From a virus (lineage: Duplodnaviria; Caudoviricetes), in the IMG/VR virus record IMGVR_UViG_3300048582_000047, positions 1 to 53,164 of that record: a stretch of 53,164 nt of DNA, one strand, 5' to 3'. Every line of letters begins with the position of its first letter. The first letter of the stretch is position 1. Both the position numbers and the translations under genes were made by a program. A model generated the notes under the pieces. That model worked only from the letters and a program-made list of their open reading frames with translations, was not told the DNA's origin and ran no database searches. This document shows, piece after piece, positions 1 through 53,164 of this stretch.

Positions 1-480
1 ACCACCGCACCCCGAATCACCCCGTCATAATCCCAAGGGGCCCCATCACATCCTGGTTGTGTTGTCAAGGGGAAAGCGCATAGCTGCGTGCGTATTATGT
101 GATCACATGGTATTAATGCAACAGTATATGGGATCACATGAGTCCAGATAGGACTGTTGCACCAGGGTAACACAACATTAGAAACTTGCGCTAAGGTGTT
201 ATTTTACTTGACAAATTAGAAATAGGCGAGTGATTCGGTTAGCAATAACTGGCTATCTATACACTGTCAACATGGGGTATCTGGACTCATATAGTCTAGC
301 TGGACAACAGACTAACACCATTGAATCTCAAGGCTATTGCACCATAGCCCTACAGAGCCAGAGAGGGCCACCAGATGGCCACTAGCATAGGCCAGGCTAC
401 CCCCATACCCTGTAAACGTAGACCCTATCTATTGCCCCTCTTTTGATACATAGTCCCATATCGCACCATATACGATAGGG

Positions 481-506
481 AAAAGAAAAGGACGCCTAAG
501 CGTCCT
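481..506 (-). terminator. Intrinsic terminator of leftward early operon
   Basis: Minus strand AGGACGC-TTAG-GCGTCCT followed by TTTCTTTT. Confidence 0.8.
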
Positions 507-530
507 AATCAGTAGATCAAGCTGGAAAGG

Positions 531-704
531 CTATTGCCCTAGTGTATCCAAGGCGGATACCTCACACGTCACGCCATTGCCTTCAGTCATGCCCAGCGAC
601 AGGCTATCGGCAATCTCGACACAATCGCCCCAAGACTCATAGGCGGCAATCTCTATTGGCAAGCCTTGAACGGGGTAGAATACCAGAATCCATACTTTGA
701 GCAT
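531..704 (-). CDS. Small hypothetical early protein (MLKVWILVFY..., 57 aa)
   Basis: ATG at 704 follows AAAGGA and the upstream stop; a diverged allele with an intact frame lies at 52951-53124. Confidence 0.7.
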   Translation of the reverse strand: MLKVWILVFYPVQGLPIEIAAYESWGDCVEIADSLSLGMTEGNGVTCEVSALDTLGQ

Positions 705-705
705 C

Positions 706-852
706 TCAGAGTCCTTTCCAGTAAGAGGCAACACAGACAGACACAAGCAAAGCCAGACCGACAACGATAGCGCCAATCGTAACGCTATCAGGCGCAGTTA
801 GCGCAGTATCTACAAGGCAAGCTACGTTATCCCAAGCGCAGACAGTTTTCAT
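706..852 (-). CDS. Small membrane peptide (MKTVCAWDNV...VTIGAIVVGLALLVSVCVASYWKGL, 48 aa)
   Basis: Not in ORF track; manual translation, GAAGGGA RBS, one hydrophobic helix. Confidence 0.65.
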   Translation of the reverse strand: MKTVCAWDNVACLVDTALTAPDSVTIGAIVVGLALLVSVCVASYWKGL

Positions 853-872
853 GATTCATTCCCTTCAAGGTT

Positions 873-930
873 AAAGCCGTTTATCAATGGCGCTAGATCA
901 CTAGAACCTAGCGCCACAGGAAACAGCCTT
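873..930 (-). promoter_or_regulatory. Long hairpin, candidate RNase III processing site
   Basis: 10-bp lower stem, 4/5 internal loop, 11-bp upper stem, between early genes. Confidence 0.55.
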
Positions 931-1277
931 TAGGGTGCAAGCTGAACGGGATCAACCTTAGCCTTGCGACCACGCGGGCCAGGGATAGGACGCGGAGTCA
1001 CGCTGGCATTGCCTTCGTAGTAGAAGGCTTTGTCGCCATTGCGTTCAGCGTAGGTGACTGCCTGTGTTTGTGCGGCGATGTAGTCAACAGCACGTCCGGC
1101 CCATTGCGTAACAGTTCCATCCGCCATAATCACGGCGAAGGCGAACATGGGCAAACTGGACTCTTGGGCTTTCTTGGCCTTATCGGCTTCCCGTGCTTTC
1201 GCCAGCAAAGCTGCAAGTTCAGCGACAGACAGAGTCGAAATGTCCAGAGCGGAGGCGGTATCTTGAGTCTTAGTCAT
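930..1277 (-). CDS. Early protein with H-NS/HvrA-like N-terminal helix
   Basis: LDISTLSVAELAALLAKARE resembles alphaproteobacterial H-NS N-termini; C-terminal PRGRK; AAGGA RBS. Confidence 0.5.
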   Translation of the reverse strand: MTKTQDTASALDISTLSVAELAALLAKAREADKAKKAQESSLPMFAFAVIMADGTVTQWAGRAVDYIAAQTQAVTYAERNGDKAFYYEGNASVTPRPIPGPRGRKAKVDPVQLAP

Positions 1278-1297
1278 TGTCTTGATTCCTTGTGTTA

Positions 1298-1341
1298 GGG
1301 GCTAGTCATTCTGACTGCCTATAGACAGCCGAAGGCTAGTC
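1298..1341 (-). other. Double-hairpin element, copy A
   Basis: GACTAGCC-TTC-GGCTGTC TATA GGC A GTC-AGAAT-GAC TA GCC CC. Confidence 0.75.
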
Positions 1342-1386
1342 AGTTGGGTTGATTCGTCTTAGTAGGATCACCCTACAGGAAAGGAC

Positions 1387-1602
1387 TCATACAGTCAACA
1401 GGGAAAACTTAGTCCAAACCTGTTGACCTTTGTTCTTTAGCGTAGGGTCAAAGCCTTCGGCCAGGTTGACAATGACAACAGGGAATCCCCCCTTTTCCAT
1501 ATCAGCTTGATAGGACTCCGCTTGTGCCAGGGTCATCATGGGACCGATATAGCGCCGATTGCCATAAGCGCCGATAACTGCCAGGCGATACGTTTTAACC
1601 AT
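1387..1602 (-). CDS. Hypothetical early protein
   Basis: 71-aa ORF in operon order, purine-rich RBS. Confidence 0.7.
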   Translation of the reverse strand: MVKTYRLAVIGAYGNRRYIGPMMTLAQAESYQADMEKGGFPVVIVNLAEGFDPTLKNKGQQVWTKFSLLTV

Positions 1603-1635
1603 TGTTCTACTCTCTTTCTGTTGTGTTAGGTTGAT

Positions 1636-3093
1636 TTAGATGCAAGCCAATTCAGGCGTTATGTCTAGCAATTCCAGGAAATCGGGCAGTCTTTCCGGTT
1701 CCCCTTGGGCGTTAATCTGGTAGTTATCGCGCAGCGTCCTTTCTTTTGTTGTGACAAAGGCAAGATAGGGAGTCGGACTCCTTTCTTCCATCTTAATCCA
1801 TTGCAGAGTCGTTGTCGTTTTCACTTGATAAGCTATGTCAGCCTTTTCTTTAGCCTCAATAGCCTCTTTAAATTCATCGGAGTCTTCGTGATAGTATTCC
1901 CCTTCAAAATAAGTTACGTCACAATGACTCTGGTGATAGTAATCCCCATTGTAATAAACACACTCAGACTCAAGCTGATACTCGCAATCTACATCAAGGA
2001 TATATCCATTTCTGTCCAAGTATCTTTCTGTTGCAATATCACCGTTTCCAGTTGTATAAGCTTCATCCTGTCGGATATATGAGTCCATCAATTCGGAATA
2101 AATATAGTCGTTTGACAAGCAACATTGACAAACACAATTCCCAGAATCCACTTGGGTCAATTCTTCGGAAGTATACCCCTCACAAAACTCGCAATAGTTT
2201 TGTGGTTCAACATAAATAAAGCCTTCAGTTGAACGGCAGCGAATGTTACCGTCGCCTAGTATGAAATAATCCCCAATATCTTCGCAAAATTCGCAATCGT
2301 CCAAGTAGGGCATAAGATACCCTCCGGGGTGGTCAATCTTTCTGATTTTAGCGCCATCAATTCCTTTACTTGTGAATCCTTTTTCTCTAAGGTAATTCAC
2401 AAGTAACTCTGTTGCAGTATCATCCGCTGTATAAATATCAGAAAATCTTTTCTTATCGGGGTATGTAAGGACTCTAGCGCCGATAGTGTCTTTTCCTACC
2501 TGTTTAGCATATACAATTTCAATATCGCCCGCAGCATATACAATTGCCGGATGCTGGGTTGGCTTAGGGAAGTAATACCCTCTCATGCAAGATGAATCCA
2601 GTCTTTTGACGTAGCAATCAAATCCAAAACTGGAAAAGGATGGACTCCTTTTTGGCGTATGTTGTTCCTGATAAGCGAAGCGGAAAGACTCTTCATCCTT
2701 CCCCGTATGCAATTCAAACTCAACAGGTAGGAATTCTGCCTTCAGCTCAGACACACAAGACTCAATTCTGGCATCCGTCATCCAAGGAAAGATTTTCTTG
2801 AGGTATTTACCAGCTTTCATGGTTTGGGGTCGATTGCGATAAATATCAAGAATCGAAGTAAATCCCGTAATCATTCCGTCTTTATAATTTGGACGCAAAG
2901 CGTTACTAAGGGAATCAAAGACCTCAGTTGTAAAATCAGCTAATTCTACGTTATAAGGTCCAAATTGTTTTATATTGTTGTCAATTACGAAGTAGTAAAA
3001 GTCACGGCTAGCCATATAGCAATCCGATTCGGATTTAGAAAACACAAGAGCTTTATTTGCCGCTTTAATATGCTCAGGGATTTGAGACTCCAT
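1636..3093 (-). CDS. SCM-motif phage protein with Cys-rich C-terminal region (paralog of 8500-9408)
   Basis: 485 aa; DSSCMR...HPAIVYAAGD...ARVL...YLMPYLD, then CEFC/CQCC motifs. Confidence 0.8.
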   Translation of the reverse strand: MESQIPEHIKAANKALVFSKSESDCYMASRDFYYFVIDNNIKQFGPYNVELADFTTEVFDSLSNALRPNYKDGMITGFTSILDIYRNRPQTMKAGKYLKKIFPWMTDARIESCVSELKAEFLPVEFELHTGKDEESFRFAYQEQHTPKRSPSFSSFGFDCYVKRLDSSCMRGYYFPKPTQHPAIVYAAGDIEIVYAKQVGKDTIGARVLTYPDKKRFSDIYTADDTATELLVNYLREKGFTSKGIDGAKIRKIDHPGGYLMPYLDDCEFCEDIGDYFILGDGNIRCRSTEGFIYVEPQNYCEFCEGYTSEELTQVDSGNCVCQCCLSNDYIYSELMDSYIRQDEAYTTGNGDIATERYLDRNGYILDVDCEYQLESECVYYNGDYYHQSHCDVTYFEGEYYHEDSDEFKEAIEAKEKADIAYQVKTTTTLQWIKMEERSPTPYLAFVTTKERTLRDNYQINAQGEPERLPDFLELLDITPELACI

Positions 3094-3844
3094 AGCGCCG
3101 ACTCCATGCTAGGGCGATTCGTTACCCATACATAAGGCACACAAGCTGGACACTCTGGCAAGTGTGATAAGTCTGCAACCTTTCCAGGATTTCTACAGAT
3201 CAATCAAGATTCCCTATTGACATTTGCAAGTGCCAGGTTCACGCGCATGTGTGATTCCTTTGGAGTCAGCTTGACGCTGTGTCAGCTAGTGACCCATCAC
3301 GAATTGTTACAGGGCTTGCATGTTCCAGGATTTGCGCTTATATTGATTCGTATGAACCCGGCGTGACCGGGCAGGGGTCGCTTCTCGACTCGCAAAAAAC
3401 AACGAGAATGGGCAAGTGCGAATCAGTCCACTTCGGTCCTAATTTACTGTTTTTCACTTAGTCAACCGATTCTTTATACTGTTTCACTCAAATCACAATC
3501 GGGTGAAGTAACAAAACTTTATACGCCTATGTTTTAGGCGCTAGTAACGCAATGTTACAATAACCAAAACAGTCTGAAATAATGTGACGCTGCATTGCGG
3601 CACAAGACACAATATCTAGTGTGTTATCCTAGCGAATCACATACGAAAAACCCGATTTGCCCGCCAACCTGTCAAGCAGATTTGTTCTGTATCAGAGTGA
3701 CCGAAAGCGCCTAACCGCTTGCTAGGGCCGTTCCAGCTTGTCTAAAGGCCATGTGTCTTAATTATCACACAAATGTTGCTCCAGGGTCACACCTGCTGCG
3801 GTGCGGCATAAAAACGCACGGTCAAAAGCTTTTACAGGCAATTA

Positions 3845-3946
3845 CCCCACGAGGGAAATGAGCACCCCCACGAGGGAAATGTTCGCCTGCTGCCCCGCGC
3901 TATAGTTACCCCACCGAGGGGAATGAGCAGGGCCATAGGGGAAATG
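3845..3946 (+). repeat. Four copies of CCCCACGAGGGAAATG-like repeat
   Basis: Copies at 3845-3860 and 3866-3881 (identical), 3909-3925 and 3933-3946. Confidence 0.9.
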
Positions 3947-4022
3947 TTCGTCAAACTGAAACACTATGTTTCCATGTGTGTGATTGTGATAAAATTACAA
4001 CAGTTTCTCTTGTCGATTGTGT

Positions 4023-4051
4023 TTGACGAATCACCTGTGACCGTGTATACA
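4023..4051 (+). promoter_or_regulatory. sigma70-type promoter with overlapping GANTC site
   Basis: TTGACG-17 nt-TATACA; CGAATCA at 4027-4033. Confidence 0.75.
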
Positions 4052-4083
4052 GAATACAACGAAACGCAAAAGGAATTACGCAA

Positions 4084-4284
4084 ATGCCTAAGTATTCTAA
4101 GCAGACTTACGAAATGGTTGCTGCAAGCATCTACTCTACCTTTCTGTCCGCAGAAAGCTTTGGACACCCAACTACAATCAAACACCTAGAAAACCTATCA
4201 GAAGATTTGTCAAGCAAGTTTGCAGACAATAATCCCAACTTTAAGCGTGATTTGTTTATGAAAGCTTGTGGTTTTATTGGGTAG
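4084..4284 (+). CDS. Hypothetical early protein
   Basis: AAAGGA RBS; C-terminal DNNPNFKRDLFMKACG motif recurrent in phage early proteins. Confidence 0.8.
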   Translation: MPKYSKQTYEMVAASIYSTFLSAESFGHPTTIKHLENLSEDLSSKFADNNPNFKRDLFMKACGFIG

Positions 4285-4398
4285 TCAGAAAAAAGACAAA
4301 GCCAAGTTTTTGTAGGAATTTTTGTCAGTTACAACTCGTCAGAAAAAAGTCAAACCAAAAGGGGTCCCATTTCGAGGGACGAGAAAGGGTTTACCACA

Positions 4399-4665
4399 GT
4401 GATCGAACAAACAATCCTGTTGTCTAGTGCATGGAAAGACTGGTTGGAAATCCGTCCACACTTTTCCTTGCGCTTTGGTCAATACTTCATCAATCAACAC
4501 ACGGAAGGATACACTAACGCAAGCGTCTTCTATGAAACTGACCCTGAAAAAGCTTATACAGAACTTCTGTGGGAAATTTGTTCAGGTCAACTCGACGGAA
4601 AACTTGTTGACACGAGGGGTCCCACAGGGTATAGTAGTGAAACGAATCAAACAGGAGGCGCATAA
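4399..4665 (+). CDS. Hypothetical protein
   Basis: 88 aa with LRFGQYF motif; GAAAGGG RBS. Confidence 0.7.
   Translation: MIEQTILLSSAWKDWLEIRPHFSLRFGQYFINQHTEGYTNASVFYETDPEKAYTELLWEICSGQLDGKLVDTRGPTGYSSETNQTGGA
4607..4635 (+). promoter_or_regulatory. sigma70-type promoter
   Basis: TTGACA-17 nt-TATAGT. Confidence 0.85.
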
Positions 4666-4699
4666 ACGCAAATCCACAAGAAATATAAGGAGAACTAAT

Positions 4700-5695
4700 A
4701 TGGCTGGCCGTAATTACGATCTTGCTGAAATGTTGACTTATAAGCGGCCAGATGGTTCCAAGTATCAGACTAAATTCTGCAATCGCTATCTTCGCCCCGT
4801 TATGGGTGAACCTGACCTTTTTGGTAACTATGTCAAGATCATAGGCCACAAACCTAATGTAGCCTTCATGGCTCACCACGACACAGTTCATAAGGATTCA
4901 GGTAAGCAGATTGTTGTCCGTGAAGGTAATTTCTACAAAGCACACCACACGTCTAACTGCCTAGGTGCTGACTGCACTACTGGCGTCTATATCATTCTCA
5001 AAATGATCGAGGCTAAAGTTCCAGGTGTTTATGTTGTTCACGGTGCAGAAGAAATTGGTTGTATTGGTGCTGCTGGTATGGTTGCATCTAATCCTGACTG
5101 GATTTCTCATGTAGATTTTGCCATCAGCTTTGACCGTAAAGGTTATGACTCAATTATCACTCACCAGTTGAGTGAGCGCACTTGCTCTGAGGATTTTGCA
5201 GACAGTCTTGCAAATATTCTTGACATGGATTACAAAGCAGACGCTAGTGGTGTTTACACTGACTCTAATGAGTATCGTTCTGTTATTGCAGAGTGCACTA
5301 ATCTTTCTGTTGGTTACTTTTGCCAGCACACCAAAGCAGAGACGCAAGACATCAACTTTGTCGAAATGCTGATTGACCAACTTATCAAAGCTGACTGGTC
5401 TTCTCTTGTTGTCGCTCGTGATCCGTCTGTTACTGAGAAAACCTATAGTAGTCGTAACTGGTGGCATGACAAGTGGGATTACGAGGATAACTCCAAATCT
5501 TACTACAGCGGTCCTAAAGAAGTTCACCGTATGATTGATCCAGAACACAAAGATATGGAGGATATGGTAGACCTTATCAAGAACAATCCAGTAGAGATTG
5601 CTAGGTTGCTCAAAGATATTGGTTACGATGCTTACGACCTTGTTGACGAAGTGTATAACTATAAGAGGAATCCTGACGATGAAGCCGGTTTCTGA
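4700..5695 (+). CDS. Zn-dependent M28/M20-like peptidase
   Basis: AHHDTV, LGADCTTG, AEEIGCIG, ISFDR, NLSVGY..QHT motifs; start moved to ATG 4700 after AAGGAG. Confidence 0.85.
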   Translation: MAGRNYDLAEMLTYKRPDGSKYQTKFCNRYLRPVMGEPDLFGNYVKIIGHKPNVAFMAHHDTVHKDSGKQIVVREGNFYKAHHTSNCLGADCTTGVYIILKMIEAKVPGVYVVHGAEEIGCIGAAGMVASNPDWISHVDFAISFDRKGYDSIITHQLSERTCSEDFADSLANILDMDYKADASGVYTDSNEYRSVIAECTNLSVGYFCQHTKAETQDINFVEMLIDQLIKADWSSLVVARDPSVTEKTYSSRNWWHDKWDYEDNSKSYYSGPKEVHRMIDPEHKDMEDMVDLIKNNPVEIARLLKDIGYDAYDLVDEVYNYKRNPDDEAGF

Positions 5696-5816
5696 AAATT
5701 TTCGTCAGTTCCGAGGGGGGCCTAGCATCTACCGTCAGGGGGGTCCCATGTCGATTCCCCTTGACGAATCACTGATCGACATGCTAGAAGACTGTATCAA
5801 CTCAGGAGAGCAATCG

Positions 5817-6056
5817 ATGTTCAACCCTCTGACTGTAGGCCGCAACAAGTTCACTGTCGAAGTTACCAAGCAAGACGGTAGCTTTGGCACTATTACTGGT
5901 AAACTGTTCGCTGACAACTTTACTGGTTCTGACAACGAAGTCCTGGCTTATACACTTGAACTTCTAGAGAAAGACCTTGTGCCAGTCTATACCGACAAAG
6001 GTTGGCGCTCTTTCTACCAGACTAAAGTTGTGTCGTTCAAATTCGGGGATAACTGA
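5817..6056 (+). CDS. Small WYL/SH3-like protein
   Basis: TKQDGS...KGWRSF; start at ATG 5817 after AGGAG; TTGACG at 5761 upstream. Confidence 0.6.
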   Translation: MFNPLTVGRNKFTVEVTKQDGSFGTITGKLFADNFTGSDNEVLAYTLELLEKDLVPVYTDKGWRSFYQTKVVSFKFGDN

Positions 6057-6226
6057 TGTTTCATGATGACTTTCTTATCGGCTTGGTGTTAGGTCTTGTT
6101 GTTGGTATTACAGTAATAGGTATCGTAAGTAATGCTGTGTGGCGGTCTGACTTGGTTACTCGCGGGTTGGCTATCTACTGCCCGCTTGATGGAAACTTTG
6201 CTTTTATTGGAGAATGTGACAAATGA
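6056..6226 (+). CDS. Small membrane protein (56 aa)
   Basis: Manual translation MFHDDFLIGLVLGLVVGITVIGIV..., coupled by TGATG/ATGA overlaps. Confidence 0.65.
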   Translation: MFHDDFLIGLVLGLVVGITVIGIVSNAVWRSDLVTRGLAIYCPLDGNFAFIGECDK

Positions 6227-6417
6227 TCGAAGTAGGTAAAAGCTACAAAACCCTTGAGGGTAATTTCACTTGTATTGCTGTTGATGATGAATTTGCTTAT
6301 ATGCAAAGTGAGAAAGGTCTTACGGCTTATGCTTGGTATCTTGACGGAACTGCTCGCAGCCTTCCTAGTGAATATAACTTGTTTAAGCAAACTGTATTTG
6401 TAGAGGTAGATAAATGA
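6223..6417 (+). CDS. Hypothetical protein
   Basis: 64 aa, ATGA-coupled; IEVGKSYKT motif. Confidence 0.7.
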   Translation: MIEVGKSYKTLEGNFTCIAVDDEFAYMQSEKGLTAYAWYLDGTARSLPSEYNLFKQTVFVEVDK

Positions 6418-6650
6418 CTGTGGATATTACCCTTGAAAACGTGGCGCGGATGGCAAAAAGCCTTCGTGATCCTTTCTGCCACAATGAAGAACTGTGCGAC
6501 GAAGCCGCCGACATGCTGCCTGTGCTGACGGCGCGTCAGATCATCGAACGCCGGTTGGGCCGGTCGCTTGGACCCATTGAAACCATGCCCCGCGACGAGC
6601 GCGACGCGCTGCGGAAGCTGGGGCTGCAACTTGTGAAGGTGAGGGGATGA
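6414..6650 (+). CDS. Hypothetical protein, GC-rich island
   Basis: ATGA overlap; N-terminus TLENVARM. Confidence 0.7.
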   Translation: MTVDITLENVARMAKSLRDPFCHNEELCDEAADMLPVLTARQIIERRLGRSLGPIETMPRDERDALRKLGLQLVKVRG

Positions 6651-6889
6651 CTAACTTTCGCTTTAAGCGCGTTATGCGCTACGACGAAATCCAGGGCCAC
6701 TATCGACTTTTCCGCGTAATGTGGGAGACCGGCACTGTGGGAGAAGGCGCTGGACACAGCAATATGGTTTCAGTCGCGTTTCAGCCCACTCTTTTCCAAT
6801 ACAATAGGTTGTCCGCGTTTTCGTGGCGTTTGGTTTTTTGCGGCATCCGCATCCACCGCAAGCGCAGCTTTGTGGGGATTTTTGCATGA
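6647..6889 (+). CDS. Hypothetical protein, GC-rich island
   Basis: ATGA overlaps at both ends; GAGGGG RBS. Confidence 0.65.
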   Translation: MTNFRFKRVMRYDEIQGHYRLFRVMWETGTVGEGAGHSNMVSVAFQPTLFQYNRLSAFSWRLVFCGIRIHRKRSFVGIFA

Positions 6890-7368
6890 CCGACACCAGC
6901 CCCGAGAACGTGGCGCGGATGCTGGACGGCGTCACGCCGGGGCCTTGGAAGTGCTGCGAGACGACTATCCACGGCATCAAGTATGGCGGATGTTGGGTTG
7001 AGGGGCCTGCCGTTGACGAGGGCGATGGGATGCCGCGTGGCCTGCCGATCCCGATTAGCGGCAGCGGCGGGGCAATGTCCTACACCACGCGGCTTGTGGA
7101 CATTCAGGTCCACGACCACACCGACGCCAACGCCCGCTTCATCGCCTACGCCCGAGAAGCCCTGCCAGCCCTCGCCGCAGAGCGTGACGCCCTCGCCGAG
7201 GACGTGTCCACATATCAGCGCATGGTGCTGGACATGACGGCGGAGAATGAAGCCCTTGACGCCAGACTGGCCGAGGTGGAAGCGGAACGGGATTTGTTCC
7301 GTGTCCGCGAAGAACTGCGCGATCTACTTTGGCCGCCCGACACCGCCCTTGAAGGAGACAAGTCATGA
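6886..7368 (+). CDS. Ead/Ea22-like protein
   Basis: TPGPW ... DANARFIAYARE plus coiled coil; start reassigned to ATG 6886. Confidence 0.75.
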   Translation: MTDTSPENVARMLDGVTPGPWKCCETTIHGIKYGGCWVEGPAVDEGDGMPRGLPIPISGSGGAMSYTTRLVDIQVHDHTDANARFIAYAREALPALAAERDALAEDVSTYQRMVLDMTAENEALDARLAEVEAERDLFRVREELRDLLWPPDTALEGDKS

Positions 7369-7607
7369 CCAATATAATTAACCTAAACGATAGACGCCCT
7401 AAACCTCCTGACCCTTGGCGACATGCACAACCTTTTCTTGTTGATAAGGGTGATAGAGAAGAACTTTGGTCACACCCTTACTTTGGCATTAGCCTTATGA
7501 TTTGGGCAACTGGTAGTAATGATGTGCCAGAACCACCAACTACAGGTGGAACACCTAGAGCGGCAAACGTGGCAACTTATCAACGATTGAGGGCTGTAGC
7601 AGCATGA
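7365..7607 (+). CDS. Hypothetical protein
   Basis: AAGGAG RBS, ATGA overlap. Confidence 0.7.
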   Translation: MTNIINLNDRRPKPPDPWRHAQPFLVDKGDREELWSHPYFGISLMIWATGSNDVPEPPTTGGTPRAANVATYQRLRAVAA

Positions 7608-7766
7608 TTCCATATGATCCAGAAGAGGTATTCACTTGCTCTGACTGTGGCAAAGTAGCTAAAGTATACTACCAGTCTAACAACAACCAGGATATTTGTG
7701 TATCCTGTGATACAGAGGATGATTATGACGACAGTTACTACGAAGATGATTCAGATTCACCTTGGA

Positions 7767-7973
7767 ATGAGTAAAGTTGTTACTGCACTCTTTCTACTGA
7801 CTGCTCTAGCAGCTTGTCAAAGTGAGGAGTCTTGCTACAAGAATGTTGATAGTCGATTGAGTGACAGTGCCATCATTGATGGGGAAGGGCTATTTCTTAC
7901 CTCTATCTACCACAATGAAGACACTAGTGCTTGTGACTTCACTGTTGTTGGTGGAAGACTCTACAAGAAGTGA
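7767..7973 (+). CDS. Putative lipoprotein
   Basis: MSKVVTALFLLTALAA-C lipobox. Confidence 0.6.
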   Translation: MSKVVTALFLLTALAACQSEESCYKNVDSRLSDSAIIDGEGLFLTSIYHNEDTSACDFTVVGGRLYKK

Positions 7974-7979
7974 TTTTGC

Positions 7980-8120
7980 CTATACTATAGAACCTAATAC
8001 TATAGGACTACTATAAACTACTAATAGTAAGTAGTAGTTCTATAGAACTTAATACTATAGAGTCTATAGGTAGGATGACTTCTGAGTTTGTCAAGAACCA
8101 CCCATAAAATAAAGTCTATA
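7980..8120. repeat. AT-rich CTATAG/ACTA repeat tract, candidate replication origin
   Basis: Repeated TACTATAG and CTATAGAAC; non-coding, in the gap ~1.3 kb before primase-helicase. Confidence 0.5.
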
Positions 8121-8408
8121 GTGTGTTGTAAATGTCACAGTAGGGTTGTTGTCTCCTACCTGTCTGTTGTCTATGAAGGGTGAAGCACCCTCTTGTCGCA
8201 GCAGGATGCCCGTAGAGCCGTCAAATAAGCGATTCTAGAGGGGTCTAGTGGTTTCTATAGGGCAAGGTAGCCCACAAGGTTAGATGCGCTGTAGGAGGGG
8301 CTATTGTAGCACTATAAGTTATTGTGTCATATTTAACACACTACAGGGTTATGTTGTAGAGATGCTTGAAACCCCTCTGTTGTTGCCTATATACGATAAT
8401 CCAGATTA

Positions 8409-8485
8409 CCGGGTGTAGCCTAACTGGTAACGGCAAGAGCCTTAAACCCTCTCAAATGCGAGTTCGAATCTCGCCACCCGGACCA
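8409..8485 (+). tRNA. tRNA-Leu(TAA), short variable arm, C31.C39 mismatch
   Basis: Acceptor CCGGGTG/CACCCGG, A73, encoded CCA; T arm GCGAG-TTCGAAT-CTCGC; loop CTTAAAC. Confidence 0.85.
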
Positions 8486-8499
8486 AAAACCAACTAGGA

Positions 8500-9408
8500 G
8501 TGATTATGAGCCATCTTGAGTCTGTAGCAGAGTCCTTTTGGAAAATCTGGCATATGCGTAATGAGGGGCAAGTTCGCCCCATTCTTACCAAACGGGTGAA
8601 CAACAAAAAGATTGTTGACGCTCTGCTTAATGCAGCGGATATGCTCGGTGAGGATAAAGAGGCACTCAAGGTTGTGCTTAAGCTTTGGTTGCCTAAGCCT
8701 GCCACTGATCTTGAGTCTATCAGTTACTTCCCTGACTACAACAAGTATTCCCTTGGGTTAGTGAAGCATCGGACTAAGGTTTATCCAGGGAGGTTCTTCC
8801 TTAAGCTTTTTCCTACCGCACCAAATAATCTTGTGGAAGCTTTTGCATCCTACTACCAGACACAAGTGATCTTTGACCCCTCTGACTACATCATTCATAT
8901 TGGGGATACGAAAGAGGACTTCAAGAACGCTTTCACTCGTTACCACAAGACTAGGGGTAACTTCGACTACAATGAGGCCGCTTCTATTTCTGATAGTTGT
9001 ATGCGCTACGGGTTTCCTGGTCTCTCAGACCACCCCTCTGTAGTTTATGCTTCTGGTGACTTCAAGGTTATCACTGTGCGTAGTAAGTCTGGTAAGACTA
9101 GGGCTAGGGTTGTCTGTGGTTACAAGGGTGGTAAGTATTCCTCTAATCGTATCTATGCCTCTTGCAACCACTCTAAGCAACTTCTTCTGGACAAACTAAA
9201 AGAATTGAAAGATAACGATTTTGATTGGCGTGGTTTGAAGCTTCTTAAGATCAATGCTTTTGATAATCGCACTCCCGCGCAGAAGCAATACCTTTGCCCC
9301 TATATTGACCACTACCGTGAAGTATCGGTGTTTGGGGAAGATCACTTGGTTATTGGTGGGAGGGATACTGCAAGTAATTGGACGGGTGGCTATGTCACAT
9401 TTTACTGA
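8500..9408 (+). CDS. SCM-motif phage protein (paralog of 1636-3093)
   Basis: SDSCMRY...HPSVVYASGD...RARVV...NRIYA...YLCPYID; start may be ATG 8506 after AGGAG. Confidence 0.8.
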   Translation: MIMSHLESVAESFWKIWHMRNEGQVRPILTKRVNNKKIVDALLNAADMLGEDKEALKVVLKLWLPKPATDLESISYFPDYNKYSLGLVKHRTKVYPGRFFLKLFPTAPNNLVEAFASYYQTQVIFDPSDYIIHIGDTKEDFKNAFTRYHKTRGNFDYNEAASISDSCMRYGFPGLSDHPSVVYASGDFKVITVRSKSGKTRARVVCGYKGGKYSSNRIYASCNHSKQLLLDKLKELKDNDFDWRGLKLLKINAFDNRTPAQKQYLCPYIDHYREVSVFGEDHLVIGGRDTASNWTGGYVTFY

Positions 9409-9418
9409 GGGGTAACTG

Positions 9419-10990
9419 ATGACTGAAATCTCTCATAGACCCTGCCCTTACCCTAGTTGCGGCTCTAGTGATGCTTTTGGGTTTAACTTTGAGAAAGGGG
9501 TTGGCTTCTGCCATTCATGCGGTAGTGGTTACCCCTCTCGCAAACAGACTTACGATTGGGCTGCTGCTAGATATCCCACGGTGAAAAAACAATTCGAGGT
9601 GATTGAAGACGAAATGAAGAAAGAGTTTAGGGACCATCGCGGTATTACTGCTCGGACTATGCAGACTTATGACGTAGAAACTGATGTAGACGAGAACAAC
9701 AAAGAAATCCGTCACGGGTATAAGTATCCCGATGGGAAAGTTAAGTATCGCATCTTCCCGAAGTCCTTTACGGCTGATGTTGGACTTAAGACTAACGTTT
9801 TTTGGGGTATGAACAGGTTCAATGGTGGTAGTGCTAAAGCAGTTACTATTACCGAAGGTGAGCTTGATGCTATGTCAGCTTACCAAATGCTCGGTTCTAA
9901 GTATCCGGTTGTATCACTTCCTAGCGCAAACCCCTCACGGACTATCTTGGAGAGTTGCTTTGATTGGTTGAATAGCTTTGAAAAGATTTATCTCTCTGTT
10001 GACACTGACGACAAAGCAGAGGGATTTGCTCTCAATCTTATGAACCTGTTCCCCGGCAGGGTCTACAAGGTAAATCACGACAAGTTTAAGGATGCTAACG
10101 AGTTTCTGCAAGCTGGCGCTGCACAAGCATACACTAACGCTTGGTGGAACGCTAAGTTGTTTACTCCGTCAAGCATCTTGTCTGACGCCTCTGATTTTTT
10201 GTCGCTTTACGAGGATACCCCTGAGCACAACTATGTTCCTACCGGGATTCCAGAACTAGATGCTAAAATCCTTGGACTTATGCAGGGACACTTCACTGTG
10301 TTGTTGGCTGAGACAGGGATTGGTAAAACGGAGCTTATGAGGTATCTGCAATATAACTTCATCAAGAACTACCCTGACGTTAAGTTTGCTTCTTGGCACC
10401 TTGAAGAAACCCCGCTGCGTTCTCTCCTTGGTCTTGTATCTTATGACCTTGGTGACAACCTTACTCGTAAGGATTTGGTGGAAAGCAAGGGAAAAGTTCA
10501 AGAGGTTAAGGACTCCATCAAGAGGATCACAGACAACGGAAACTACCTGCAATTTAGTCTGAAAGAGTCGGACAGTATCGAGGCACTAACTGAGCAGATC
10601 AGGTTCTTGTCGGAAGCTTGCGGTTGCAAATACATCTTCTTTGAACCTATCCAAGACGTTCTATCTATTTCGGACGAGAAAGAAAAGGAAAGTAAACTTG
10701 CTTCCTTGAGTATTCAGTTGTCCAAGATGGCTTCTAAGCTTAACGTGGGTATTGTTACTATTGCTCACACTAACGAGAATGGAGACCCCAAGTATTGTCG
10801 TATGATATCCCAGAGGGCTTCTGTTCGTATTGTGTTGTCTAGAAACAAAGATGCAGACTCCCTTTTGGAGAAGAATACCACCCACCTCAAGGTGACAAAA
10901 AACAGACCCTGTGGTCTAGAAGGTGACGCGGGGGCCTTGACATTTGACGGTGCAACCTTTACATTGACTCCACGTGAACAAGGATTCTGA
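9419..10990 (+). CDS. T7 gp4-like DNA primase/helicase
   Basis: Zn finger CPYPSC..CHSC, TOPRIM ITEGELDA/DTDD, Walker A-like AETGIGKT, KNR motif. Confidence 0.95.
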   Translation: MTEISHRPCPYPSCGSSDAFGFNFEKGVGFCHSCGSGYPSRKQTYDWAAARYPTVKKQFEVIEDEMKKEFRDHRGITARTMQTYDVETDVDENNKEIRHGYKYPDGKVKYRIFPKSFTADVGLKTNVFWGMNRFNGGSAKAVTITEGELDAMSAYQMLGSKYPVVSLPSANPSRTILESCFDWLNSFEKIYLSVDTDDKAEGFALNLMNLFPGRVYKVNHDKFKDANEFLQAGAAQAYTNAWWNAKLFTPSSILSDASDFLSLYEDTPEHNYVPTGIPELDAKILGLMQGHFTVLLAETGIGKTELMRYLQYNFIKNYPDVKFASWHLEETPLRSLLGLVSYDLGDNLTRKDLVESKGKVQEVKDSIKRITDNGNYLQFSLKESDSIEALTEQIRFLSEACGCKYIFFEPIQDVLSISDEKEKESKLASLSIQLSKMASKLNVGIVTIAHTNENGDPKYCRMISQRASVRIVLSRNKDADSLLEKNTTHLKVTKNRPCGLEGDAGALTFDGATFTLTPREQGF

Positions 10991-11129
10991 CTATGAACTT
11001 CAATCAATGGTTTAAGTATACTTTTGGTTATCCTGTGACAGAGGCCCAAAGTCCAGCTTGGGTTCGACAACTTAGGACCGCTTGGGCCGGTGGATATGCA
11101 CAGGGTTGGTTGGATTGTGAGAGTTGTAA

Positions 11130-11570
11130 ATGAAAATCCGACATTACCCTATCTTTGACACTAAAGTAGTAGAAGACCTATACACTAAGAAAGATGGTGT
11201 GCCTGTCTCCTACGTCTGCACTACAGGGCGAGAGAAGGATACTTACGCTAGAGATATCTTCTATCGTGAGACCCCTCACCCTACCTTTGGTAATCGTTAC
11301 TTTGGGTTGTATCATGATCAAGAAAGACTGTTGTATAACACGTCTCATCTTATGATATCTGCCGCTGATTGGGTGGAAGACCTAAAGTTTGACATGATTA
11401 AATCAGAAGGTTGGTATTTCTACAGTAGCCATCGTTGGGATATGGTAAATACTGCTGTAGGCTCTATTGATGGTGGCAGGGCTTATACTCGATTGGGTGG
11501 CTCTGTGATACCAAAAGTAGAAACTTTCGTGGTTCGTAATGGAAAATTTGTAGGGAAGACAGATGAATGA
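11130..11570 (+). CDS. Hypothetical protein
   Basis: 146-aa ORF, IDGGRAY motif. Confidence 0.75.
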   Translation: MKIRHYPIFDTKVVEDLYTKKDGVPVSYVCTTGREKDTYARDIFYRETPHPTFGNRYFGLYHDQERLLYNTSHLMISAADWVEDLKFDMIKSEGWYFYSSHRWDMVNTAVGSIDGGRAYTRLGGSVIPKVETFVVRNGKFVGKTDE

Positions 11571-11748
11571 GTTGCGCGAGAAAAGGCTTCTGTTACTTGC
11601 TACAACCCCTAATGCTTGGCACAAAGCTTTCTACAGTCAATACTGTCACTTGATGCGTAGGGGTCTAGTTCGGGGCGATGACGACGAAGGGCCGGCTTTC
11701 TTGACACCGGAGGGTGAAAAACGACTTGAGGAGTTGATCGGTGAGTGA
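11563..11748 (+). CDS. Hypothetical protein
   Basis: 61 aa, overlapping previous stop; LTPEG wing-like motif. Confidence 0.6.
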   Translation: MNELREKRLLLLATTPNAWHKAFYSQYCHLMRRGLVRGDDDEGPAFLTPEGEKRLEELIGE

Positions 11749-12378
11749 TCCTGAAAGAGAGTTTGACAAGTGGTTGGATGAAGAGTGGCTTTACGATGTG
11801 TCTGGTAGTGATTGGGAAGACCTTATCATTGCCATGCGTAAGGCTTATGAGGCTGGTTGGCAACGTAGATATGAAACTTTGACAGTGAGGGATATCTAAT
11901 GAAAATCTATCTGGTGTTGTCTTTTTCCGAGTATTACTCAAACGCAGATAACGTTAAAGGTGTATACGCCAACAGGGGGGATGCAGAAGAGTTTATGATC
12001 TCTCTCCGTAAGACCCGATATTGGGAATACCACTATATCGTAGAAAAGGAAATGAGGCTTTGAAAACACTTGTTGATGTTTGGGTAGTTCGCTCTGGGGC
12101 ATATACAGCTTATTTTACAGATAAGACCAAGGCTCTGTTGGAAATGACTAATCCGGCAACCCTAGAGCAGTTTCCAGAGAATACTGTCTTTACCCTACAA
12201 CCAGGATATATGGTAGTTAACTATGAACCCCCAAAGAAAAGTAAAAAGCCAAAAAAACCCAAACTGCTTACCCATTGAGTTCACTTTCAATACCGAAATA
12301 GACGTTATCAAAGCTTCTATGTATTGGGTGTTGACATGCACACGGCAGAAATGAGACTTATGCGCGGGGAGAAGCCAG

Positions 12379-12606
12379 ATGACACAAAGGTATGATGTAG
12401 TTTATTACATGGACTACACCACTATTGAACCTCATTTCTGCCGTGAGTGGGATGAGTCTGGGGGCTGCTACGGGACAAACCCTGACCACGGTTATTCTCT
12501 AGAAGAAGCTTGTCGAGAAGTATCTGACTGGTATCAGAGAGAGGCGGATCAGTGGCGTAGTGGTAATCATTGGAGGTTGCCTTATTACAAACAGGAGGGT
12601 GAATGA
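12379..12606 (+). CDS. Hypothetical protein
   Basis: GGGGGAG RBS; TTGACA at 12331 upstream. Confidence 0.7.
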   Translation: MTQRYDVVYYMDYTTIEPHFCREWDESGGCYGTNPDHGYSLEEACREVSDWYQREADQWRSGNHWRLPYYKQEGE

Positions 12607-13067
12607 GGTTTATCGTAGTAGACAGTGAGACGGACGGCCTTCAAGACGTAGCCACCAAAATCCACGTTCTCGGTTGGACGGAAGATGGAGTAACCTTTAG
12701 TCATACTGACAACTACGACGAAATGCGTAAGGTTCTCTCTGGTTCACACAAAGATAGAAAGTTGGTTTGCCACAATGCTATCAGGTTTGATTTGGTTGTT
12801 TTCAATCGTCTTCTTGGTATGGACCTTAGTTATCTTGACTTTGTGGATACTCTACCTCTATCTTGGACCATCAACTACCAACGAGACAAGCACGGACTTG
12901 AAAGCTACGGAGAAACCTTTGGTGTTCCAAAGCCGAAGATCACCGATTGGGAAGGTCTTACGTATGAAGAATACGCACACCGTGTCACGGAAGATGTGAA
13001 GATCAACTGGTTGTTGTGGAAAGACCTAGAGCGTAAGCTTGGTGTGCTATATGGGTGGGATGACTAA
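12603..13067 (+). CDS. 3'-5' exonuclease domain of split family A DNA polymerase
   Basis: ExoI DSETDG, ExoII HNAIRFD, ExoIII-like HRVTEDV. Confidence 0.9.
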   Translation: MRFIVVDSETDGLQDVATKIHVLGWTEDGVTFSHTDNYDEMRKVLSGSHKDRKLVCHNAIRFDLVVFNRLLGMDLSYLDFVDTLPLSWTINYQRDKHGLESYGETFGVPKPKITDWEGLTYEEYAHRVTEDVKINWLLWKDLERKLGVLYGWDD

Positions 13068-13819
13068 TGATTAACCTCTATAATGACGACTGTTTTAAAG
13101 TTATGCAGACTTTAGAGTCGGGATCTGTTGATCTGATTTTGTGTGATCTACCTTACGGTATTGTTAACTGGACAAATCCTTATGCTTGGGACAAATTTCT
13201 AGATTTAGACCTAGCCTTCTCTGAGATGTTTAGGTTGCTAAAGCCTTTGGGGTCTGCATGTCTGTTTGGCACAGAACCCTACTCTACCTACCAGAGAAGC
13301 AAGGCCATGGATAAGTTTAAGTATGATGTTTACTGGGTTAAGAACAAGCAGTCTTCTCCAATGCTCGCCAAGGTAAAACCCTTACGTTCTATGGAAATTA
13401 TCTCCGTTTTTTCTCGGGGAACTACCTCTCCCGGCAGGCAAAACAATATGACTTACAACCCGCAAGGGTTGATTAGGATTGACAAGAGGGTTTCTAACTC
13501 TAAAAAAGACAGGATGGTTATACAAGACAGGCCATCGTTAAAAGACGAGTATACCCAAGAGTTCACTAACTACCCAAAAGACTACGTTTCCTTTGACTGT
13601 GAATCTGGCTATCACCCAACACAGAAGCCCGTCGCACTAATGGAATACCTAATTCGGACCTACACCAACGAAGGTGAAACTGTTCTCGATTTTACAATGG
13701 GTTCTGGAACTACTGGTGTCGCAGCAAAACAATCTGGACGAAACTTTATTGGTATCGAACTAGACGAAAAATACTTCAAGATAGCGGAGGAACGGATTGG
13801 CAAAGCAACTACACCCTGA
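13067..13819 (+). CDS. Beta-class N6-adenine/N4-cytosine DNA methyltransferase
   Basis: Motif IV DLPY precedes HPTQKP and motif I DFTMGSGTTG. Confidence 0.93.
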   Translation: MINLYNDDCFKVMQTLESGSVDLILCDLPYGIVNWTNPYAWDKFLDLDLAFSEMFRLLKPLGSACLFGTEPYSTYQRSKAMDKFKYDVYWVKNKQSSPMLAKVKPLRSMEIISVFSRGTTSPGRQNNMTYNPQGLIRIDKRVSNSKKDRMVIQDRPSLKDEYTQEFTNYPKDYVSFDCESGYHPTQKPVALMEYLIRTYTNEGETVLDFTMGSGTTGVAAKQSGRNFIGIELDEKYFKIAEERIGKATTP

Positions 13820-15236
13820 TGCTATCCGATACATCAACTACCTCAACTATAAAATGGATATGGCCCGTGAGCAAGAGGCTAACCCCATTACGGTTGATCT
13901 AGCCTCTGCCCAAAAACATCTTACTGAACTAGAAGGACAGCGTGATGAGAAATACGTTGAGTTGGCTGCTTCTATGCCTAAAGTTGCAGTTATGGAAACC
14001 AAAACCTATCCCAAAAAACCCACCCTCAAAGACGGAGGACTGAGCGCACACGGTATCAAGTGGCAAGCCCTTCTAGCGTCCCTGAACCTGCCTCTGGACA
14101 CTAAGTCAGACGTTACCTACGTTAAAGGGTATGTTGAACCTAACCCACAATCTGACGTGCAGGTTAAGGCTTGGCTTACTGATCTTGGTTGGCAATGCAA
14201 GACGTTCAAGTTTGAGCGTAACAAGGTAACGGGTGAAACTAAGCAGGTGCCACAGATCAGGTATCCCAAAGGCCACCCTAACGAGGGAGAATTGTGCGAG
14301 GAAGTTTTAGAACTGGCAGAGAAAGACCCTGCGGTGCAAGTGTTGGCTGGACTGTCCATCATCAAGCATCGGGTAGGTTTCTTCCAAGGGTTTATTGATA
14401 GCCACAAAGAAGGAAAGCTTGTTGCCTCTATTGAGGGTTTGACTAATACTCTGCGGTTCAAGCACAGGAAGCCTTTGGCGAATATTCCAGGTGTGGACAA
14501 GCCGTGGGGAAAAGAAATCCGTTCTTGCCTGACTGCACCAGAGGGTTACGTTATCTGTGGTTCAGATATGGTTAGCCTTGAGGACACAACTAAAAGGCAC
14601 TATATCCAACCGCATGATCCCGAATATGTGGAGGAAATGCAACAGCCGGGATATGACCCTCACCTCTCGCTTGCAGTCTTTGCTGGCGCTATGACTAAAG
14701 AGCAATACGTTGAACACACCACGGGGGTAAAGAAATACAACGATATCCGTAAACCCTTCAAGGTAACAAATTACTCCTCAACCTACGGGATCCGAGAGAA
14801 GAAACTTGCTAGAGACTTGAACTGTTCTGTTGCCTTTGCTAAATCCCTGCTTGACGCTTTCTGGCAGAAGAATTGGGCTGTTCAAAAGGTAGCAGAGGAT
14901 TGCGAAGTGAAACACACTGGACAGAGTATGTGGCTTAAGAATCCTGTGTCTGGCTTCTGGTATCAACTCCGTAATGAAAAAGACCGCTTTTCTACCCTTA
15001 ATCAGGGAACGGGTGTTTACTGCTTTGACAAGTGGCTTTACTATGTCCGTAAACTTAGGTGTATTGTTAACGCACAGTGGCATGATGAAAAGCTGTCTGT
15101 AGTCAAAGAGGGAAATGAGCAAGAAAGGAAAGACCTATTGGAGAAAGCAATGCAGATGACTAACTATGATCTAAAGCTTAACGTGCCTTTGGGTATTGAT
15201 GTTAAGTTCGGGAAATCCTACGATATGGTGCATTGA
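13797..15236 (+). CDS. polA: Family A DNA polymerase, polymerase domain
   Basis: Motif A GSDMVSLE, motif B RKPFKVTNYSSTYG, motif C QWHDE; TTG start after GGAGG. Confidence 0.93.
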   Translation: MAKQLHPDAIRYINYLNYKMDMAREQEANPITVDLASAQKHLTELEGQRDEKYVELAASMPKVAVMETKTYPKKPTLKDGGLSAHGIKWQALLASLNLPLDTKSDVTYVKGYVEPNPQSDVQVKAWLTDLGWQCKTFKFERNKVTGETKQVPQIRYPKGHPNEGELCEEVLELAEKDPAVQVLAGLSIIKHRVGFFQGFIDSHKEGKLVASIEGLTNTLRFKHRKPLANIPGVDKPWGKEIRSCLTAPEGYVICGSDMVSLEDTTKRHYIQPHDPEYVEEMQQPGYDPHLSLAVFAGAMTKEQYVEHTTGVKKYNDIRKPFKVTNYSSTYGIREKKLARDLNCSVAFAKSLLDAFWQKNWAVQKVAEDCEVKHTGQSMWLKNPVSGFWYQLRNEKDRFSTLNQGTGVYCFDKWLYYVRKLRCIVNAQWHDEKLSVVKEGNEQERKDLLEKAMQMTNYDLKLNVPLGIDVKFGKSYDMVH

Positions 15237-15841
15237 TGCAAAAACTTACGCTAAACTTTGATGAGTTCTGTCAACATAGTGGGGCTGACCCCGCTCCGAT
15301 CTACGAAGTGCAAAGTGCTTTCTCGAACGATGGGGCTTGGATCGGCGGGGGTGCAATCCGTCGCACTCTTATTGGACAGGCCTTGGATAGTGACTTTGAC
15401 TTTTTCTTTCGTAGCGAAGAACACTTTGACAGGTGGCTAGAGAATAAACCAAAGACTATGAATGTTGTGCGAGAGACTAAACACCACGTTCAACTAGAGG
15501 GCACTGTTGGAGATAGTAAACTACCTATTGTCGTGCAGGGTATCAACTTCCAGTATTTTCCCGGTGAGGCACCTACGGTAATTGATGCTTTTGACTACAC
15601 GATCACTCAGTTTGTCTTGTTGGGGGTTTCCCTGTATACGACAGATATTGCCCTATGGGATTTAGGTAGGCGTAAGCTTTCTATCAACAAAGTTACTTAC
15701 CCCGTGGCTACTATGAGACGTATGCTCAAATACACTAAACAGGGTTTTACCGCTTGTGCTGGTTGTATGCAAACCTTGCTGACTGAGACTGCTAAATCAC
15801 CAGAGGCTTTGGCGTCAATGGATGTGGAGTATGTTGACTGA
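15233..15841 (+). CDS. Pol-beta-superfamily nucleotidyltransferase (CCA/poly(A) polymerase head-like)
   Basis: IGGGAIRR, DSDFDFFF, FDYTI, RRMLKY..GF. Confidence 0.8.
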   Translation: MMQKLTLNFDEFCQHSGADPAPIYEVQSAFSNDGAWIGGGAIRRTLIGQALDSDFDFFFRSEEHFDRWLENKPKTMNVVRETKHHVQLEGTVGDSKLPIVVQGINFQYFPGEAPTVIDAFDYTITQFVLLGVSLYTTDIALWDLGRRKLSINKVTYPVATMRRMLKYTKQGFTACAGCMQTLLTETAKSPEALASMDVEYVD

Positions 15842-15945
15842 TGGACATGACAAACGAAGACTACCAAGATTATATCAACAGTGTTTGTGACCAGATGAGT
15901 GTTCAAGAATACTTGTTTTGGTTTCAACATTTCCCCTTTGGGGGC

Positions 15946-15974
15946 TTGACAACTGACCCCACAATGATTACATA
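15946..15974 (+). promoter_or_regulatory. sigma70-like promoter for SSB
   Basis: TTGACA-17 nt-TACATA. Confidence 0.55.
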
Positions 15975-16001
15975 TGACAATCCACAAGAGGAAAACAACT
16001 A

Positions 16002-16592
16002 ATGGCTACTGAAAAGAAATCTAAAACTGTTTGGGTTACTCTGCACGATGTTACCCTTTACTACGCTCAACTGTTCGAGAACAACCGCGACAAGGGCGAT
16101 ATGCACTCCGAGACGGACGGTATCACCAAAGTAACTATCTCTCTCACTGATGAGCAAGAGAAAGAACTTCTTGGACTTGGTGTGCCTGCCTCTGCTCTTG
16201 GCTACCAGACTTTCAAAGACTACACGATTGATGGTGTTAACTTCCGGGGTATGGTTGTTAAGCGTCCTTGGGTTAGTAAGTATCTGAAAGACGACAATGG
16301 TGATCCTCAGTTTATTGGTGCACCTAAAGTCTTTGACTTCAATAAAGCTGTTGCTGCTTTCAAAGCTGATGGTGGAAACGGTCGCATTATGGATAGCCAT
16401 AAGACTGATTGGGACAACACCACTGACGGTTTGATTGGTAATGGTTCTAAGGCTAAAGTCAAACTTTCTGTCTACCGTGGCACTAATAAAGCAGGCAAAC
16501 CTACTTGTGTGGTCCAACTGGAAGAAGTGGCTGTTACTGAACACGTCAAGTATGAAGCGCCCGCCCGTGATGATGCAGAGGTTTATTTCTGA
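16002..16592 (+). CDS. Single-stranded DNA-binding protein (T7 gp2.5-like)
   Basis: LIGNGS.AKV motif, acidic tail ending in aromatic residues (DDAEVYF). Confidence 0.85.
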   Translation: MATEKKSKTVWVTLHDVTLYYAQLFENNRDKGDMHSETDGITKVTISLTDEQEKELLGLGVPASALGYQTFKDYTIDGVNFRGMVVKRPWVSKYLKDDNGDPQFIGAPKVFDFNKAVAAFKADGGNGRIMDSHKTDWDNTTDGLIGNGSKAKVKLSVYRGTNKAGKPTCVVQLEEVAVTEHVKYEAPARDDAEVYF

Positions 16593-16840
16593 TGGATTTT
16601 AAAGTTACTTTTAAACCACCCGTTGAGCCAGAAGTTGAAACCGCGACTATCACTCTTAATAAGACAGAGGCTCTATACTTGCAGGCTATTCTAGGTAGTA
16701 TTAGTGGTTGGGATGGGGAAGGGGGTATGCGGTAGTTTACTTCTGCTCTCTGGTGTAAACTCTATTCAGTGAGTGAGGAAATTTATCCAATGGATGGTAA
16801 GTTTTTTGGGACTATCCATATTAAATCTACGGTGAACTAA
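16592..16840 (+). pseudogene. PVEP-family paralog with in-frame TAG at codon 48
   Basis: TAG at 16733-16735; similarity to 17020-17277 continues past it; frame ends at TAA overlapping next ATG. Confidence 0.75.
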
Positions 16841-17019
16841 TGCAAATCATTGCTTCATCGGTTCCAGTGGAACCCCCTAAGACTTATACACTGATTGTAA
16901 GTCAACAGGAACTGGACGTTATTGTAGCAGCACTGGCTAATCAAGGTGCCCAAACTCTAACGTCTGAACTTGTCAATTTTGCTACGATTGATCCCCAACA
17001 ACAAATCTTGAGCGTGTAA
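16840..17019 (+). CDS. PVEP-family paralog (59 aa)
   Basis: MQIIASSVPVEPPKTYTLIVSQQELDVIVAAL; TAATG coupling. Confidence 0.75.
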   Translation: MQIIASSVPVEPPKTYTLIVSQQELDVIVAALANQGAQTLTSELVNFATIDPQQQILSV

Positions 17020-17277
17020 ATGAGAGTTGAAGTCAGAGAAGTTAAGCCGGTAGAACCCCCGAAAGAGTTTGTTCTTACCCTGAACCAAGATGAGCTTGAT
17101 GTAATTGTGGCTGTTCTGGGTAAAACTGGGGGTTACGATGGTCCTAAAGGTTGGCGCAGTCTTATGAATACCATTTGGAATGAATTGCATCGTCATGCCA
17201 CTAAGCGGGTTATTTATTCTATCCTCAATTCGGATGGTAAGTTTCCAAACCGAGATAGGGTTGTCCCCGAAGTATGA
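17020..17277 (+). CDS. PVEP-family paralog (85 aa)
   Basis: KPVEPPKEFVLTLNQDELDVIVAVL. Confidence 0.8.
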   Translation: MRVEVREVKPVEPPKEFVLTLNQDELDVIVAVLGKTGGYDGPKGWRSLMNTIWNELHRHATKRVIYSILNSDGKFPNRDRVVPEV

Positions 17278-17933
17278 CTAAACTCAGCGCAAAACTAATC
17301 GCGCTGACACAACCGCTTATTGAGCTACGGGTTCCTAATACCGAGGGACTCGTAGCTTACTGCGCTAGGGTTAGCAATCCACAACACCAAGATAAGGAAC
17401 TAGGTTCTCTACTAGACTACTGCATCAGGAATAAACATTGGTCCGTTTTTGAAATGGCAAACGCTGTTGTAGAGGTAGAAGCCCCTCGTGACATTAGCCG
17501 TCAACTTCTTCGTCATCGGTCTTTTAGTTTCCAGGAATTTAGTCAGCGTTACTCTGATGAAATTGAATTTACTGATCGAGAGTTCCGTAGGCAAGATACC
17601 AAGAACCGGCAGAATAGCGTTGATGATCTACCAGAGGCTATATATAATGAAGCCCAAGGCATCGCTACTGTCAACAAGGAAACTGTTCAAGCGAACTATG
17701 AGTGGATGCGTAAGCAAGGTGTAGCAAAAGAGTGTGCTAGGGTAATCCTTCCCGAAGGTCTTACTATGTCCCGCCTATATGTGAATGGAAATTTGAGGTC
17801 ATGGCTCACCTACCTAGAAGTTCGGGATGACCCTGGCGTTACTCAGTGGGAACACGTCCTACTGGCGAGGAAAATCAGGGAGGCACTAGAACCAGCCTTT
17901 CCTAATGTATTGAAAAGAGCGTTGGATGACTAA
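17274..17933 (+). CDS. thyX: FAD-dependent thymidylate synthase
   Basis: HWSVFE, RQLLRHRSFSFQEFSQRY (RHRx7S). Confidence 0.97.
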   Translation: MTKLSAKLIALTQPLIELRVPNTEGLVAYCARVSNPQHQDKELGSLLDYCIRNKHWSVFEMANAVVEVEAPRDISRQLLRHRSFSFQEFSQRYSDEIEFTDREFRRQDTKNRQNSVDDLPEAIYNEAQGIATVNKETVQANYEWMRKQGVAKECARVILPEGLTMSRLYVNGNLRSWLTYLEVRDDPGVTQWEHVLLARKIREALEPAFPNVLKRALDD

Positions 17934-18642
17934 GTATATTCTTTTTGACGGAGACGTTTTGTGCTACCGATCAGCTTGGGCGGAACAGGAGTCCGAGACA
18001 GAAGAGGCTCTACTTAAGCTTGACGAGTTGATCGGTGATATTTTTGAGGAAGTAGACCCTTATGGCACAAAAAGCAACAGAAAGTTCTTCCTCACTGGAA
18101 AAGGTAACTTTCGTTATGACATTGCCAAAACCGCAGTCTACAAAGGAAACAGAAAAGACACAGAGAAACCAAAGCACCTTGAAGCACTCCGACAACACTT
18201 GATCTTCAAGTATGATGCTCTAGTCACTCAGAACTGTGAAGCAGACGATGCTATCGGTATTCATGCTAACTTTTACGGTTATGATCGTTCTGTGATTGTC
18301 TCTATCGACAAAGACTTTGAACAACTACCTACCACTATCTTTAACCCTAGCAAGTGGACTTGGAAGACAATTGACCCTTGGACTGCCACTAAGAACTTCT
18401 ACAAGCAAATCCTTATGGGTGATCGAGTAGACAACATTATTGGTCTCTATGGTATTGGCCCCGTGAAAGCGGAAAAGTTTCTAGAAGGTTGCGATAGTGA
18501 GAAAGCTTTGTATTGGGCTTGTGTTGAAGCTTACGGAGAAACTGATCTAGGTGATACTACGTCAGAAGAGCGAGTGCTAGAGAACGGTAGGTTGTTGTGG
18601 ATACAGAGGTTTAACGGTGAAATATGGCAACCCCCGGAGTAA
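17926..18642 (+). CDS. 5'-3' exonuclease (T7 gp6/FEN-like)
   Basis: FDGD, YKGNR, EADD, SIDKD, GDRVDNIIG..GIG. Confidence 0.93.
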   Translation: MTKYILFDGDVLCYRSAWAEQESETEEALLKLDELIGDIFEEVDPYGTKSNRKFFLTGKGNFRYDIAKTAVYKGNRKDTEKPKHLEALRQHLIFKYDALVTQNCEADDAIGIHANFYGYDRSVIVSIDKDFEQLPTTIFNPSKWTWKTIDPWTATKNFYKQILMGDRVDNIIGLYGIGPVKAEKFLEGCDSEKALYWACVEAYGETDLGDTTSEERVLENGRLLWIQRFNGEIWQPPE

Positions 18643-19004
18643 AACGTAACCCGACAAACATTAGTCGTAACAATAAGCAACGCGGTCGTTCAATGCAACA
18701 AGAGGTTAGGGAGGCTATCCTAACTAAGTTCCCCACGTTGCAACCTGATGACTGTAGATCAACTTCTTCCGGTGCCCAAGGTGAAGACGTTCAGTTGTCC
18801 CCCGCTGCCAGGAAACTACTACCAATCCAAATTGAGTGCAAAAGGGTTAAATCTGCCATTGGGATTTACAAGTGGTATGGGCAAGCCAAGGCACATGGGC
18901 CACACGAGCCTGTTGTCTTTATGCGGGCAGACCGTGAGATACCCCTTGTAATCCTGAGTGTAGATGCTTACTTAGAGTTATTGAAGAAAGCGAGTGAGAA
19001 ATGA
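18624..19004 (+). CDS. PD-(D/E)XK endonuclease / Holliday junction resolvase
   Basis: KQRGR..Q, GEDVQL, IECK, EPVVF. Confidence 0.8.
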   Translation: MATPGVKRNPTNISRNNKQRGRSMQQEVREAILTKFPTLQPDDCRSTSSGAQGEDVQLSPAARKLLPIQIECKRVKSAIGIYKWYGQAKAHGPHEPVVFMRADREIPLVILSVDAYLELLKKASEK

Positions 19005-19255
19005 AGATAGAAATCTTTACGGAACAAGATTCGTCATATTGTGAAACTTGTGGTTCTAATTACGACGAAGGTGGTTATGTTCTAGTTGATGAGATAGAGG
19101 TCTTTAGATACACCCCTGCGGCAGCTTGTTGGGGCAACGCTAATTATAGCGAGAGTGATCTTCTATTTAAAGCCCTCGAAGCTTTGGGTCACACTGTCAC
19201 CGTAGATGGTGAAACACCCTATGCTCTATATAAGCATAATGGTGGAGATAACTAA
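19001..19255 (+). CDS. Hypothetical protein with CxxC
   Basis: CETCG; ATGA coupling. Confidence 0.7.
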   Translation: MKIEIFTEQDSSYCETCGSNYDEGGYVLVDEIEVFRYTPAAACWGNANYSESDLLFKALEALGHTVTVDGETPYALYKHNGGDN

Positions 19256-19479
19256 TGAAGCCCCTTAAAGTATACCAAATTGTAGAGGGTCCAATTAGCA
19301 CCTATGATATTCCTATGTGGGACGAGCCTCACGGGTGGGTAGTTGTTGCCTTGGTTGAGCAAGAGAATGGTGCTTTGGAGGAAGAAGAGATTGTTCTAGA
19401 CACTTTCAACGAGGCTTATGATATTGTTAAGTGGTTCAAGGGGCAGATTATTCCTTATGAAGTGATTGGATACGCTTAA
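19255..19479 (+). CDS. Hypothetical acidic protein
   Basis: TAATG coupling, GGAG RBS. Confidence 0.7.
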   Translation: MKPLKVYQIVEGPISTYDIPMWDEPHGWVVVALVEQENGALEEEEIVLDTFNEAYDIVKWFKGQIIPYEVIGYA

Positions 19480-19715
19480 TGAAACTTACACCTAACGCTA
19501 TCGAAGACTTAGTTAAACGAGTCACTTATTTTTGGCATGGGACTTTAACCATCTGTGTCCTTGATTTGAAGAACGGTGCTCTTGTAGTGGGACAATCTAA
19601 TGTGCTTGATCCTGCAAACTACGACGCGGAAGTTGGGGAGGACGTAGCTTATAAAGACGCATTAGATAAAATCTGGCAACTAGAGGGTTATGCCCTTAAA
19701 ACTAGGGGTGCGTAG
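19479..19715 (+). CDS. Gp49/66-family, Tad1-like anti-defence sponge
   Basis: TICVL.LKNG..V.GQS..LDPANYD.EVG..A...A.DKIWQLEGY. Confidence 0.75.
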   Translation: MKLTPNAIEDLVKRVTYFWHGTLTICVLDLKNGALVVGQSNVLDPANYDAEVGEDVAYKDALDKIWQLEGYALKTRGA

Positions 19716-20491
19716 TGTCAGGTAAAACAACGATTGTCTATACATGCGCCCATGCCAAGCCCGAAGTATCTAATGAACGCTTCAACTGGCTTGGTGACTT
19801 GATCGAGGATATCAAACCAGACTATGTTGTAGATTTGGGGGATGGTGCTGATATGTCATCCCTTAACTCCTATGATACCAGATACCCTAAAGCAATTACT
19901 ACCCAGTCTTATGAAAGAGATATCGACAGTTACAACGATGCTCAATCTCGCTTGTGGGATCGCTATAGCCTCAAGAAGAAGCGTAGACCTTTCCGTATTG
20001 GGTTTGAGGGGAATCACGAGAACCGTATTAAGAAAGCGGTAGCCCTTGATCCACGGCTAGAGGGGGAAAAACGCGGTATCAGTTTCAAGCACCTTCAAAC
20101 AGATCATTGGTTTGACGAGTATCACCCTTACTACAACTCTGCACCAGCCATTGCTGATTATGATGGGGTAAGTTACGCTCACTACTTTAGTGCGGGAAAC
20201 TATGGAACGGCTATCTCTGGACTTCACCACGCTTACGCCTTGCTACAACACAGACACCACAGTTCAACTTGTGGCCACAGTCATAAGCGGGGCCTTTATT
20301 TTAGGGATAGTGCTTATCCTAAACCTATTATCGGACTTGTGGCAGGAAATTTCAAGGGAAAAGAGGAAGCTTGGGCAGGGCAGAGCAACAACGAGTGGTG
20401 GTCAGGAGTAATCATCAAACGTGAGATTGACAATGGGGTTTATGACCCAGAATTTGTATCAATGGATAGATTAAGGAAAGCTTATGGCTGA
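19715..20491 (+). CDS. Calcineurin-like metallophosphoesterase
   Basis: LGDGAD, EGNHE, AH, GHSH motifs. Confidence 0.88.
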   Translation: MSGKTTIVYTCAHAKPEVSNERFNWLGDLIEDIKPDYVVDLGDGADMSSLNSYDTRYPKAITTQSYERDIDSYNDAQSRLWDRYSLKKKRRPFRIGFEGNHENRIKKAVALDPRLEGEKRGISFKHLQTDHWFDEYHPYYNSAPAIADYDGVSYAHYFSAGNYGTAISGLHHAYALLQHRHHSSTCGHSHKRGLYFRDSAYPKPIIGLVAGNFKGKEEAWAGQSNNEWWSGVIIKREIDNGVYDPEFVSMDRLRKAYG

Positions 20492-21002
20492 CGTTTGGGT
20501 TATCTCAGACACTCACTTCTCACATGCAAATATCCTAAAGTTCACTGACAAAGATGGTAAACCTGTTCGCCCCTTCCAGTCGGTTGTGGATATGAATCAA
20601 ACGATGGTAGATAACTGGAATAGGGTTGTTAAACCGGGAGATAAAGTCTACCACCTTGGAGATGTGTTTTTTGGTGATAAAGAGAGGTTCAAAACGCTCT
20701 GGCCTAGGCTGATGGGGCGTAAAAGACTTGTCGTCGGTAATCACGATGATGTGAAGTTTCTGTCTGCGGGCAGCTTCTTTGAGAAAGTAATGCTCTGGCG
20801 TAAGTTTGACCACCTTCTCTTTACTCATGTCCCTGTTCATCCTTCCACCCTTAGAGAACATAGGTTCAGTGGAAAAGAGATGATTAACGTTCATGGTCAT
20901 ATCCATCAGAACAAGTCGCCTGACGGCCCATACAAGTGTGTCTGTGTTGAACAGATTAACTATACCCCTATTCACATTGAGGATTTGTTAAGTGGCAACT
21001 AG
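20484..21002 (+). CDS. Calcineurin-like metallophosphoesterase
   Basis: SDTH, LGD, GNHD, TH.P, HGHIH. Confidence 0.92.
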   Translation: MADVWVISDTHFSHANILKFTDKDGKPVRPFQSVVDMNQTMVDNWNRVVKPGDKVYHLGDVFFGDKERFKTLWPRLMGRKRLVVGNHDDVKFLSAGSFFEKVMLWRKFDHLLFTHVPVHPSTLREHRFSGKEMINVHGHIHQNKSPDGPYKCVCVEQINYTPIHIEDLLSGN

Positions 21003-21260
21003 ATTACAGTATGTCAAGTAGATTTTTATGCTGATGGAGGGTGACACTCATCACATAGACAACATGTATAAAGCTTTGCGGGAAGACGGTTACTGTGACG
21101 AAGAGGGTTTTCCAATCTATAGTGGAGAAGAGGTTGCTTAGTTGGCTTTATGAAGCTTCTTTATCGAAAGAGGAAAGGTTAGAGGGTTACTTTGGGGAGA
21201 TTAAAGAGTTACCCAAGAACCCTGATCATTGGCTAGGGACTAAATCACTAGAGGGTTACA

Positions 21261-21743
21261 ATGGGTAAGCGAGAAGAGACTAAGAAAGACCGTCATCCGC
21301 TAACTAAACACGGTCACAGAAAATCTAACAACGGTAAGCCGACAGTAGAATATCAGATTTGGTCGGGTATCCTCAAAAGGTGTAGAAACCTCAAGTGCAA
21401 TATCTACCAATACTACGGGGGTCGGGGTATTACTTTTGACCCTCGTTGGACAGAGTTCCAAAACTTTTTAGACGATGTTGGTTTCAAACCTACGGATAAA
21501 GATGGATTGGACCGTATAAACAACTCTCTAGGTTACTACAAAGAAAATGTTAAATGGGCCACTCAAGCTGAGCAAAACAGAAACAAAAGCAATAACATTT
21601 ATCTAGACGGCGTGTGTTTAAAAGATTGGTGTATGTCAAAGGGATTTAACTACAAAACTGTTTGGCGTTGGTTTGTTCTTGAAGGTAAGACAAAAGAGTA
21701 TCTACTAGAGAGGGGCGAAGTGCTATGGGGAAAAGGGAACTAG
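21261..21743 (+). CDS. Free-standing HNH homing endonuclease
   Basis: W..I.KRC, YGGRGI, LDRINN..GY..ENV.WAT...QNRN. Confidence 0.9.
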   Translation: MGKREETKKDRHPLTKHGHRKSNNGKPTVEYQIWSGILKRCRNLKCNIYQYYGGRGITFDPRWTEFQNFLDDVGFKPTDKDGLDRINNSLGYYKENVKWATQAEQNRNKSNNIYLDGVCLKDWCMSKGFNYKTVWRWFVLEGKTKEYLLERGEVLWGKGN

Positions 21744-22285
21744 TCAAGAGACCAAGGGTGGAAAGGGATTGGTATGGGACTAAAGACCCTGCGGCGGTAA
21801 CAGCCCTAGCACCCTTCCTATGGCCGTCAGAGGGGCGTCAGACACGCTATATTGAGCCTTGTGCTGGTGACGGTAGCTTGATTGATCTACTAGCCTCTAG
21901 TGGCCCTCCTGTGACGTGTGTAGCAGCATATGATATTGAACCTCAACGTGCTGACGTGGTGCAAAAGAATTGTCTGTTCTTGACTATGGATGATGTTGCT
22001 AGAGCAGATTGCTTTATTACTAACCCACCTTATGAGTGGAAAATGCTTCAACCTATCTTGGAGTATCTCCCCAGTCTTTTGCCCGCTTGGCTTCTGCTAC
22101 CTGCTGATATGATGCACAACAAACGGATGGGCGACTACATGTCTGTATGCTCTGATGTTGTATCTGTTGGTAGGCTTTGGTGGTTTGAGAATGAAGACGG
22201 TAAGAAAGTCAAAGGTGTTGATAACTACTGCTGGTATAAATTCGATCATGCCTACGAAGGCTTTACGAGATTCCACCCACGATGA
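21725..22285 (+). CDS. Amino (N6-A/N4-C) DNA methyltransferase
   Basis: EPCAGDG (motif I), then ITNPPY (motif IV). Confidence 0.88.
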   Translation: MGKRELVKRPRVERDWYGTKDPAAVTALAPFLWPSEGRQTRYIEPCAGDGSLIDLLASSGPPVTCVAAYDIEPQRADVVQKNCLFLTMDDVARADCFITNPPYEWKMLQPILEYLPSLLPAWLLLPADMMHNKRMGDYMSVCSDVVSVGRLWWFENEDGKKVKGVDNYCWYKFDHAYEGFTRFHPR

Positions 22286-22584
22286 CTAAAATGCGTATTC
22301 TAGAAGACAAGAGTCGTATGCTGTATGTCCAGGAACTTAAGTTTGGGTTGATCTGGTGGACAGTGTTCAAGACTTACAACGTGAAAGGTGCATTGGCTAT
22401 TGCTGGTGTTGGTAGGGAGTATAATGAGAAAACTGGTTATTGGGAATGAGTGACTACAACAAAGAGAAGATTGTAGATTTGATTGATACCTATGGCTTTG
22501 AGGAAATCCTACTGCGGTTCAATCTAACCCCGTGGAAGGTGCTAGAAATTCTAGATGAAAACGGTTACGTCTTTTTAGAGGTGT

Positions 22585-22962
22585 TTGATGAGGACTAAAA
22601 CTAACTATGAGAAAGTTCGAGAGTTCCATAAAGCTTTTGGCGTTGCTCTTGACGTAGACCCTAGTAAAAATGCTCGTGATCTTCAAAAGCTGCGTGGCAA
22701 GCTTATCACCGAAGAATACAATGAAGTTATGGGGGTAGAAGAGGGAGATTGGGAAAATGCTTTAAAAGAACTTACTGACCTTCTGTATGTAGTTTATGGG
22801 ACGGCTGCAACCTTTGGTTGGGATATCGACACGGCTTTTAACAGGGTTCATGCAAGCAACATGAGTAAGCTTGACGACAATGGAAAGCCTATCTATCGTG
22901 CAGATGGCAAAGTGCTTAAATCTAAGAACTATCAACCGCCAGATTTGAGTGACCTAGTGTGA
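22585..22962 (+). CDS. MazG-like NTP pyrophosphohydrolase
   Basis: VREFHKAF, LITEEYNE, KELTDLLYVVYG, VHASNMSK, DGKVLK. Confidence 0.9.
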   Translation: MMRTKTNYEKVREFHKAFGVALDVDPSKNARDLQKLRGKLITEEYNEVMGVEEGDWENALKELTDLLYVVYGTAATFGWDIDTAFNRVHASNMSKLDDNGKPIYRADGKVLKSKNYQPPDLSDLV

Positions 22963-23092
22963 CAGTAAGACAACTAATTGAACTGCTACAACAGCAACGG
23001 CCCACTAAGAAAGTGTATCTCTCTGGTGGGTCTGCACTAACTGAACTTAACAACAGCAATATCATTGATATGCCTTGGGGAATTACCTTTCG

Positions 23093-25033
23093 ATGAAAAC
23101 ACTACCAACCGACTATCAAGCTTTTATCCACACTTCAAGGTATGCTCGCTGGCTTGATACAGAGAAGCGCCGTGAGACTTGGGAAGAAACTGTAGAACGA
23201 TACATGACTAATGTGGTTCTTCCTAAATATGGACAGGCTACAGATTTTGATTATGTAGACTACGATGATATCCGAGAGGCAATTCTTAACTTAGATATTA
23301 TGCCGAGTATGCGGGCGCTAATGACGGCTGGTGCTGCACTTGATCGGGATAATACCTGTGCTTACAACTGTTCGTATCTTCCTGTAGATGACCCTCGCTC
23401 TTTTGATGAGGCTATGTTTATCCTGCTCTGCGGGACTGGTGTTGGTTTCTCTGTTGAACGCCAGTTTATTTCCCAACTACCTAGCGTCCCTAATGAAGTC
23501 TTCAAAGTAGAGGATACTATTGTTGTAGAGGATAGCAAAGAGGGTTGGGCAGATGCCTTGCGTCAACTGGTCGCTCACCTTTACAACGGTAAAATTCCTA
23601 ATTGGGACGTAAGTAAGGTTCGTAAAGCAGGGGCAAAACTTAAAACTTTTGGTGGACGTGCCTCTGGTCCTGGACCTTTGGTTGAACTCTTTAACTTCGC
23701 CATCAACACGTTTGTTAGTGCTAAGGGACGCCAGCTTAACAGCCTTGAGTGCCACGACCTTATGTGCAAGATCGGTGAGGTTGTAGTTGTTGGCGGTGTT
23801 CGTCGCTCTGCTATGATTAGTCTTTCTAATCTCTCTGACAACCGTATGCGCTATGCTAAGTCGGGCCAATGGTGGGAACAAAATGCTCACCGTGCTTTGT
23901 CTAACAACTCTGTGTCGTATACAGAGAAGCCTGATGAAGAAAGTTTTATGCGCGAGTGGCTTTCGTTGATGGAAAGCAAGTCTGGTGAGCGCGGTATCTT
24001 TAGTCGCGTAGCCTCACAAAAGCAAGCAGGTAAAAATGGGCGACGTAACCCTAACTTTGAGTTTGGAACAAATCCTTGCTCTGAAATCATTCTTCGACCC
24101 TACCAATTTTGCAATCTTACAGAGGTTGTTGTTAGAGCAGAAGATACGTTCGAGAGCCTCAAGCGGAAAGTCCGTCTTGCCACTATACTTGGCACTATCC
24201 AAGCAACCTACACGCACTTTCCATATCTGCGAGATATCTGGCGCACTAATACTGAGGAAGAAAGACTCCTTGGTGTAAGTCTTACTGGCATTATGGATAG
24301 TCAACTGTTGACAGAGTGGATTTCAGATGTAGAGGGGGGTGAATGGACCCTAGATGAAGTTCTCAGTGAACTTAAGTTTGTCGCGGTTGCCACTAATGAT
24401 GATTGGGCAGATAGGCTTGGTATTCCTCAGTCAGCAGCTATCACTTGTGTTAAACCCTCTGGAACTGTCAGTCAGTTGGTTGATAGTGCAAGTGGTATTC
24501 ATCCTCGCCATAGTGAGTATTATATCCGCACAGTCCGTGGTGACAATAAAGACCCCTTGACTAAGTTCATGGTTGCACAAGGTATTCCTGCTGAACCAGA
24601 TGTTATGAAACCTGCCACCACGACTGTCTTTAGTTTTCCTGTAAAGTCCCCTGACGGTGCAATTACTCGGACTAACCTTACTGCTATTGAGCAACTGGAA
24701 CTCTGGTTGACTTATCAGCGTTACTGGTGTGAGCATAAACCCTCTATTACTGTTAACGTTCGTGAGGGTGAGTGGATGGAAGTGGGGGCTTGGGTATATA
24801 AACACTTCGATGAAGTGTCTGGTATTTCGTTCCTGCCTTATTCGGATCACACTTATCAACAGGCACCCTACCAAGAGGTAGATAAGGAAACCTATGAGAA
24901 AGCTTTAGCACTTATGCCTGAGAAGATCGACTGGTCGCAACTGTCTGACTTTGAAAAGAAGGACAATACAGTGTCAAGCCAAACTTTTGCTTGCACTGGC
25001 GATGTGTGTGAAATTGTAGATGTAGGCGGGTGA
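23093..25033 (+). CDS. nrdJ: Class II (AdoCbl-dependent) ribonucleotide reductase
   Basis: RETWEETV.RY, YNCS, GTNPCSEI, TCVKPSGT, terminal ACTGDVC; no small subunit gene seen. Confidence 0.95.
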   Translation: MKTLPTDYQAFIHTSRYARWLDTEKRRETWEETVERYMTNVVLPKYGQATDFDYVDYDDIREAILNLDIMPSMRALMTAGAALDRDNTCAYNCSYLPVDDPRSFDEAMFILLCGTGVGFSVERQFISQLPSVPNEVFKVEDTIVVEDSKEGWADALRQLVAHLYNGKIPNWDVSKVRKAGAKLKTFGGRASGPGPLVELFNFAINTFVSAKGRQLNSLECHDLMCKIGEVVVVGGVRRSAMISLSNLSDNRMRYAKSGQWWEQNAHRALSNNSVSYTEKPDEESFMREWLSLMESKSGERGIFSRVASQKQAGKNGRRNPNFEFGTNPCSEIILRPYQFCNLTEVVVRAEDTFESLKRKVRLATILGTIQATYTHFPYLRDIWRTNTEEERLLGVSLTGIMDSQLLTEWISDVEGGEWTLDEVLSELKFVAVATNDDWADRLGIPQSAAITCVKPSGTVSQLVDSASGIHPRHSEYYIRTVRGDNKDPLTKFMVAQGIPAEPDVMKPATTTVFSFPVKSPDGAITRTNLTAIEQLELWLTYQRYWCEHKPSITVNVREGEWMEVGAWVYKHFDEVSGISFLPYSDHTYQQAPYQEVDKETYEKALALMPEKIDWSQLSDFEKKDNTVSSQTFACTGDVCEIVDVGG

Positions 25034-25036
25034 GTT

Positions 25037-25261
25037 ATGGTAAGCTTTAGTTATGCACTAAATTACTTGAAGCAAGGTAAAAAGGTATCTCGGGTTGGTT
25101 GGAATGGCAAAGGTATGTGGCTTAAACTACAAACACCGGACGCTTACTCCAAAATGACTTTGCCCTACATTTACATGAAAACTGTAGAGGGAAAATATGT
25201 GCCTTGGTTAGCAAGTCAAACAGATTTGTTAGCAGAAGATTGGAATGAGGTAACGGGTTGA
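25037..25261 (+). CDS. DUF2829 / Tad2-like anti-defence sponge
   Basis: F..AL..LK.GKKVSR.GWNGKGMW...PWLASQTDLLAEDW. Confidence 0.85.
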   Translation: MVSFSYALNYLKQGKKVSRVGWNGKGMWLKLQTPDAYSKMTLPYIYMKTVEGKYVPWLASQTDLLAEDWNEVTG

Positions 25262-25461
25262 TTAGTATTACAGACGCAGTTATCCTAGCAGGTCTTCTGG
25301 GTTTGCTAGGCTTCCTCTGGCACGAGAAATTCCGAATGGAAATGTTAGAGGAAGAGAATGATGAGTTGTGGGATCAGTTTGCTATGATGGTCCAGCATAT
25401 TACAGAAGTAGAAGACAAGATTGAAGGCAAAAGTAATGGCAACTCGGACTCCGAAGACTAA
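25258..25461 (+). CDS. Small membrane-anchored coiled-coil protein
   Basis: N-terminal hydrophobic helix; GAGG RBS. Confidence 0.6.
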   Translation: MISITDAVILAGLLGLLGFLWHEKFRMEMLEEENDELWDQFAMMVQHITEVEDKIEGKSNGNSDSED

Positions 25462-26116
25462 ACGGGCTACTACTCAACTCTTTGCTATGAATGAAAATCA
25501 AGACGATTACATCAAAGCTTTAGAGAAGAGCAATCAGGTTGTGGTTACTGGTTCCAGCGGCACGGGAAAAACCTATGTCGCTGCTACCTACGCTGCACAG
25601 ATGCTACAAGTGGGGTTGATTGATAAGATCATTCTCACTAGACCTAACGTATCTGTAGGGCGTGATCTGGGATACTTCCCCGGCACACTATTGGAGAAGA
25701 TTACCCCTTGGGCGCAACCCGTCCTAGAAGTTTTGTTCAAACACCTTGGCAAACAGGAGGTCGCTACCTATATCAAGGAAGGTGTGATCGAGATTGCCCC
25801 CTTGTCCACTATGCGAGGACGTAGTTTTGAGAAAGCTTTCATCCTACTGGATGAGGCACAGAACGCTACACCAGCGGAAATGAAAATGTTCCTTACTCGG
25901 ATTGGGGAAGACTGCAAACTGGTTGTTAACGGAGATATTCAACAGAACGATCTTCGTGGCAGTAGTTCTGGACTAGATCAGGTTGTGGATATGATTGATA
26001 GATACAAACTTGATATTCCGATCATTGAGTTTACTGTAGAGGATATCGTAAGGTCTAAAATCTGTAAACAGTGGATTATCTCTTACGACAAATATGAGAA
26101 AGGGCTTAGAGATTGA
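25436..26116 (+). CDS. phoH: PhoH-family ATPase
   Basis: GSSGTGKT, LGYFPG, MRGRSF, LDEAQN, GDIQQND. Confidence 0.95.
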   Translation: MATRTPKTKRATTQLFAMNENQDDYIKALEKSNQVVVTGSSGTGKTYVAATYAAQMLQVGLIDKIILTRPNVSVGRDLGYFPGTLLEKITPWAQPVLEVLFKHLGKQEVATYIKEGVIEIAPLSTMRGRSFEKAFILLDEAQNATPAEMKMFLTRIGEDCKLVVNGDIQQNDLRGSSSGLDQVVDMIDRYKLDIPIIEFTVEDIVRSKICKQWIISYDKYEKGLRD

Positions 26117-26397
26117 ACGATGAATATTGGGCGAAGGAAGCTATTACGGATATCAGAGACAAATACAGGAAGAAACCTGTAGAGGTTGATCCAGTTAACT
26201 CTCCACCGCACTATCAAGGGGGTATCGAGTGTATTGAATATATCCGTCAGGTTCTTGGGGAAGATGGTTTCCGTGCCTATTGCCTTGGCAATGTTATTAA
26301 GTATACTCATCGGCACGAATACAAAGGTAAACCCGTTGAGGATTTGAAGAAGGCACAATACTACCTCAACTCTGCTATTTCAACATTGGAGAAATGA
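26113..26397 (+). CDS. DUF3310 protein (T7 gp1.7-like nucleotide kinase family)
   Basis: VNSPPHY..GIECI, GNVIKY..R...K...EDLKKA.YYL. Confidence 0.88.
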   Translation: MNDEYWAKEAITDIRDKYRKKPVEVDPVNSPPHYQGGIECIEYIRQVLGEDGFRAYCLGNVIKYTHRHEYKGKPVEDLKKAQYYLNSAISTLEK

Positions 26398-26579
26398 TGT
26401 ATACCCTTGTAGCTTTGTTTTGTGAAATTGCCAACCCAACCGTTTGTGTTCCTGCAACACCACCTATTGTCTTCCCTACCTCAGAGTCGTGTTATGAGTT
26501 TGCTATTGCAGAGACACCAAAGATCAACTTGGAAGTAGTTACTTACGACTACCAATGTGTTGGTTGGGATAAGATTTAG
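26394..26579 (+). CDS. Small Cys-containing hypothetical protein
   Basis: 61 aa, ATGA overlap, GGAG RBS. Confidence 0.65.
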   Translation: MMYTLVALFCEIANPTVCVPATPPIVFPTSESCYEFAIAETPKINLEVVTYDYQCVGWDKI

Positions 26580-26584
26580 ATATG

Positions 26585-26638
26585 AAAAAACCCCCGTTAG
26601 AAACCTAGAGCATTGGGTTTCTAACGGGGGTTTTCTTT
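26585..26638. terminator. Bidirectional intrinsic terminator between the two convergent arms
   Basis: A-tract, CCCCCGTTAGAAACC / GGTTTCTAACGGGGG 15-bp stem, T-tract. Confidence 0.92.
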
Positions 26639-26942
26639 ATTTAACCTTCCAGAGTTCAGATATCTGAGCCTGTAGATTGTCTACTTTCTGCTTGGTCTCT
26701 CGACTGTCTTCTTTTAACTCTATTTTCATAGCCAGTAAAATCTCTCGGTCTTCTGCCCTAACCTTCTCTCTGTTGCGGATTTCTTCTTTTAACCTGTTTT
26801 CTCGAAAAGCAATATCTTCCTTCAAGAGAGCAATCTCTTTCTGGTTGGTAAAAACCGTTCTAAATAACCAAGTTATACCGCCAATTAACATTAGGACAAT
26901 ACCTGTAATAAACTGTTCTATGTATGCCGAGACCCAATTCAT
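26637..26942 (-). CDS. Membrane-anchored coiled-coil protein (lysis module)
   Basis: N-terminal TM then heptad-rich tail. Confidence 0.7.
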   Translation of the reverse strand: MNWVSAYIEQFITGIVLMLIGGITWLFRTVFTNQKEIALLKEDIAFRENRLKEEIRNREKVRAEDREILLAMKIELKEDSRETKQKVDNLQAQISELWKVK

Positions 26943-26951
26943 TTCCGAGAC

Positions 26952-27332
26952 CTATTTTCTTCGTATTACTGTTCTGCCAACTTCCGCGATAAGAATAGCA
27001 GGGATTAATATTTTTGCCATACCATCAATCTGCGGGGGTAAAGCTAAGATATCCCAAGGCATATTGAACACACTATCTACAAAGACAGCCGCCCACCACA
27101 CACCGTAGGGTAAGACAATAAGGTAGCGACCTATGGAAGTGGCACCCCACCTGTCATTAGCCGCTATCCTACTCATTTCAACCGCAGCTTCAATCCTCTG
27201 TAGGTCTCTATCAGCGGATATCTTTTCTGCGTCAGTTTCAGCCGAAAGTTTAGCTTCGTAAGCTTTCCGTAAAGACTCTCCAAGGCCAGTTGAGCCTGTG
27301 AAGATACCAAGAATCTTATTTAGCATCCACAT
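26952..27332 (-). CDS. Membrane protein, holin-like
   Basis: Two C-terminal hydrophobic segments; in the lysis module. Confidence 0.6.
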   Translation of the reverse strand: MWMLNKILGIFTGSTGLGESLRKAYEAKLSAETDAEKISADRDLQRIEAAVEMSRIAANDRWGATSIGRYLIVLPYGVWWAAVFVDSVFNMPWDILALPPQIDGMAKILIPAILIAEVGRTVIRRK

Positions 27333-27534
27333 TCGGCTTTACCTTCTGTTGGTCAATTACTCGCCCAAGAGCGGCTACAACAAGGAAGAAGGCGGTTACA
27401 TGTGGTTCGATAACGTCAGGCAGTAAAGCTTTAGTTTCTAGTGGAAGCATTTCCCACACAAAAGCTGCTGTTACTGCCTGCACCGAAAACCAAGTCCAAG
27501 CTTCTTTCCAGTTTTCAACAAGTTGAGGTTTCAT
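27316..27534 (-). CDS. Putative holin
   Basis: LVENWKEAWTWFSVQ...GRVIDQ, 2 TM; follows endolysin. Confidence 0.7.
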   Translation of the reverse strand: MKPQLVENWKEAWTWFSVQAVTAAFVWEMLPLETKALLPDVIEPHVTAFFLVVAALGRVIDQQKVKPNVDAK

Positions 27535-27543
27535 AGGTTACTC

Positions 27544-28299
27544 CTAGAATAAAAGATAGAGGAAAGAAGCCCACTCTTTCAGGTATTCCCAAAAAGCTAC
27601 CACAGCCACAATTGCACCAGCGCCAACAGCAGTCTTACCGTCAACAAGAGGCTTAGTCTTTTGTTTAGGTTGCCAGTTAGCTTCGGTTAAGGCTTCGTAG
27701 AACTGTTTGTGGTAACCTGCAATCAGGGCAGCTTTATCACTACCGTTAACTGTGGCCCTAGCATCAGCAGCTTCCTTATTGTCCAAGAAACCATCCGAGC
27801 CTTCGTAGTGGGATAAACCTTTACGCTTACCAGACCACCTACCATCAATAAGCCCTTTGATAAGAACCCTAGCAGAGATAACAGGATCAAGCATCTTATC
27901 AGGTTCTTTAACCAGATCAACACCAGCGTCAGGGGAACTGTTCTGGTAGTTCTCTAACCAAGTGAGTTGCACATGACCCCTACCATAGTAGACATGCCCG
28001 TAGGGGCCGGCAGGTTGAGCGTAGCGGGCTACAGCAGAGTTAGGGCCGCGCTTCCTAGCCAAAGCATTAACAGCACGTCTAGCGCCCGCATCTGTAGTGG
28101 CAAAACCCTCTCTGACAGGGACCATACGAGCGCCTGTCTCATGGTAGGCTGTAGCGAGGGCGTAAGCTAGTAAGTCTTTATCCCCGTTACCTACCTGATC
28201 CATAGCAGAGAGGATACCATTGATCCCCTCCACTTGATTGGTGGACAACTTCTTGAATAAAGACTTACGTAGTGTAGAGAAGAAAAGTTCATTGTTCAT
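27544..28299 (-). CDS. Endolysin, glycoside hydrolase family 19-like, with C-terminal TM
   Basis: AYALATAYHETG, YYGRGHVQLTW.ENY, RATVNG. Confidence 0.9.
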   Translation of the reverse strand: MNNELFFSTLRKSLFKKLSTNQVEGINGILSAMDQVGNGDKDLLAYALATAYHETGARMVPVREGFATTDAGARRAVNALARKRGPNSAVARYAQPAGPYGHVYYGRGHVQLTWLENYQNSSPDAGVDLVKEPDKMLDPVISARVLIKGLIDGRWSGKRKGLSHYEGSDGFLDNKEAADARATVNGSDKAALIAGYHKQFYEALTEANWQPKQKTKPLVDGKTAVGAGAIVAVVAFWEYLKEWASFLYLLF

Positions 28300-28317
28300 C
28301 GGGATACTCTTAAAACA

Positions 28318-28932
28318 TTATACAATAAGACGGCGGCGCAGAAGGATCATCTGGCCCGCGTCGATGTTGCCAGAGGCATAGCTGAACCGCAGCCGCTGGA
28401 CTTTCTGTGCGGTAGCCTGCGCGTGGCCCCACGTTCCGGTTACACCGGCAATGCCTCCATTGCTTGCCCCGCCGAAGACCCCTTGGGTCGGAAAGACGTG
28501 CATCTGTTGCGAAAGTCGAACGGTCGGGCACATCATCTCGAATGAGAGGATGGTCGCTCCGCTAATGGTGTTGAAGACAGTCACGGCTGCGTTGTAAGCA
28601 GCATCGGACTCCCGCCGCCCCTCGACTTGGAAAGCCCCACCAGTGGTGCAGGACAATCCCAGTCCGCGAACCATGTATTCATAGCCGTCAGCGAAAATGG
28701 GCGACTGCACCGAGGCCAAGGCCCCGGAAACCGCGAAGTCGTAGAACACCCCGTCATTGCTGTCGCCGTTCGTCACCTTGTTATAGGGATGCCAGTTACC
28801 TTGATTTACTGGTGCAGTAGAATCAGCCTCAGCGACAGCAAGAGGATTATCCCTCCACTTCTTAGCCAACTCAGCAGTTAACGGAGCATCGGGGTCAGTC
28901 TCGGGATCACTGATTGCAATATATGTAGTCAT
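28318..28932 (-). CDS. Tail fiber / receptor-binding protein
   Basis: Follows tail tip; AT-rich N-terminal anchor, GC-rich C-terminal domain. Confidence 0.65.
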   Translation of the reverse strand: MTTYIAISDPETDPDAPLTAELAKKWRDNPLAVAEADSTAPVNQGNWHPYNKVTNGDSNDGVFYDFAVSGALASVQSPIFADGYEYMVRGLGLSCTTGGAFQVEGRRESDAAYNAAVTVFNTISGATILSFEMMCPTVRLSQQMHVFPTQGVFGGASNGGIAGVTGTWGHAQATAQKVQRLRFSYASGNIDAGQMILLRRRLIV

Positions 28933-28948
28933 TTAAATACCTGTCGAG

Positions 28949-31279
28949 TTAGATAAAAGCGTATGGGGGAGAGCCGTCCGAGAACTTTAAACTTGTTCCT
29001 ACAAAGAAGGCCCCAAGTCTTTTTTGTTCATCCGTAGCGGAACCGTATACAGGACTACCATTAGCCATGACCTGCCCATATTTACCATCATAGCGGAAGG
29101 ACTGAGCCTCTATCTCTACCTCATGCCCAGATTTCTTTTCTGTCCTACGAATAATCTGTAGAAGTTTCTTGACAGGCAAGCCAGTCTCATCCGTGGCGAC
29201 CCTGCTATCAAGCTCTACAACATCTGCAAGATTCAGAGTCTTTAGCTCTGCGTCTAACACAATCGTATAGTGCACAGGCGGGGTGTTAAGTCTCTTGAGC
29301 AACCTTAAAGACAGGGTTCTTACAATAGCGTCCGCGCCATCATTCAACCAACGACAGAAGACTTCCCTGACTTTAGTATCATTGTAGGCATTAACAGACT
29401 CAGCCGTTGTGTCTACCAAGACGTTTAACCTATCGTAATTGTTCTTGTCTTTGTAGTCTTTTGTAGGATCAGACTGCTTAGTATAGAAATGAACTTGGGT
29501 TACCCTATCCTCGTCAAAATCTTCTTGAGAGATAGCCTTGATATCCAAGTTATCGGAGATGGGCACAACAAGTTCATCATCTACAGGGTGAGTAGCTAGA
29601 AGCCTAACCTTCTGATTAACATCGTCCCACCAAACAGAAACACCGATATCAGATAGTTCCCCAACCAATTGGGCAACACCTGTGGGTTTTGTAATCACAG
29701 TCTTTAGAAGAACAGAGTCCATCCACTTAGTAATTTCTGGTTCCCACTCTGTTACAAGGGGACAGAAACTGGTTGGAACTTTGGCGTAAGTGGTCAATAA
29801 GCTATAGATAGTATCATCCACCCTTGCCCCACTAATATAAAGAGCAACTTGGAAAGTGTCTCCCAAACTGTGAGTAGCAGCAACAGTGCCCTCTTGCCCA
29901 CGGCCAGTCAAGGTTACTACAGCCCCAGAACGGGTAAAAGTTACTAGTTCGGAACCAATAGTTCCCCAGCCAGAGGTAGGATATTCTGCTTGGATACCTG
30001 ATGGGGTCAGGCTAAAGGTCTGACCAACCGCAGCAGTAACGTTAGCCCCAAGCTTTCCTTTAGAGGGTGTGGGGGCTAATGCTTTCTTGTCGTCTGCTAA
30101 CGCAAGAACATCTTTACCCTCAAAGGTAACGTTCCCATCATTATCAGGGCCATTCATATCAGTGATAATAAAGTGCCTAGTTTGTGTTACGGTAAGAATA
30201 CCATCGTCCACATAACCATCAATAACCCTCAAGGGTCTGCCAGCGTAATAGGGCCATCTAGCTTTTAAGCGAGTAAAGAAGGTTCCAACAGAACCAGGAT
30301 CATAGCCAACACCACTGGCTTGAGCAGCCCCAGAGATACGCTCTAATTGGTATTTATCAAACCAAACATCATCGTCTACAAAATCTTTAAGTGAAACTGT
30401 GACGGAAGCCCTACGCCCAAAAGCGTTCATACGGGGGTTACTGCCCGCAACGTTAACTGTGCTAGAAAAAGCACTAACACCATTATCTTTAAGGGCAGGG
30501 TATGCAACAAGCCCTTTGGGGAGGTTAGACCTATTATTAATGAAGGTGAGTTTTTTGGTAGACTTGGTAAAAGCAGATTGAAACTGGCAAGTGCCAAAGG
30601 TATTAAAGCACTTACGTTCACCAGTTTTAGCACGAACTTCTGCTACAGTCGCTGAGGTTGTTGGCTTATAATAAGAAGCCCCTGTGCCAGTTTCTAATTG
30701 AGCGCCCCAAAGGTTGATACGAGAAGCCCCATCCCCTAAGTAACTAGTAGCCCCACCGTTGGCTGTTCCAACCCTAATAGCATAGTCTGTAGCAGAGGTT
30801 GTAGCGGCAAAGGAAACCCTCCACCAACCGTTACTCATATCCACAATAGTAGCAGGGCCGCCGCTTAAGACAGAGCCGTTTGTCAAATCAACGACCAAGG
30901 TATTGCTTGCTACAATAGGGGAACTACTTTCCCCAATTATTTGAAGAAAAGCTTGTGTCCTTGTGTTAGCTTTCAAGAATACACTTGCCGTAGGGAGACT
31001 ACCTAAAACGGTATAACCACTTTGAACATAGTGGGTATTGTTACTAGTATCTTCCCTCAAGTTGTTCGCTGTAGTGTCAAGTAAAGGGCTTGTCATACCT
31101 CCAAAGACAGCAGACCTTACTTTAGTCCAATAGGCGTTACTAAAGTCTTGAGAGTAAAGAGTGCTATTGCGTCTGCTACCAGCGGCAACCAAAGAGGCCC
31201 CGCACAACCCATCAGCGTAGGACCTAACGCAATAGTCCGTATCAATCTCTACATATTGGATAGGCTCTCTATTCGCCAT
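28949..31279 (-). CDS. Tail tip / baseplate hub protein with inserted lectin-like domain
   Basis: Position after distal tail; N-terminal Cys motif; GSELV, RGQEGT.AATHS.G motif. Confidence 0.8.
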   Translation of the reverse strand: MANREPIQYVEIDTDYCVRSYADGLCGASLVAAGSRRNSTLYSQDFSNAYWTKVRSAVFGGMTSPLLDTTANNLREDTSNNTHYVQSGYTVLGSLPTASVFLKANTRTQAFLQIIGESSSPIVASNTLVVDLTNGSVLSGGPATIVDMSNGWWRVSFAATTSATDYAIRVGTANGGATSYLGDGASRINLWGAQLETGTGASYYKPTTSATVAEVRAKTGERKCFNTFGTCQFQSAFTKSTKKLTFINNRSNLPKGLVAYPALKDNGVSAFSSTVNVAGSNPRMNAFGRRASVTVSLKDFVDDDVWFDKYQLERISGAAQASGVGYDPGSVGTFFTRLKARWPYYAGRPLRVIDGYVDDGILTVTQTRHFIITDMNGPDNDGNVTFEGKDVLALADDKKALAPTPSKGKLGANVTAAVGQTFSLTPSGIQAEYPTSGWGTIGSELVTFTRSGAVVTLTGRGQEGTVAATHSLGDTFQVALYISGARVDDTIYSLLTTYAKVPTSFCPLVTEWEPEITKWMDSVLLKTVITKPTGVAQLVGELSDIGVSVWWDDVNQKVRLLATHPVDDELVVPISDNLDIKAISQEDFDEDRVTQVHFYTKQSDPTKDYKDKNNYDRLNVLVDTTAESVNAYNDTKVREVFCRWLNDGADAIVRTLSLRLLKRLNTPPVHYTIVLDAELKTLNLADVVELDSRVATDETGLPVKKLLQIIRRTEKKSGHEVEIEAQSFRYDGKYGQVMANGSPVYGSATDEQKRLGAFFVGTSLKFSDGSPPYAFI

Positions 31280-32063
31280 AGGTATAAACTTCCATACTTG
31301 TGCTCATCCAGTTACCTGTTTCATCAAACGTAGGAGACATTACTGACCCCTCTGTTCGCCAAGCATATCCAACGTCTTTGGTGAAGGATTGTGGAGAGGA
31401 CGCAAATACAAAAGCTTTGCCTGAGTTGTAATGTTCCCGGAAAGGGATAAGCGTGGTTTCAACAAAGCCAGTCTCTAAGGATACAAGAGAGATAGTTGTT
31501 CTACCACCCTTCCTCAAAACACGGTTACCCAAGAATTGACCACCCATAGTCATACCAGTTAACAGGTCAAAATCTTGAGCCAACCACATGGGAGTATAAG
31601 GGGGCTTAACCCCAGCGGGCATATTAAATCTTTGGGTTAATAGCCATACACTGAGGGTAGGCACAGTGCCACCAGAGATAGATAATCTCCAATAGCGAGC
31701 GGAGAAACTGGTGAACAACCCTAAGATAGTTGTGTTGTCTGTCGGGACAACAGTGCAACGGGTAGTCCACACGGAGTTGTCTGGGGAAGATTCTAAAAGA
31801 ATAGTATTACCTTTAGTCCCACAGTCATGCCCTACAATAGAAAAACTATCTACTGCCGTTGAAGAACCTAGGTCCACAGAAATAGTGGCTGGTAGTGCAG
31901 TAGGACGCCAAGCTTTAACTGTATTCTCAGTTCTAATGTTCTCTTTGGGGTAGTCAGCAGCCTCCGTAGAAGCTGCCAACGTTTTACCAAGCAAGAGGTT
32001 ATTCCAAAGGATAGTGGGAAGGCTATCGGCAGAAGTCGGGGCATTTTCAATCTTGATAGTCAT
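31269..32063 (-). CDS. Distal tail protein with galactose-binding-like domain
   Basis: Follows tape measure; ISVDLG, LESSPDNSVWT, ARYWRL. Confidence 0.7.
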   Translation of the reverse strand: MTIKIENAPTSADSLPTILWNNLLLGKTLAASTEAADYPKENIRTENTVKAWRPTALPATISVDLGSSTAVDSFSIVGHDCGTKGNTILLESSPDNSVWTTRCTVVPTDNTTILGLFTSFSARYWRLSISGGTVPTLSVWLLTQRFNMPAGVKPPYTPMWLAQDFDLLTGMTMGGQFLGNRVLRKGGRTTISLVSLETGFVETTLIPFREHYNSGKAFVFASSPQSFTKDVGYAWRTEGSVMSPTFDETGNWMSTSMEVYTYGE

Positions 32064-32064
32064 A

Positions 32065-34299
32065 TTATCCTCTCGCTACAACAAACACCTTTCCGCGTTT
32101 ATCGTTCTCATCATAGAAGGCATCAAACAAGTTAATCAGAGTTTGTCCGCTGTAAAGTCCACTCGGGTCTAAGCTATCAATGTAGACTGTCTGTGGAGTT
32201 GGGGCAGCGGCAGCGGCTGGTGTAGCAGTAGATGTTCCGCGACCACCACCTCCTGAACCCCGGCTACTAGAGCCGGATTTGATAGCTGAAACAGTTTGCA
32301 TACCAGCAGCTAATACGGAAATAGCAGCGGGAATTTTAGCAAAGAAGGGTAATGTAGGGTCAGCAAGAACTTGGTTAAAAGCCCTATAAGCGTTGATGGT
32401 GGCTTCAATACCAGCGAACACACGCCCCGCTTTAGCCATTTTATCATTACCACTTTGAAATGCAGATGCCATATCCCCAAAGAATGTTTCTGCTTTAGCT
32501 AGCCCATCCCCATAACGGTAAGCATCCAATTCATTTAGAGCTTGATAATGCTCCATTTGGAGTTGCTTTTCCATCTCGTTGTATTCTGCGATGGTAATAA
32601 GCTTACGATCAAGAGCGGTCTGTAGGGTGGACTGTTTTTCTTCGTAGGCTGCAATCTCAAGTTCTGCTTCGGATTGCAAATACTCTTGGAGTTGTTTGAA
32701 CCGATCTGTAAAGGGGTCAGAACCTCCACCACCGCCCCCACCACCAGAGCCATCAAACTGCTGGGATGTAAGAAGCATACCACTGTTGAGCCCAGCTAGC
32801 ATTGCGTCTGTAGAGTTTGGGTTTATGTTTCCACGACCACTTGATTGATAGTTCCCAACGCTACCTAAAGCGCCAAGTTTATCCCACAAACCCGTAGCAA
32901 AAGCGGGTAAGCCAGATATCTTAGCTTGGATATTTAATCCAACATTGAGTTGCATACCCCCAATAGATTCTAGAATAGATTTTACGGATTCGGCATAACG
33001 CTCACCCTCAGCAAGTCTGTCAGCCCCACGTTTGATTGCACCCTCTTGTTTAGCCATAGCCATAAGGATAGCGTCGTTTAAACCAACCATGCGGGCATTT
33101 ATAGTCTCCGCAACTTTTAACTGCGCAGCTAATTTTTCTCTAGCTTGGGCCTCTTTTTGTAGAGCATTGTATTGCTCAATAACAAGCCTAAGTTCTTCCT
33201 CAGCAGCAGCAATAGCTGGTCCGTTAATATTAACAAATAGACGCAGTTTACTGTCTATAGCCTCTTGAGTAAGTTGACGAATTTGTTCACTAAGAGCATT
33301 AGCCCTGGCTTGAAGCCTGTCTAAATCTCCACCAACAGAAGAGCCAAATTTTAAACTGTCCCAAGCTTGTTGTAAATTTTCTGTCTCTTGAATGATAGAC
33401 TTAATTTTATCTTCTATTTGTGTATTACCAGCGACCTCAGAAGAAGTCCTCATCCAGTAAGCACCAATAGCTGTAACCAAAGGGATACCAATACCAAGGG
33501 CAGTAGATAGGCCGATAGCAGCAGCAGTTGTCATACCTAGTTGACCAGCGACCAAAGGCAATGTCCCAACCAATTGGGTAGCCTGTTGCCCAAAAGCTAC
33601 CATCCAGTTAGTTCCAGATTGAACTTGGACTAAAAAGTCACCTACTTGATAACCCGCTTGTTGAGTAACAACCCCCCACTGAGACATACGACCGGATGCA
33701 AAAGCGGCCCCAGAGCCAGACATAGCAAACTCTTGATTAAGTCTCTCGACAGCAGCTTCGTGCTGTTTAGCGTTGAGAGCGCCAAGCATATGCGCACGGT
33801 TAATCTCGTTAAGAGAAGACTCATACTTTTTAGAGGCCCCGTAGATTTGATCATACTTAGAGCGGAGACGTTCAATCTCTGCACCAAAAGCATCAGCACT
33901 AGCGCCAGCGGAGATACCTACCGCACCTAACCCTAAAGTCTTACCCACTTGCGATTGATAGTTCTTGGCGGTAGACCTAGCAAGTTCCTCCATAGCGTCA
34001 CGCTGACGGAGAATAGCAGTAGTTTCCTTTTGGGCTAACCTTTCAGACTGCTCCATAAGGGAGAGCCTTTTACGCTGTGCAGCGCCCCACTGTTCCAATT
34101 CTCTTTGAGCCTTGGCCCCAACCACTTCATCTAAAGCCTTAGCCATTTGAGTAGCAGTAGCTTGTGTAGCAGCAGTCATTAGTTGGGATTCACGCTTGAT
34201 ACGCGCAACAGCACGGGCAAAAGCAGGGCCGAGTTCCCCAAGGGCGGCTTCTAACTTCTGAATATCTTTAAAGTCAGCGGTAACATTAAGATCGGCCAT
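32065..34299 (-). CDS. Tape measure protein
   Basis: 744 aa, Ala/Gln-rich helical, QVGDF.VQ.QSG...AFGQQ motif. Confidence 0.92.
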   Translation of the reverse strand: MADLNVTADFKDIQKLEAALGELGPAFARAVARIKRESQLMTAATQATATQMAKALDEVVGAKAQRELEQWGAAQRKRLSLMEQSERLAQKETTAILRQRDAMEELARSTAKNYQSQVGKTLGLGAVGISAGASADAFGAEIERLRSKYDQIYGASKKYESSLNEINRAHMLGALNAKQHEAAVERLNQEFAMSGSGAAFASGRMSQWGVVTQQAGYQVGDFLVQVQSGTNWMVAFGQQATQLVGTLPLVAGQLGMTTAAAIGLSTALGIGIPLVTAIGAYWMRTSSEVAGNTQIEDKIKSIIQETENLQQAWDSLKFGSSVGGDLDRLQARANALSEQIRQLTQEAIDSKLRLFVNINGPAIAAAEEELRLVIEQYNALQKEAQAREKLAAQLKVAETINARMVGLNDAILMAMAKQEGAIKRGADRLAEGERYAESVKSILESIGGMQLNVGLNIQAKISGLPAFATGLWDKLGALGSVGNYQSSGRGNINPNSTDAMLAGLNSGMLLTSQQFDGSGGGGGGGGSDPFTDRFKQLQEYLQSEAELEIAAYEEKQSTLQTALDRKLITIAEYNEMEKQLQMEHYQALNELDAYRYGDGLAKAETFFGDMASAFQSGNDKMAKAGRVFAGIEATINAYRAFNQVLADPTLPFFAKIPAAISVLAAGMQTVSAIKSGSSSRGSGGGGRGTSTATPAAAAAPTPQTVYIDSLDPSGLYSGQTLINLFDAFYDENDKRGKVFVVARG

Positions 34300-34648
34300 T
34301 GCTTATCACCCTAGTATAGATTCGGTCTAGCCTCTTAATAACTTCAACATCAAGAGGTGTTATTTTATTACCTGTTAACTCCGACCAAGCTTGTATCTCT
34401 TGATAAGTTATAGGTAATGGCCCAGAATAACCTTGTGGCCTTGTAGAAGATAACTCTAGAAAGTAAGACCACAGGTAGTCTAACTCTACAGGAAACTCGG
34501 GGCTGATTAAAGCCAAGGGGGTTTTGCCTGTTTGTTTTTCTACCTGCTTTAAGTGTTCTCTCTCAGCAACGCCCTCTTTATCCGGTATTGCCAACTTGAA
34601 ATCCCACTCGGCATACTTTTCTAGTTGAGAGGCTAGACCTTCAAAAAA
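34286..34648 (-). CDS. Tail assembly chaperone C-terminal (-1 frame) extension
   Basis: -1 frame open from slippery T TTT TTG (34642-34648) into PITYQEIQAW..LTG ORF. Confidence 0.8.
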   Translation of the reverse strand, partial: FFEGLASQLEKYAEWDFKLAIPDKEGVAEREHLKQVEKQTGKTPLALISPEFPVELDYLWSYFLELSSTRPQGYSGPLPITYQEIQAWSELTGNKITPLDVEVIKRLDRIYTRVISNGRS

Positions 34649-35028
34649 CTAGTGAAATCCTCTTGGGCTTGTAACACCTGTGCCCTAACCCAAGGAAGCT
34701 TATCATAAATATCTCGGCAAGCCTCTGCACTGAACTTGGGTGTAGTTTTGTTGAACTGCACATTCCAGTCTTTTGTAGTGTTAACAATCAGGTCAATAGT
34801 AGCCTGCTCGATTTCTTCCGAGGTATAAACACCTTTAGTCTTTTGTGCCCTTTGAATACGAGCGTTAGTCTGAGAGTGCACAACAGCCCTATACTCTTTA
34901 CTGTGAGGCAGATAGACTGTGATAGCCATAGTCTCACCCTCGTCAGTCTTCAAAACTTCCCCCGTGATAGGGTGTTTAATCTCTACAACTGTAACGTCTT
35001 CTTTAGGGATAAAGTTACTTAAGTCCAT
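34633..35028 (-). CDS. Tail assembly chaperone
   Basis: Between tube and tape measure; HPITGE, PWVRAQV. Confidence 0.85.
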   Translation of the reverse strand: MDLSNFIPKEDVTVVEIKHPITGEVLKTDEGETMAITVYLPHSKEYRAVVHSQTNARIQRAQKTKGVYTSEEIEQATIDLIVNTTKDWNVQFNKTTPKFSAEACRDIYDKLPWVRAQVLQAQEDFTSFLKV

Positions 35029-35054
35029 GTCGGGGATTCCTTATTGTGTCGGGA

Positions 35055-35097
35055 AAAATAAAACGGGTGAGCCTAGCCCCGACAACCAAGCCCACCC
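35055..35097 (-). terminator. Terminator/attenuator after major tail gene
   Basis: GGGTGGGCTTGGTT...GGCTAGGCTCACCC + GTTTTATTTTT. Confidence 0.75.
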
Positions 35098-35107
35098 TGC
35101 CAACCTA

Positions 35108-36265
35108 TTAGGTCGGGTTCCGAATAATTTCGATGTTAGTATTTTCCACCGTGTCATATAGAGCAACAAACGGGAGTGTCACAATACGAGAACCAGTGGG
35201 TCCATCAACAGGAACATCTGCACCGTTGATCTTTACACGAGGAAAGTGGAACGTGTAGTTAGATGCTCCACTAGGGTCATTCACTGTGACTTGGAAAGCC
35301 GTAGCAGTCTCGTTAATGAAACGGTTAATCAAACTGGAGTCTTCAAAGTAAGCGGTGATAGTCCCTTCAACAGCAGCCATACCAAACTCAAGTTGGGGTG
35401 TCGAAGAAGAGCCAACAACAAAAGTGGGAGTGACGGAGTTGGAAACAGAGAAGTCGATACCCGTGATAATAGCAATGGTAGTCATTGCAGCACCCGCGTT
35501 ACCAACAGACAGAGCACCGGAGTAACTATCGAAGGGTTGGTTAGAGCTTGTGGGCGTCTTTGTAGGATCAAGGGACGTGCCGGAAATAGTCATGTCTTTA
35601 CCAACCATAGAGAAGGTGGCGGTGACCATTTCGTTAGGCTTAATGGAGACAGCAACTGTATCAACGGTCATACCTGTGAACAGGCGATACTGCGCAATAT
35701 CAGCAGCTTCATCTTCAATGCTAAAAGACTTAGGAGTTGTCCCAACCTTAAGAGAGCGATTGACAATAGTTCCCGCAACAGTTTGAGCACCTGTGGCAGC
35801 ACTAAGGAAAGAAACCGTAGTGGTAGTGCAAGCCGTAACAGTCCAAGTTCCATTATACCCAGCAGGTGTTACACCCGCAACAGTAATAGCAGAGCCTACA
35901 GGGAACGGAGGGACTGTTTGCACAGCGAAAGTAAGAGTAGCGGTTCCAGCAGAACCAGCAGCCGCCGTGGTGGCAATGGAAGCAGAGGTAGCGAAAGAAC
36001 TCATGAGAGCACTTTCAAACAAAGGGTCAAAATCTGCTTTACGAAGATCAACAACGATATCACCACCAACTTGACGGTTACCGTGACGATCAACCCTAAC
36101 CATACGATCAGGTTGGATTTCGTTACCTTGAACACGGTCCTTAGTCAGACTAAGGGAGTGAGTGTTGAGTGGTAACTGAACTAAAGCGGGGCTACCCGGT
36201 GTAACACCAAAGGTAACTTCCGGGACATAAGAAAGACCAGAGCGGGCATTTTGTGCAAAAGGCAT
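35108..36265 (-). CDS. Major tail tube protein with internal beta-rich insertion
   Basis: E.TFG.TP, GGDI, SFSIE, EGTITAYF, P.VK motifs. Confidence 0.9.
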   Translation of the reverse strand: MPFAQNARSGLSYVPEVTFGVTPGSPALVQLPLNTHSLSLTKDRVQGNEIQPDRMVRVDRHGNRQVGGDIVVDLRKADFDPLFESALMSSFATSASIATTAAAGSAGTATLTFAVQTVPPFPVGSAITVAGVTPAGYNGTWTVTACTTTTVSFLSAATGAQTVAGTIVNRSLKVGTTPKSFSIEDEAADIAQYRLFTGMTVDTVAVSIKPNEMVTATFSMVGKDMTISGTSLDPTKTPTSSNQPFDSYSGALSVGNAGAAMTTIAIITGIDFSVSNSVTPTFVVGSSSTPQLEFGMAAVEGTITAYFEDSSLINRFINETATAFQVTVNDPSGASNYTFHFPRVKINGADVPVDGPTGSRIVTLPFVALYDTVENTNIEIIRNPT

Positions 36266-36276
36266 TTAGATTATCC

Positions 36277-36687
36277 TTAATTTTGGGAGTAAATATACCA
36301 GTTGACAGTCACCGGCAGACAGTTGAATGGGGGGGAGTAGTAGTCATTATTCGTGGTGGCATCCTCAACAGAGAGAATAATACCGGAGTATGAAATGTCT
36401 GTTGTTGGCCTAAATCTGTCTAGGAGAGCTTCCGCTTGAGACATAGCAGCACCTAAGCCACTACCTTCTGGTGTGCAGATCAACATAGTGAAAAAACCAG
36501 AGTATCTTAACGAAGGGTTTAATCCTCGAACAGCCGGTTGGATATTGGTTGTTACAAACGTAGATCGGATGAAGTTTGTGTTAGGGTCGGGGTCATAAGA
36601 TACGTTCTGTGGGTGAACAGTGAACACCCCCGGCATCGTAATTAAGTGGTTTTCTAGGGCAGCTTTGATAGTGTTAAGTATACTCAT
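36277..36687 (-). CDS. Tail terminator protein
   Basis: Position before tube; PQNVSYDP, G.F...ICTPEGSG. Confidence 0.75.
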   Translation of the reverse strand: MSILNTIKAALENHLITMPGVFTVHPQNVSYDPDPNTNFIRSTFVTTNIQPAVRGLNPSLRYSGFFTMLICTPEGSGLGAAMSQAEALLDRFRPTTDISYSGIILSVEDATTNNDYYSPPFNCLPVTVNWYIYSQN

Positions 36688-37118
36688 TTTAATCTTAACT
36701 CCGAGATAGCCTTAGCCACCATAGACGGAAAACGGGAACGTAGGTTTGTATACACGAAATAACCAGACCTTTTCCAACGTCCAGGCTCTCCAAACTCAAC
36801 AGCGTTAACGTGAGGGGAGTTGTTACCTATCCAAACTCTAGTTGATGTATTGGGGATATTTGCCACTTGAGAGAGTAAACCAGATAGGGCACTTTCTCTG
36901 TGCGTATCTCTAGCAGAAACTCTGCCGTGTGAAGAGATACCCCTACCAACATTACCAGAGCGACCTATAGAATGAGACAGGATATATGCACCAGTGTCAT
37001 CTGGGGAATACTGTGGATCAACTAAAAAGTAAGCGGCTTTCTCAAGTATTCTAGGTTGAACCTCTTTAACCCTGTCTTCTAAATCTTTTAACTGCCTCAA
37101 GAAAGTCCTTTGTGCCAT
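36684..37118 (-). CDS. Neck/tail completion protein (HK97 gp10-like)
   Basis: PDDTGAY..S, IGNNSPH..AVEFG. Confidence 0.75.
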   Translation of the reverse strand: MAQRTFLRQLKDLEDRVKEVQPRILEKAAYFLVDPQYSPDDTGAYILSHSIGRSGNVGRGISSHGRVSARDTHRESALSGLLSQVANIPNTSTRVWIGNNSPHVNAVEFGEPGRWKRSGYFVYTNLRSRFPSMVAKAISELRLK

Positions 37119-37119
37119 G

Positions 37120-37479
37120 TTAGTCTCTCAAGTAACACATCTGACACATAGTAGATGTAGAGGAAGAAATCTGGGTAACTCGAATAACAGTTGTAGTCTT
37201 AGACCCAAAGACAATCTCATCTGTAGTATCAACGTCAGGAGTGTTTGATCCGTTTTCTAATTTGTCCGAGAGGACAACACGTCTCTCTCCAGTTTGCTGG
37301 ATTTGAAACTCCGATACGGACGGGTCATTATTGAAGAAAAAACCTTTAAGGGTGTAGTCTGTGTTTGTTTGACTGACTGTCCCCGTGGCTACATCGTATG
37401 CACCTTGAGTTTTCTTACGAAGTGTTATCGTAATACCGTGCTCATTGATTAACTGTCTAAGGGAGGAAGGATCAAACAT
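37120..37479 (-). CDS. Head closure protein
   Basis: G..ITLRK...G.YD.ATG; synteny. Confidence 0.7.
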   Translation of the reverse strand: MFDPSSLRQLINEHGITITLRKKTQGAYDVATGTVSQTNTDYTLKGFFFNNDPSVSEFQIQQTGERRVVLSDKLENGSNTPDVDTTDEIVFGSKTTTVIRVTQISSSTSTMCQMCYLRD

Positions 37480-37940
37480 TAGTCTTCTCCCGACAAGTAA
37501 CCTGCTGAACTAGGATTATCGAATTGTCCCACATTAAACTCTGGTTTTACTCTATCTGTAAGTTGATTTGCCGCAGCCATAGCCGCTTTGGAAATACCAC
37601 CAGCGGCAAGGCCAACTGTCTTTCCGCCTTGGCGTTTCCCTAATTCAGATAACTGAACAGCGAGGATTGTGTATTGCTTAATACGGTCGCTATACTCTGC
37701 CTCTAATGCCCCATCAAGTTGGGTGTTAACCATCCTAGCGTATTTACTAGCCAGAAGTCTTGCGCAGAAAGCAGCAGAAAAGTATACGTTGTCGTTGTTC
37801 TCAGCAAGTGCGAAGTAGACTTCTTCATCTTGCATCTGGGGTTGTGTAGAGTCATTATCTCCAACAAGAAGCCTAACGACATTAAGTCTTCCAGAAGGGG
37901 TAGTGGTTACTAGATCAACAGGGTCATAAGTATATGTCAT
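37479..37940 (-). CDS. Head-tail adaptor
   Basis: VRLLVGD......MQDEE..F.L. Confidence 0.8.
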   Translation of the reverse strand: MTYTYDPVDLVTTTPSGRLNVVRLLVGDNDSTQPQMQDEEVYFALAENNDNVYFSAAFCARLLASKYARMVNTQLDGALEAEYSDRIKQYTILAVQLSELGKRQGGKTVGLAAGGISKAAMAAANQLTDRVKPEFNVGQFDNPSSAGYLSGED

Positions 37941-37955
37941 CTACCCCTCCGGTAG

Positions 37956-38366
37956 TTAATGTTCCATGTGCCCGTAGGCAGCGCGCCAACTTCTGATCTT
38001 ACCTATCTGCTTCCACCTAACCTTAGAGAAAGCACAAGACTTCTTTTGTATCTCTCTGGCGTTAGCAGCCTTGGCTTTAACTTGCTTGTTGATAGTATTT
38101 CGCAAGTCATGTAGAGCCTCTAGAGTCATAGCATCTAAGCCATCCCCTCTAGCCCCAACAAAATCTGCCATAGAACCCTCTAGATCGGGCCTGTGGTTCA
38201 GGTAAAAGTTGTCGTAGTAGAAGTGTATCTCGCTTCCTTGGTAGTCCCAACCAAAGGTTTCCCAAGGGAAGTGTGAGTCAACCGTCCAAATCTTATTGCT
38301 AAGTTGAAACGGTTGACTCACAAAGACAGGGCGGCGAGGATCAAAACGTAGTCGGGACACGATCAA
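37956..38366 (-). CDS. Hypothetical head-associated protein
   Basis: Directly after major capsid; GGGAGG RBS. Confidence 0.65.
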   Translation of the reverse strand: MIVSRLRFDPRRPVFVSQPFQLSNKIWTVDSHFPWETFGWDYQGSEIHFYYDNFYLNHRPDLEGSMADFVGARGDGLDAMTLEALHDLRNTINKQVKAKAANAREIQKKSCAFSKVRWKQIGKIRSWRAAYGHMEH

Positions 38367-38378
38367 CCCTCCCCAATA

Positions 38379-39386
38379 TTAGGCAACAACAGTGGTAATA
38401 AAGCCACCAAGGTCAGAAGCCACAACCTTCTGGTCATAAGCCATGTTAACCTCGATCTTTTCAGCGATGCCACGCTCTGCCAGCCAGTCACCAGTATACG
38501 ATTTGATCGTGATACCGTAGCCCGAGGCGTGATCCAGTTCATCCCATGTGAAGGTCATACCAGCCGAGGCAACCATGAGGCCAGCAGCAGGCGGGACATA
38601 GTAGAAGGCAACAGCCTTACCACCGATGAAGGCGTTAGATTCAGCCAGACCTTCTTTAGCGGTGTTACGGACAGCCTCCATAACGAGCACTTTTTCCATA
38701 CCGAAGATTTCGGCAAGTTTAGCGTCCGTGACAAGGGCGGTGTTAGTAACAGTCGCACCACCATTCAGGCGGTTCAGGATTGTCGGATGGTTAATGAGGA
38801 TATCGCGAACTTCTTTACCCATAACCATGACGTTGGGTTTAAATCCGCCCGAGCGCAGTTGCATGGTGCGCGAGATATTCAGCACATCAACAATGGGGGT
38901 CGAGTTGACGTAATCCGACCACTGACGAACTTGGTTAGCAGCAGGGGCACCCGAGACACCGGCCCAATCAGTTGCCCAAACACCTGTGGTGAAGAAGCGG
39001 TCAGCCCAAGTCTGTTCACGGTGGATCAGGAAACGCTGAGTCTTCTGCGCAGCAAGAGCGGCTTTGACGTTGAGAACGGCATCTTCGTTAGCGGCAGTCT
39101 CGAAGTCAATCGGAGCAGCTTCCGAATAAACGCGGCACAGATAGCTATCCGAGGAAACCGTCAGACCGACTTCCGGGGCCATGGTGTAGGGCGCACGTTC
39201 TTTAATGTCGTCCATTTGGTTAAACTGACCACGGGGCCAGATGTAATAACGATCACTCTTTTTAGCAACCGAAACACGAGGGAACACTTGGTCAGCAACA
39301 AAACCTGTAGTATTTTGCAGGAACGCAATAGTAAGGTTAGTCAGCGGCTGGTCAATGTGGACCTGAGAAGCAGTAAGTAAAGCCAT
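38379..39386 (-). CDS. Major capsid protein
   Basis: HIDQPLTNLTIA, ADQVFP.V.V, QWSDY.NS.P, PN.MVMG; strong codon bias. Confidence 0.92.
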   Translation of the reverse strand: MALLTASQVHIDQPLTNLTIAFLQNTTGFVADQVFPRVSVAKKSDRYYIWPRGQFNQMDDIKERAPYTMAPEVGLTVSSDSYLCRVYSEAAPIDFETAANEDAVLNVKAALAAQKTQRFLIHREQTWADRFFTTGVWATDWAGVSGAPAANQVRQWSDYVNSTPIVDVLNISRTMQLRSGGFKPNVMVMGKEVRDILINHPTILNRLNGGATVTNTALVTDAKLAEIFGMEKVLVMEAVRNTAKEGLAESNAFIGGKAVAFYYVPPAAGLMVASAGMTFTWDELDHASGYGITIKSYTGDWLAERGIAEKIEVNMAYDQKVVASDLGGFITTVVA

Positions 39387-39411
39387 TTTAGTATCCTTTT
39401 AATGACTAAGA

Positions 39412-39777
39412 TTAGGCCACACGTTCCGAACGTGCAAGTTCGATAGTGATGACTTGGTTGTTAGCGCCACCCTCAAGGGCATAGCCCAGCACAGTGTTGG
39501 TCGAGGTAGCTGTGATAGCGCGGCCAGTAGCGTTAGACATGACGGCAGCACCAGCAGTAATGGAAGCCCCAGCGATCACCTGCACACGACCGTCATAGGC
39601 CACAGCAAGCGATTGAAGGGAAGCCGTAGTGGGTTGAAGGGCGACACCAGCCGAACGGGTGGAGGTAGTCAGGGGGCCAACACGACCGTTAGAATCGGGC
39701 ATAGTGACAAAGGTGAATTGCGGGATAGCGGCGTTAGCAATGTAAGTGCGCGCTGCAATTTGTTCCTGAAAGGCCAA
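39412..39777 (-). CDS. Capsid decoration/cement protein (DUF2190-like)
   Basis: AGASITAGAAV.S.A.GRA, LGYALE; TTG start after AGGAG. Confidence 0.8.
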   Translation of the reverse strand: MAFQEQIAARTYIANAAIPQFTFVTMPDSNGRVGPLTTSTRSAGVALQPTTASLQSLAVAYDGRVQVIAGASITAGAAVMSNATGRAITATSTNTVLGYALEGGANNQVITIELARSERVA

Positions 39778-39787
39778 TTTTTTTCTC

Positions 39788-40315
39788 CTAAATTGGGTAT
39801 CTGTTGTTTTTTGATACGTTTAAGTCACCGGGTAACACTTGTAAGTTCCACGGGACATGGAGTCCACAAACGTTCTTTCCTCGTAAGGGGACAATGTGGT
39901 CTACGTGGTAAACCTCCCCCGTAACAGCCTTTAAATCTGCGCAAAGCCAATAAAAGTTCTCTATAAGCTTTAGATGCTCTTCTGTAAGCCATCTCGGGGT
40001 TGCTTTTAGTTTTTGCGATCTACGTGAAGCCTCTCTACAAGCTTTTTTATGTTTGTAGTTTTTAGTATCTTTATCCTCAGCGTAACTGTTTTTAGCGGTG
40101 TTAAGCCTATATAGCCTAAAACTCTCGTCACTTTTATAGCGAGCATTTTCGTAAGACTTAACCCTTTCTTTGTTACGTAAAGACCAAAGTTTTTTATATT
40201 CCCTATTACAAGAGATACATCTAGAGCTAAGTTTACCTTTTACGAGGTAAAAACAATTAGCCCCTTTTTGTTCTTTGCATAGGGAACAGTGTCTAGAGAC
40301 CACCACGTTAATCAA
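39788..40315 (-). CDS. HNH endonuclease inserted in head operon
   Basis: CxxC zinc-finger, ATPRW, YHVDHIVPLRG..VCGLHVPWNLQ...N..K.N; true start uncertain. Confidence 0.9.
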   Translation of the reverse strand: MINVVVSRHCSLCKEQKGANCFYLVKGKLSSRCISCNREYKKLWSLRNKERVKSYENARYKSDESFRLYRLNTAKNSYAEDKDTKNYKHKKACREASRRSQKLKATPRWLTEEHLKLIENFYWLCADLKAVTGEVYHVDHIVPLRGKNVCGLHVPWNLQVLPGDLNVSKNNRYPI

Positions 40316-40316
40316 A

Positions 40317-41012
40317 CTACTTTTTGTAGGTTTTGTTGATGAGGGCAAGACCTTCTTTAGTCTTGGCTACCTCTGCATAAGCTTGTTGGTAGGTAACTTT
40401 GTGGGTTTCTTGGAAAGTTTTAACCAACTCGTCAAGCTTGCCCGATGCGTCCTTAAGTTCTTCGGTAGCGTCAGTCTTACCTTTCTCTGTGAGAAGCATT
40501 GCAAACAGAGCATCGGCAGCAATGAGCATTTCCAGGAGTTCGGCGTCGTCACCAATCGACTTAAGCAGTTTACCACGTTGGTCAGCACTACCCTTAAAAT
40601 TAGGAAGCTTTTCATCAGCGCGTTTACGGAGTTCTTCGGCTTCTTTAGCCTTTTCCAACTCTTCTAGTTGTTTGAGGACTGGTGCGGGGATAGCTGACTT
40701 AGCAACCTTTTCACCGTCAAAGTCCATCATTTCTTCTTTTGGCCTCGACTTTTCAATCTCAGCAGCTTCAAACTCTTCCACCTTAGCTTTAAGCGTTTCC
40801 ACTTCGGCAGCAACAGTCTCAAGTTCTACAATCTTGGTTTTCAGCGTTTCAACTTCTTGAGCAGCGTCGGCAAGTTGTTTTTCCATTTGTTCCTTAGTCT
40901 CATCGGACATTTCGGAATTTCCTTTTCGTTTAAGTAAAGTGACCTTTGCGAGAGGATCGTCCCCCGCGTCTACGAGAGAAACCTCAAAAAGATCAAGTTG
41001 AGTGAGTTCCAT
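40317..41012 (-). CDS. Scaffold protein
   Basis: EVSLVD...PLAKV.L.KR then Glu/Lys coiled coil. Confidence 0.8.
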   Translation of the reverse strand: MELTQLDLFEVSLVDAGDDPLAKVTLLKRKGNSEMSDETKEQMEKQLADAAQEVETLKTKIVELETVAAEVETLKAKVEEFEAAEIEKSRPKEEMMDFDGEKVAKSAIPAPVLKQLEELEKAKEAEELRKRADEKLPNFKGSADQRGKLLKSIGDDAELLEMLIAADALFAMLLTEKGKTDATEELKDASGKLDELVKTFQETHKVTYQQAYAEVAKTKEGLALINKTYKK

Positions 41013-41410
41013 TATTCAGTTCCTCTCAAAGCACGTCCGCCTATCGAAAAGGCTGACAACTTGCCGCTCTTAACTTGATCCCACACAGCATCATCGTGCA
41101 CCTTGATACAAATGATCCAACCTTCACGGTCAGTGGTTAATCCTAAAGAACTAGCAATCTCTTTAGTAACGGGTAACGAGTGCACAATTTCTCCAATTTG
41201 AGAACCAGTGTGCATAGCTTTTGCTACCCGAACATCTAACATAAAGTTAGTGGCTGCTTTAACCAACTCTTCTGGGCGAATATATTCACCAGAATGATCT
41301 AGGCTAATCTCACCATTAACAGTAGAAACATAAGCCCAACCATAAACAAGACGTTGTTCATTGTCAAACTTAAAAACTTCGCTCTTAAGCGTGGTGTTAA
41401 TATCCGTCAT
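41012..41410 (-). CDS. Prohead protease (XkdF-like)
   Basis: QRLVYGWA, DHSGE, AMH, GW, VKSGKLSAFSIGG. Confidence 0.88.
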   Translation of the reverse strand: MTDINTTLKSEVFKFDNEQRLVYGWAYVSTVNGEISLDHSGEYIRPEELVKAATNFMLDVRVAKAMHTGSQIGEIVHSLPVTKEIASSLGLTTDREGWIICIKVHDDAVWDQVKSGKLSAFSIGGRALRGTE

Positions 41411-41424
41411 AACATTAGGCTTTC

Positions 41425-42096
41425 CTAAGCTGCCAGTAACTCTACTTGCATAGCATTCCAGTTACCCGAAACTGTTGAAGAGGCTGTTCTACCTGTGGTA
41501 GTTCCTGCACTAACTCCAAATTGGTTTTCAGCACCGAGGAACCAAGCACCATTGGGGATAGTTCCAGACTGAACTAAATCCCCTGCATTTGGGAGTGTCA
41601 CTACATTCCCAGCCGCAGCAAGTGTCCAGATGTGAAGAATACAGCTTCCAGCACTTGCGGTTAGTGTTGGTGTTGCTCTAGAAGGAGCACCAAAAGAGGC
41701 TACAGTGCTCTCCGCGCCATTTCCTGCAACATTGGTATAAGCTGCCATAAAACCTAAGATATAAGCTGCGGCGGGTGTTGTGATAGTCAAGGTAGAACCC
41801 TCTGTCCCGTCACGGACCCTACCGAAAACAGATATAGCAGGCTCACCCGTAGACCAACCCGCGCCAGTCCCTATTTTAATCCAACCAGAGGGTGTTGTGG
41901 GAATACGGTCGCCAGTTCTTGTCACCACAATTGTAACAAGGTATTCCCCGTTGCTACCTGCCGGAACATCTACTGTCAGGTTTGCGCTGCTGTTTGATCC
42001 CACCAGGGCAGATACACCGGCCCTAGAAATTCCTACAGGCGCAGTATATAGGAAAGGGGATACAATACCCATACCAATTCTTGAGGATAATCCCAT
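41425..42096 (-). CDS. Putative head-fiber/appendage tip protein
   Basis: Gly/Ser/Thr-rich beta protein, TTPSGW motif. Confidence 0.55.
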   Translation of the reverse strand: MGLSSRIGMGIVSPFLYTAPVGISRAGVSALVGSNSSANLTVDVPAGSNGEYLVTIVVTRTGDRIPTTPSGWIKIGTGAGWSTGEPAISVFGRVRDGTEGSTLTITTPAAAYILGFMAAYTNVAGNGAESTVASFGAPSRATPTLTASAGSCILHIWTLAAAGNVVTLPNAGDLVQSGTIPNGAWFLGAENQFGVSAGTTTGRTASSTVSGNWNAMQVELLAA

Positions 42097-42110
42097 TGAA
42101 AATACCCTAA

Positions 42111-42470
42111 TTATGGTGGGGAAATGGAGTTTTGTAAGATAAACTTGCCTTGAGCTTGTAAGGTTTTAGAGGAAGCACTCTGCCAAGTCCAAATATTATA
42201 GTGGTAGATTTTACCCTCTGTTAGGCTAGCTAGTTTGGTAGTGTCCAATAAGATTCTAAAAGAACCCGCTGGTGCAGAGATTAAACTAATTTCACCAGTA
42301 ACAGTAGTAAACTCAAGTAAAGGGTCACCTTTTGGGGTTAGCCCGATAGTAATAGAGACAGTTGCTGTTGCCGCAGAGGACAAGATAGAACCGTCCCTAT
42401 TCTTGGCTAGAAAGGTAATGTCAACAACTTCCCCCTTGAAGAAGCCTGTGATATCTGTATTAGCGGCCAT
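42111..42470 (-). CDS. Ig/BppU-like small virion protein
   Basis: GE...I.F, G.F.I.L..T..L..G.YHY.I....G.F pattern. Confidence 0.55.
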   Translation of the reverse strand: MAANTDITGFFKGEVVDITFLAKNRDGSILSSAATATVSITIGLTPKGDPLLEFTTVTGEISLISAPAGSFRILLDTTKLASLTEGKIYHYNIWTWQSASSKTLQAQGKFILQNSISPP

Positions 42471-42477
42471 TTTAACC

Positions 42478-43698
42478 TCAATAGAATGGAGAACCTGTTA
42501 ATACAGGGGAGTTATCGGGGGAACCAGAAACAACTTGTGGATCAGGGTCACCAATCAAGTCAAATAAACCGTTAGGTAACCCTTCAAAGGGTGTATTGTT
42601 AAATTGAGCATCAAGGACAAGTCCAGCAAAAGGACTACCCTCTATCGTAATAGATGTTCCTACGCTAACCGTCTGTGCAAGAGCAGCAAGAGAAGAGACA
42701 GAAGAAATTAATGCTGATCTGTTACGACGAACCCCTGCAATAAGGTTAGCAAGGCTATTAGAAGTTATTGCTACTTGTCTAGTGGAGGATTTTGTCCTTA
42801 CTGCTGCAACAGTGCTGGCGGAAGTTATACCCACTACTCTGGGACGAGTAATTGTCCTATTTACCGCAAGAGAAGAGACAGAAGAGATTACCGCTGCTCT
42901 ATTTTGAGAACCAGGTGTGGTATATGCAGCCGTCAGAATAGAAACAGAGTTTATAGCAGAGGTTCTATTTCTTGTTACCGTATACGCAGCGGAAACTGTG
43001 CTGGTAGAAGCAGCAAGAGTCTGCCTGTTACGAGTAATCTGACGAAGAGCAGCAACCGTGCTACTAGAGTTAACTACAACAGCGGCACGTCTAGTAATAG
43101 TCCTGTTAACAATAACAGTGGAAGAGGAGTCTATCGCAACTACTCTACTCTGTGCACCAGAGGTGGTATACGCAGCCGTTAAACTAGAGGCAGAGGATAT
43201 TGCAACCGCTCTGCTCTTAACAGTTTGAGACAGGACAGCAAGGGTGCTAGTGGAGGACACAAGTGCCTGTCTAGTTCTTGTGACTTGTCTTAAGGCAGAA
43301 AGTGTGCTGACAGAAGTTACAGCGGTTTGTCTGTTGAGAGTTGATCTTGGTAATACAGCAAGAGTGCTAATCGAAGCAGCAAGGGCTTGACGATTACGAA
43401 TAACCCCCGCTAAGACAGAAAGTGTGCTTGTCGAGTTAACAGCAGCTTGTCTATCCTTTAGCACCTGCCTTTCGACAGTAACTGTGCTATTAGAGGTTGC
43501 TGCCACTTGCCTGTTAGAAGTTATTCTCCTAGAGACAACCACACCAGAGGTAGAGGCTATTGCAGCGGAACGATCAACAGAACCGGCTACAGGTGGCCCA
43601 AAGAAAGCATCTAGTATTAATTGACTTGCGAGTGTTTCATTGGACCATAGAGCCGCCGCACCTATGCCCCCAGGAAACTGACGAAAATCACTAGCCAT
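42478..43698 (-). CDS. Repetitive fibrous protein (15 x ~20 aa repeats)
   Basis: R-x-x-[AV]-x-x-S-x-S-[TS]-[LV] units. Confidence 0.8.
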   Translation of the reverse strand: MASDFRQFPGGIGAAALWSNETLASQLILDAFFGPPVAGSVDRSAAIASTSGVVVSRRITSNRQVAATSNSTVTVERQVLKDRQAAVNSTSTLSVLAGVIRNRQALAASISTLAVLPRSTLNRQTAVTSVSTLSALRQVTRTRQALVSSTSTLAVLSQTVKSRAVAISSASSLTAAYTTSGAQSRVVAIDSSSTVIVNRTITRRAAVVVNSSSTVAALRQITRNRQTLAASTSTVSAAYTVTRNRTSAINSVSILTAAYTTPGSQNRAAVISSVSSLAVNRTITRPRVVGITSASTVAAVRTKSSTRQVAITSNSLANLIAGVRRNRSALISSVSSLAALAQTVSVGTSITIEGSPFAGLVLDAQFNNTPFEGLPNGLFDLIGDPDPQVVSGSPDNSPVLTGSPFY

Positions 43699-44530
43699 GG
43701 ATTACCTTGCCGGTAACTCTAACTGCACCTGTAGATGTAGTTCCGGCAATTTGAATGGGGAAGAGGCAACTCTCATTGGGAACTTCGGGAAGACCCAAAG
43801 CGGCCCAATCCGCAATCCAACGAGTATTAGCTAGGGGTTTATAGAGACCACCACGATATCTCGTAGCAGTAAAACCAAAACTACCCGCTGTTCCTGTTGA
43901 TGCTGAGAGAATAACGGTGTTGATATCCCTAATAAACTTACCCGATGCAGCGGAAGGGATTAAGCCATTGAGGGGGATCATACGACTTGCCCTGACCGTT
44001 CCGCCGACAGCAACAACAGTTAGGTCCCCGGAGGTAGCGTCGTTATAGGTAACGTTGATAGTGGCGTTAGAGGCTGTAGCGCCCGTATCCGTATACCACT
44101 CCAACCACCACTGAACATCGGAGTAGTTAGAGTCACCAATACGAGCAGTTAAGTTGTCGCTGGCAATGTTTGCGTGGAGGTCTAGGTTAACAGTTTGAGA
44201 GGTTGTGACGTTACCAACAAGACCCCCCATGTGCATTAGGCGGTCATGGATTTCTAACGTAGAACCTGCGTTACTACAGACCCCATCAAGGATGCCTAAG
44301 TAAGATGTTGCAGGTGCAGTTTGTTGAGTAAAACCGATAGAGCCTAAAAGGGTGTTATCACAAGTGGCCGCTGTGGAGGGGATAGCTGCTTGTCCCGGCT
44401 GACCTGTGGCCCTCCAAAGACTGTGCCATTGCCCCGCAACAGTGTTCGAGATACTAGCTTTATCAATGATAATACGCGAAGAGTTATTACCCATTGCGTT
44501 AACAAGATCGTTCATATTTGCAATGGTCAT
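43691..44530 (-). CDS. Putative virion appendage protein
   Basis: 279 aa, Thr/Gly-rich, DRLMHMGGL; in portal-protease cassette. Confidence 0.6.
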   Translation of the reverse strand: MTIANMNDLVNAMGNNSSRIIIDKASISNTVAGQWHSLWRATGQPGQAAIPSTAATCDNTLLGSIGFTQQTAPATSYLGILDGVCSNAGSTLEIHDRLMHMGGLVGNVTTSQTVNLDLHANIASDNLTARIGDSNYSDVQWWLEWYTDTGATASNATINVTYNDATSGDLTVVAVGGTVRASRMIPLNGLIPSAASGKFIRDINTVILSASTGTAGSFGFTATRYRGGLYKPLANTRWIADWAALGLPEVPNESCLFPIQIAGTTSTGAVRVTGKVIHG

Positions 44531-44542
44531 GTCTTTAAACCT

Positions 44543-44926
44543 TTAGGTTAACGTAATATCAATATCACCAATCGGGAAGTTTAGAGTATCGCCATCATTG
44601 ATAACAGCAGATGTGATATCGTCCCAAGCAAGCAAGTTACCAGCAGTAGAGGCATCAAAGATACCTACAGCAACGACCGTTCCGTAGTTACCCCCAGAGG
44701 CAGTAAAAGAGACAGCACTGGTATTGCTGATAGCACCCCCCGATGGGGCACCAAAGGTAATAGCTTGACGAGCATACCCCGCACCAGAAACTTGGGTTCC
44801 ACCCCCAGCATCCGTAGGAGAGGCTGTATAAAGAGCCAAGTAAGTTGTAGTTGGGGATGTTAGAGTTGTATTACGAAAGACGTGGTTTAAGACCGCGTTC
44901 TCAAGGTAGTCAGAAAAACTAGACAT
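44543..44926 (-). CDS. Small fiber/appendage protein
   Basis: SDYLENAVLN, YLALYTA.P, GYARQAI, GIFDA.T.GNLL, F..G.I.I. Confidence 0.7.
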   Translation of the reverse strand: MSSFSDYLENAVLNHVFRNTTLTSPTTTYLALYTASPTDAGGGTQVSGAGYARQAITFGAPSGGAISNTSAVSFTASGGNYGTVVAVGIFDASTAGNLLAWDDITSAVINDGDTLNFPIGDIDITLT

Positions 44927-46386
44927 TAGGTTTTACCTTTTGGTTTCCGAGGTGGGGCCTCTTGAGGTTGTGTTTTTGACTGCATAGCTTGAGATTGGAG
45001 TTCAAACTCTCGATCTTTAGCCGCTTGCTCTTCCAACTTTTGCTTCTCTTTATTCTCAACGTAAGCTTCGCTATCGAAGTCCAGTTCAGCAATTTCCATA
45101 AGATCAGTCACTACCTCTACGTTGTCCGCTACACTGATATTAGCCCCGTTAAGGTTACGAAGGAAAGAGGCAATCTCTTTCAAGTCATGTGGAGCAACAT
45201 CGCCAGCTTCAAGCTTAGGCATTGTTTCAAACGGCAACCCGTTAATCCTCCACAGAGGTTCAACCAGTTGTTTGTTAAGCACGTCAACAATAGTGTTGAT
45301 ATAGCTCTCCAAGGAACGGAGGAAAAGGTCAGTTTTAGATTTAGAGAGGGCATAAGAGCCGCTACCACTACCAAGCATCATAAACTCAGCCATAACCGAG
45401 CGGGCAATGTCATGCTGATAACGGCGAACGACTGGATCAATGTCAATAGAACGACTACCGTTGGCAGTAATCAGTTCAAGATCCATCAAGCGTTGATTGG
45501 TAGGTTTACCGTCTGCATCAACATAAAGATCAGAGGGGAGCAGGGCATATCCTTGTTCGTTCTTCTTTAGATCACGAAGGATAGTCTCGAACATGTAGCG
45601 GATTTGCTTCTGTTCATCTGTAGCATCTGTGCCAAGATATTCAGCAGGCATACGACCAACAGGAACACCGTGGAGTTCACGTTCAATAGCAATAGCTTCA
45701 TAGTCTTGAATTTTGTTCAGATAAGTATAAGCTACGAAAGCATTACGCAGAACAGATCGTCCAGATGGATCATTGTTCAGAGTAGTTGTGCGGTAGTAAA
45801 GAGATTTATTGGTGGGGATCATTACTTGAGGTTTACCCCAAGACGTTTCCTGCCACATACCGAGGATATCCCCAGTTTCCTGATCCACCTCGAACCTATC
45901 TACTGTCCAAGGGGCACGAATAGCAAGTTTCTTTACTCCAATCCGACCATCTGTATACTTAGACTTCTTTTTGGGGTTGGTAGTGTCACCACCACGGACT
46001 TTATAGACAACCTCAAACCAAGCAAACCCGTAAGTCAAGTGAGAGAGAGCCTCAGAGATATGGTCATCAAGACTACACTCCATATCCCCAAGGACTTCCT
46101 CAAGGAAAGTGGCTTCTTTCTTAGCACCCTCTGACTCATCTGCGGGTTTGACTTTGATTTTAACATCGCGAAGAGTTTGTTCAATCGCATAGAGGACAGC
46201 ACCAATAACACTGTTGTTATCACGCATTTCCTGATATTTGCGAATAGCCTTCTTACCCTTAAGTTCCTGTAGGAACTCATCTGCTCGGATTGTTCCAGTA
46301 TAAGTAGACCTACCAGCAACACCAAGTTCCATCTTAGCTTTGGGGGCACTTAACTCTGGGCTTTTCTTGAAAAACCTTTCAAACAT
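44926..46386 (-). CDS. Portal protein (DUF935-like)
   Basis: After terminase; YGFAWFEVVY, P.GRSVLR, GSYALS. Confidence 0.92.
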   Translation of the reverse strand: MFERFFKKSPELSAPKAKMELGVAGRSTYTGTIRADEFLQELKGKKAIRKYQEMRDNNSVIGAVLYAIEQTLRDVKIKVKPADESEGAKKEATFLEEVLGDMECSLDDHISEALSHLTYGFAWFEVVYKVRGGDTTNPKKKSKYTDGRIGVKKLAIRAPWTVDRFEVDQETGDILGMWQETSWGKPQVMIPTNKSLYYRTTTLNNDPSGRSVLRNAFVAYTYLNKIQDYEAIAIERELHGVPVGRMPAEYLGTDATDEQKQIRYMFETILRDLKKNEQGYALLPSDLYVDADGKPTNQRLMDLELITANGSRSIDIDPVVRRYQHDIARSVMAEFMMLGSGSGSYALSKSKTDLFLRSLESYINTIVDVLNKQLVEPLWRINGLPFETMPKLEAGDVAPHDLKEIASFLRNLNGANISVADNVEVVTDLMEIAELDFDSEAYVENKEKQKLEEQAAKDREFELQSQAMQSKTQPQEAPPRKPKGKT

Positions 46387-46394
46387 GGTTGTTC

Positions 46395-47804
46395 CTATCT
46401 GTGCGACAAACCTTTATTATCAGAGTATGCCAAATTAAGATCGGGCCTTGCGACCCCTTTTAAAGCTAATTCTGTGATAGCCCAAACAAGTGCATCTAGC
46501 CTATCTGGGGAACCAATAGACCCTAAAGGCTCCCACTGGACTAACTGATCCTCTAGGGCATCAAGACCCCTTGCGTGTTTAACTCTACCCCTCTCATAGA
46601 GGGATGAAACAGGTTCAGCACGAGCAAACTTACCACGGGAGGCATGAACCAACTTAACAGGGATAGTTTCATCTACTGTCTTGAAAGTAGAGCGCACCAT
46701 ATCTCCACCTTGGTTCCTTTCGGCGACCAAACGATCAGCGGAATACTTGTGGTATAATTCTACAGCCTTTGTAGCCCATTGTTCAGGGGTAAAGCGATCT
46801 GTAGCGTCCTCAAGGACGTAGCAGACACCGTTGATATCAATACCAGCAACAACAATACCTGTCATGTCTGATTCCTCGTTAGAGGTGACCGCAGGGTCAA
46901 CAGATACAACAACACGGTTGAGGGTTTCTGCAAACTCTACTGTATTAGGGATATCTACTTCACAACGGGCAAGTAAATCTCTTGTCCACAACGCACCAGA
47001 GGCTTCATCAAGAATTTCAGCATAAAGCTCTTGACGGCCAATCCTGGAACCTTCATAGGTGGTTCTAACGGACTCAATATAGGTTTCAGCTAAGTTAGCG
47101 GAGTTGTCAAAGGTAGAACCCGTAGTAACGGTTGTTTTGGGGTTCTTTAGGATATCACGAATAAGTTTAGTGGGTTTGGGGGTTGTTGTGATACAGACTT
47201 GTGGGTGTTTACCCAAGCGCAAACAGAATTGCAGCATGTCCCAAGTATCACGGTCTCTGTTCCAAGCACAGAGTTCATCACACCAAGCAAAGTCGCCTTG
47301 CGGTCCTCTGAGGCGTTCTGGTTCTTCTGCGGAAAAGAAGGTAATAGTAGCACCATTGGCCCAAGTGAGAGTCCTTTTAGTAGGAGACCACTCAGGCGCA
47401 CCAATTTCTTTTCCGTTAATGTCTTTGTCACCTTTCCAACAAGAAGCTAGAAAACCTGACTCACCCTTAATCATAACACGTTCAATATCAGAGTTTGTGG
47501 CTGCTACAGCCATCCCCCTACGATAACCACGCTTAATCTTTTCACGACACCACTCAACACCAGCCCTAGTCTTACCGAAACCTCTTCCAGCGTTGATTAA
47601 CCAAATATTCCACGGCTCACCGTTTTCATTTAGTTTAGGGGGTAGTTGCTCAGGTCTAGCCCAAAATCTCCAAGTATAGAGGAGTTCCTCTGCTTTGACA
47701 GGCCCAAGCTCTAGCAGTATTTTCTTAACGTCCACACCCATAGCCCGAAGGTCATCAGCGTGTAAGTTTAGACCGTTCTTGCCTAATTTACTCTGCATCA
47801 CCAT
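46395..47804 (-). CDS. terL: Terminase large subunit
   Basis: AGRGFGKT, LRGPQ, WCDE, TTTP, VDPA, SPDRLDALVWA. Confidence 0.97.
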   Translation of the reverse strand: MVMQSKLGKNGLNLHADDLRAMGVDVKKILLELGPVKAEELLYTWRFWARPEQLPPKLNENGEPWNIWLINAGRGFGKTRAGVEWCREKIKRGYRRGMAVAATNSDIERVMIKGESGFLASCWKGDKDINGKEIGAPEWSPTKRTLTWANGATITFFSAEEPERLRGPQGDFAWCDELCAWNRDRDTWDMLQFCLRLGKHPQVCITTTPKPTKLIRDILKNPKTTVTTGSTFDNSANLAETYIESVRTTYEGSRIGRQELYAEILDEASGALWTRDLLARCEVDIPNTVEFAETLNRVVVSVDPAVTSNEESDMTGIVVAGIDINGVCYVLEDATDRFTPEQWATKAVELYHKYSADRLVAERNQGGDMVRSTFKTVDETIPVKLVHASRGKFARAEPVSSLYERGRVKHARGLDALEDQLVQWEPLGSIGSPDRLDALVWAITELALKGVARPDLNLAYSDNKGLSHR

Positions 47805-48183
47805 TAGACTGACCCTTCAAGTTCAACTTGGCGAGCAGGTCATCAATAGCACTGGTGTTCTCGTCAAGGCTATTCGGGTCTTGCTCTTCAACGATAAGTT
47901 TCTCACTCCAACCAAGTTTAGTCTTGGCAACAAGTTCTAAAGCCTTCATGTCACGGTCAGCAAGAGCTTTCTCCATGATAGCAGAACCAATAGCTTGATG
48001 GAGTTGTGCCCTTGCTGCAACAATATCTTTACGGTAGAGTTTATAGAAAGTTGTGAGAGATTGGGGGCCATTGCGCATATCTTTGGTTTTATCAAAGATA
48101 ACGGAAACAGCAACACCGGCCAGAACCATGCTCTGCACAGTCTCACCAATTTTCATATCATATGGGAGGGAGAGTTGGTTCAT
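47788..48183 (-). CDS. terS: Terminase small subunit
   Basis: Immediately upstream of and overlapping terL; helical. Confidence 0.7.
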   Translation of the reverse strand: MNQLSLPYDMKIGETVQSMVLAGVAVSVIFDKTKDMRNGPQSLTTFYKLYRKDIVAARAQLHQAIGSAIMEKALADRDMKALELVAKTKLGWSEKLIVEEQDPNSLDENTSAIDDLLAKLNLKGQSNGDAE

Positions 48184-48433
48184 GATAACCTGTTATGTTA
48201 TACAGTAACGCCTGTAGGACAGGAGAGGTTTTCCTGCCACGACGCAATTATAATTCTACGGTAAAAAGAGATAATTAGCCGTTTCCGCTTGAGAAAGCCA
48301 ACAAAACAAAGCGGCGTGACTTATTAGGTCTACTCCAAACTTCCCACGGCAAACAGGAAGAGGGAATTAGTTTATAGGGAGTGAGGATTTTACCCTTACA
48401 GCAACATGCCCTATATCAGAGGTTGCCTAACGA

Positions 48434-48510
48434 TGGTGCTCCTGTCAGGAATTGAACCTGCTTAACCGCGTTACAAAGGCGGGCCTCATCCGGCTAAAGG
48501 TGTCAAGAGC
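48434..48510 (-). tRNA. tRNA-Thr(TGT), atypical
   Basis: Acceptor GCTCTTG/CAGGAGC, A73, CCA; loop TTTGTAA; C31.C39, no U8, G.A at T-stem base. Confidence 0.7.
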
Positions 48511-48511
48511 A

Positions 48512-49747
48512 TTACTTAGGGTTGATTCTCGCTGCATGTAACTCAAGAAGAGTTTGTGTCTCAGCGGGGGTCAAGATAGTGTTGTCTGTAACGGTAATAT
48601 TAGTATTCTTAGGGTCGCTGTAGATGGAGAAAGCTTTATTACCCTTAACAATAACGTTATTAGAGGGCCTACCATCCTTGTGAGTGAGTAAGTGAATCCA
48701 AGGGCGACCTAAATGTGGGGCACTCTTACCGTAAATGTTTAACACCAAGTTGTTTTCGACCACAGAGTTGGTTGCACCGTTAATAGTGATACCGTGCCAG
48801 TGGTCTGTTACAATCAGGTTGTCCTTAACAACCAGGTTATTCCAGAAACCATCAAAGAAACCTAAACCTTGACACTGAATACTGTCAGTAATCAACGGAT
48901 GATCTTTCGGTCCTGTCCATGAAACCAGAGTATTACCTACAATCTCAAGACCCTCAAATGGGGTAGTTCCCAGGTTAAACGACTGCAACATGTCATTGTG
49001 GTTATCGTTTACTTGAAAATTGTCGGCGGCGTAGTTATTATACACCTTAGCACTTGAGAAGGCTCTATAGGCGTCTCCACAGAAGCCCCTAAGCTTGTTA
49101 CCCTCTAAGACAACATTGCTACCTACAGTGAAACCAAATCCAACACCAGTAGCAAGGCAGTTCTTGATGGAACCTCCAATAGAACCATTATCCCCAACAG
49201 AACCAGCGTTATTCCACTTAGCTTTGTCCCAAGCGAAGTAGTCTGTATCTGGATGACCCCTAAATTCACAATCTAGAACGTGAAACCTACGATTGTCTTG
49301 ATAACCTACAAGAGCAGTCCATTGTTTATTGCGGTCTACAGAAAGATCGTCCCAAATGGACAGTTGTTCAACAGTAATGTCCGAGGCGTTCTGCAACAGA
49401 ACTTGTTGGATTCTAGCTTTACGCCTATTAACAGCCTTTACTGTAATCTTGCCGGGGGGCCTAAAGCCATCAAAACGTAAACGACCATAAGCACCATCTC
49501 TAAGATAAAGAATAGTGTCTTTGGTCGCTTTTCTAGCTGCCCCTACAACATCATCACCGGGGTTCAAGAAAACCTCATTGGGCGCTGACTCAGGTGGGGT
49601 GATAATAGGTGGCGAAACTACTGGGGGTGGGGAAACTACAGAAGGCTGTTCCTCCACTGTAGGATAACTGACGGTAATCTTGTGTTCAAAGGTGGCACCA
49701 TCAGCCAATGTCCACTTAGTTGTTCGACTTGTAGTTTTCATTGCCAT
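48512..49747 (-). CDS. Right-handed parallel beta-helix protein (pectin-lyase-like / depolymerase-like)
   Basis: Stacked xxNx repeats, HNDMLQSF, WHGITI; Pro-rich linker; start ATG 49747 after GAGGTG. Confidence 0.8.
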   Translation of the reverse strand: MAMKTTSRTTKWTLADGATFEHKITVSYPTVEEQPSVVSPPPVVSPPIITPPESAPNEVFLNPGDDVVGAARKATKDTILYLRDGAYGRLRFDGFRPPGKITVKAVNRRKARIQQVLLQNASDITVEQLSIWDDLSVDRNKQWTALVGYQDNRRFHVLDCEFRGHPDTDYFAWDKAKWNNAGSVGDNGSIGGSIKNCLATGVGFGFTVGSNVVLEGNKLRGFCGDAYRAFSSAKVYNNYAADNFQVNDNHNDMLQSFNLGTTPFEGLEIVGNTLVSWTGPKDHPLITDSIQCQGLGFFDGFWNNLVVKDNLIVTDHWHGITINGATNSVVENNLVLNIYGKSAPHLGRPWIHLLTHKDGRPSNNVIVKGNKAFSIYSDPKNTNITVTDNTILTPAETQTLLELHAARINPK

Positions 49748-49765
49748 ATTCAATACCACCTCTAT

Positions 49766-49841
49766 TGGCGAGGGTGGCTGGAATCGAACCAACGCTGACG
49801 CGGTTTTGGAGACCGCCGCTCTACCTCTGAGCTACACCGAC
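49766..49841 (-). tRNA. tRNA-Trp(CCA) with two acceptor-stem mismatches
   Basis: TAGCTCAG D arm, GCGGT-CTCCAAA-ACCGC, GTTGG-TTCGATT-CCAGC, G73, CCA. Confidence 0.85.
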
Positions 49842-49959
49842 AAATATACTATAACCTACTTACTGACTCGCCCCACTCTAAAGCTAAAGCGCGCGGCTAA
49901 AGTTAGAGGCCAGTTAGAAAATAGGGTGGCGGTTTATGCTTCCGCCAAAGCTTAGTCTA

Positions 49960-50187
49960 TTAGTTGTCGCGCTGTTCAATCAGGTCGATGAGGGCAGCAG
50001 CACCAACAGCACCAACCATGTTTTGACCATCCGGTTGGTCATTCGACAGAGCACAAGTTACATCTGCACGAACGGTATAGTTAGAACCATCAACAGGGAT
50101 GGTTTCACATCCATTGACGTTACCAGCAAAAGCAGCACCAGCAAACAGAGCGAAGGTAGCTGCGGTAGCAAGGAAGAACTTTTTCAT
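49960..50187 (-). CDS. Small secreted protein with signal peptide
   Basis: MKKFFLATAATFALFAGAAFA, two Cys, codon usage like the capsid genes. Confidence 0.75.
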   Translation of the reverse strand: MKKFFLATAATFALFAGAAFAGNVNGCETIPVDGSNYTVRADVTCALSNDQPDGQNMVGAVGAAALIDLIEQRDN

Positions 50188-50208
50188 TTGTTAAGCTTTC
50201 TTTATCGG

Positions 50209-50252
50209 GGGTCTAATCGCAGGGCGATTGACTTAAGCAAACTTTCGCTTGC
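50209..50252 (-). other. Double-hairpin element, copy C
   Basis: GCAAGC-GAAA-GTTTGC TTAA GTC A ATCGC-CCT-GCGAT TA GAC CC. Confidence 0.7.
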
Positions 50253-50363
50253 GGGTTAAATTGTTAGTTGACTTTAGAATAGGTGAAACAAAGAGCATCG
50301 GCTACGAAGCAACCTGAGTCAATCAAAGTATTGGGGTCTTGCGTAGGTTGCTCTTTGTTTAAT

Positions 50364-50393
50364 AGTATATAGTGCAGAAAAGTCATTTGTCAA
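50364..50393 (-). promoter_or_regulatory. sigma70-type promoter heading the late arm
   Basis: TTGACA-18 nt-TATACT. Confidence 0.75.
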
Positions 50394-50448
50394 GTAGCTG
50401 GCAAAAATAAATTTTGTGTAGGGTGCTTTTTTTCGATAATCACCCCCA

Positions 50449-50497
50449 GATCAGTTTAAGTAAACTGTCTATAGGCAGCGGCCTTGCCGCTAGCCCC
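50449..50497 (+). other. Double-hairpin element, copy D
   Basis: GATCAGTTT-AAGT-AAACTGTC TATA GGC A GCGGC-CTT-GCCGC TA GCC CC. Confidence 0.75.
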
Positions 50498-51050
50498 ACT
50501 GTTCTGCCATAGCCTCGGCAATTCCTTGATATGTTCTACTACGTTCTTTCCACCTATCGGGTGAGGGGGCCATCTTATGCACCCTAGCTTCTCTACCCTC
50601 AACGATATTAGTTGGGACAAGTTTAGGTAGGCCCTTTAGCCACAAGCAGGTAGCCTTGGTTTCTCCATGTCCAAACTGCCAAGGTTGAATAATCTGATCT
50701 GGTTTACGAATACGAGAACTGATAATGGAAATAGGGTTTTCCAGAGCAATCTTGGCAACAGGAGCATTAAGCAGTAAACGAACGAACTCTAAGGCTTCCT
50801 CTTGAACACCGGAGGCTTGTTTAGCAGCAAAGTGTCTAGCACCACTAACAGCAAGGTGAGTGCAAGGGGGGTGAGCAATCATAAAATCCCAACCATGCAA
50901 TTCATCGAGAATACCTAAAATATCCCCTTTGTAGTGGTAAGGGCTGTTATCTTCACTATCCAGAAGGTCACAAGACCAAGCGTCATGTCCCTTAGACCTA
51001 AAGGCTTCCCTAACTCGTCCTGAATACTCACAGGCAACTAATACTTTCAT
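50490..51050 (-). CDS. Short C5-cytosine DNA methyltransferase-like protein
   Basis: ACEYSG, HPPC, LENP, K.TCLW, RS.T..GIAEAMAEQWG. Confidence 0.85.
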   Translation of the reverse strand: MKVLVACEYSGRVREAFRSKGHDAWSCDLLDSEDNSPYHYKGDILGILDELHGWDFMIAHPPCTHLAVSGARHFAAKQASGVQEEALEFVRLLLNAPVAKIALENPISIISSRIRKPDQIIQPWQFGHGETKATCLWLKGLPKLVPTNIVEGREARVHKMAPSPDRWKERSRTYQGIAEAMAEQWG

Positions 51051-51123
51051 CTTTGGCTTTCTTTAACTTTGTTGGTTTTTTCTGTAGTATAGACGCTCTA
51101 ACTAAGAGTTAACTAAAGAGCAT

Positions 51124-51384
51124 TTAACAAATAGTAATGAACCCTTTAGCCCACTCCTCAACAAGAATAGGGTTAGGAGTAATAACTTCCCAACCAGCAT
51201 CAGGTAACACCCTAAAGCGGTCTGGTGCATCTACAAAAGACATAACAACCAAACTGTGACCTTCAAAGTCAAAAGCATAAGGTGGGGTGCCAGGGCCTTC
51301 GATATTAGAGTAAGTAAAGGTTAGACACTGGCCTTGAGTCTCTAGATCAATGGTTCCTTGGTCAAACTCGAAGAGAGTTGTCAA
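51124..51384 (-). CDS. Hypothetical protein
   Basis: TTG start after AGGAG. Confidence 0.6.
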   Translation of the reverse strand: MTTLFEFDQGTIDLETQGQCLTFTYSNIEGPGTPPYAFDFEGHSLVVMSFVDAPDRFRVLPDAGWEVITPNPILVEEWAKGFITIC

Positions 51385-51792
51385 AAGGGTGGCTCCTGAT
51401 TAGGGAAGGTTGGCTTCCATGCTACATAAGGTATTGGTTCGATAGTCTTGTGTGCAGCAGGTGATTCTTTGATACCCATCTGATTTAGGAACAGGTGTAG
51501 GTCTACAGGAAGGCTTTCCATAGAGAATCCGTTACTATTGCGTTAAAAACAGAAGTATTGACGAAAACTTATCAGTTTTCTTGGACAACAAGAAGATTAA
51601 GAGTATTCTAGTAGATTTTCCTACTATAATTGACTAAAACTACTAGTTATGAGTAAACTTATAGTTGCTGACTCAGATTCTAGAACAAACTATAAGTGAC
51701 TAACCTACTAGGTGCTGATTCAGATTGGAGTTATCCTTAATACGAGAGTCTTTAATACTATATGTATTGTTATTACTAGTAGTAGTTAGTAG

Positions 51793-52233
51793 TTAACTTA
51801 TGAGTTGTAGGTTTTCTATTCTTGTATTCATCTTATCACCGTCAATACAGATGATCCTGCTAGTGGGTCTATCACCTTTATGATAAATCCACACTAATGT
51901 TTTAGTAGTATAAACTTTACCAGATAATACTATTGAAGGGACACCCTCTTTAATACTCGTCTGAGCGACTTTACCCCCAAGCCTCTTAGCAAAGGAGTGC
52001 ATAGCTGCTGGACTAGAAAAAGAACTCTTTGTTCTAAATTTCCAATGCAACTTACCTGTGTCTTTATTGTAAGCAAATATGTTCTTTAGTTCTTCTTGTG
52101 TAGGGTAGTCCCCAGACACCAGAGGGATATTTCTATATGGGGTGTTGGGTTCTTTTCCAAACCTGTTCCACACGATGGCTTTTTTCACTGTTGCTCCATA
52201 AACTTTAAGCTTTGTTCCGGTTAACATAAGCAT
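51793..52233 (-). CDS. Degenerate HNH endonuclease-like protein
   Basis: F.YN.DTG.L.W, LVWIYH.G, I.CIDGDK.NTRIENL; the usual His is replaced by Cys. Confidence 0.7.
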   Translation of the reverse strand: MLMLTGTKLKVYGATVKKAIVWNRFGKEPNTPYRNIPLVSGDYPTQEELKNIFAYNKDTGKLHWKFRTKSSFSSPAAMHSFAKRLGGKVAQTSIKEGVPSIVLSGKVYTTKTLVWIYHKGDRPTSRIICIDGDKMNTRIENLQLIS

Positions 52234-52330
52234 GATTTTCAGAATTTCAAGGGGTAGATGACAAGAATATTATTCTTTTTTTTAGCCCAAGGTTGGAACG
52301 TTGTTCTTCCGTTATCGGTGCATCTTTGCT

Positions 52331-52359
52331 AAGTTACTGATTCTTTTACACCTTGTCAA
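52331..52359 (-). promoter_or_regulatory. sigma70-like promoter with GANTC in spacer
   Basis: TTGACA-17 nt-TAACTT. Confidence 0.55.
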
Positions 52360-52807
52360 ATTTTCCTTGGATATATAGCTGCCAACCACCCGCCAACGAA
52401 TCACCCCGTCAGAATCTCAAGGGTCCCAGGCACATCCAAGCTGCGTTGTCAATAGGCAATCGCATCTGGACCTATCAAATATCAATCGAGTGTGTCATAT
52501 ATGCATCAGTATGAGTCCAGATGGGACTGTTGCACCAGGGTCACACTACATGAGATACTTGCGATAAGGTATTATAATGCTTGACAAATTAGAAACAGGC
52601 GAGTGATTCGGTTAGCAATAACTGGCTATGTATACACCTTTAACATAGGGTATCTGGACTCATATGGTATAGCTGGACAACAGGCTAACACCATTGAATC
52701 CCCTTGCTATTGCACCATAGTCCTACAGCACCAGAGAGGACCGCCAAGGGGTCACTAGCATAGGCCAGGCTATGGGGGTAGCCTGTAAGGTTAGCACCTC
52801 TGTAGCA

Positions 52808-52854
52808 GGGGCTAATCGCAAGGCGATTGCCTATAGACAGCCTTGCGGCTAGTC
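52808..52854 (-). other. Double-hairpin element, copy B
   Basis: GACTAGCC-GCAA-GGCTGTC TATA GGC A ATCGC-CTT-GCGAT TA GCC CC. Confidence 0.75.
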
Positions 52855-52901
52855 CGCTGTTTCAGAAGATAGGTAATAGGTATTGACCTAGTAATCTGAA
52901 C

Positions 52902-52926
52902 AAAAGAAAAGGGCGCTATGCGCCCT
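52902..52926 (-). terminator. Intrinsic terminator (allele of 481-506)
   Basis: AGGGCGC-ATA-GCGCCCT + TTTCTTTT. Confidence 0.8.
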
Positions 52927-52950
52927 AGTCAGTAGATCAAGCTGGAAAGG

Positions 52951-53124
52951 CTATTGCCCTAGGTCATCAAGGCTGGATGGTTCACACATAACGCCATTGC
53001 CTTCGGTCATGCCTAGCAACAGGTTATCGGCGATCTGGACACAATCGCCCCAAGACTCATAGGCGGCAATCTCTATTGGCAAGCCTTGAACGGGGTAGAA
53101 TACCAGAATCCATACTTTGAGCAT
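52951..53124 (-). CDS. Diverged allele of 531-704
   Basis: Identical N-half, substituted C-half, frame intact. Confidence 0.7.
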   Translation of the reverse strand: MLKVWILVFYPVQGLPIEIAAYESWGDCVQIADNLLLGMTEGNGVMCEPSSLDDLGQ

Positions 53125-53164
53125 CTCAGAGTCCTTTCCAGTAAGAGGCAACACAGACAGACAC

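Follow-up and report, generated by a model that had tools for sequence, protein, structure and literature searches.

A short double-hairpin element, present in four copies in the window (the whole 53,164-nt stretch of phage DNA analysed here), resembles a small palindromic insertion element more than it does a conserved regulatory RNA, because related phages lack most of the copies. Units are gained or lost whole, between genes and in one case inside another hairpin's loop; they are present in either orientation and have had their halves exchanged between copies. The reading that we tentatively prefer, with slightly less than even confidence, is that these are small, lineage-specific, non-autonomous insertion elements, built as nested-palindrome double hairpins and acting at the DNA level; their dyad symmetry and near-exclusive Watson-Crick pairing point to a palindrome that works as DNA. 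From about five or six sites we infer that the units may be mobile.

Reading all four copies confirmed the positions and strands originally predicted for them (Table 1). The element is 44–49 nt long in this phage (44–54 nt if the member found in a relative is included) and the copies have a GC content of 50–57%. Hairpin 1 features 3 bp, a bulged T, a stem of 4–6 bp and a loop of 3–4 nt. The linker that follows is TATA in three copies and TTAA in one, and forms with its neighbours a palindromic hexamer, CTATAG or CTTAAG. Hairpin 2 is composed of G-K-C, a stem of 5–6 bp starting with an A-U pair, a 3-nt loop, one bulged A and G-M-C, and is followed by CC. The A that follows GGC is paired with the T that precedes A-GCC, which brings the stem of hairpin 2 to 8–9 bp with a single bulged A.

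Table 1. Positions of the double-hairpin elements, of candidate members in related phages and of neighbouring features.
Feature	Position	Strand	Score with covariance model R1 (bits)	Remarks
IMG/VR record IMGVR_UViG_3300048582_000047				53,164 nt; complete-looking virus record (Duplodnaviria; Caudoviricetes)
Copy A	1298-1341	-	57.1	between 71-aa ORF (1387-1602) and 115-aa ORF (930-1277)
Copy B	50209-50252	-	52.9	ends 21 nt 5' of the ATG of a 75-aa signal-peptide ORF (49960-50187)
Copy C	50449-50497	+	62.4	opposite orientation to surrounding genes
Copy D	52808-52854	-	68.1	non-coding DNA, 55 nt downstream of canonical terminator
L206 member	3005-3057		15.8	~54 nt; bulged T, bulged A, GGCA...TAGCC; opposite orientation
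L136 member	722-765		15.3	GACA...TTTAGTC
L132 member	5214-5274		8.6	hairpin 2 GGCAAGCG-AATCAA-CGCTTAGCC
Sigma-70-type promoter	50364-50393	-		TTGACA-18-TATACT; between copies C and B
Canonical intrinsic terminator	52910-52926	-		7-bp GC-rich stem then TTTCTTTTGT; just upstream of copy D
Right contig end	52385-53164			direct repeat of 1-744, 77-92% identical

In copy A these parts read GAC-T-AGCC/GGCT-GTC, TATA and GGCAGTCA-GAA-TGACT-A-GCC, with the tail CC. Copy B has an unbulged hairpin 1 (GCAAGC-GAAA-GTTTGC), the TTAA linker and a hairpin 2 of GTCAATCGC-CCT-GCGATT-A-GAC, and copy D has the hairpin 1 of A with a GCAA loop and the hairpin 2 stem of B. The two linkers, the alternation of the outer stem between GGC/GCC and GTC/GAC, and the three different inner stems were all as predicted, and the same is true of the GNRA loops in two copies (GCAA in D and GAAA in B) and the bulged T in three (A, D and C). 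The 13-mer CTGTCTATAGGCA is exact in copies A, C and D, which also have the TAGCCCC tail, and the pattern TATAGGCA-N(9-25)-TAGCCCC is matched three times in the 53,164 nt and not once in any of 100 shuffles. The 3' tails of the elements read CCCCTAAC, CCCCCGAT, CCCCACTG and CCCCTGCT, and the halves are bordered as CAACT/GAC, GCG/GAC, CCCA/GAT and ...GCC/CC. In the four-copy alignment the conserved nucleotides are those of the junction, the bulges and the linker, and not those of the stems.

All four copies fold as two hairpins with RNA z-scores of −2.4 to −5.1, and as single-stranded DNA both strands of every copy form the double hairpin (z −2.85 to −5.1). Pairing is kept while the sequence changes, as had been claimed: 96.7% of the 61 cells in the four-copy alignment are paired, 8 of the 16 base pairs show compensatory changes, and none of 500 shuffles matched the observed pairing and covariation, with slid-partner controls pairing at 20–43%. 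Nearly all of the aligned pairs are Watson-Crick pairs and hardly any are G-U. The two hairpins mirror each other, so that the same architecture appears on the reverse strand, and either strand presents in turn a hairpin with a bulged T, the centre CTWWAG and a hairpin with a bulged A. Scored with the forward covariance model, the reverse strands reach 29.5 bits for D and 25.9 bits for A. In copy D the halves are also complementary to each other, so that a long single hairpin is in competition with the pair of short hairpins. For A and D, the sequence of hairpin 1 is similar to the reverse complement of hairpin 2; the halves of C and of B have the same architecture without being related to each other in sequence. 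The copies are moreover mosaic. The stem of hairpin 1 is identical in A and D, that of hairpin 2 is identical in D and B save for one compensatory outer pair, and copy C is separated from D by three compensatory pairs and has the same loop. Since a single branching history cannot give this mosaic, halves have been exchanged or converted between copies.

The phage has the gene content of a siphovirus (terminase, portal, major head, tape measure and tail proteins) and carries genes of its own for replication and nucleotide metabolism, namely a split DNA polymerase A, a primase-helicase, ribonucleotide reductase, ThyX, PhoH, MazG and several methyltransferases. The nucleases recognised with PHROGs are endonuclease VII-like (ORF 39788-40348), RusA-like (ORF 18624-19004) and of the HNH type (ORFs 51793-52233 and 21261-21743), and no RNA polymerase, integrase or transposase was found among 65 ORFs compared with PHROGs or 20 ORFs compared with Pfam. 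The closest isolate by terminase is Roseobacter phage CRP-6 (63.6%); the cyanobacterial HIP1 octamer, with 0 copies, gives no hint of the host. IMG/VR lists the record as linear. Because the locus repeated at the right end is single-copy in three relatives, where it lies between genes of the two contig ends, the contig is probably one round of a circular or permuted map that overlaps itself with a second strain variant, in which case the true genome would measure ~52.4 kb. On the joined map the four copies lie within ~3.5 kb, among small minus-strand genes with long intergenic spacers, and the cluster adjoins a conserved ~450-nt non-coding region and is upstream of the terminase genes.

Within this region copies B and C flank the promoter (50393-50364, minus strand), which agrees with the prediction of copies on either side of it, and the promoter and the leader that follows it are conserved in relatives. 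The prediction that two copies end ~20 nt before start codons also held, for A at 20 nt and for B at 21 nt before an ATG. The TAGCCCC tail of copy C contains the TAG stop codon (50490-50492) of a methyltransferase-like ORF (50490-51050, minus strand). Copy D is the one that lies in the block differing between the two genome-end copies, and ~570 nt without a gene follow it. The terminator upstream of D (52926-52910) is preceded by GACT, the foot sequence of hairpin 1, begins AGGGCGC, and shows that ordinary terminators are in use by the phage.

A search of Rfam 15 with the whole 53,164 nt at the gathering threshold returned only two tRNAs, and at E≤5 the 7,716 nt covering the four copies gave a tRNA, a chance mir-29 match and a ctRNA match on the terminator, with none on the elements. 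The exact-core pattern had 0 matches in viral contigs and, in a scan of 185,579 species genomes, only four single matches that lacked the structure. A relaxed pattern matched at least 119 stretches of viral contigs, which is chance level, and covariance model R1 applied to 80 of the relaxed-pattern stretches and the four genome matches reached at best 25 bits, with the structure absent. A terminase search gave 80 loci, and R1 with default filters found nothing below E=1 outside the record in these loci and the record together (777,195 nt). With the filters off, the six closest loci (69,414 nt) yielded three weak matches with E-values of 0.12–5.7, listed in Table 1 under the loci L206, L136 and L132. 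These putative homologues rest on architecture and synteny and are weak by covariance-model score. The member in L206, the nearest relative, has exactly the architecture of the four copies and z-scores of −6.3 as RNA and −7.1 as DNA. The elements thus match no named Rfam family and do have a few diverged relatives in the closest phages, so that neither of the outcomes put forward beforehand as refuting the claim was seen.

Further searches added little. R1 gave three matches at E≤10 in the whole records of five relatives, and neither of the two inspected has two hairpins. Blastn of copy D against 50,697 phage records produced one chance match (E=4), a search via the neighbouring 71-aa protein produced one weak locus in viral contigs and two in metagenome contigs, none of them useful, and a TAGCCC-anchored fold screen produced only antisense matches in terminase genes. 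Structure descriptors were too permissive, with 45 matches against 18–37 in shuffles, 179 against 76, and 13 against 3–16. Of the sequencing runs listed for the phage none is an RNA run, and the single DNA run contains a small share. A candidate in L133 was rejected since the D-arm of a predicted tRNA-Asn accounts for its second hairpin, and a match at 132-181 of L206 is doubtful, being upstream of the terminator and not at site D. In the complete relative G001 (loci L213–L215), a single hairpin at 17869-17894, GAT-T-AGCA...TGCT-GTC followed by TACAGCC, is similar to hairpin 1 together with the core (18.2 bits); situated in the replication module, it lacks a second hairpin and is probably a chance resemblance. 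The counts are thus four members in the 53,164-nt phage versus one convincing member each in G001 (51,410 nt), G002 and L206, and the relatives' members are mostly at sites different from those of the four copies. In the searches made, the family appears confined to one lineage and to a few uncultured phages, which limits its reach.

Comparison with the relatives distinguishes filled from empty sites. Site A is the only one shared with a relative. A diverged homologue (hairpin 2 at 5246-5274) lies in L132 between homologues of the same two ORFs; three compensatory pairs separate its hairpin 2 from that of copy A, and the exact 13-mer is missing. In L136 two hairpins remain at site A and the foot of hairpin 2 is lost, so that two hairpins persist there in three phages. 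Copy B is absent from all three relatives that hold its site (L206, L136 and L132), in which the flanks CTTAA(A)CC ... AAAGAAA-ATG are kept with 3–22 nt between them, as against the 44-nt copy here; L132 has an unrelated small hairpin instead. The empty site of L206 aligns with both flanks of B (CCCG...AAAG), and because this junction is ambiguous, part of the atypical hairpin 1 of B may derive from the target.

At site C the same methyltransferase-like gene ends ...CAGTGGGGCTAA (TAA) in L132 and L206 and is followed by unrelated DNA, and in the present phage it ends ...GGGGCTAG, letters that already form the end of the element. Similarity with the relatives breaks off at 50491 and is taken up again at 50446 or 50373, a gap that copy C fills exactly. 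Copy D belongs to a block that is replaced in the left end copy, where a different bulged hairpin is found, so it is present in one of the two end copies; it is also absent from the aligned stretch of L206, L132 and L136. At sites C and D, then, the flanking sequence has been replaced and not simply interrupted. One metagenome DNA run contains a relative's contig whose alignment covers both sides of B and of C and skips 96 and 95 nt, respectively. The loop of a terminator-like hairpin provides a further filled and empty pair: L132 reads CTTTGGGGGTTGG directly into TTGGATAAACCCC without interruption, and L206 holds the whole ~54-nt element between two TTGG, where it folds nested within the outer stem of the terminator-like hairpin. 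The junction repeats, TTGG/TTGG in L206 and CCC(G)...AAAG at B, can each be aligned in more than one way, and no consistent target-site duplication was found at the junctions compared. The positions taken up are thus varied, being upstream of a ribosome-binding site for A and B, across a stop codon and inverted for C, after a terminator for D, and within a hairpin loop for the L206 member.

We favour insertion, loss and recombination as a DNA unit because of the mirror symmetry, the Watson-Crick pairing, the mosaic halves and a core that is exact in the paralogues but not in the orthologue. Variation of the copies in place, in orientation and in presence among relatives likewise argues for insertion over a cis-acting RNA with one job. 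The parts that are recognised or recombined would be the hairpin feet and the centre, GNC-T-AR ... CTGTC-TATA-GGCA ... YT-A-GNC-CC, and the upper stems and loops would be free to change provided that pairing holds. Spread would occur at the DNA level, and one candidate route is a hairpin or cruciform formed on single-stranded or supercoiled DNA and acted on by a structure-specific enzyme; template switching and recombination at the 13-nt core are other candidates. Because no transposase is present among the ORFs screened, any such enzyme would be another phage nuclease or a host protein. The copies would be passively co-transcribed, and their stable RNA hairpins may incidentally protect or punctuate mRNAs. 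Several observations speak against insertion. There is no transposase, RAYT or integrase among the 65 ORFs compared with PHROGs and the 20 compared with Pfam, the ends bear no tag, and the junctions compared show no consistent target-site duplication. The stems differ strongly between copies yet every one of them is intact, which is the pattern of structure under selection and not of recent copy-and-paste. In addition, the homologues in relatives score weakly with the covariance model, the flanks at C and D are replaced, and the family is tiny.

One alternative is a cis-acting structured RNA, which would be the target of a double-strand-specific RNase or of an RNA-binding protein of phage or host and would serve as a processing site or as a 5' or 3' stabiliser of mRNAs from the small genes of the region. 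Perfectly paired stems with half of their pairs covarying, conserved nucleotides in the junction, bulges and linker, the persistence of two hairpins at site A in three phages, the co-orientation of three of the four copies with the genes, and the placement of A and B ~20 nt 5' of start codons with the ribosome-binding site left free would all suit such an RNA. We nevertheless consider it rather unlikely. Copy C and the L206 member are inverted and D stands after a terminator with no gene for ~570 nt, B is dispensable in all three relatives, G-U pairs are nearly absent from an architecture that is symmetric on both strands, Rfam holds no match, and the core is lost in the L132 orthologue. Of the original interpretation as a structured signal, the covarying double hairpin is therefore real, but its role as a conserved RNA leader or processing signal is not supported, because positions and orientations vary, most sites are empty and the core is not kept in the orthologue. 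The elements might instead be functional DNA sites, with cruciforms or single-stranded double hairpins recognised by a phage protein as a recombination hot spot, a replication-priming signal or a packaging signal. In favour of this are the dyad symmetry and the folding of both DNA strands, the phage's genes for endonuclease VII-like, RusA-like and HNH nucleases, the position of C and D where homology with relatives breaks off, and the clustering of the copies in ~3.5 kb of the joined map, by the conserved ~450-nt non-coding region and upstream of the terminase genes. A pac signal or an origin, being essential, should however be kept at one site, but only site A is shared and the complete relative G001 has one diverged member, which makes this explanation improbable in our judgement.

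Two other explanations were weighed. Independent intergenic hairpins, such as remnants of terminators, might have been partly homogenised by gene conversion, so that there would be no element as such. The terminator at 52926-52910, with GACT and then AGGGCGC, does resemble both the foot of hairpin 1 and one half of the L206 member, an unrelated small hairpin occupies site B in L132, and at site D the left end copy shows a bulged hairpin of another sort. It is hard, on the other hand, to obtain from unrelated hairpins the 3-bp feet, the 5' bulged T, the 3' bulged A and the short linker that recur in the four copies and in L206, and the L206 member is a clean block insertion; we hold this explanation to be quite improbable. 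Least credible of all, and scarcely to be entertained, is a decoy RNA that mimics a CRISPR repeat. It depends on a presumed likeness between the 14-nt centre CTGTC-TATA-GGCAG of A, C and D, which is exact in three of the four copies, and the stem-loop of one class of CRISPR repeats. No CRISPR-repeat family or other Rfam family was matched at E≤5, the centre is absent from B and from the L206 member, and the central stem competes with the flanking hairpins such that the minimum-energy fold never uses it in A, B or C.

The RNase III hairpins of T7-group phages are intergenic, contain a bulge or internal loop, and stand just before ribosome-binding sites or after stop codons, and in these respects the present elements, also intergenic bulged hairpins near ribosome-binding sites or stop codons, are like them. 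The T7-group hairpins are, however, single, long, all in the sense orientation and conserved in position, whereas the present elements vary in orientation and have mostly empty sites in relatives. Miniature elements of the IS200/IS605 type carry two subterminal hairpins in the same orientation on one strand and depend on a Y1 transposase; derivation from them was rejected, as the hairpins here are mirror images (5' bulged T versus 3' bulged A) and no transposase was found among the ORFs screened. N4-type hairpin promoters are DNA hairpins used by a virion-carried single-subunit RNA polymerase, and no RNA polymerase family was seen among the 65 ORFs, so the DNA hairpin promoter that had also been proposed was dropped. 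The put RNA of HK022 consists of two stem-loops in the transcript shortly downstream of a promoter and in a fixed orientation. A put-type antiterminator was rejected since B alone among the copies has a promoter ahead of it, C is inverted, D comes after a terminator, and all three relatives that keep the promoter and leader lack B. Intrinsic terminators were rejected too, in line with the earlier remark that a U-tract is lacking: no T-run follows any copy, and none of the five terminator-like sites in 48000-53164 is an element.

A literature search for comparable elements in phage genomes found only the PeSL cassettes of T4-like phages, described in PMC4122927 as conserved intergenic stem-loop motifs at the borders of variable genes in a plastic region, where they are points of exchange. 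The PeSL cassettes so described include an early promoter and a terminator, and the present elements have neither a promoter-like site nor a T-run; moreover, two members are not cassette borders but clean insertions, flanked by homologous sequence on either side. PeSL was rejected, as 0 of the 12 promoter-like sites in 48000-53164 fall inside an element.

Closer parallels come from outside phages. REP doublets, or REPINs, are presented in PMC3116915 as short imperfect palindromes in an inverted pair around a short spacer that form one long hairpin or two, and REPs are portrayed in PMC3733652 as intergenic, often transcribed and regarded as non-autonomous mobile DNA. Copy D shows both of the folds attributed to REPINs in that description. 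The differences are that the feet of the phage elements bear no GTAG or CGTC tag, that no RAYT gene was found (65 ORFs with PHROGs, 20 with Pfam), that there are four copies in a phage versus tens to hundreds in a chromosome, and that the halves of copies C and B are mutually unrelated. Chromosomal copies of REP type were sought by the core scan of the genome collection, which covers this exact core only and gave the four single unstructured matches mentioned above. The double-hairpin or repetitive hairpin-forming elements of mitochondria, in the accounts of PMC10085805 and PMC2800124, comprise two adjacent hairpins, are mostly intergenic, differ in number among close relatives, and are thought to be mobile by a mechanism that is not known and that leaves no flanking duplications. 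The phage elements, being short two-hairpin units that are intergenic and patchy in relatives, correspond to these accounts in kind, and common descent is not implied; the mitochondrial examples described are from fungi and sponges, a different kind of genome, and no sequence relationship is expected. The fission-yeast elements, as reported there, were found by requiring a GC content above 75%, compared with 50–57% in the phage copies. It is conceivable, if on balance unlikely, that the elements are a virus-borne counterpart of REPINs or of the mitochondrial elements: a ~45-nt non-autonomous unit would move within and between phage genomes, the bulged feet of its mirror-image hairpins would be recognised by a putative enzyme (a host protein or a structure-specific nuclease of the phage), and insertion would prefer DNA that is exposed as a single strand or in a loop.

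Bacterial chromosomes and organelle genomes are well known to contain short hairpin-forming repeats. If the units do move, they would count among the smallest known viral mobile units and would give a handle on the shuffling of intergenic hairpins and gene cassettes in plastic phage regions. If they are protein-binding RNA or DNA sites instead, the bulged mirror-symmetric feet would constitute a compact recognition motif.

Several other features of the region were observed. The stretch at 50291-50446 (minus strand), which comprises a strong sigma-70-type promoter and a leader of ~110 nt, is 72–81% identical in relatives, with counterparts at 8098-8254 of L132, 8101-8224 of L136 and 2562-2694 of L206. 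A stem in the leader appears to covary (AAGAGCA...TGCTCTT versus AAGGGCA...TGCCCTT), and downstream of it are a small signal-peptide ORF, a terminator-like hairpin, one or more tRNA genes and the terminase genes. The arrangement may represent the leader of a late operon or a control of read-through. Both end copies contain a 7-bp hairpin, CAGGCTA...TAGCCTG, whose 6-nt loop reads CCCCCA in one copy and TGGGGG, its reverse complement, in the other (400-405 versus 52773-52778), a loop flip such as template switching produces in palindromes.

Some genes of the region are optional. The HNH endonuclease ORF (51793-52233) and a 426-aa beta-helix ORF (48512-49792) are skipped exactly by the metagenome contig of a relative, by 559–611 nt and 1,254 nt, respectively; L132 is without the HNH ORF at that place and L206 is without the 426-aa ORF. 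The listed TTG start of the 426-aa ORF is overlapped on the same strand by a tRNA-Trp gene (49766-49841), and the true start is probably further downstream. In L206 the match to the terminase large subunit (465 residues) spans 2.1 kb (3887-5995), with an interruption of ~700 nt that is perhaps an intron, an intein or an endonuclease gene. Elsewhere in the window, 41-nt direct repeats (CCCCACGAGGGAAATG...) occupy 3845-3950 in a divergent intergenic region of 1.3 kb, and repeats with a period of 60 nt are found at 42686-43512 inside a 406-aa ORF (42478-43698).
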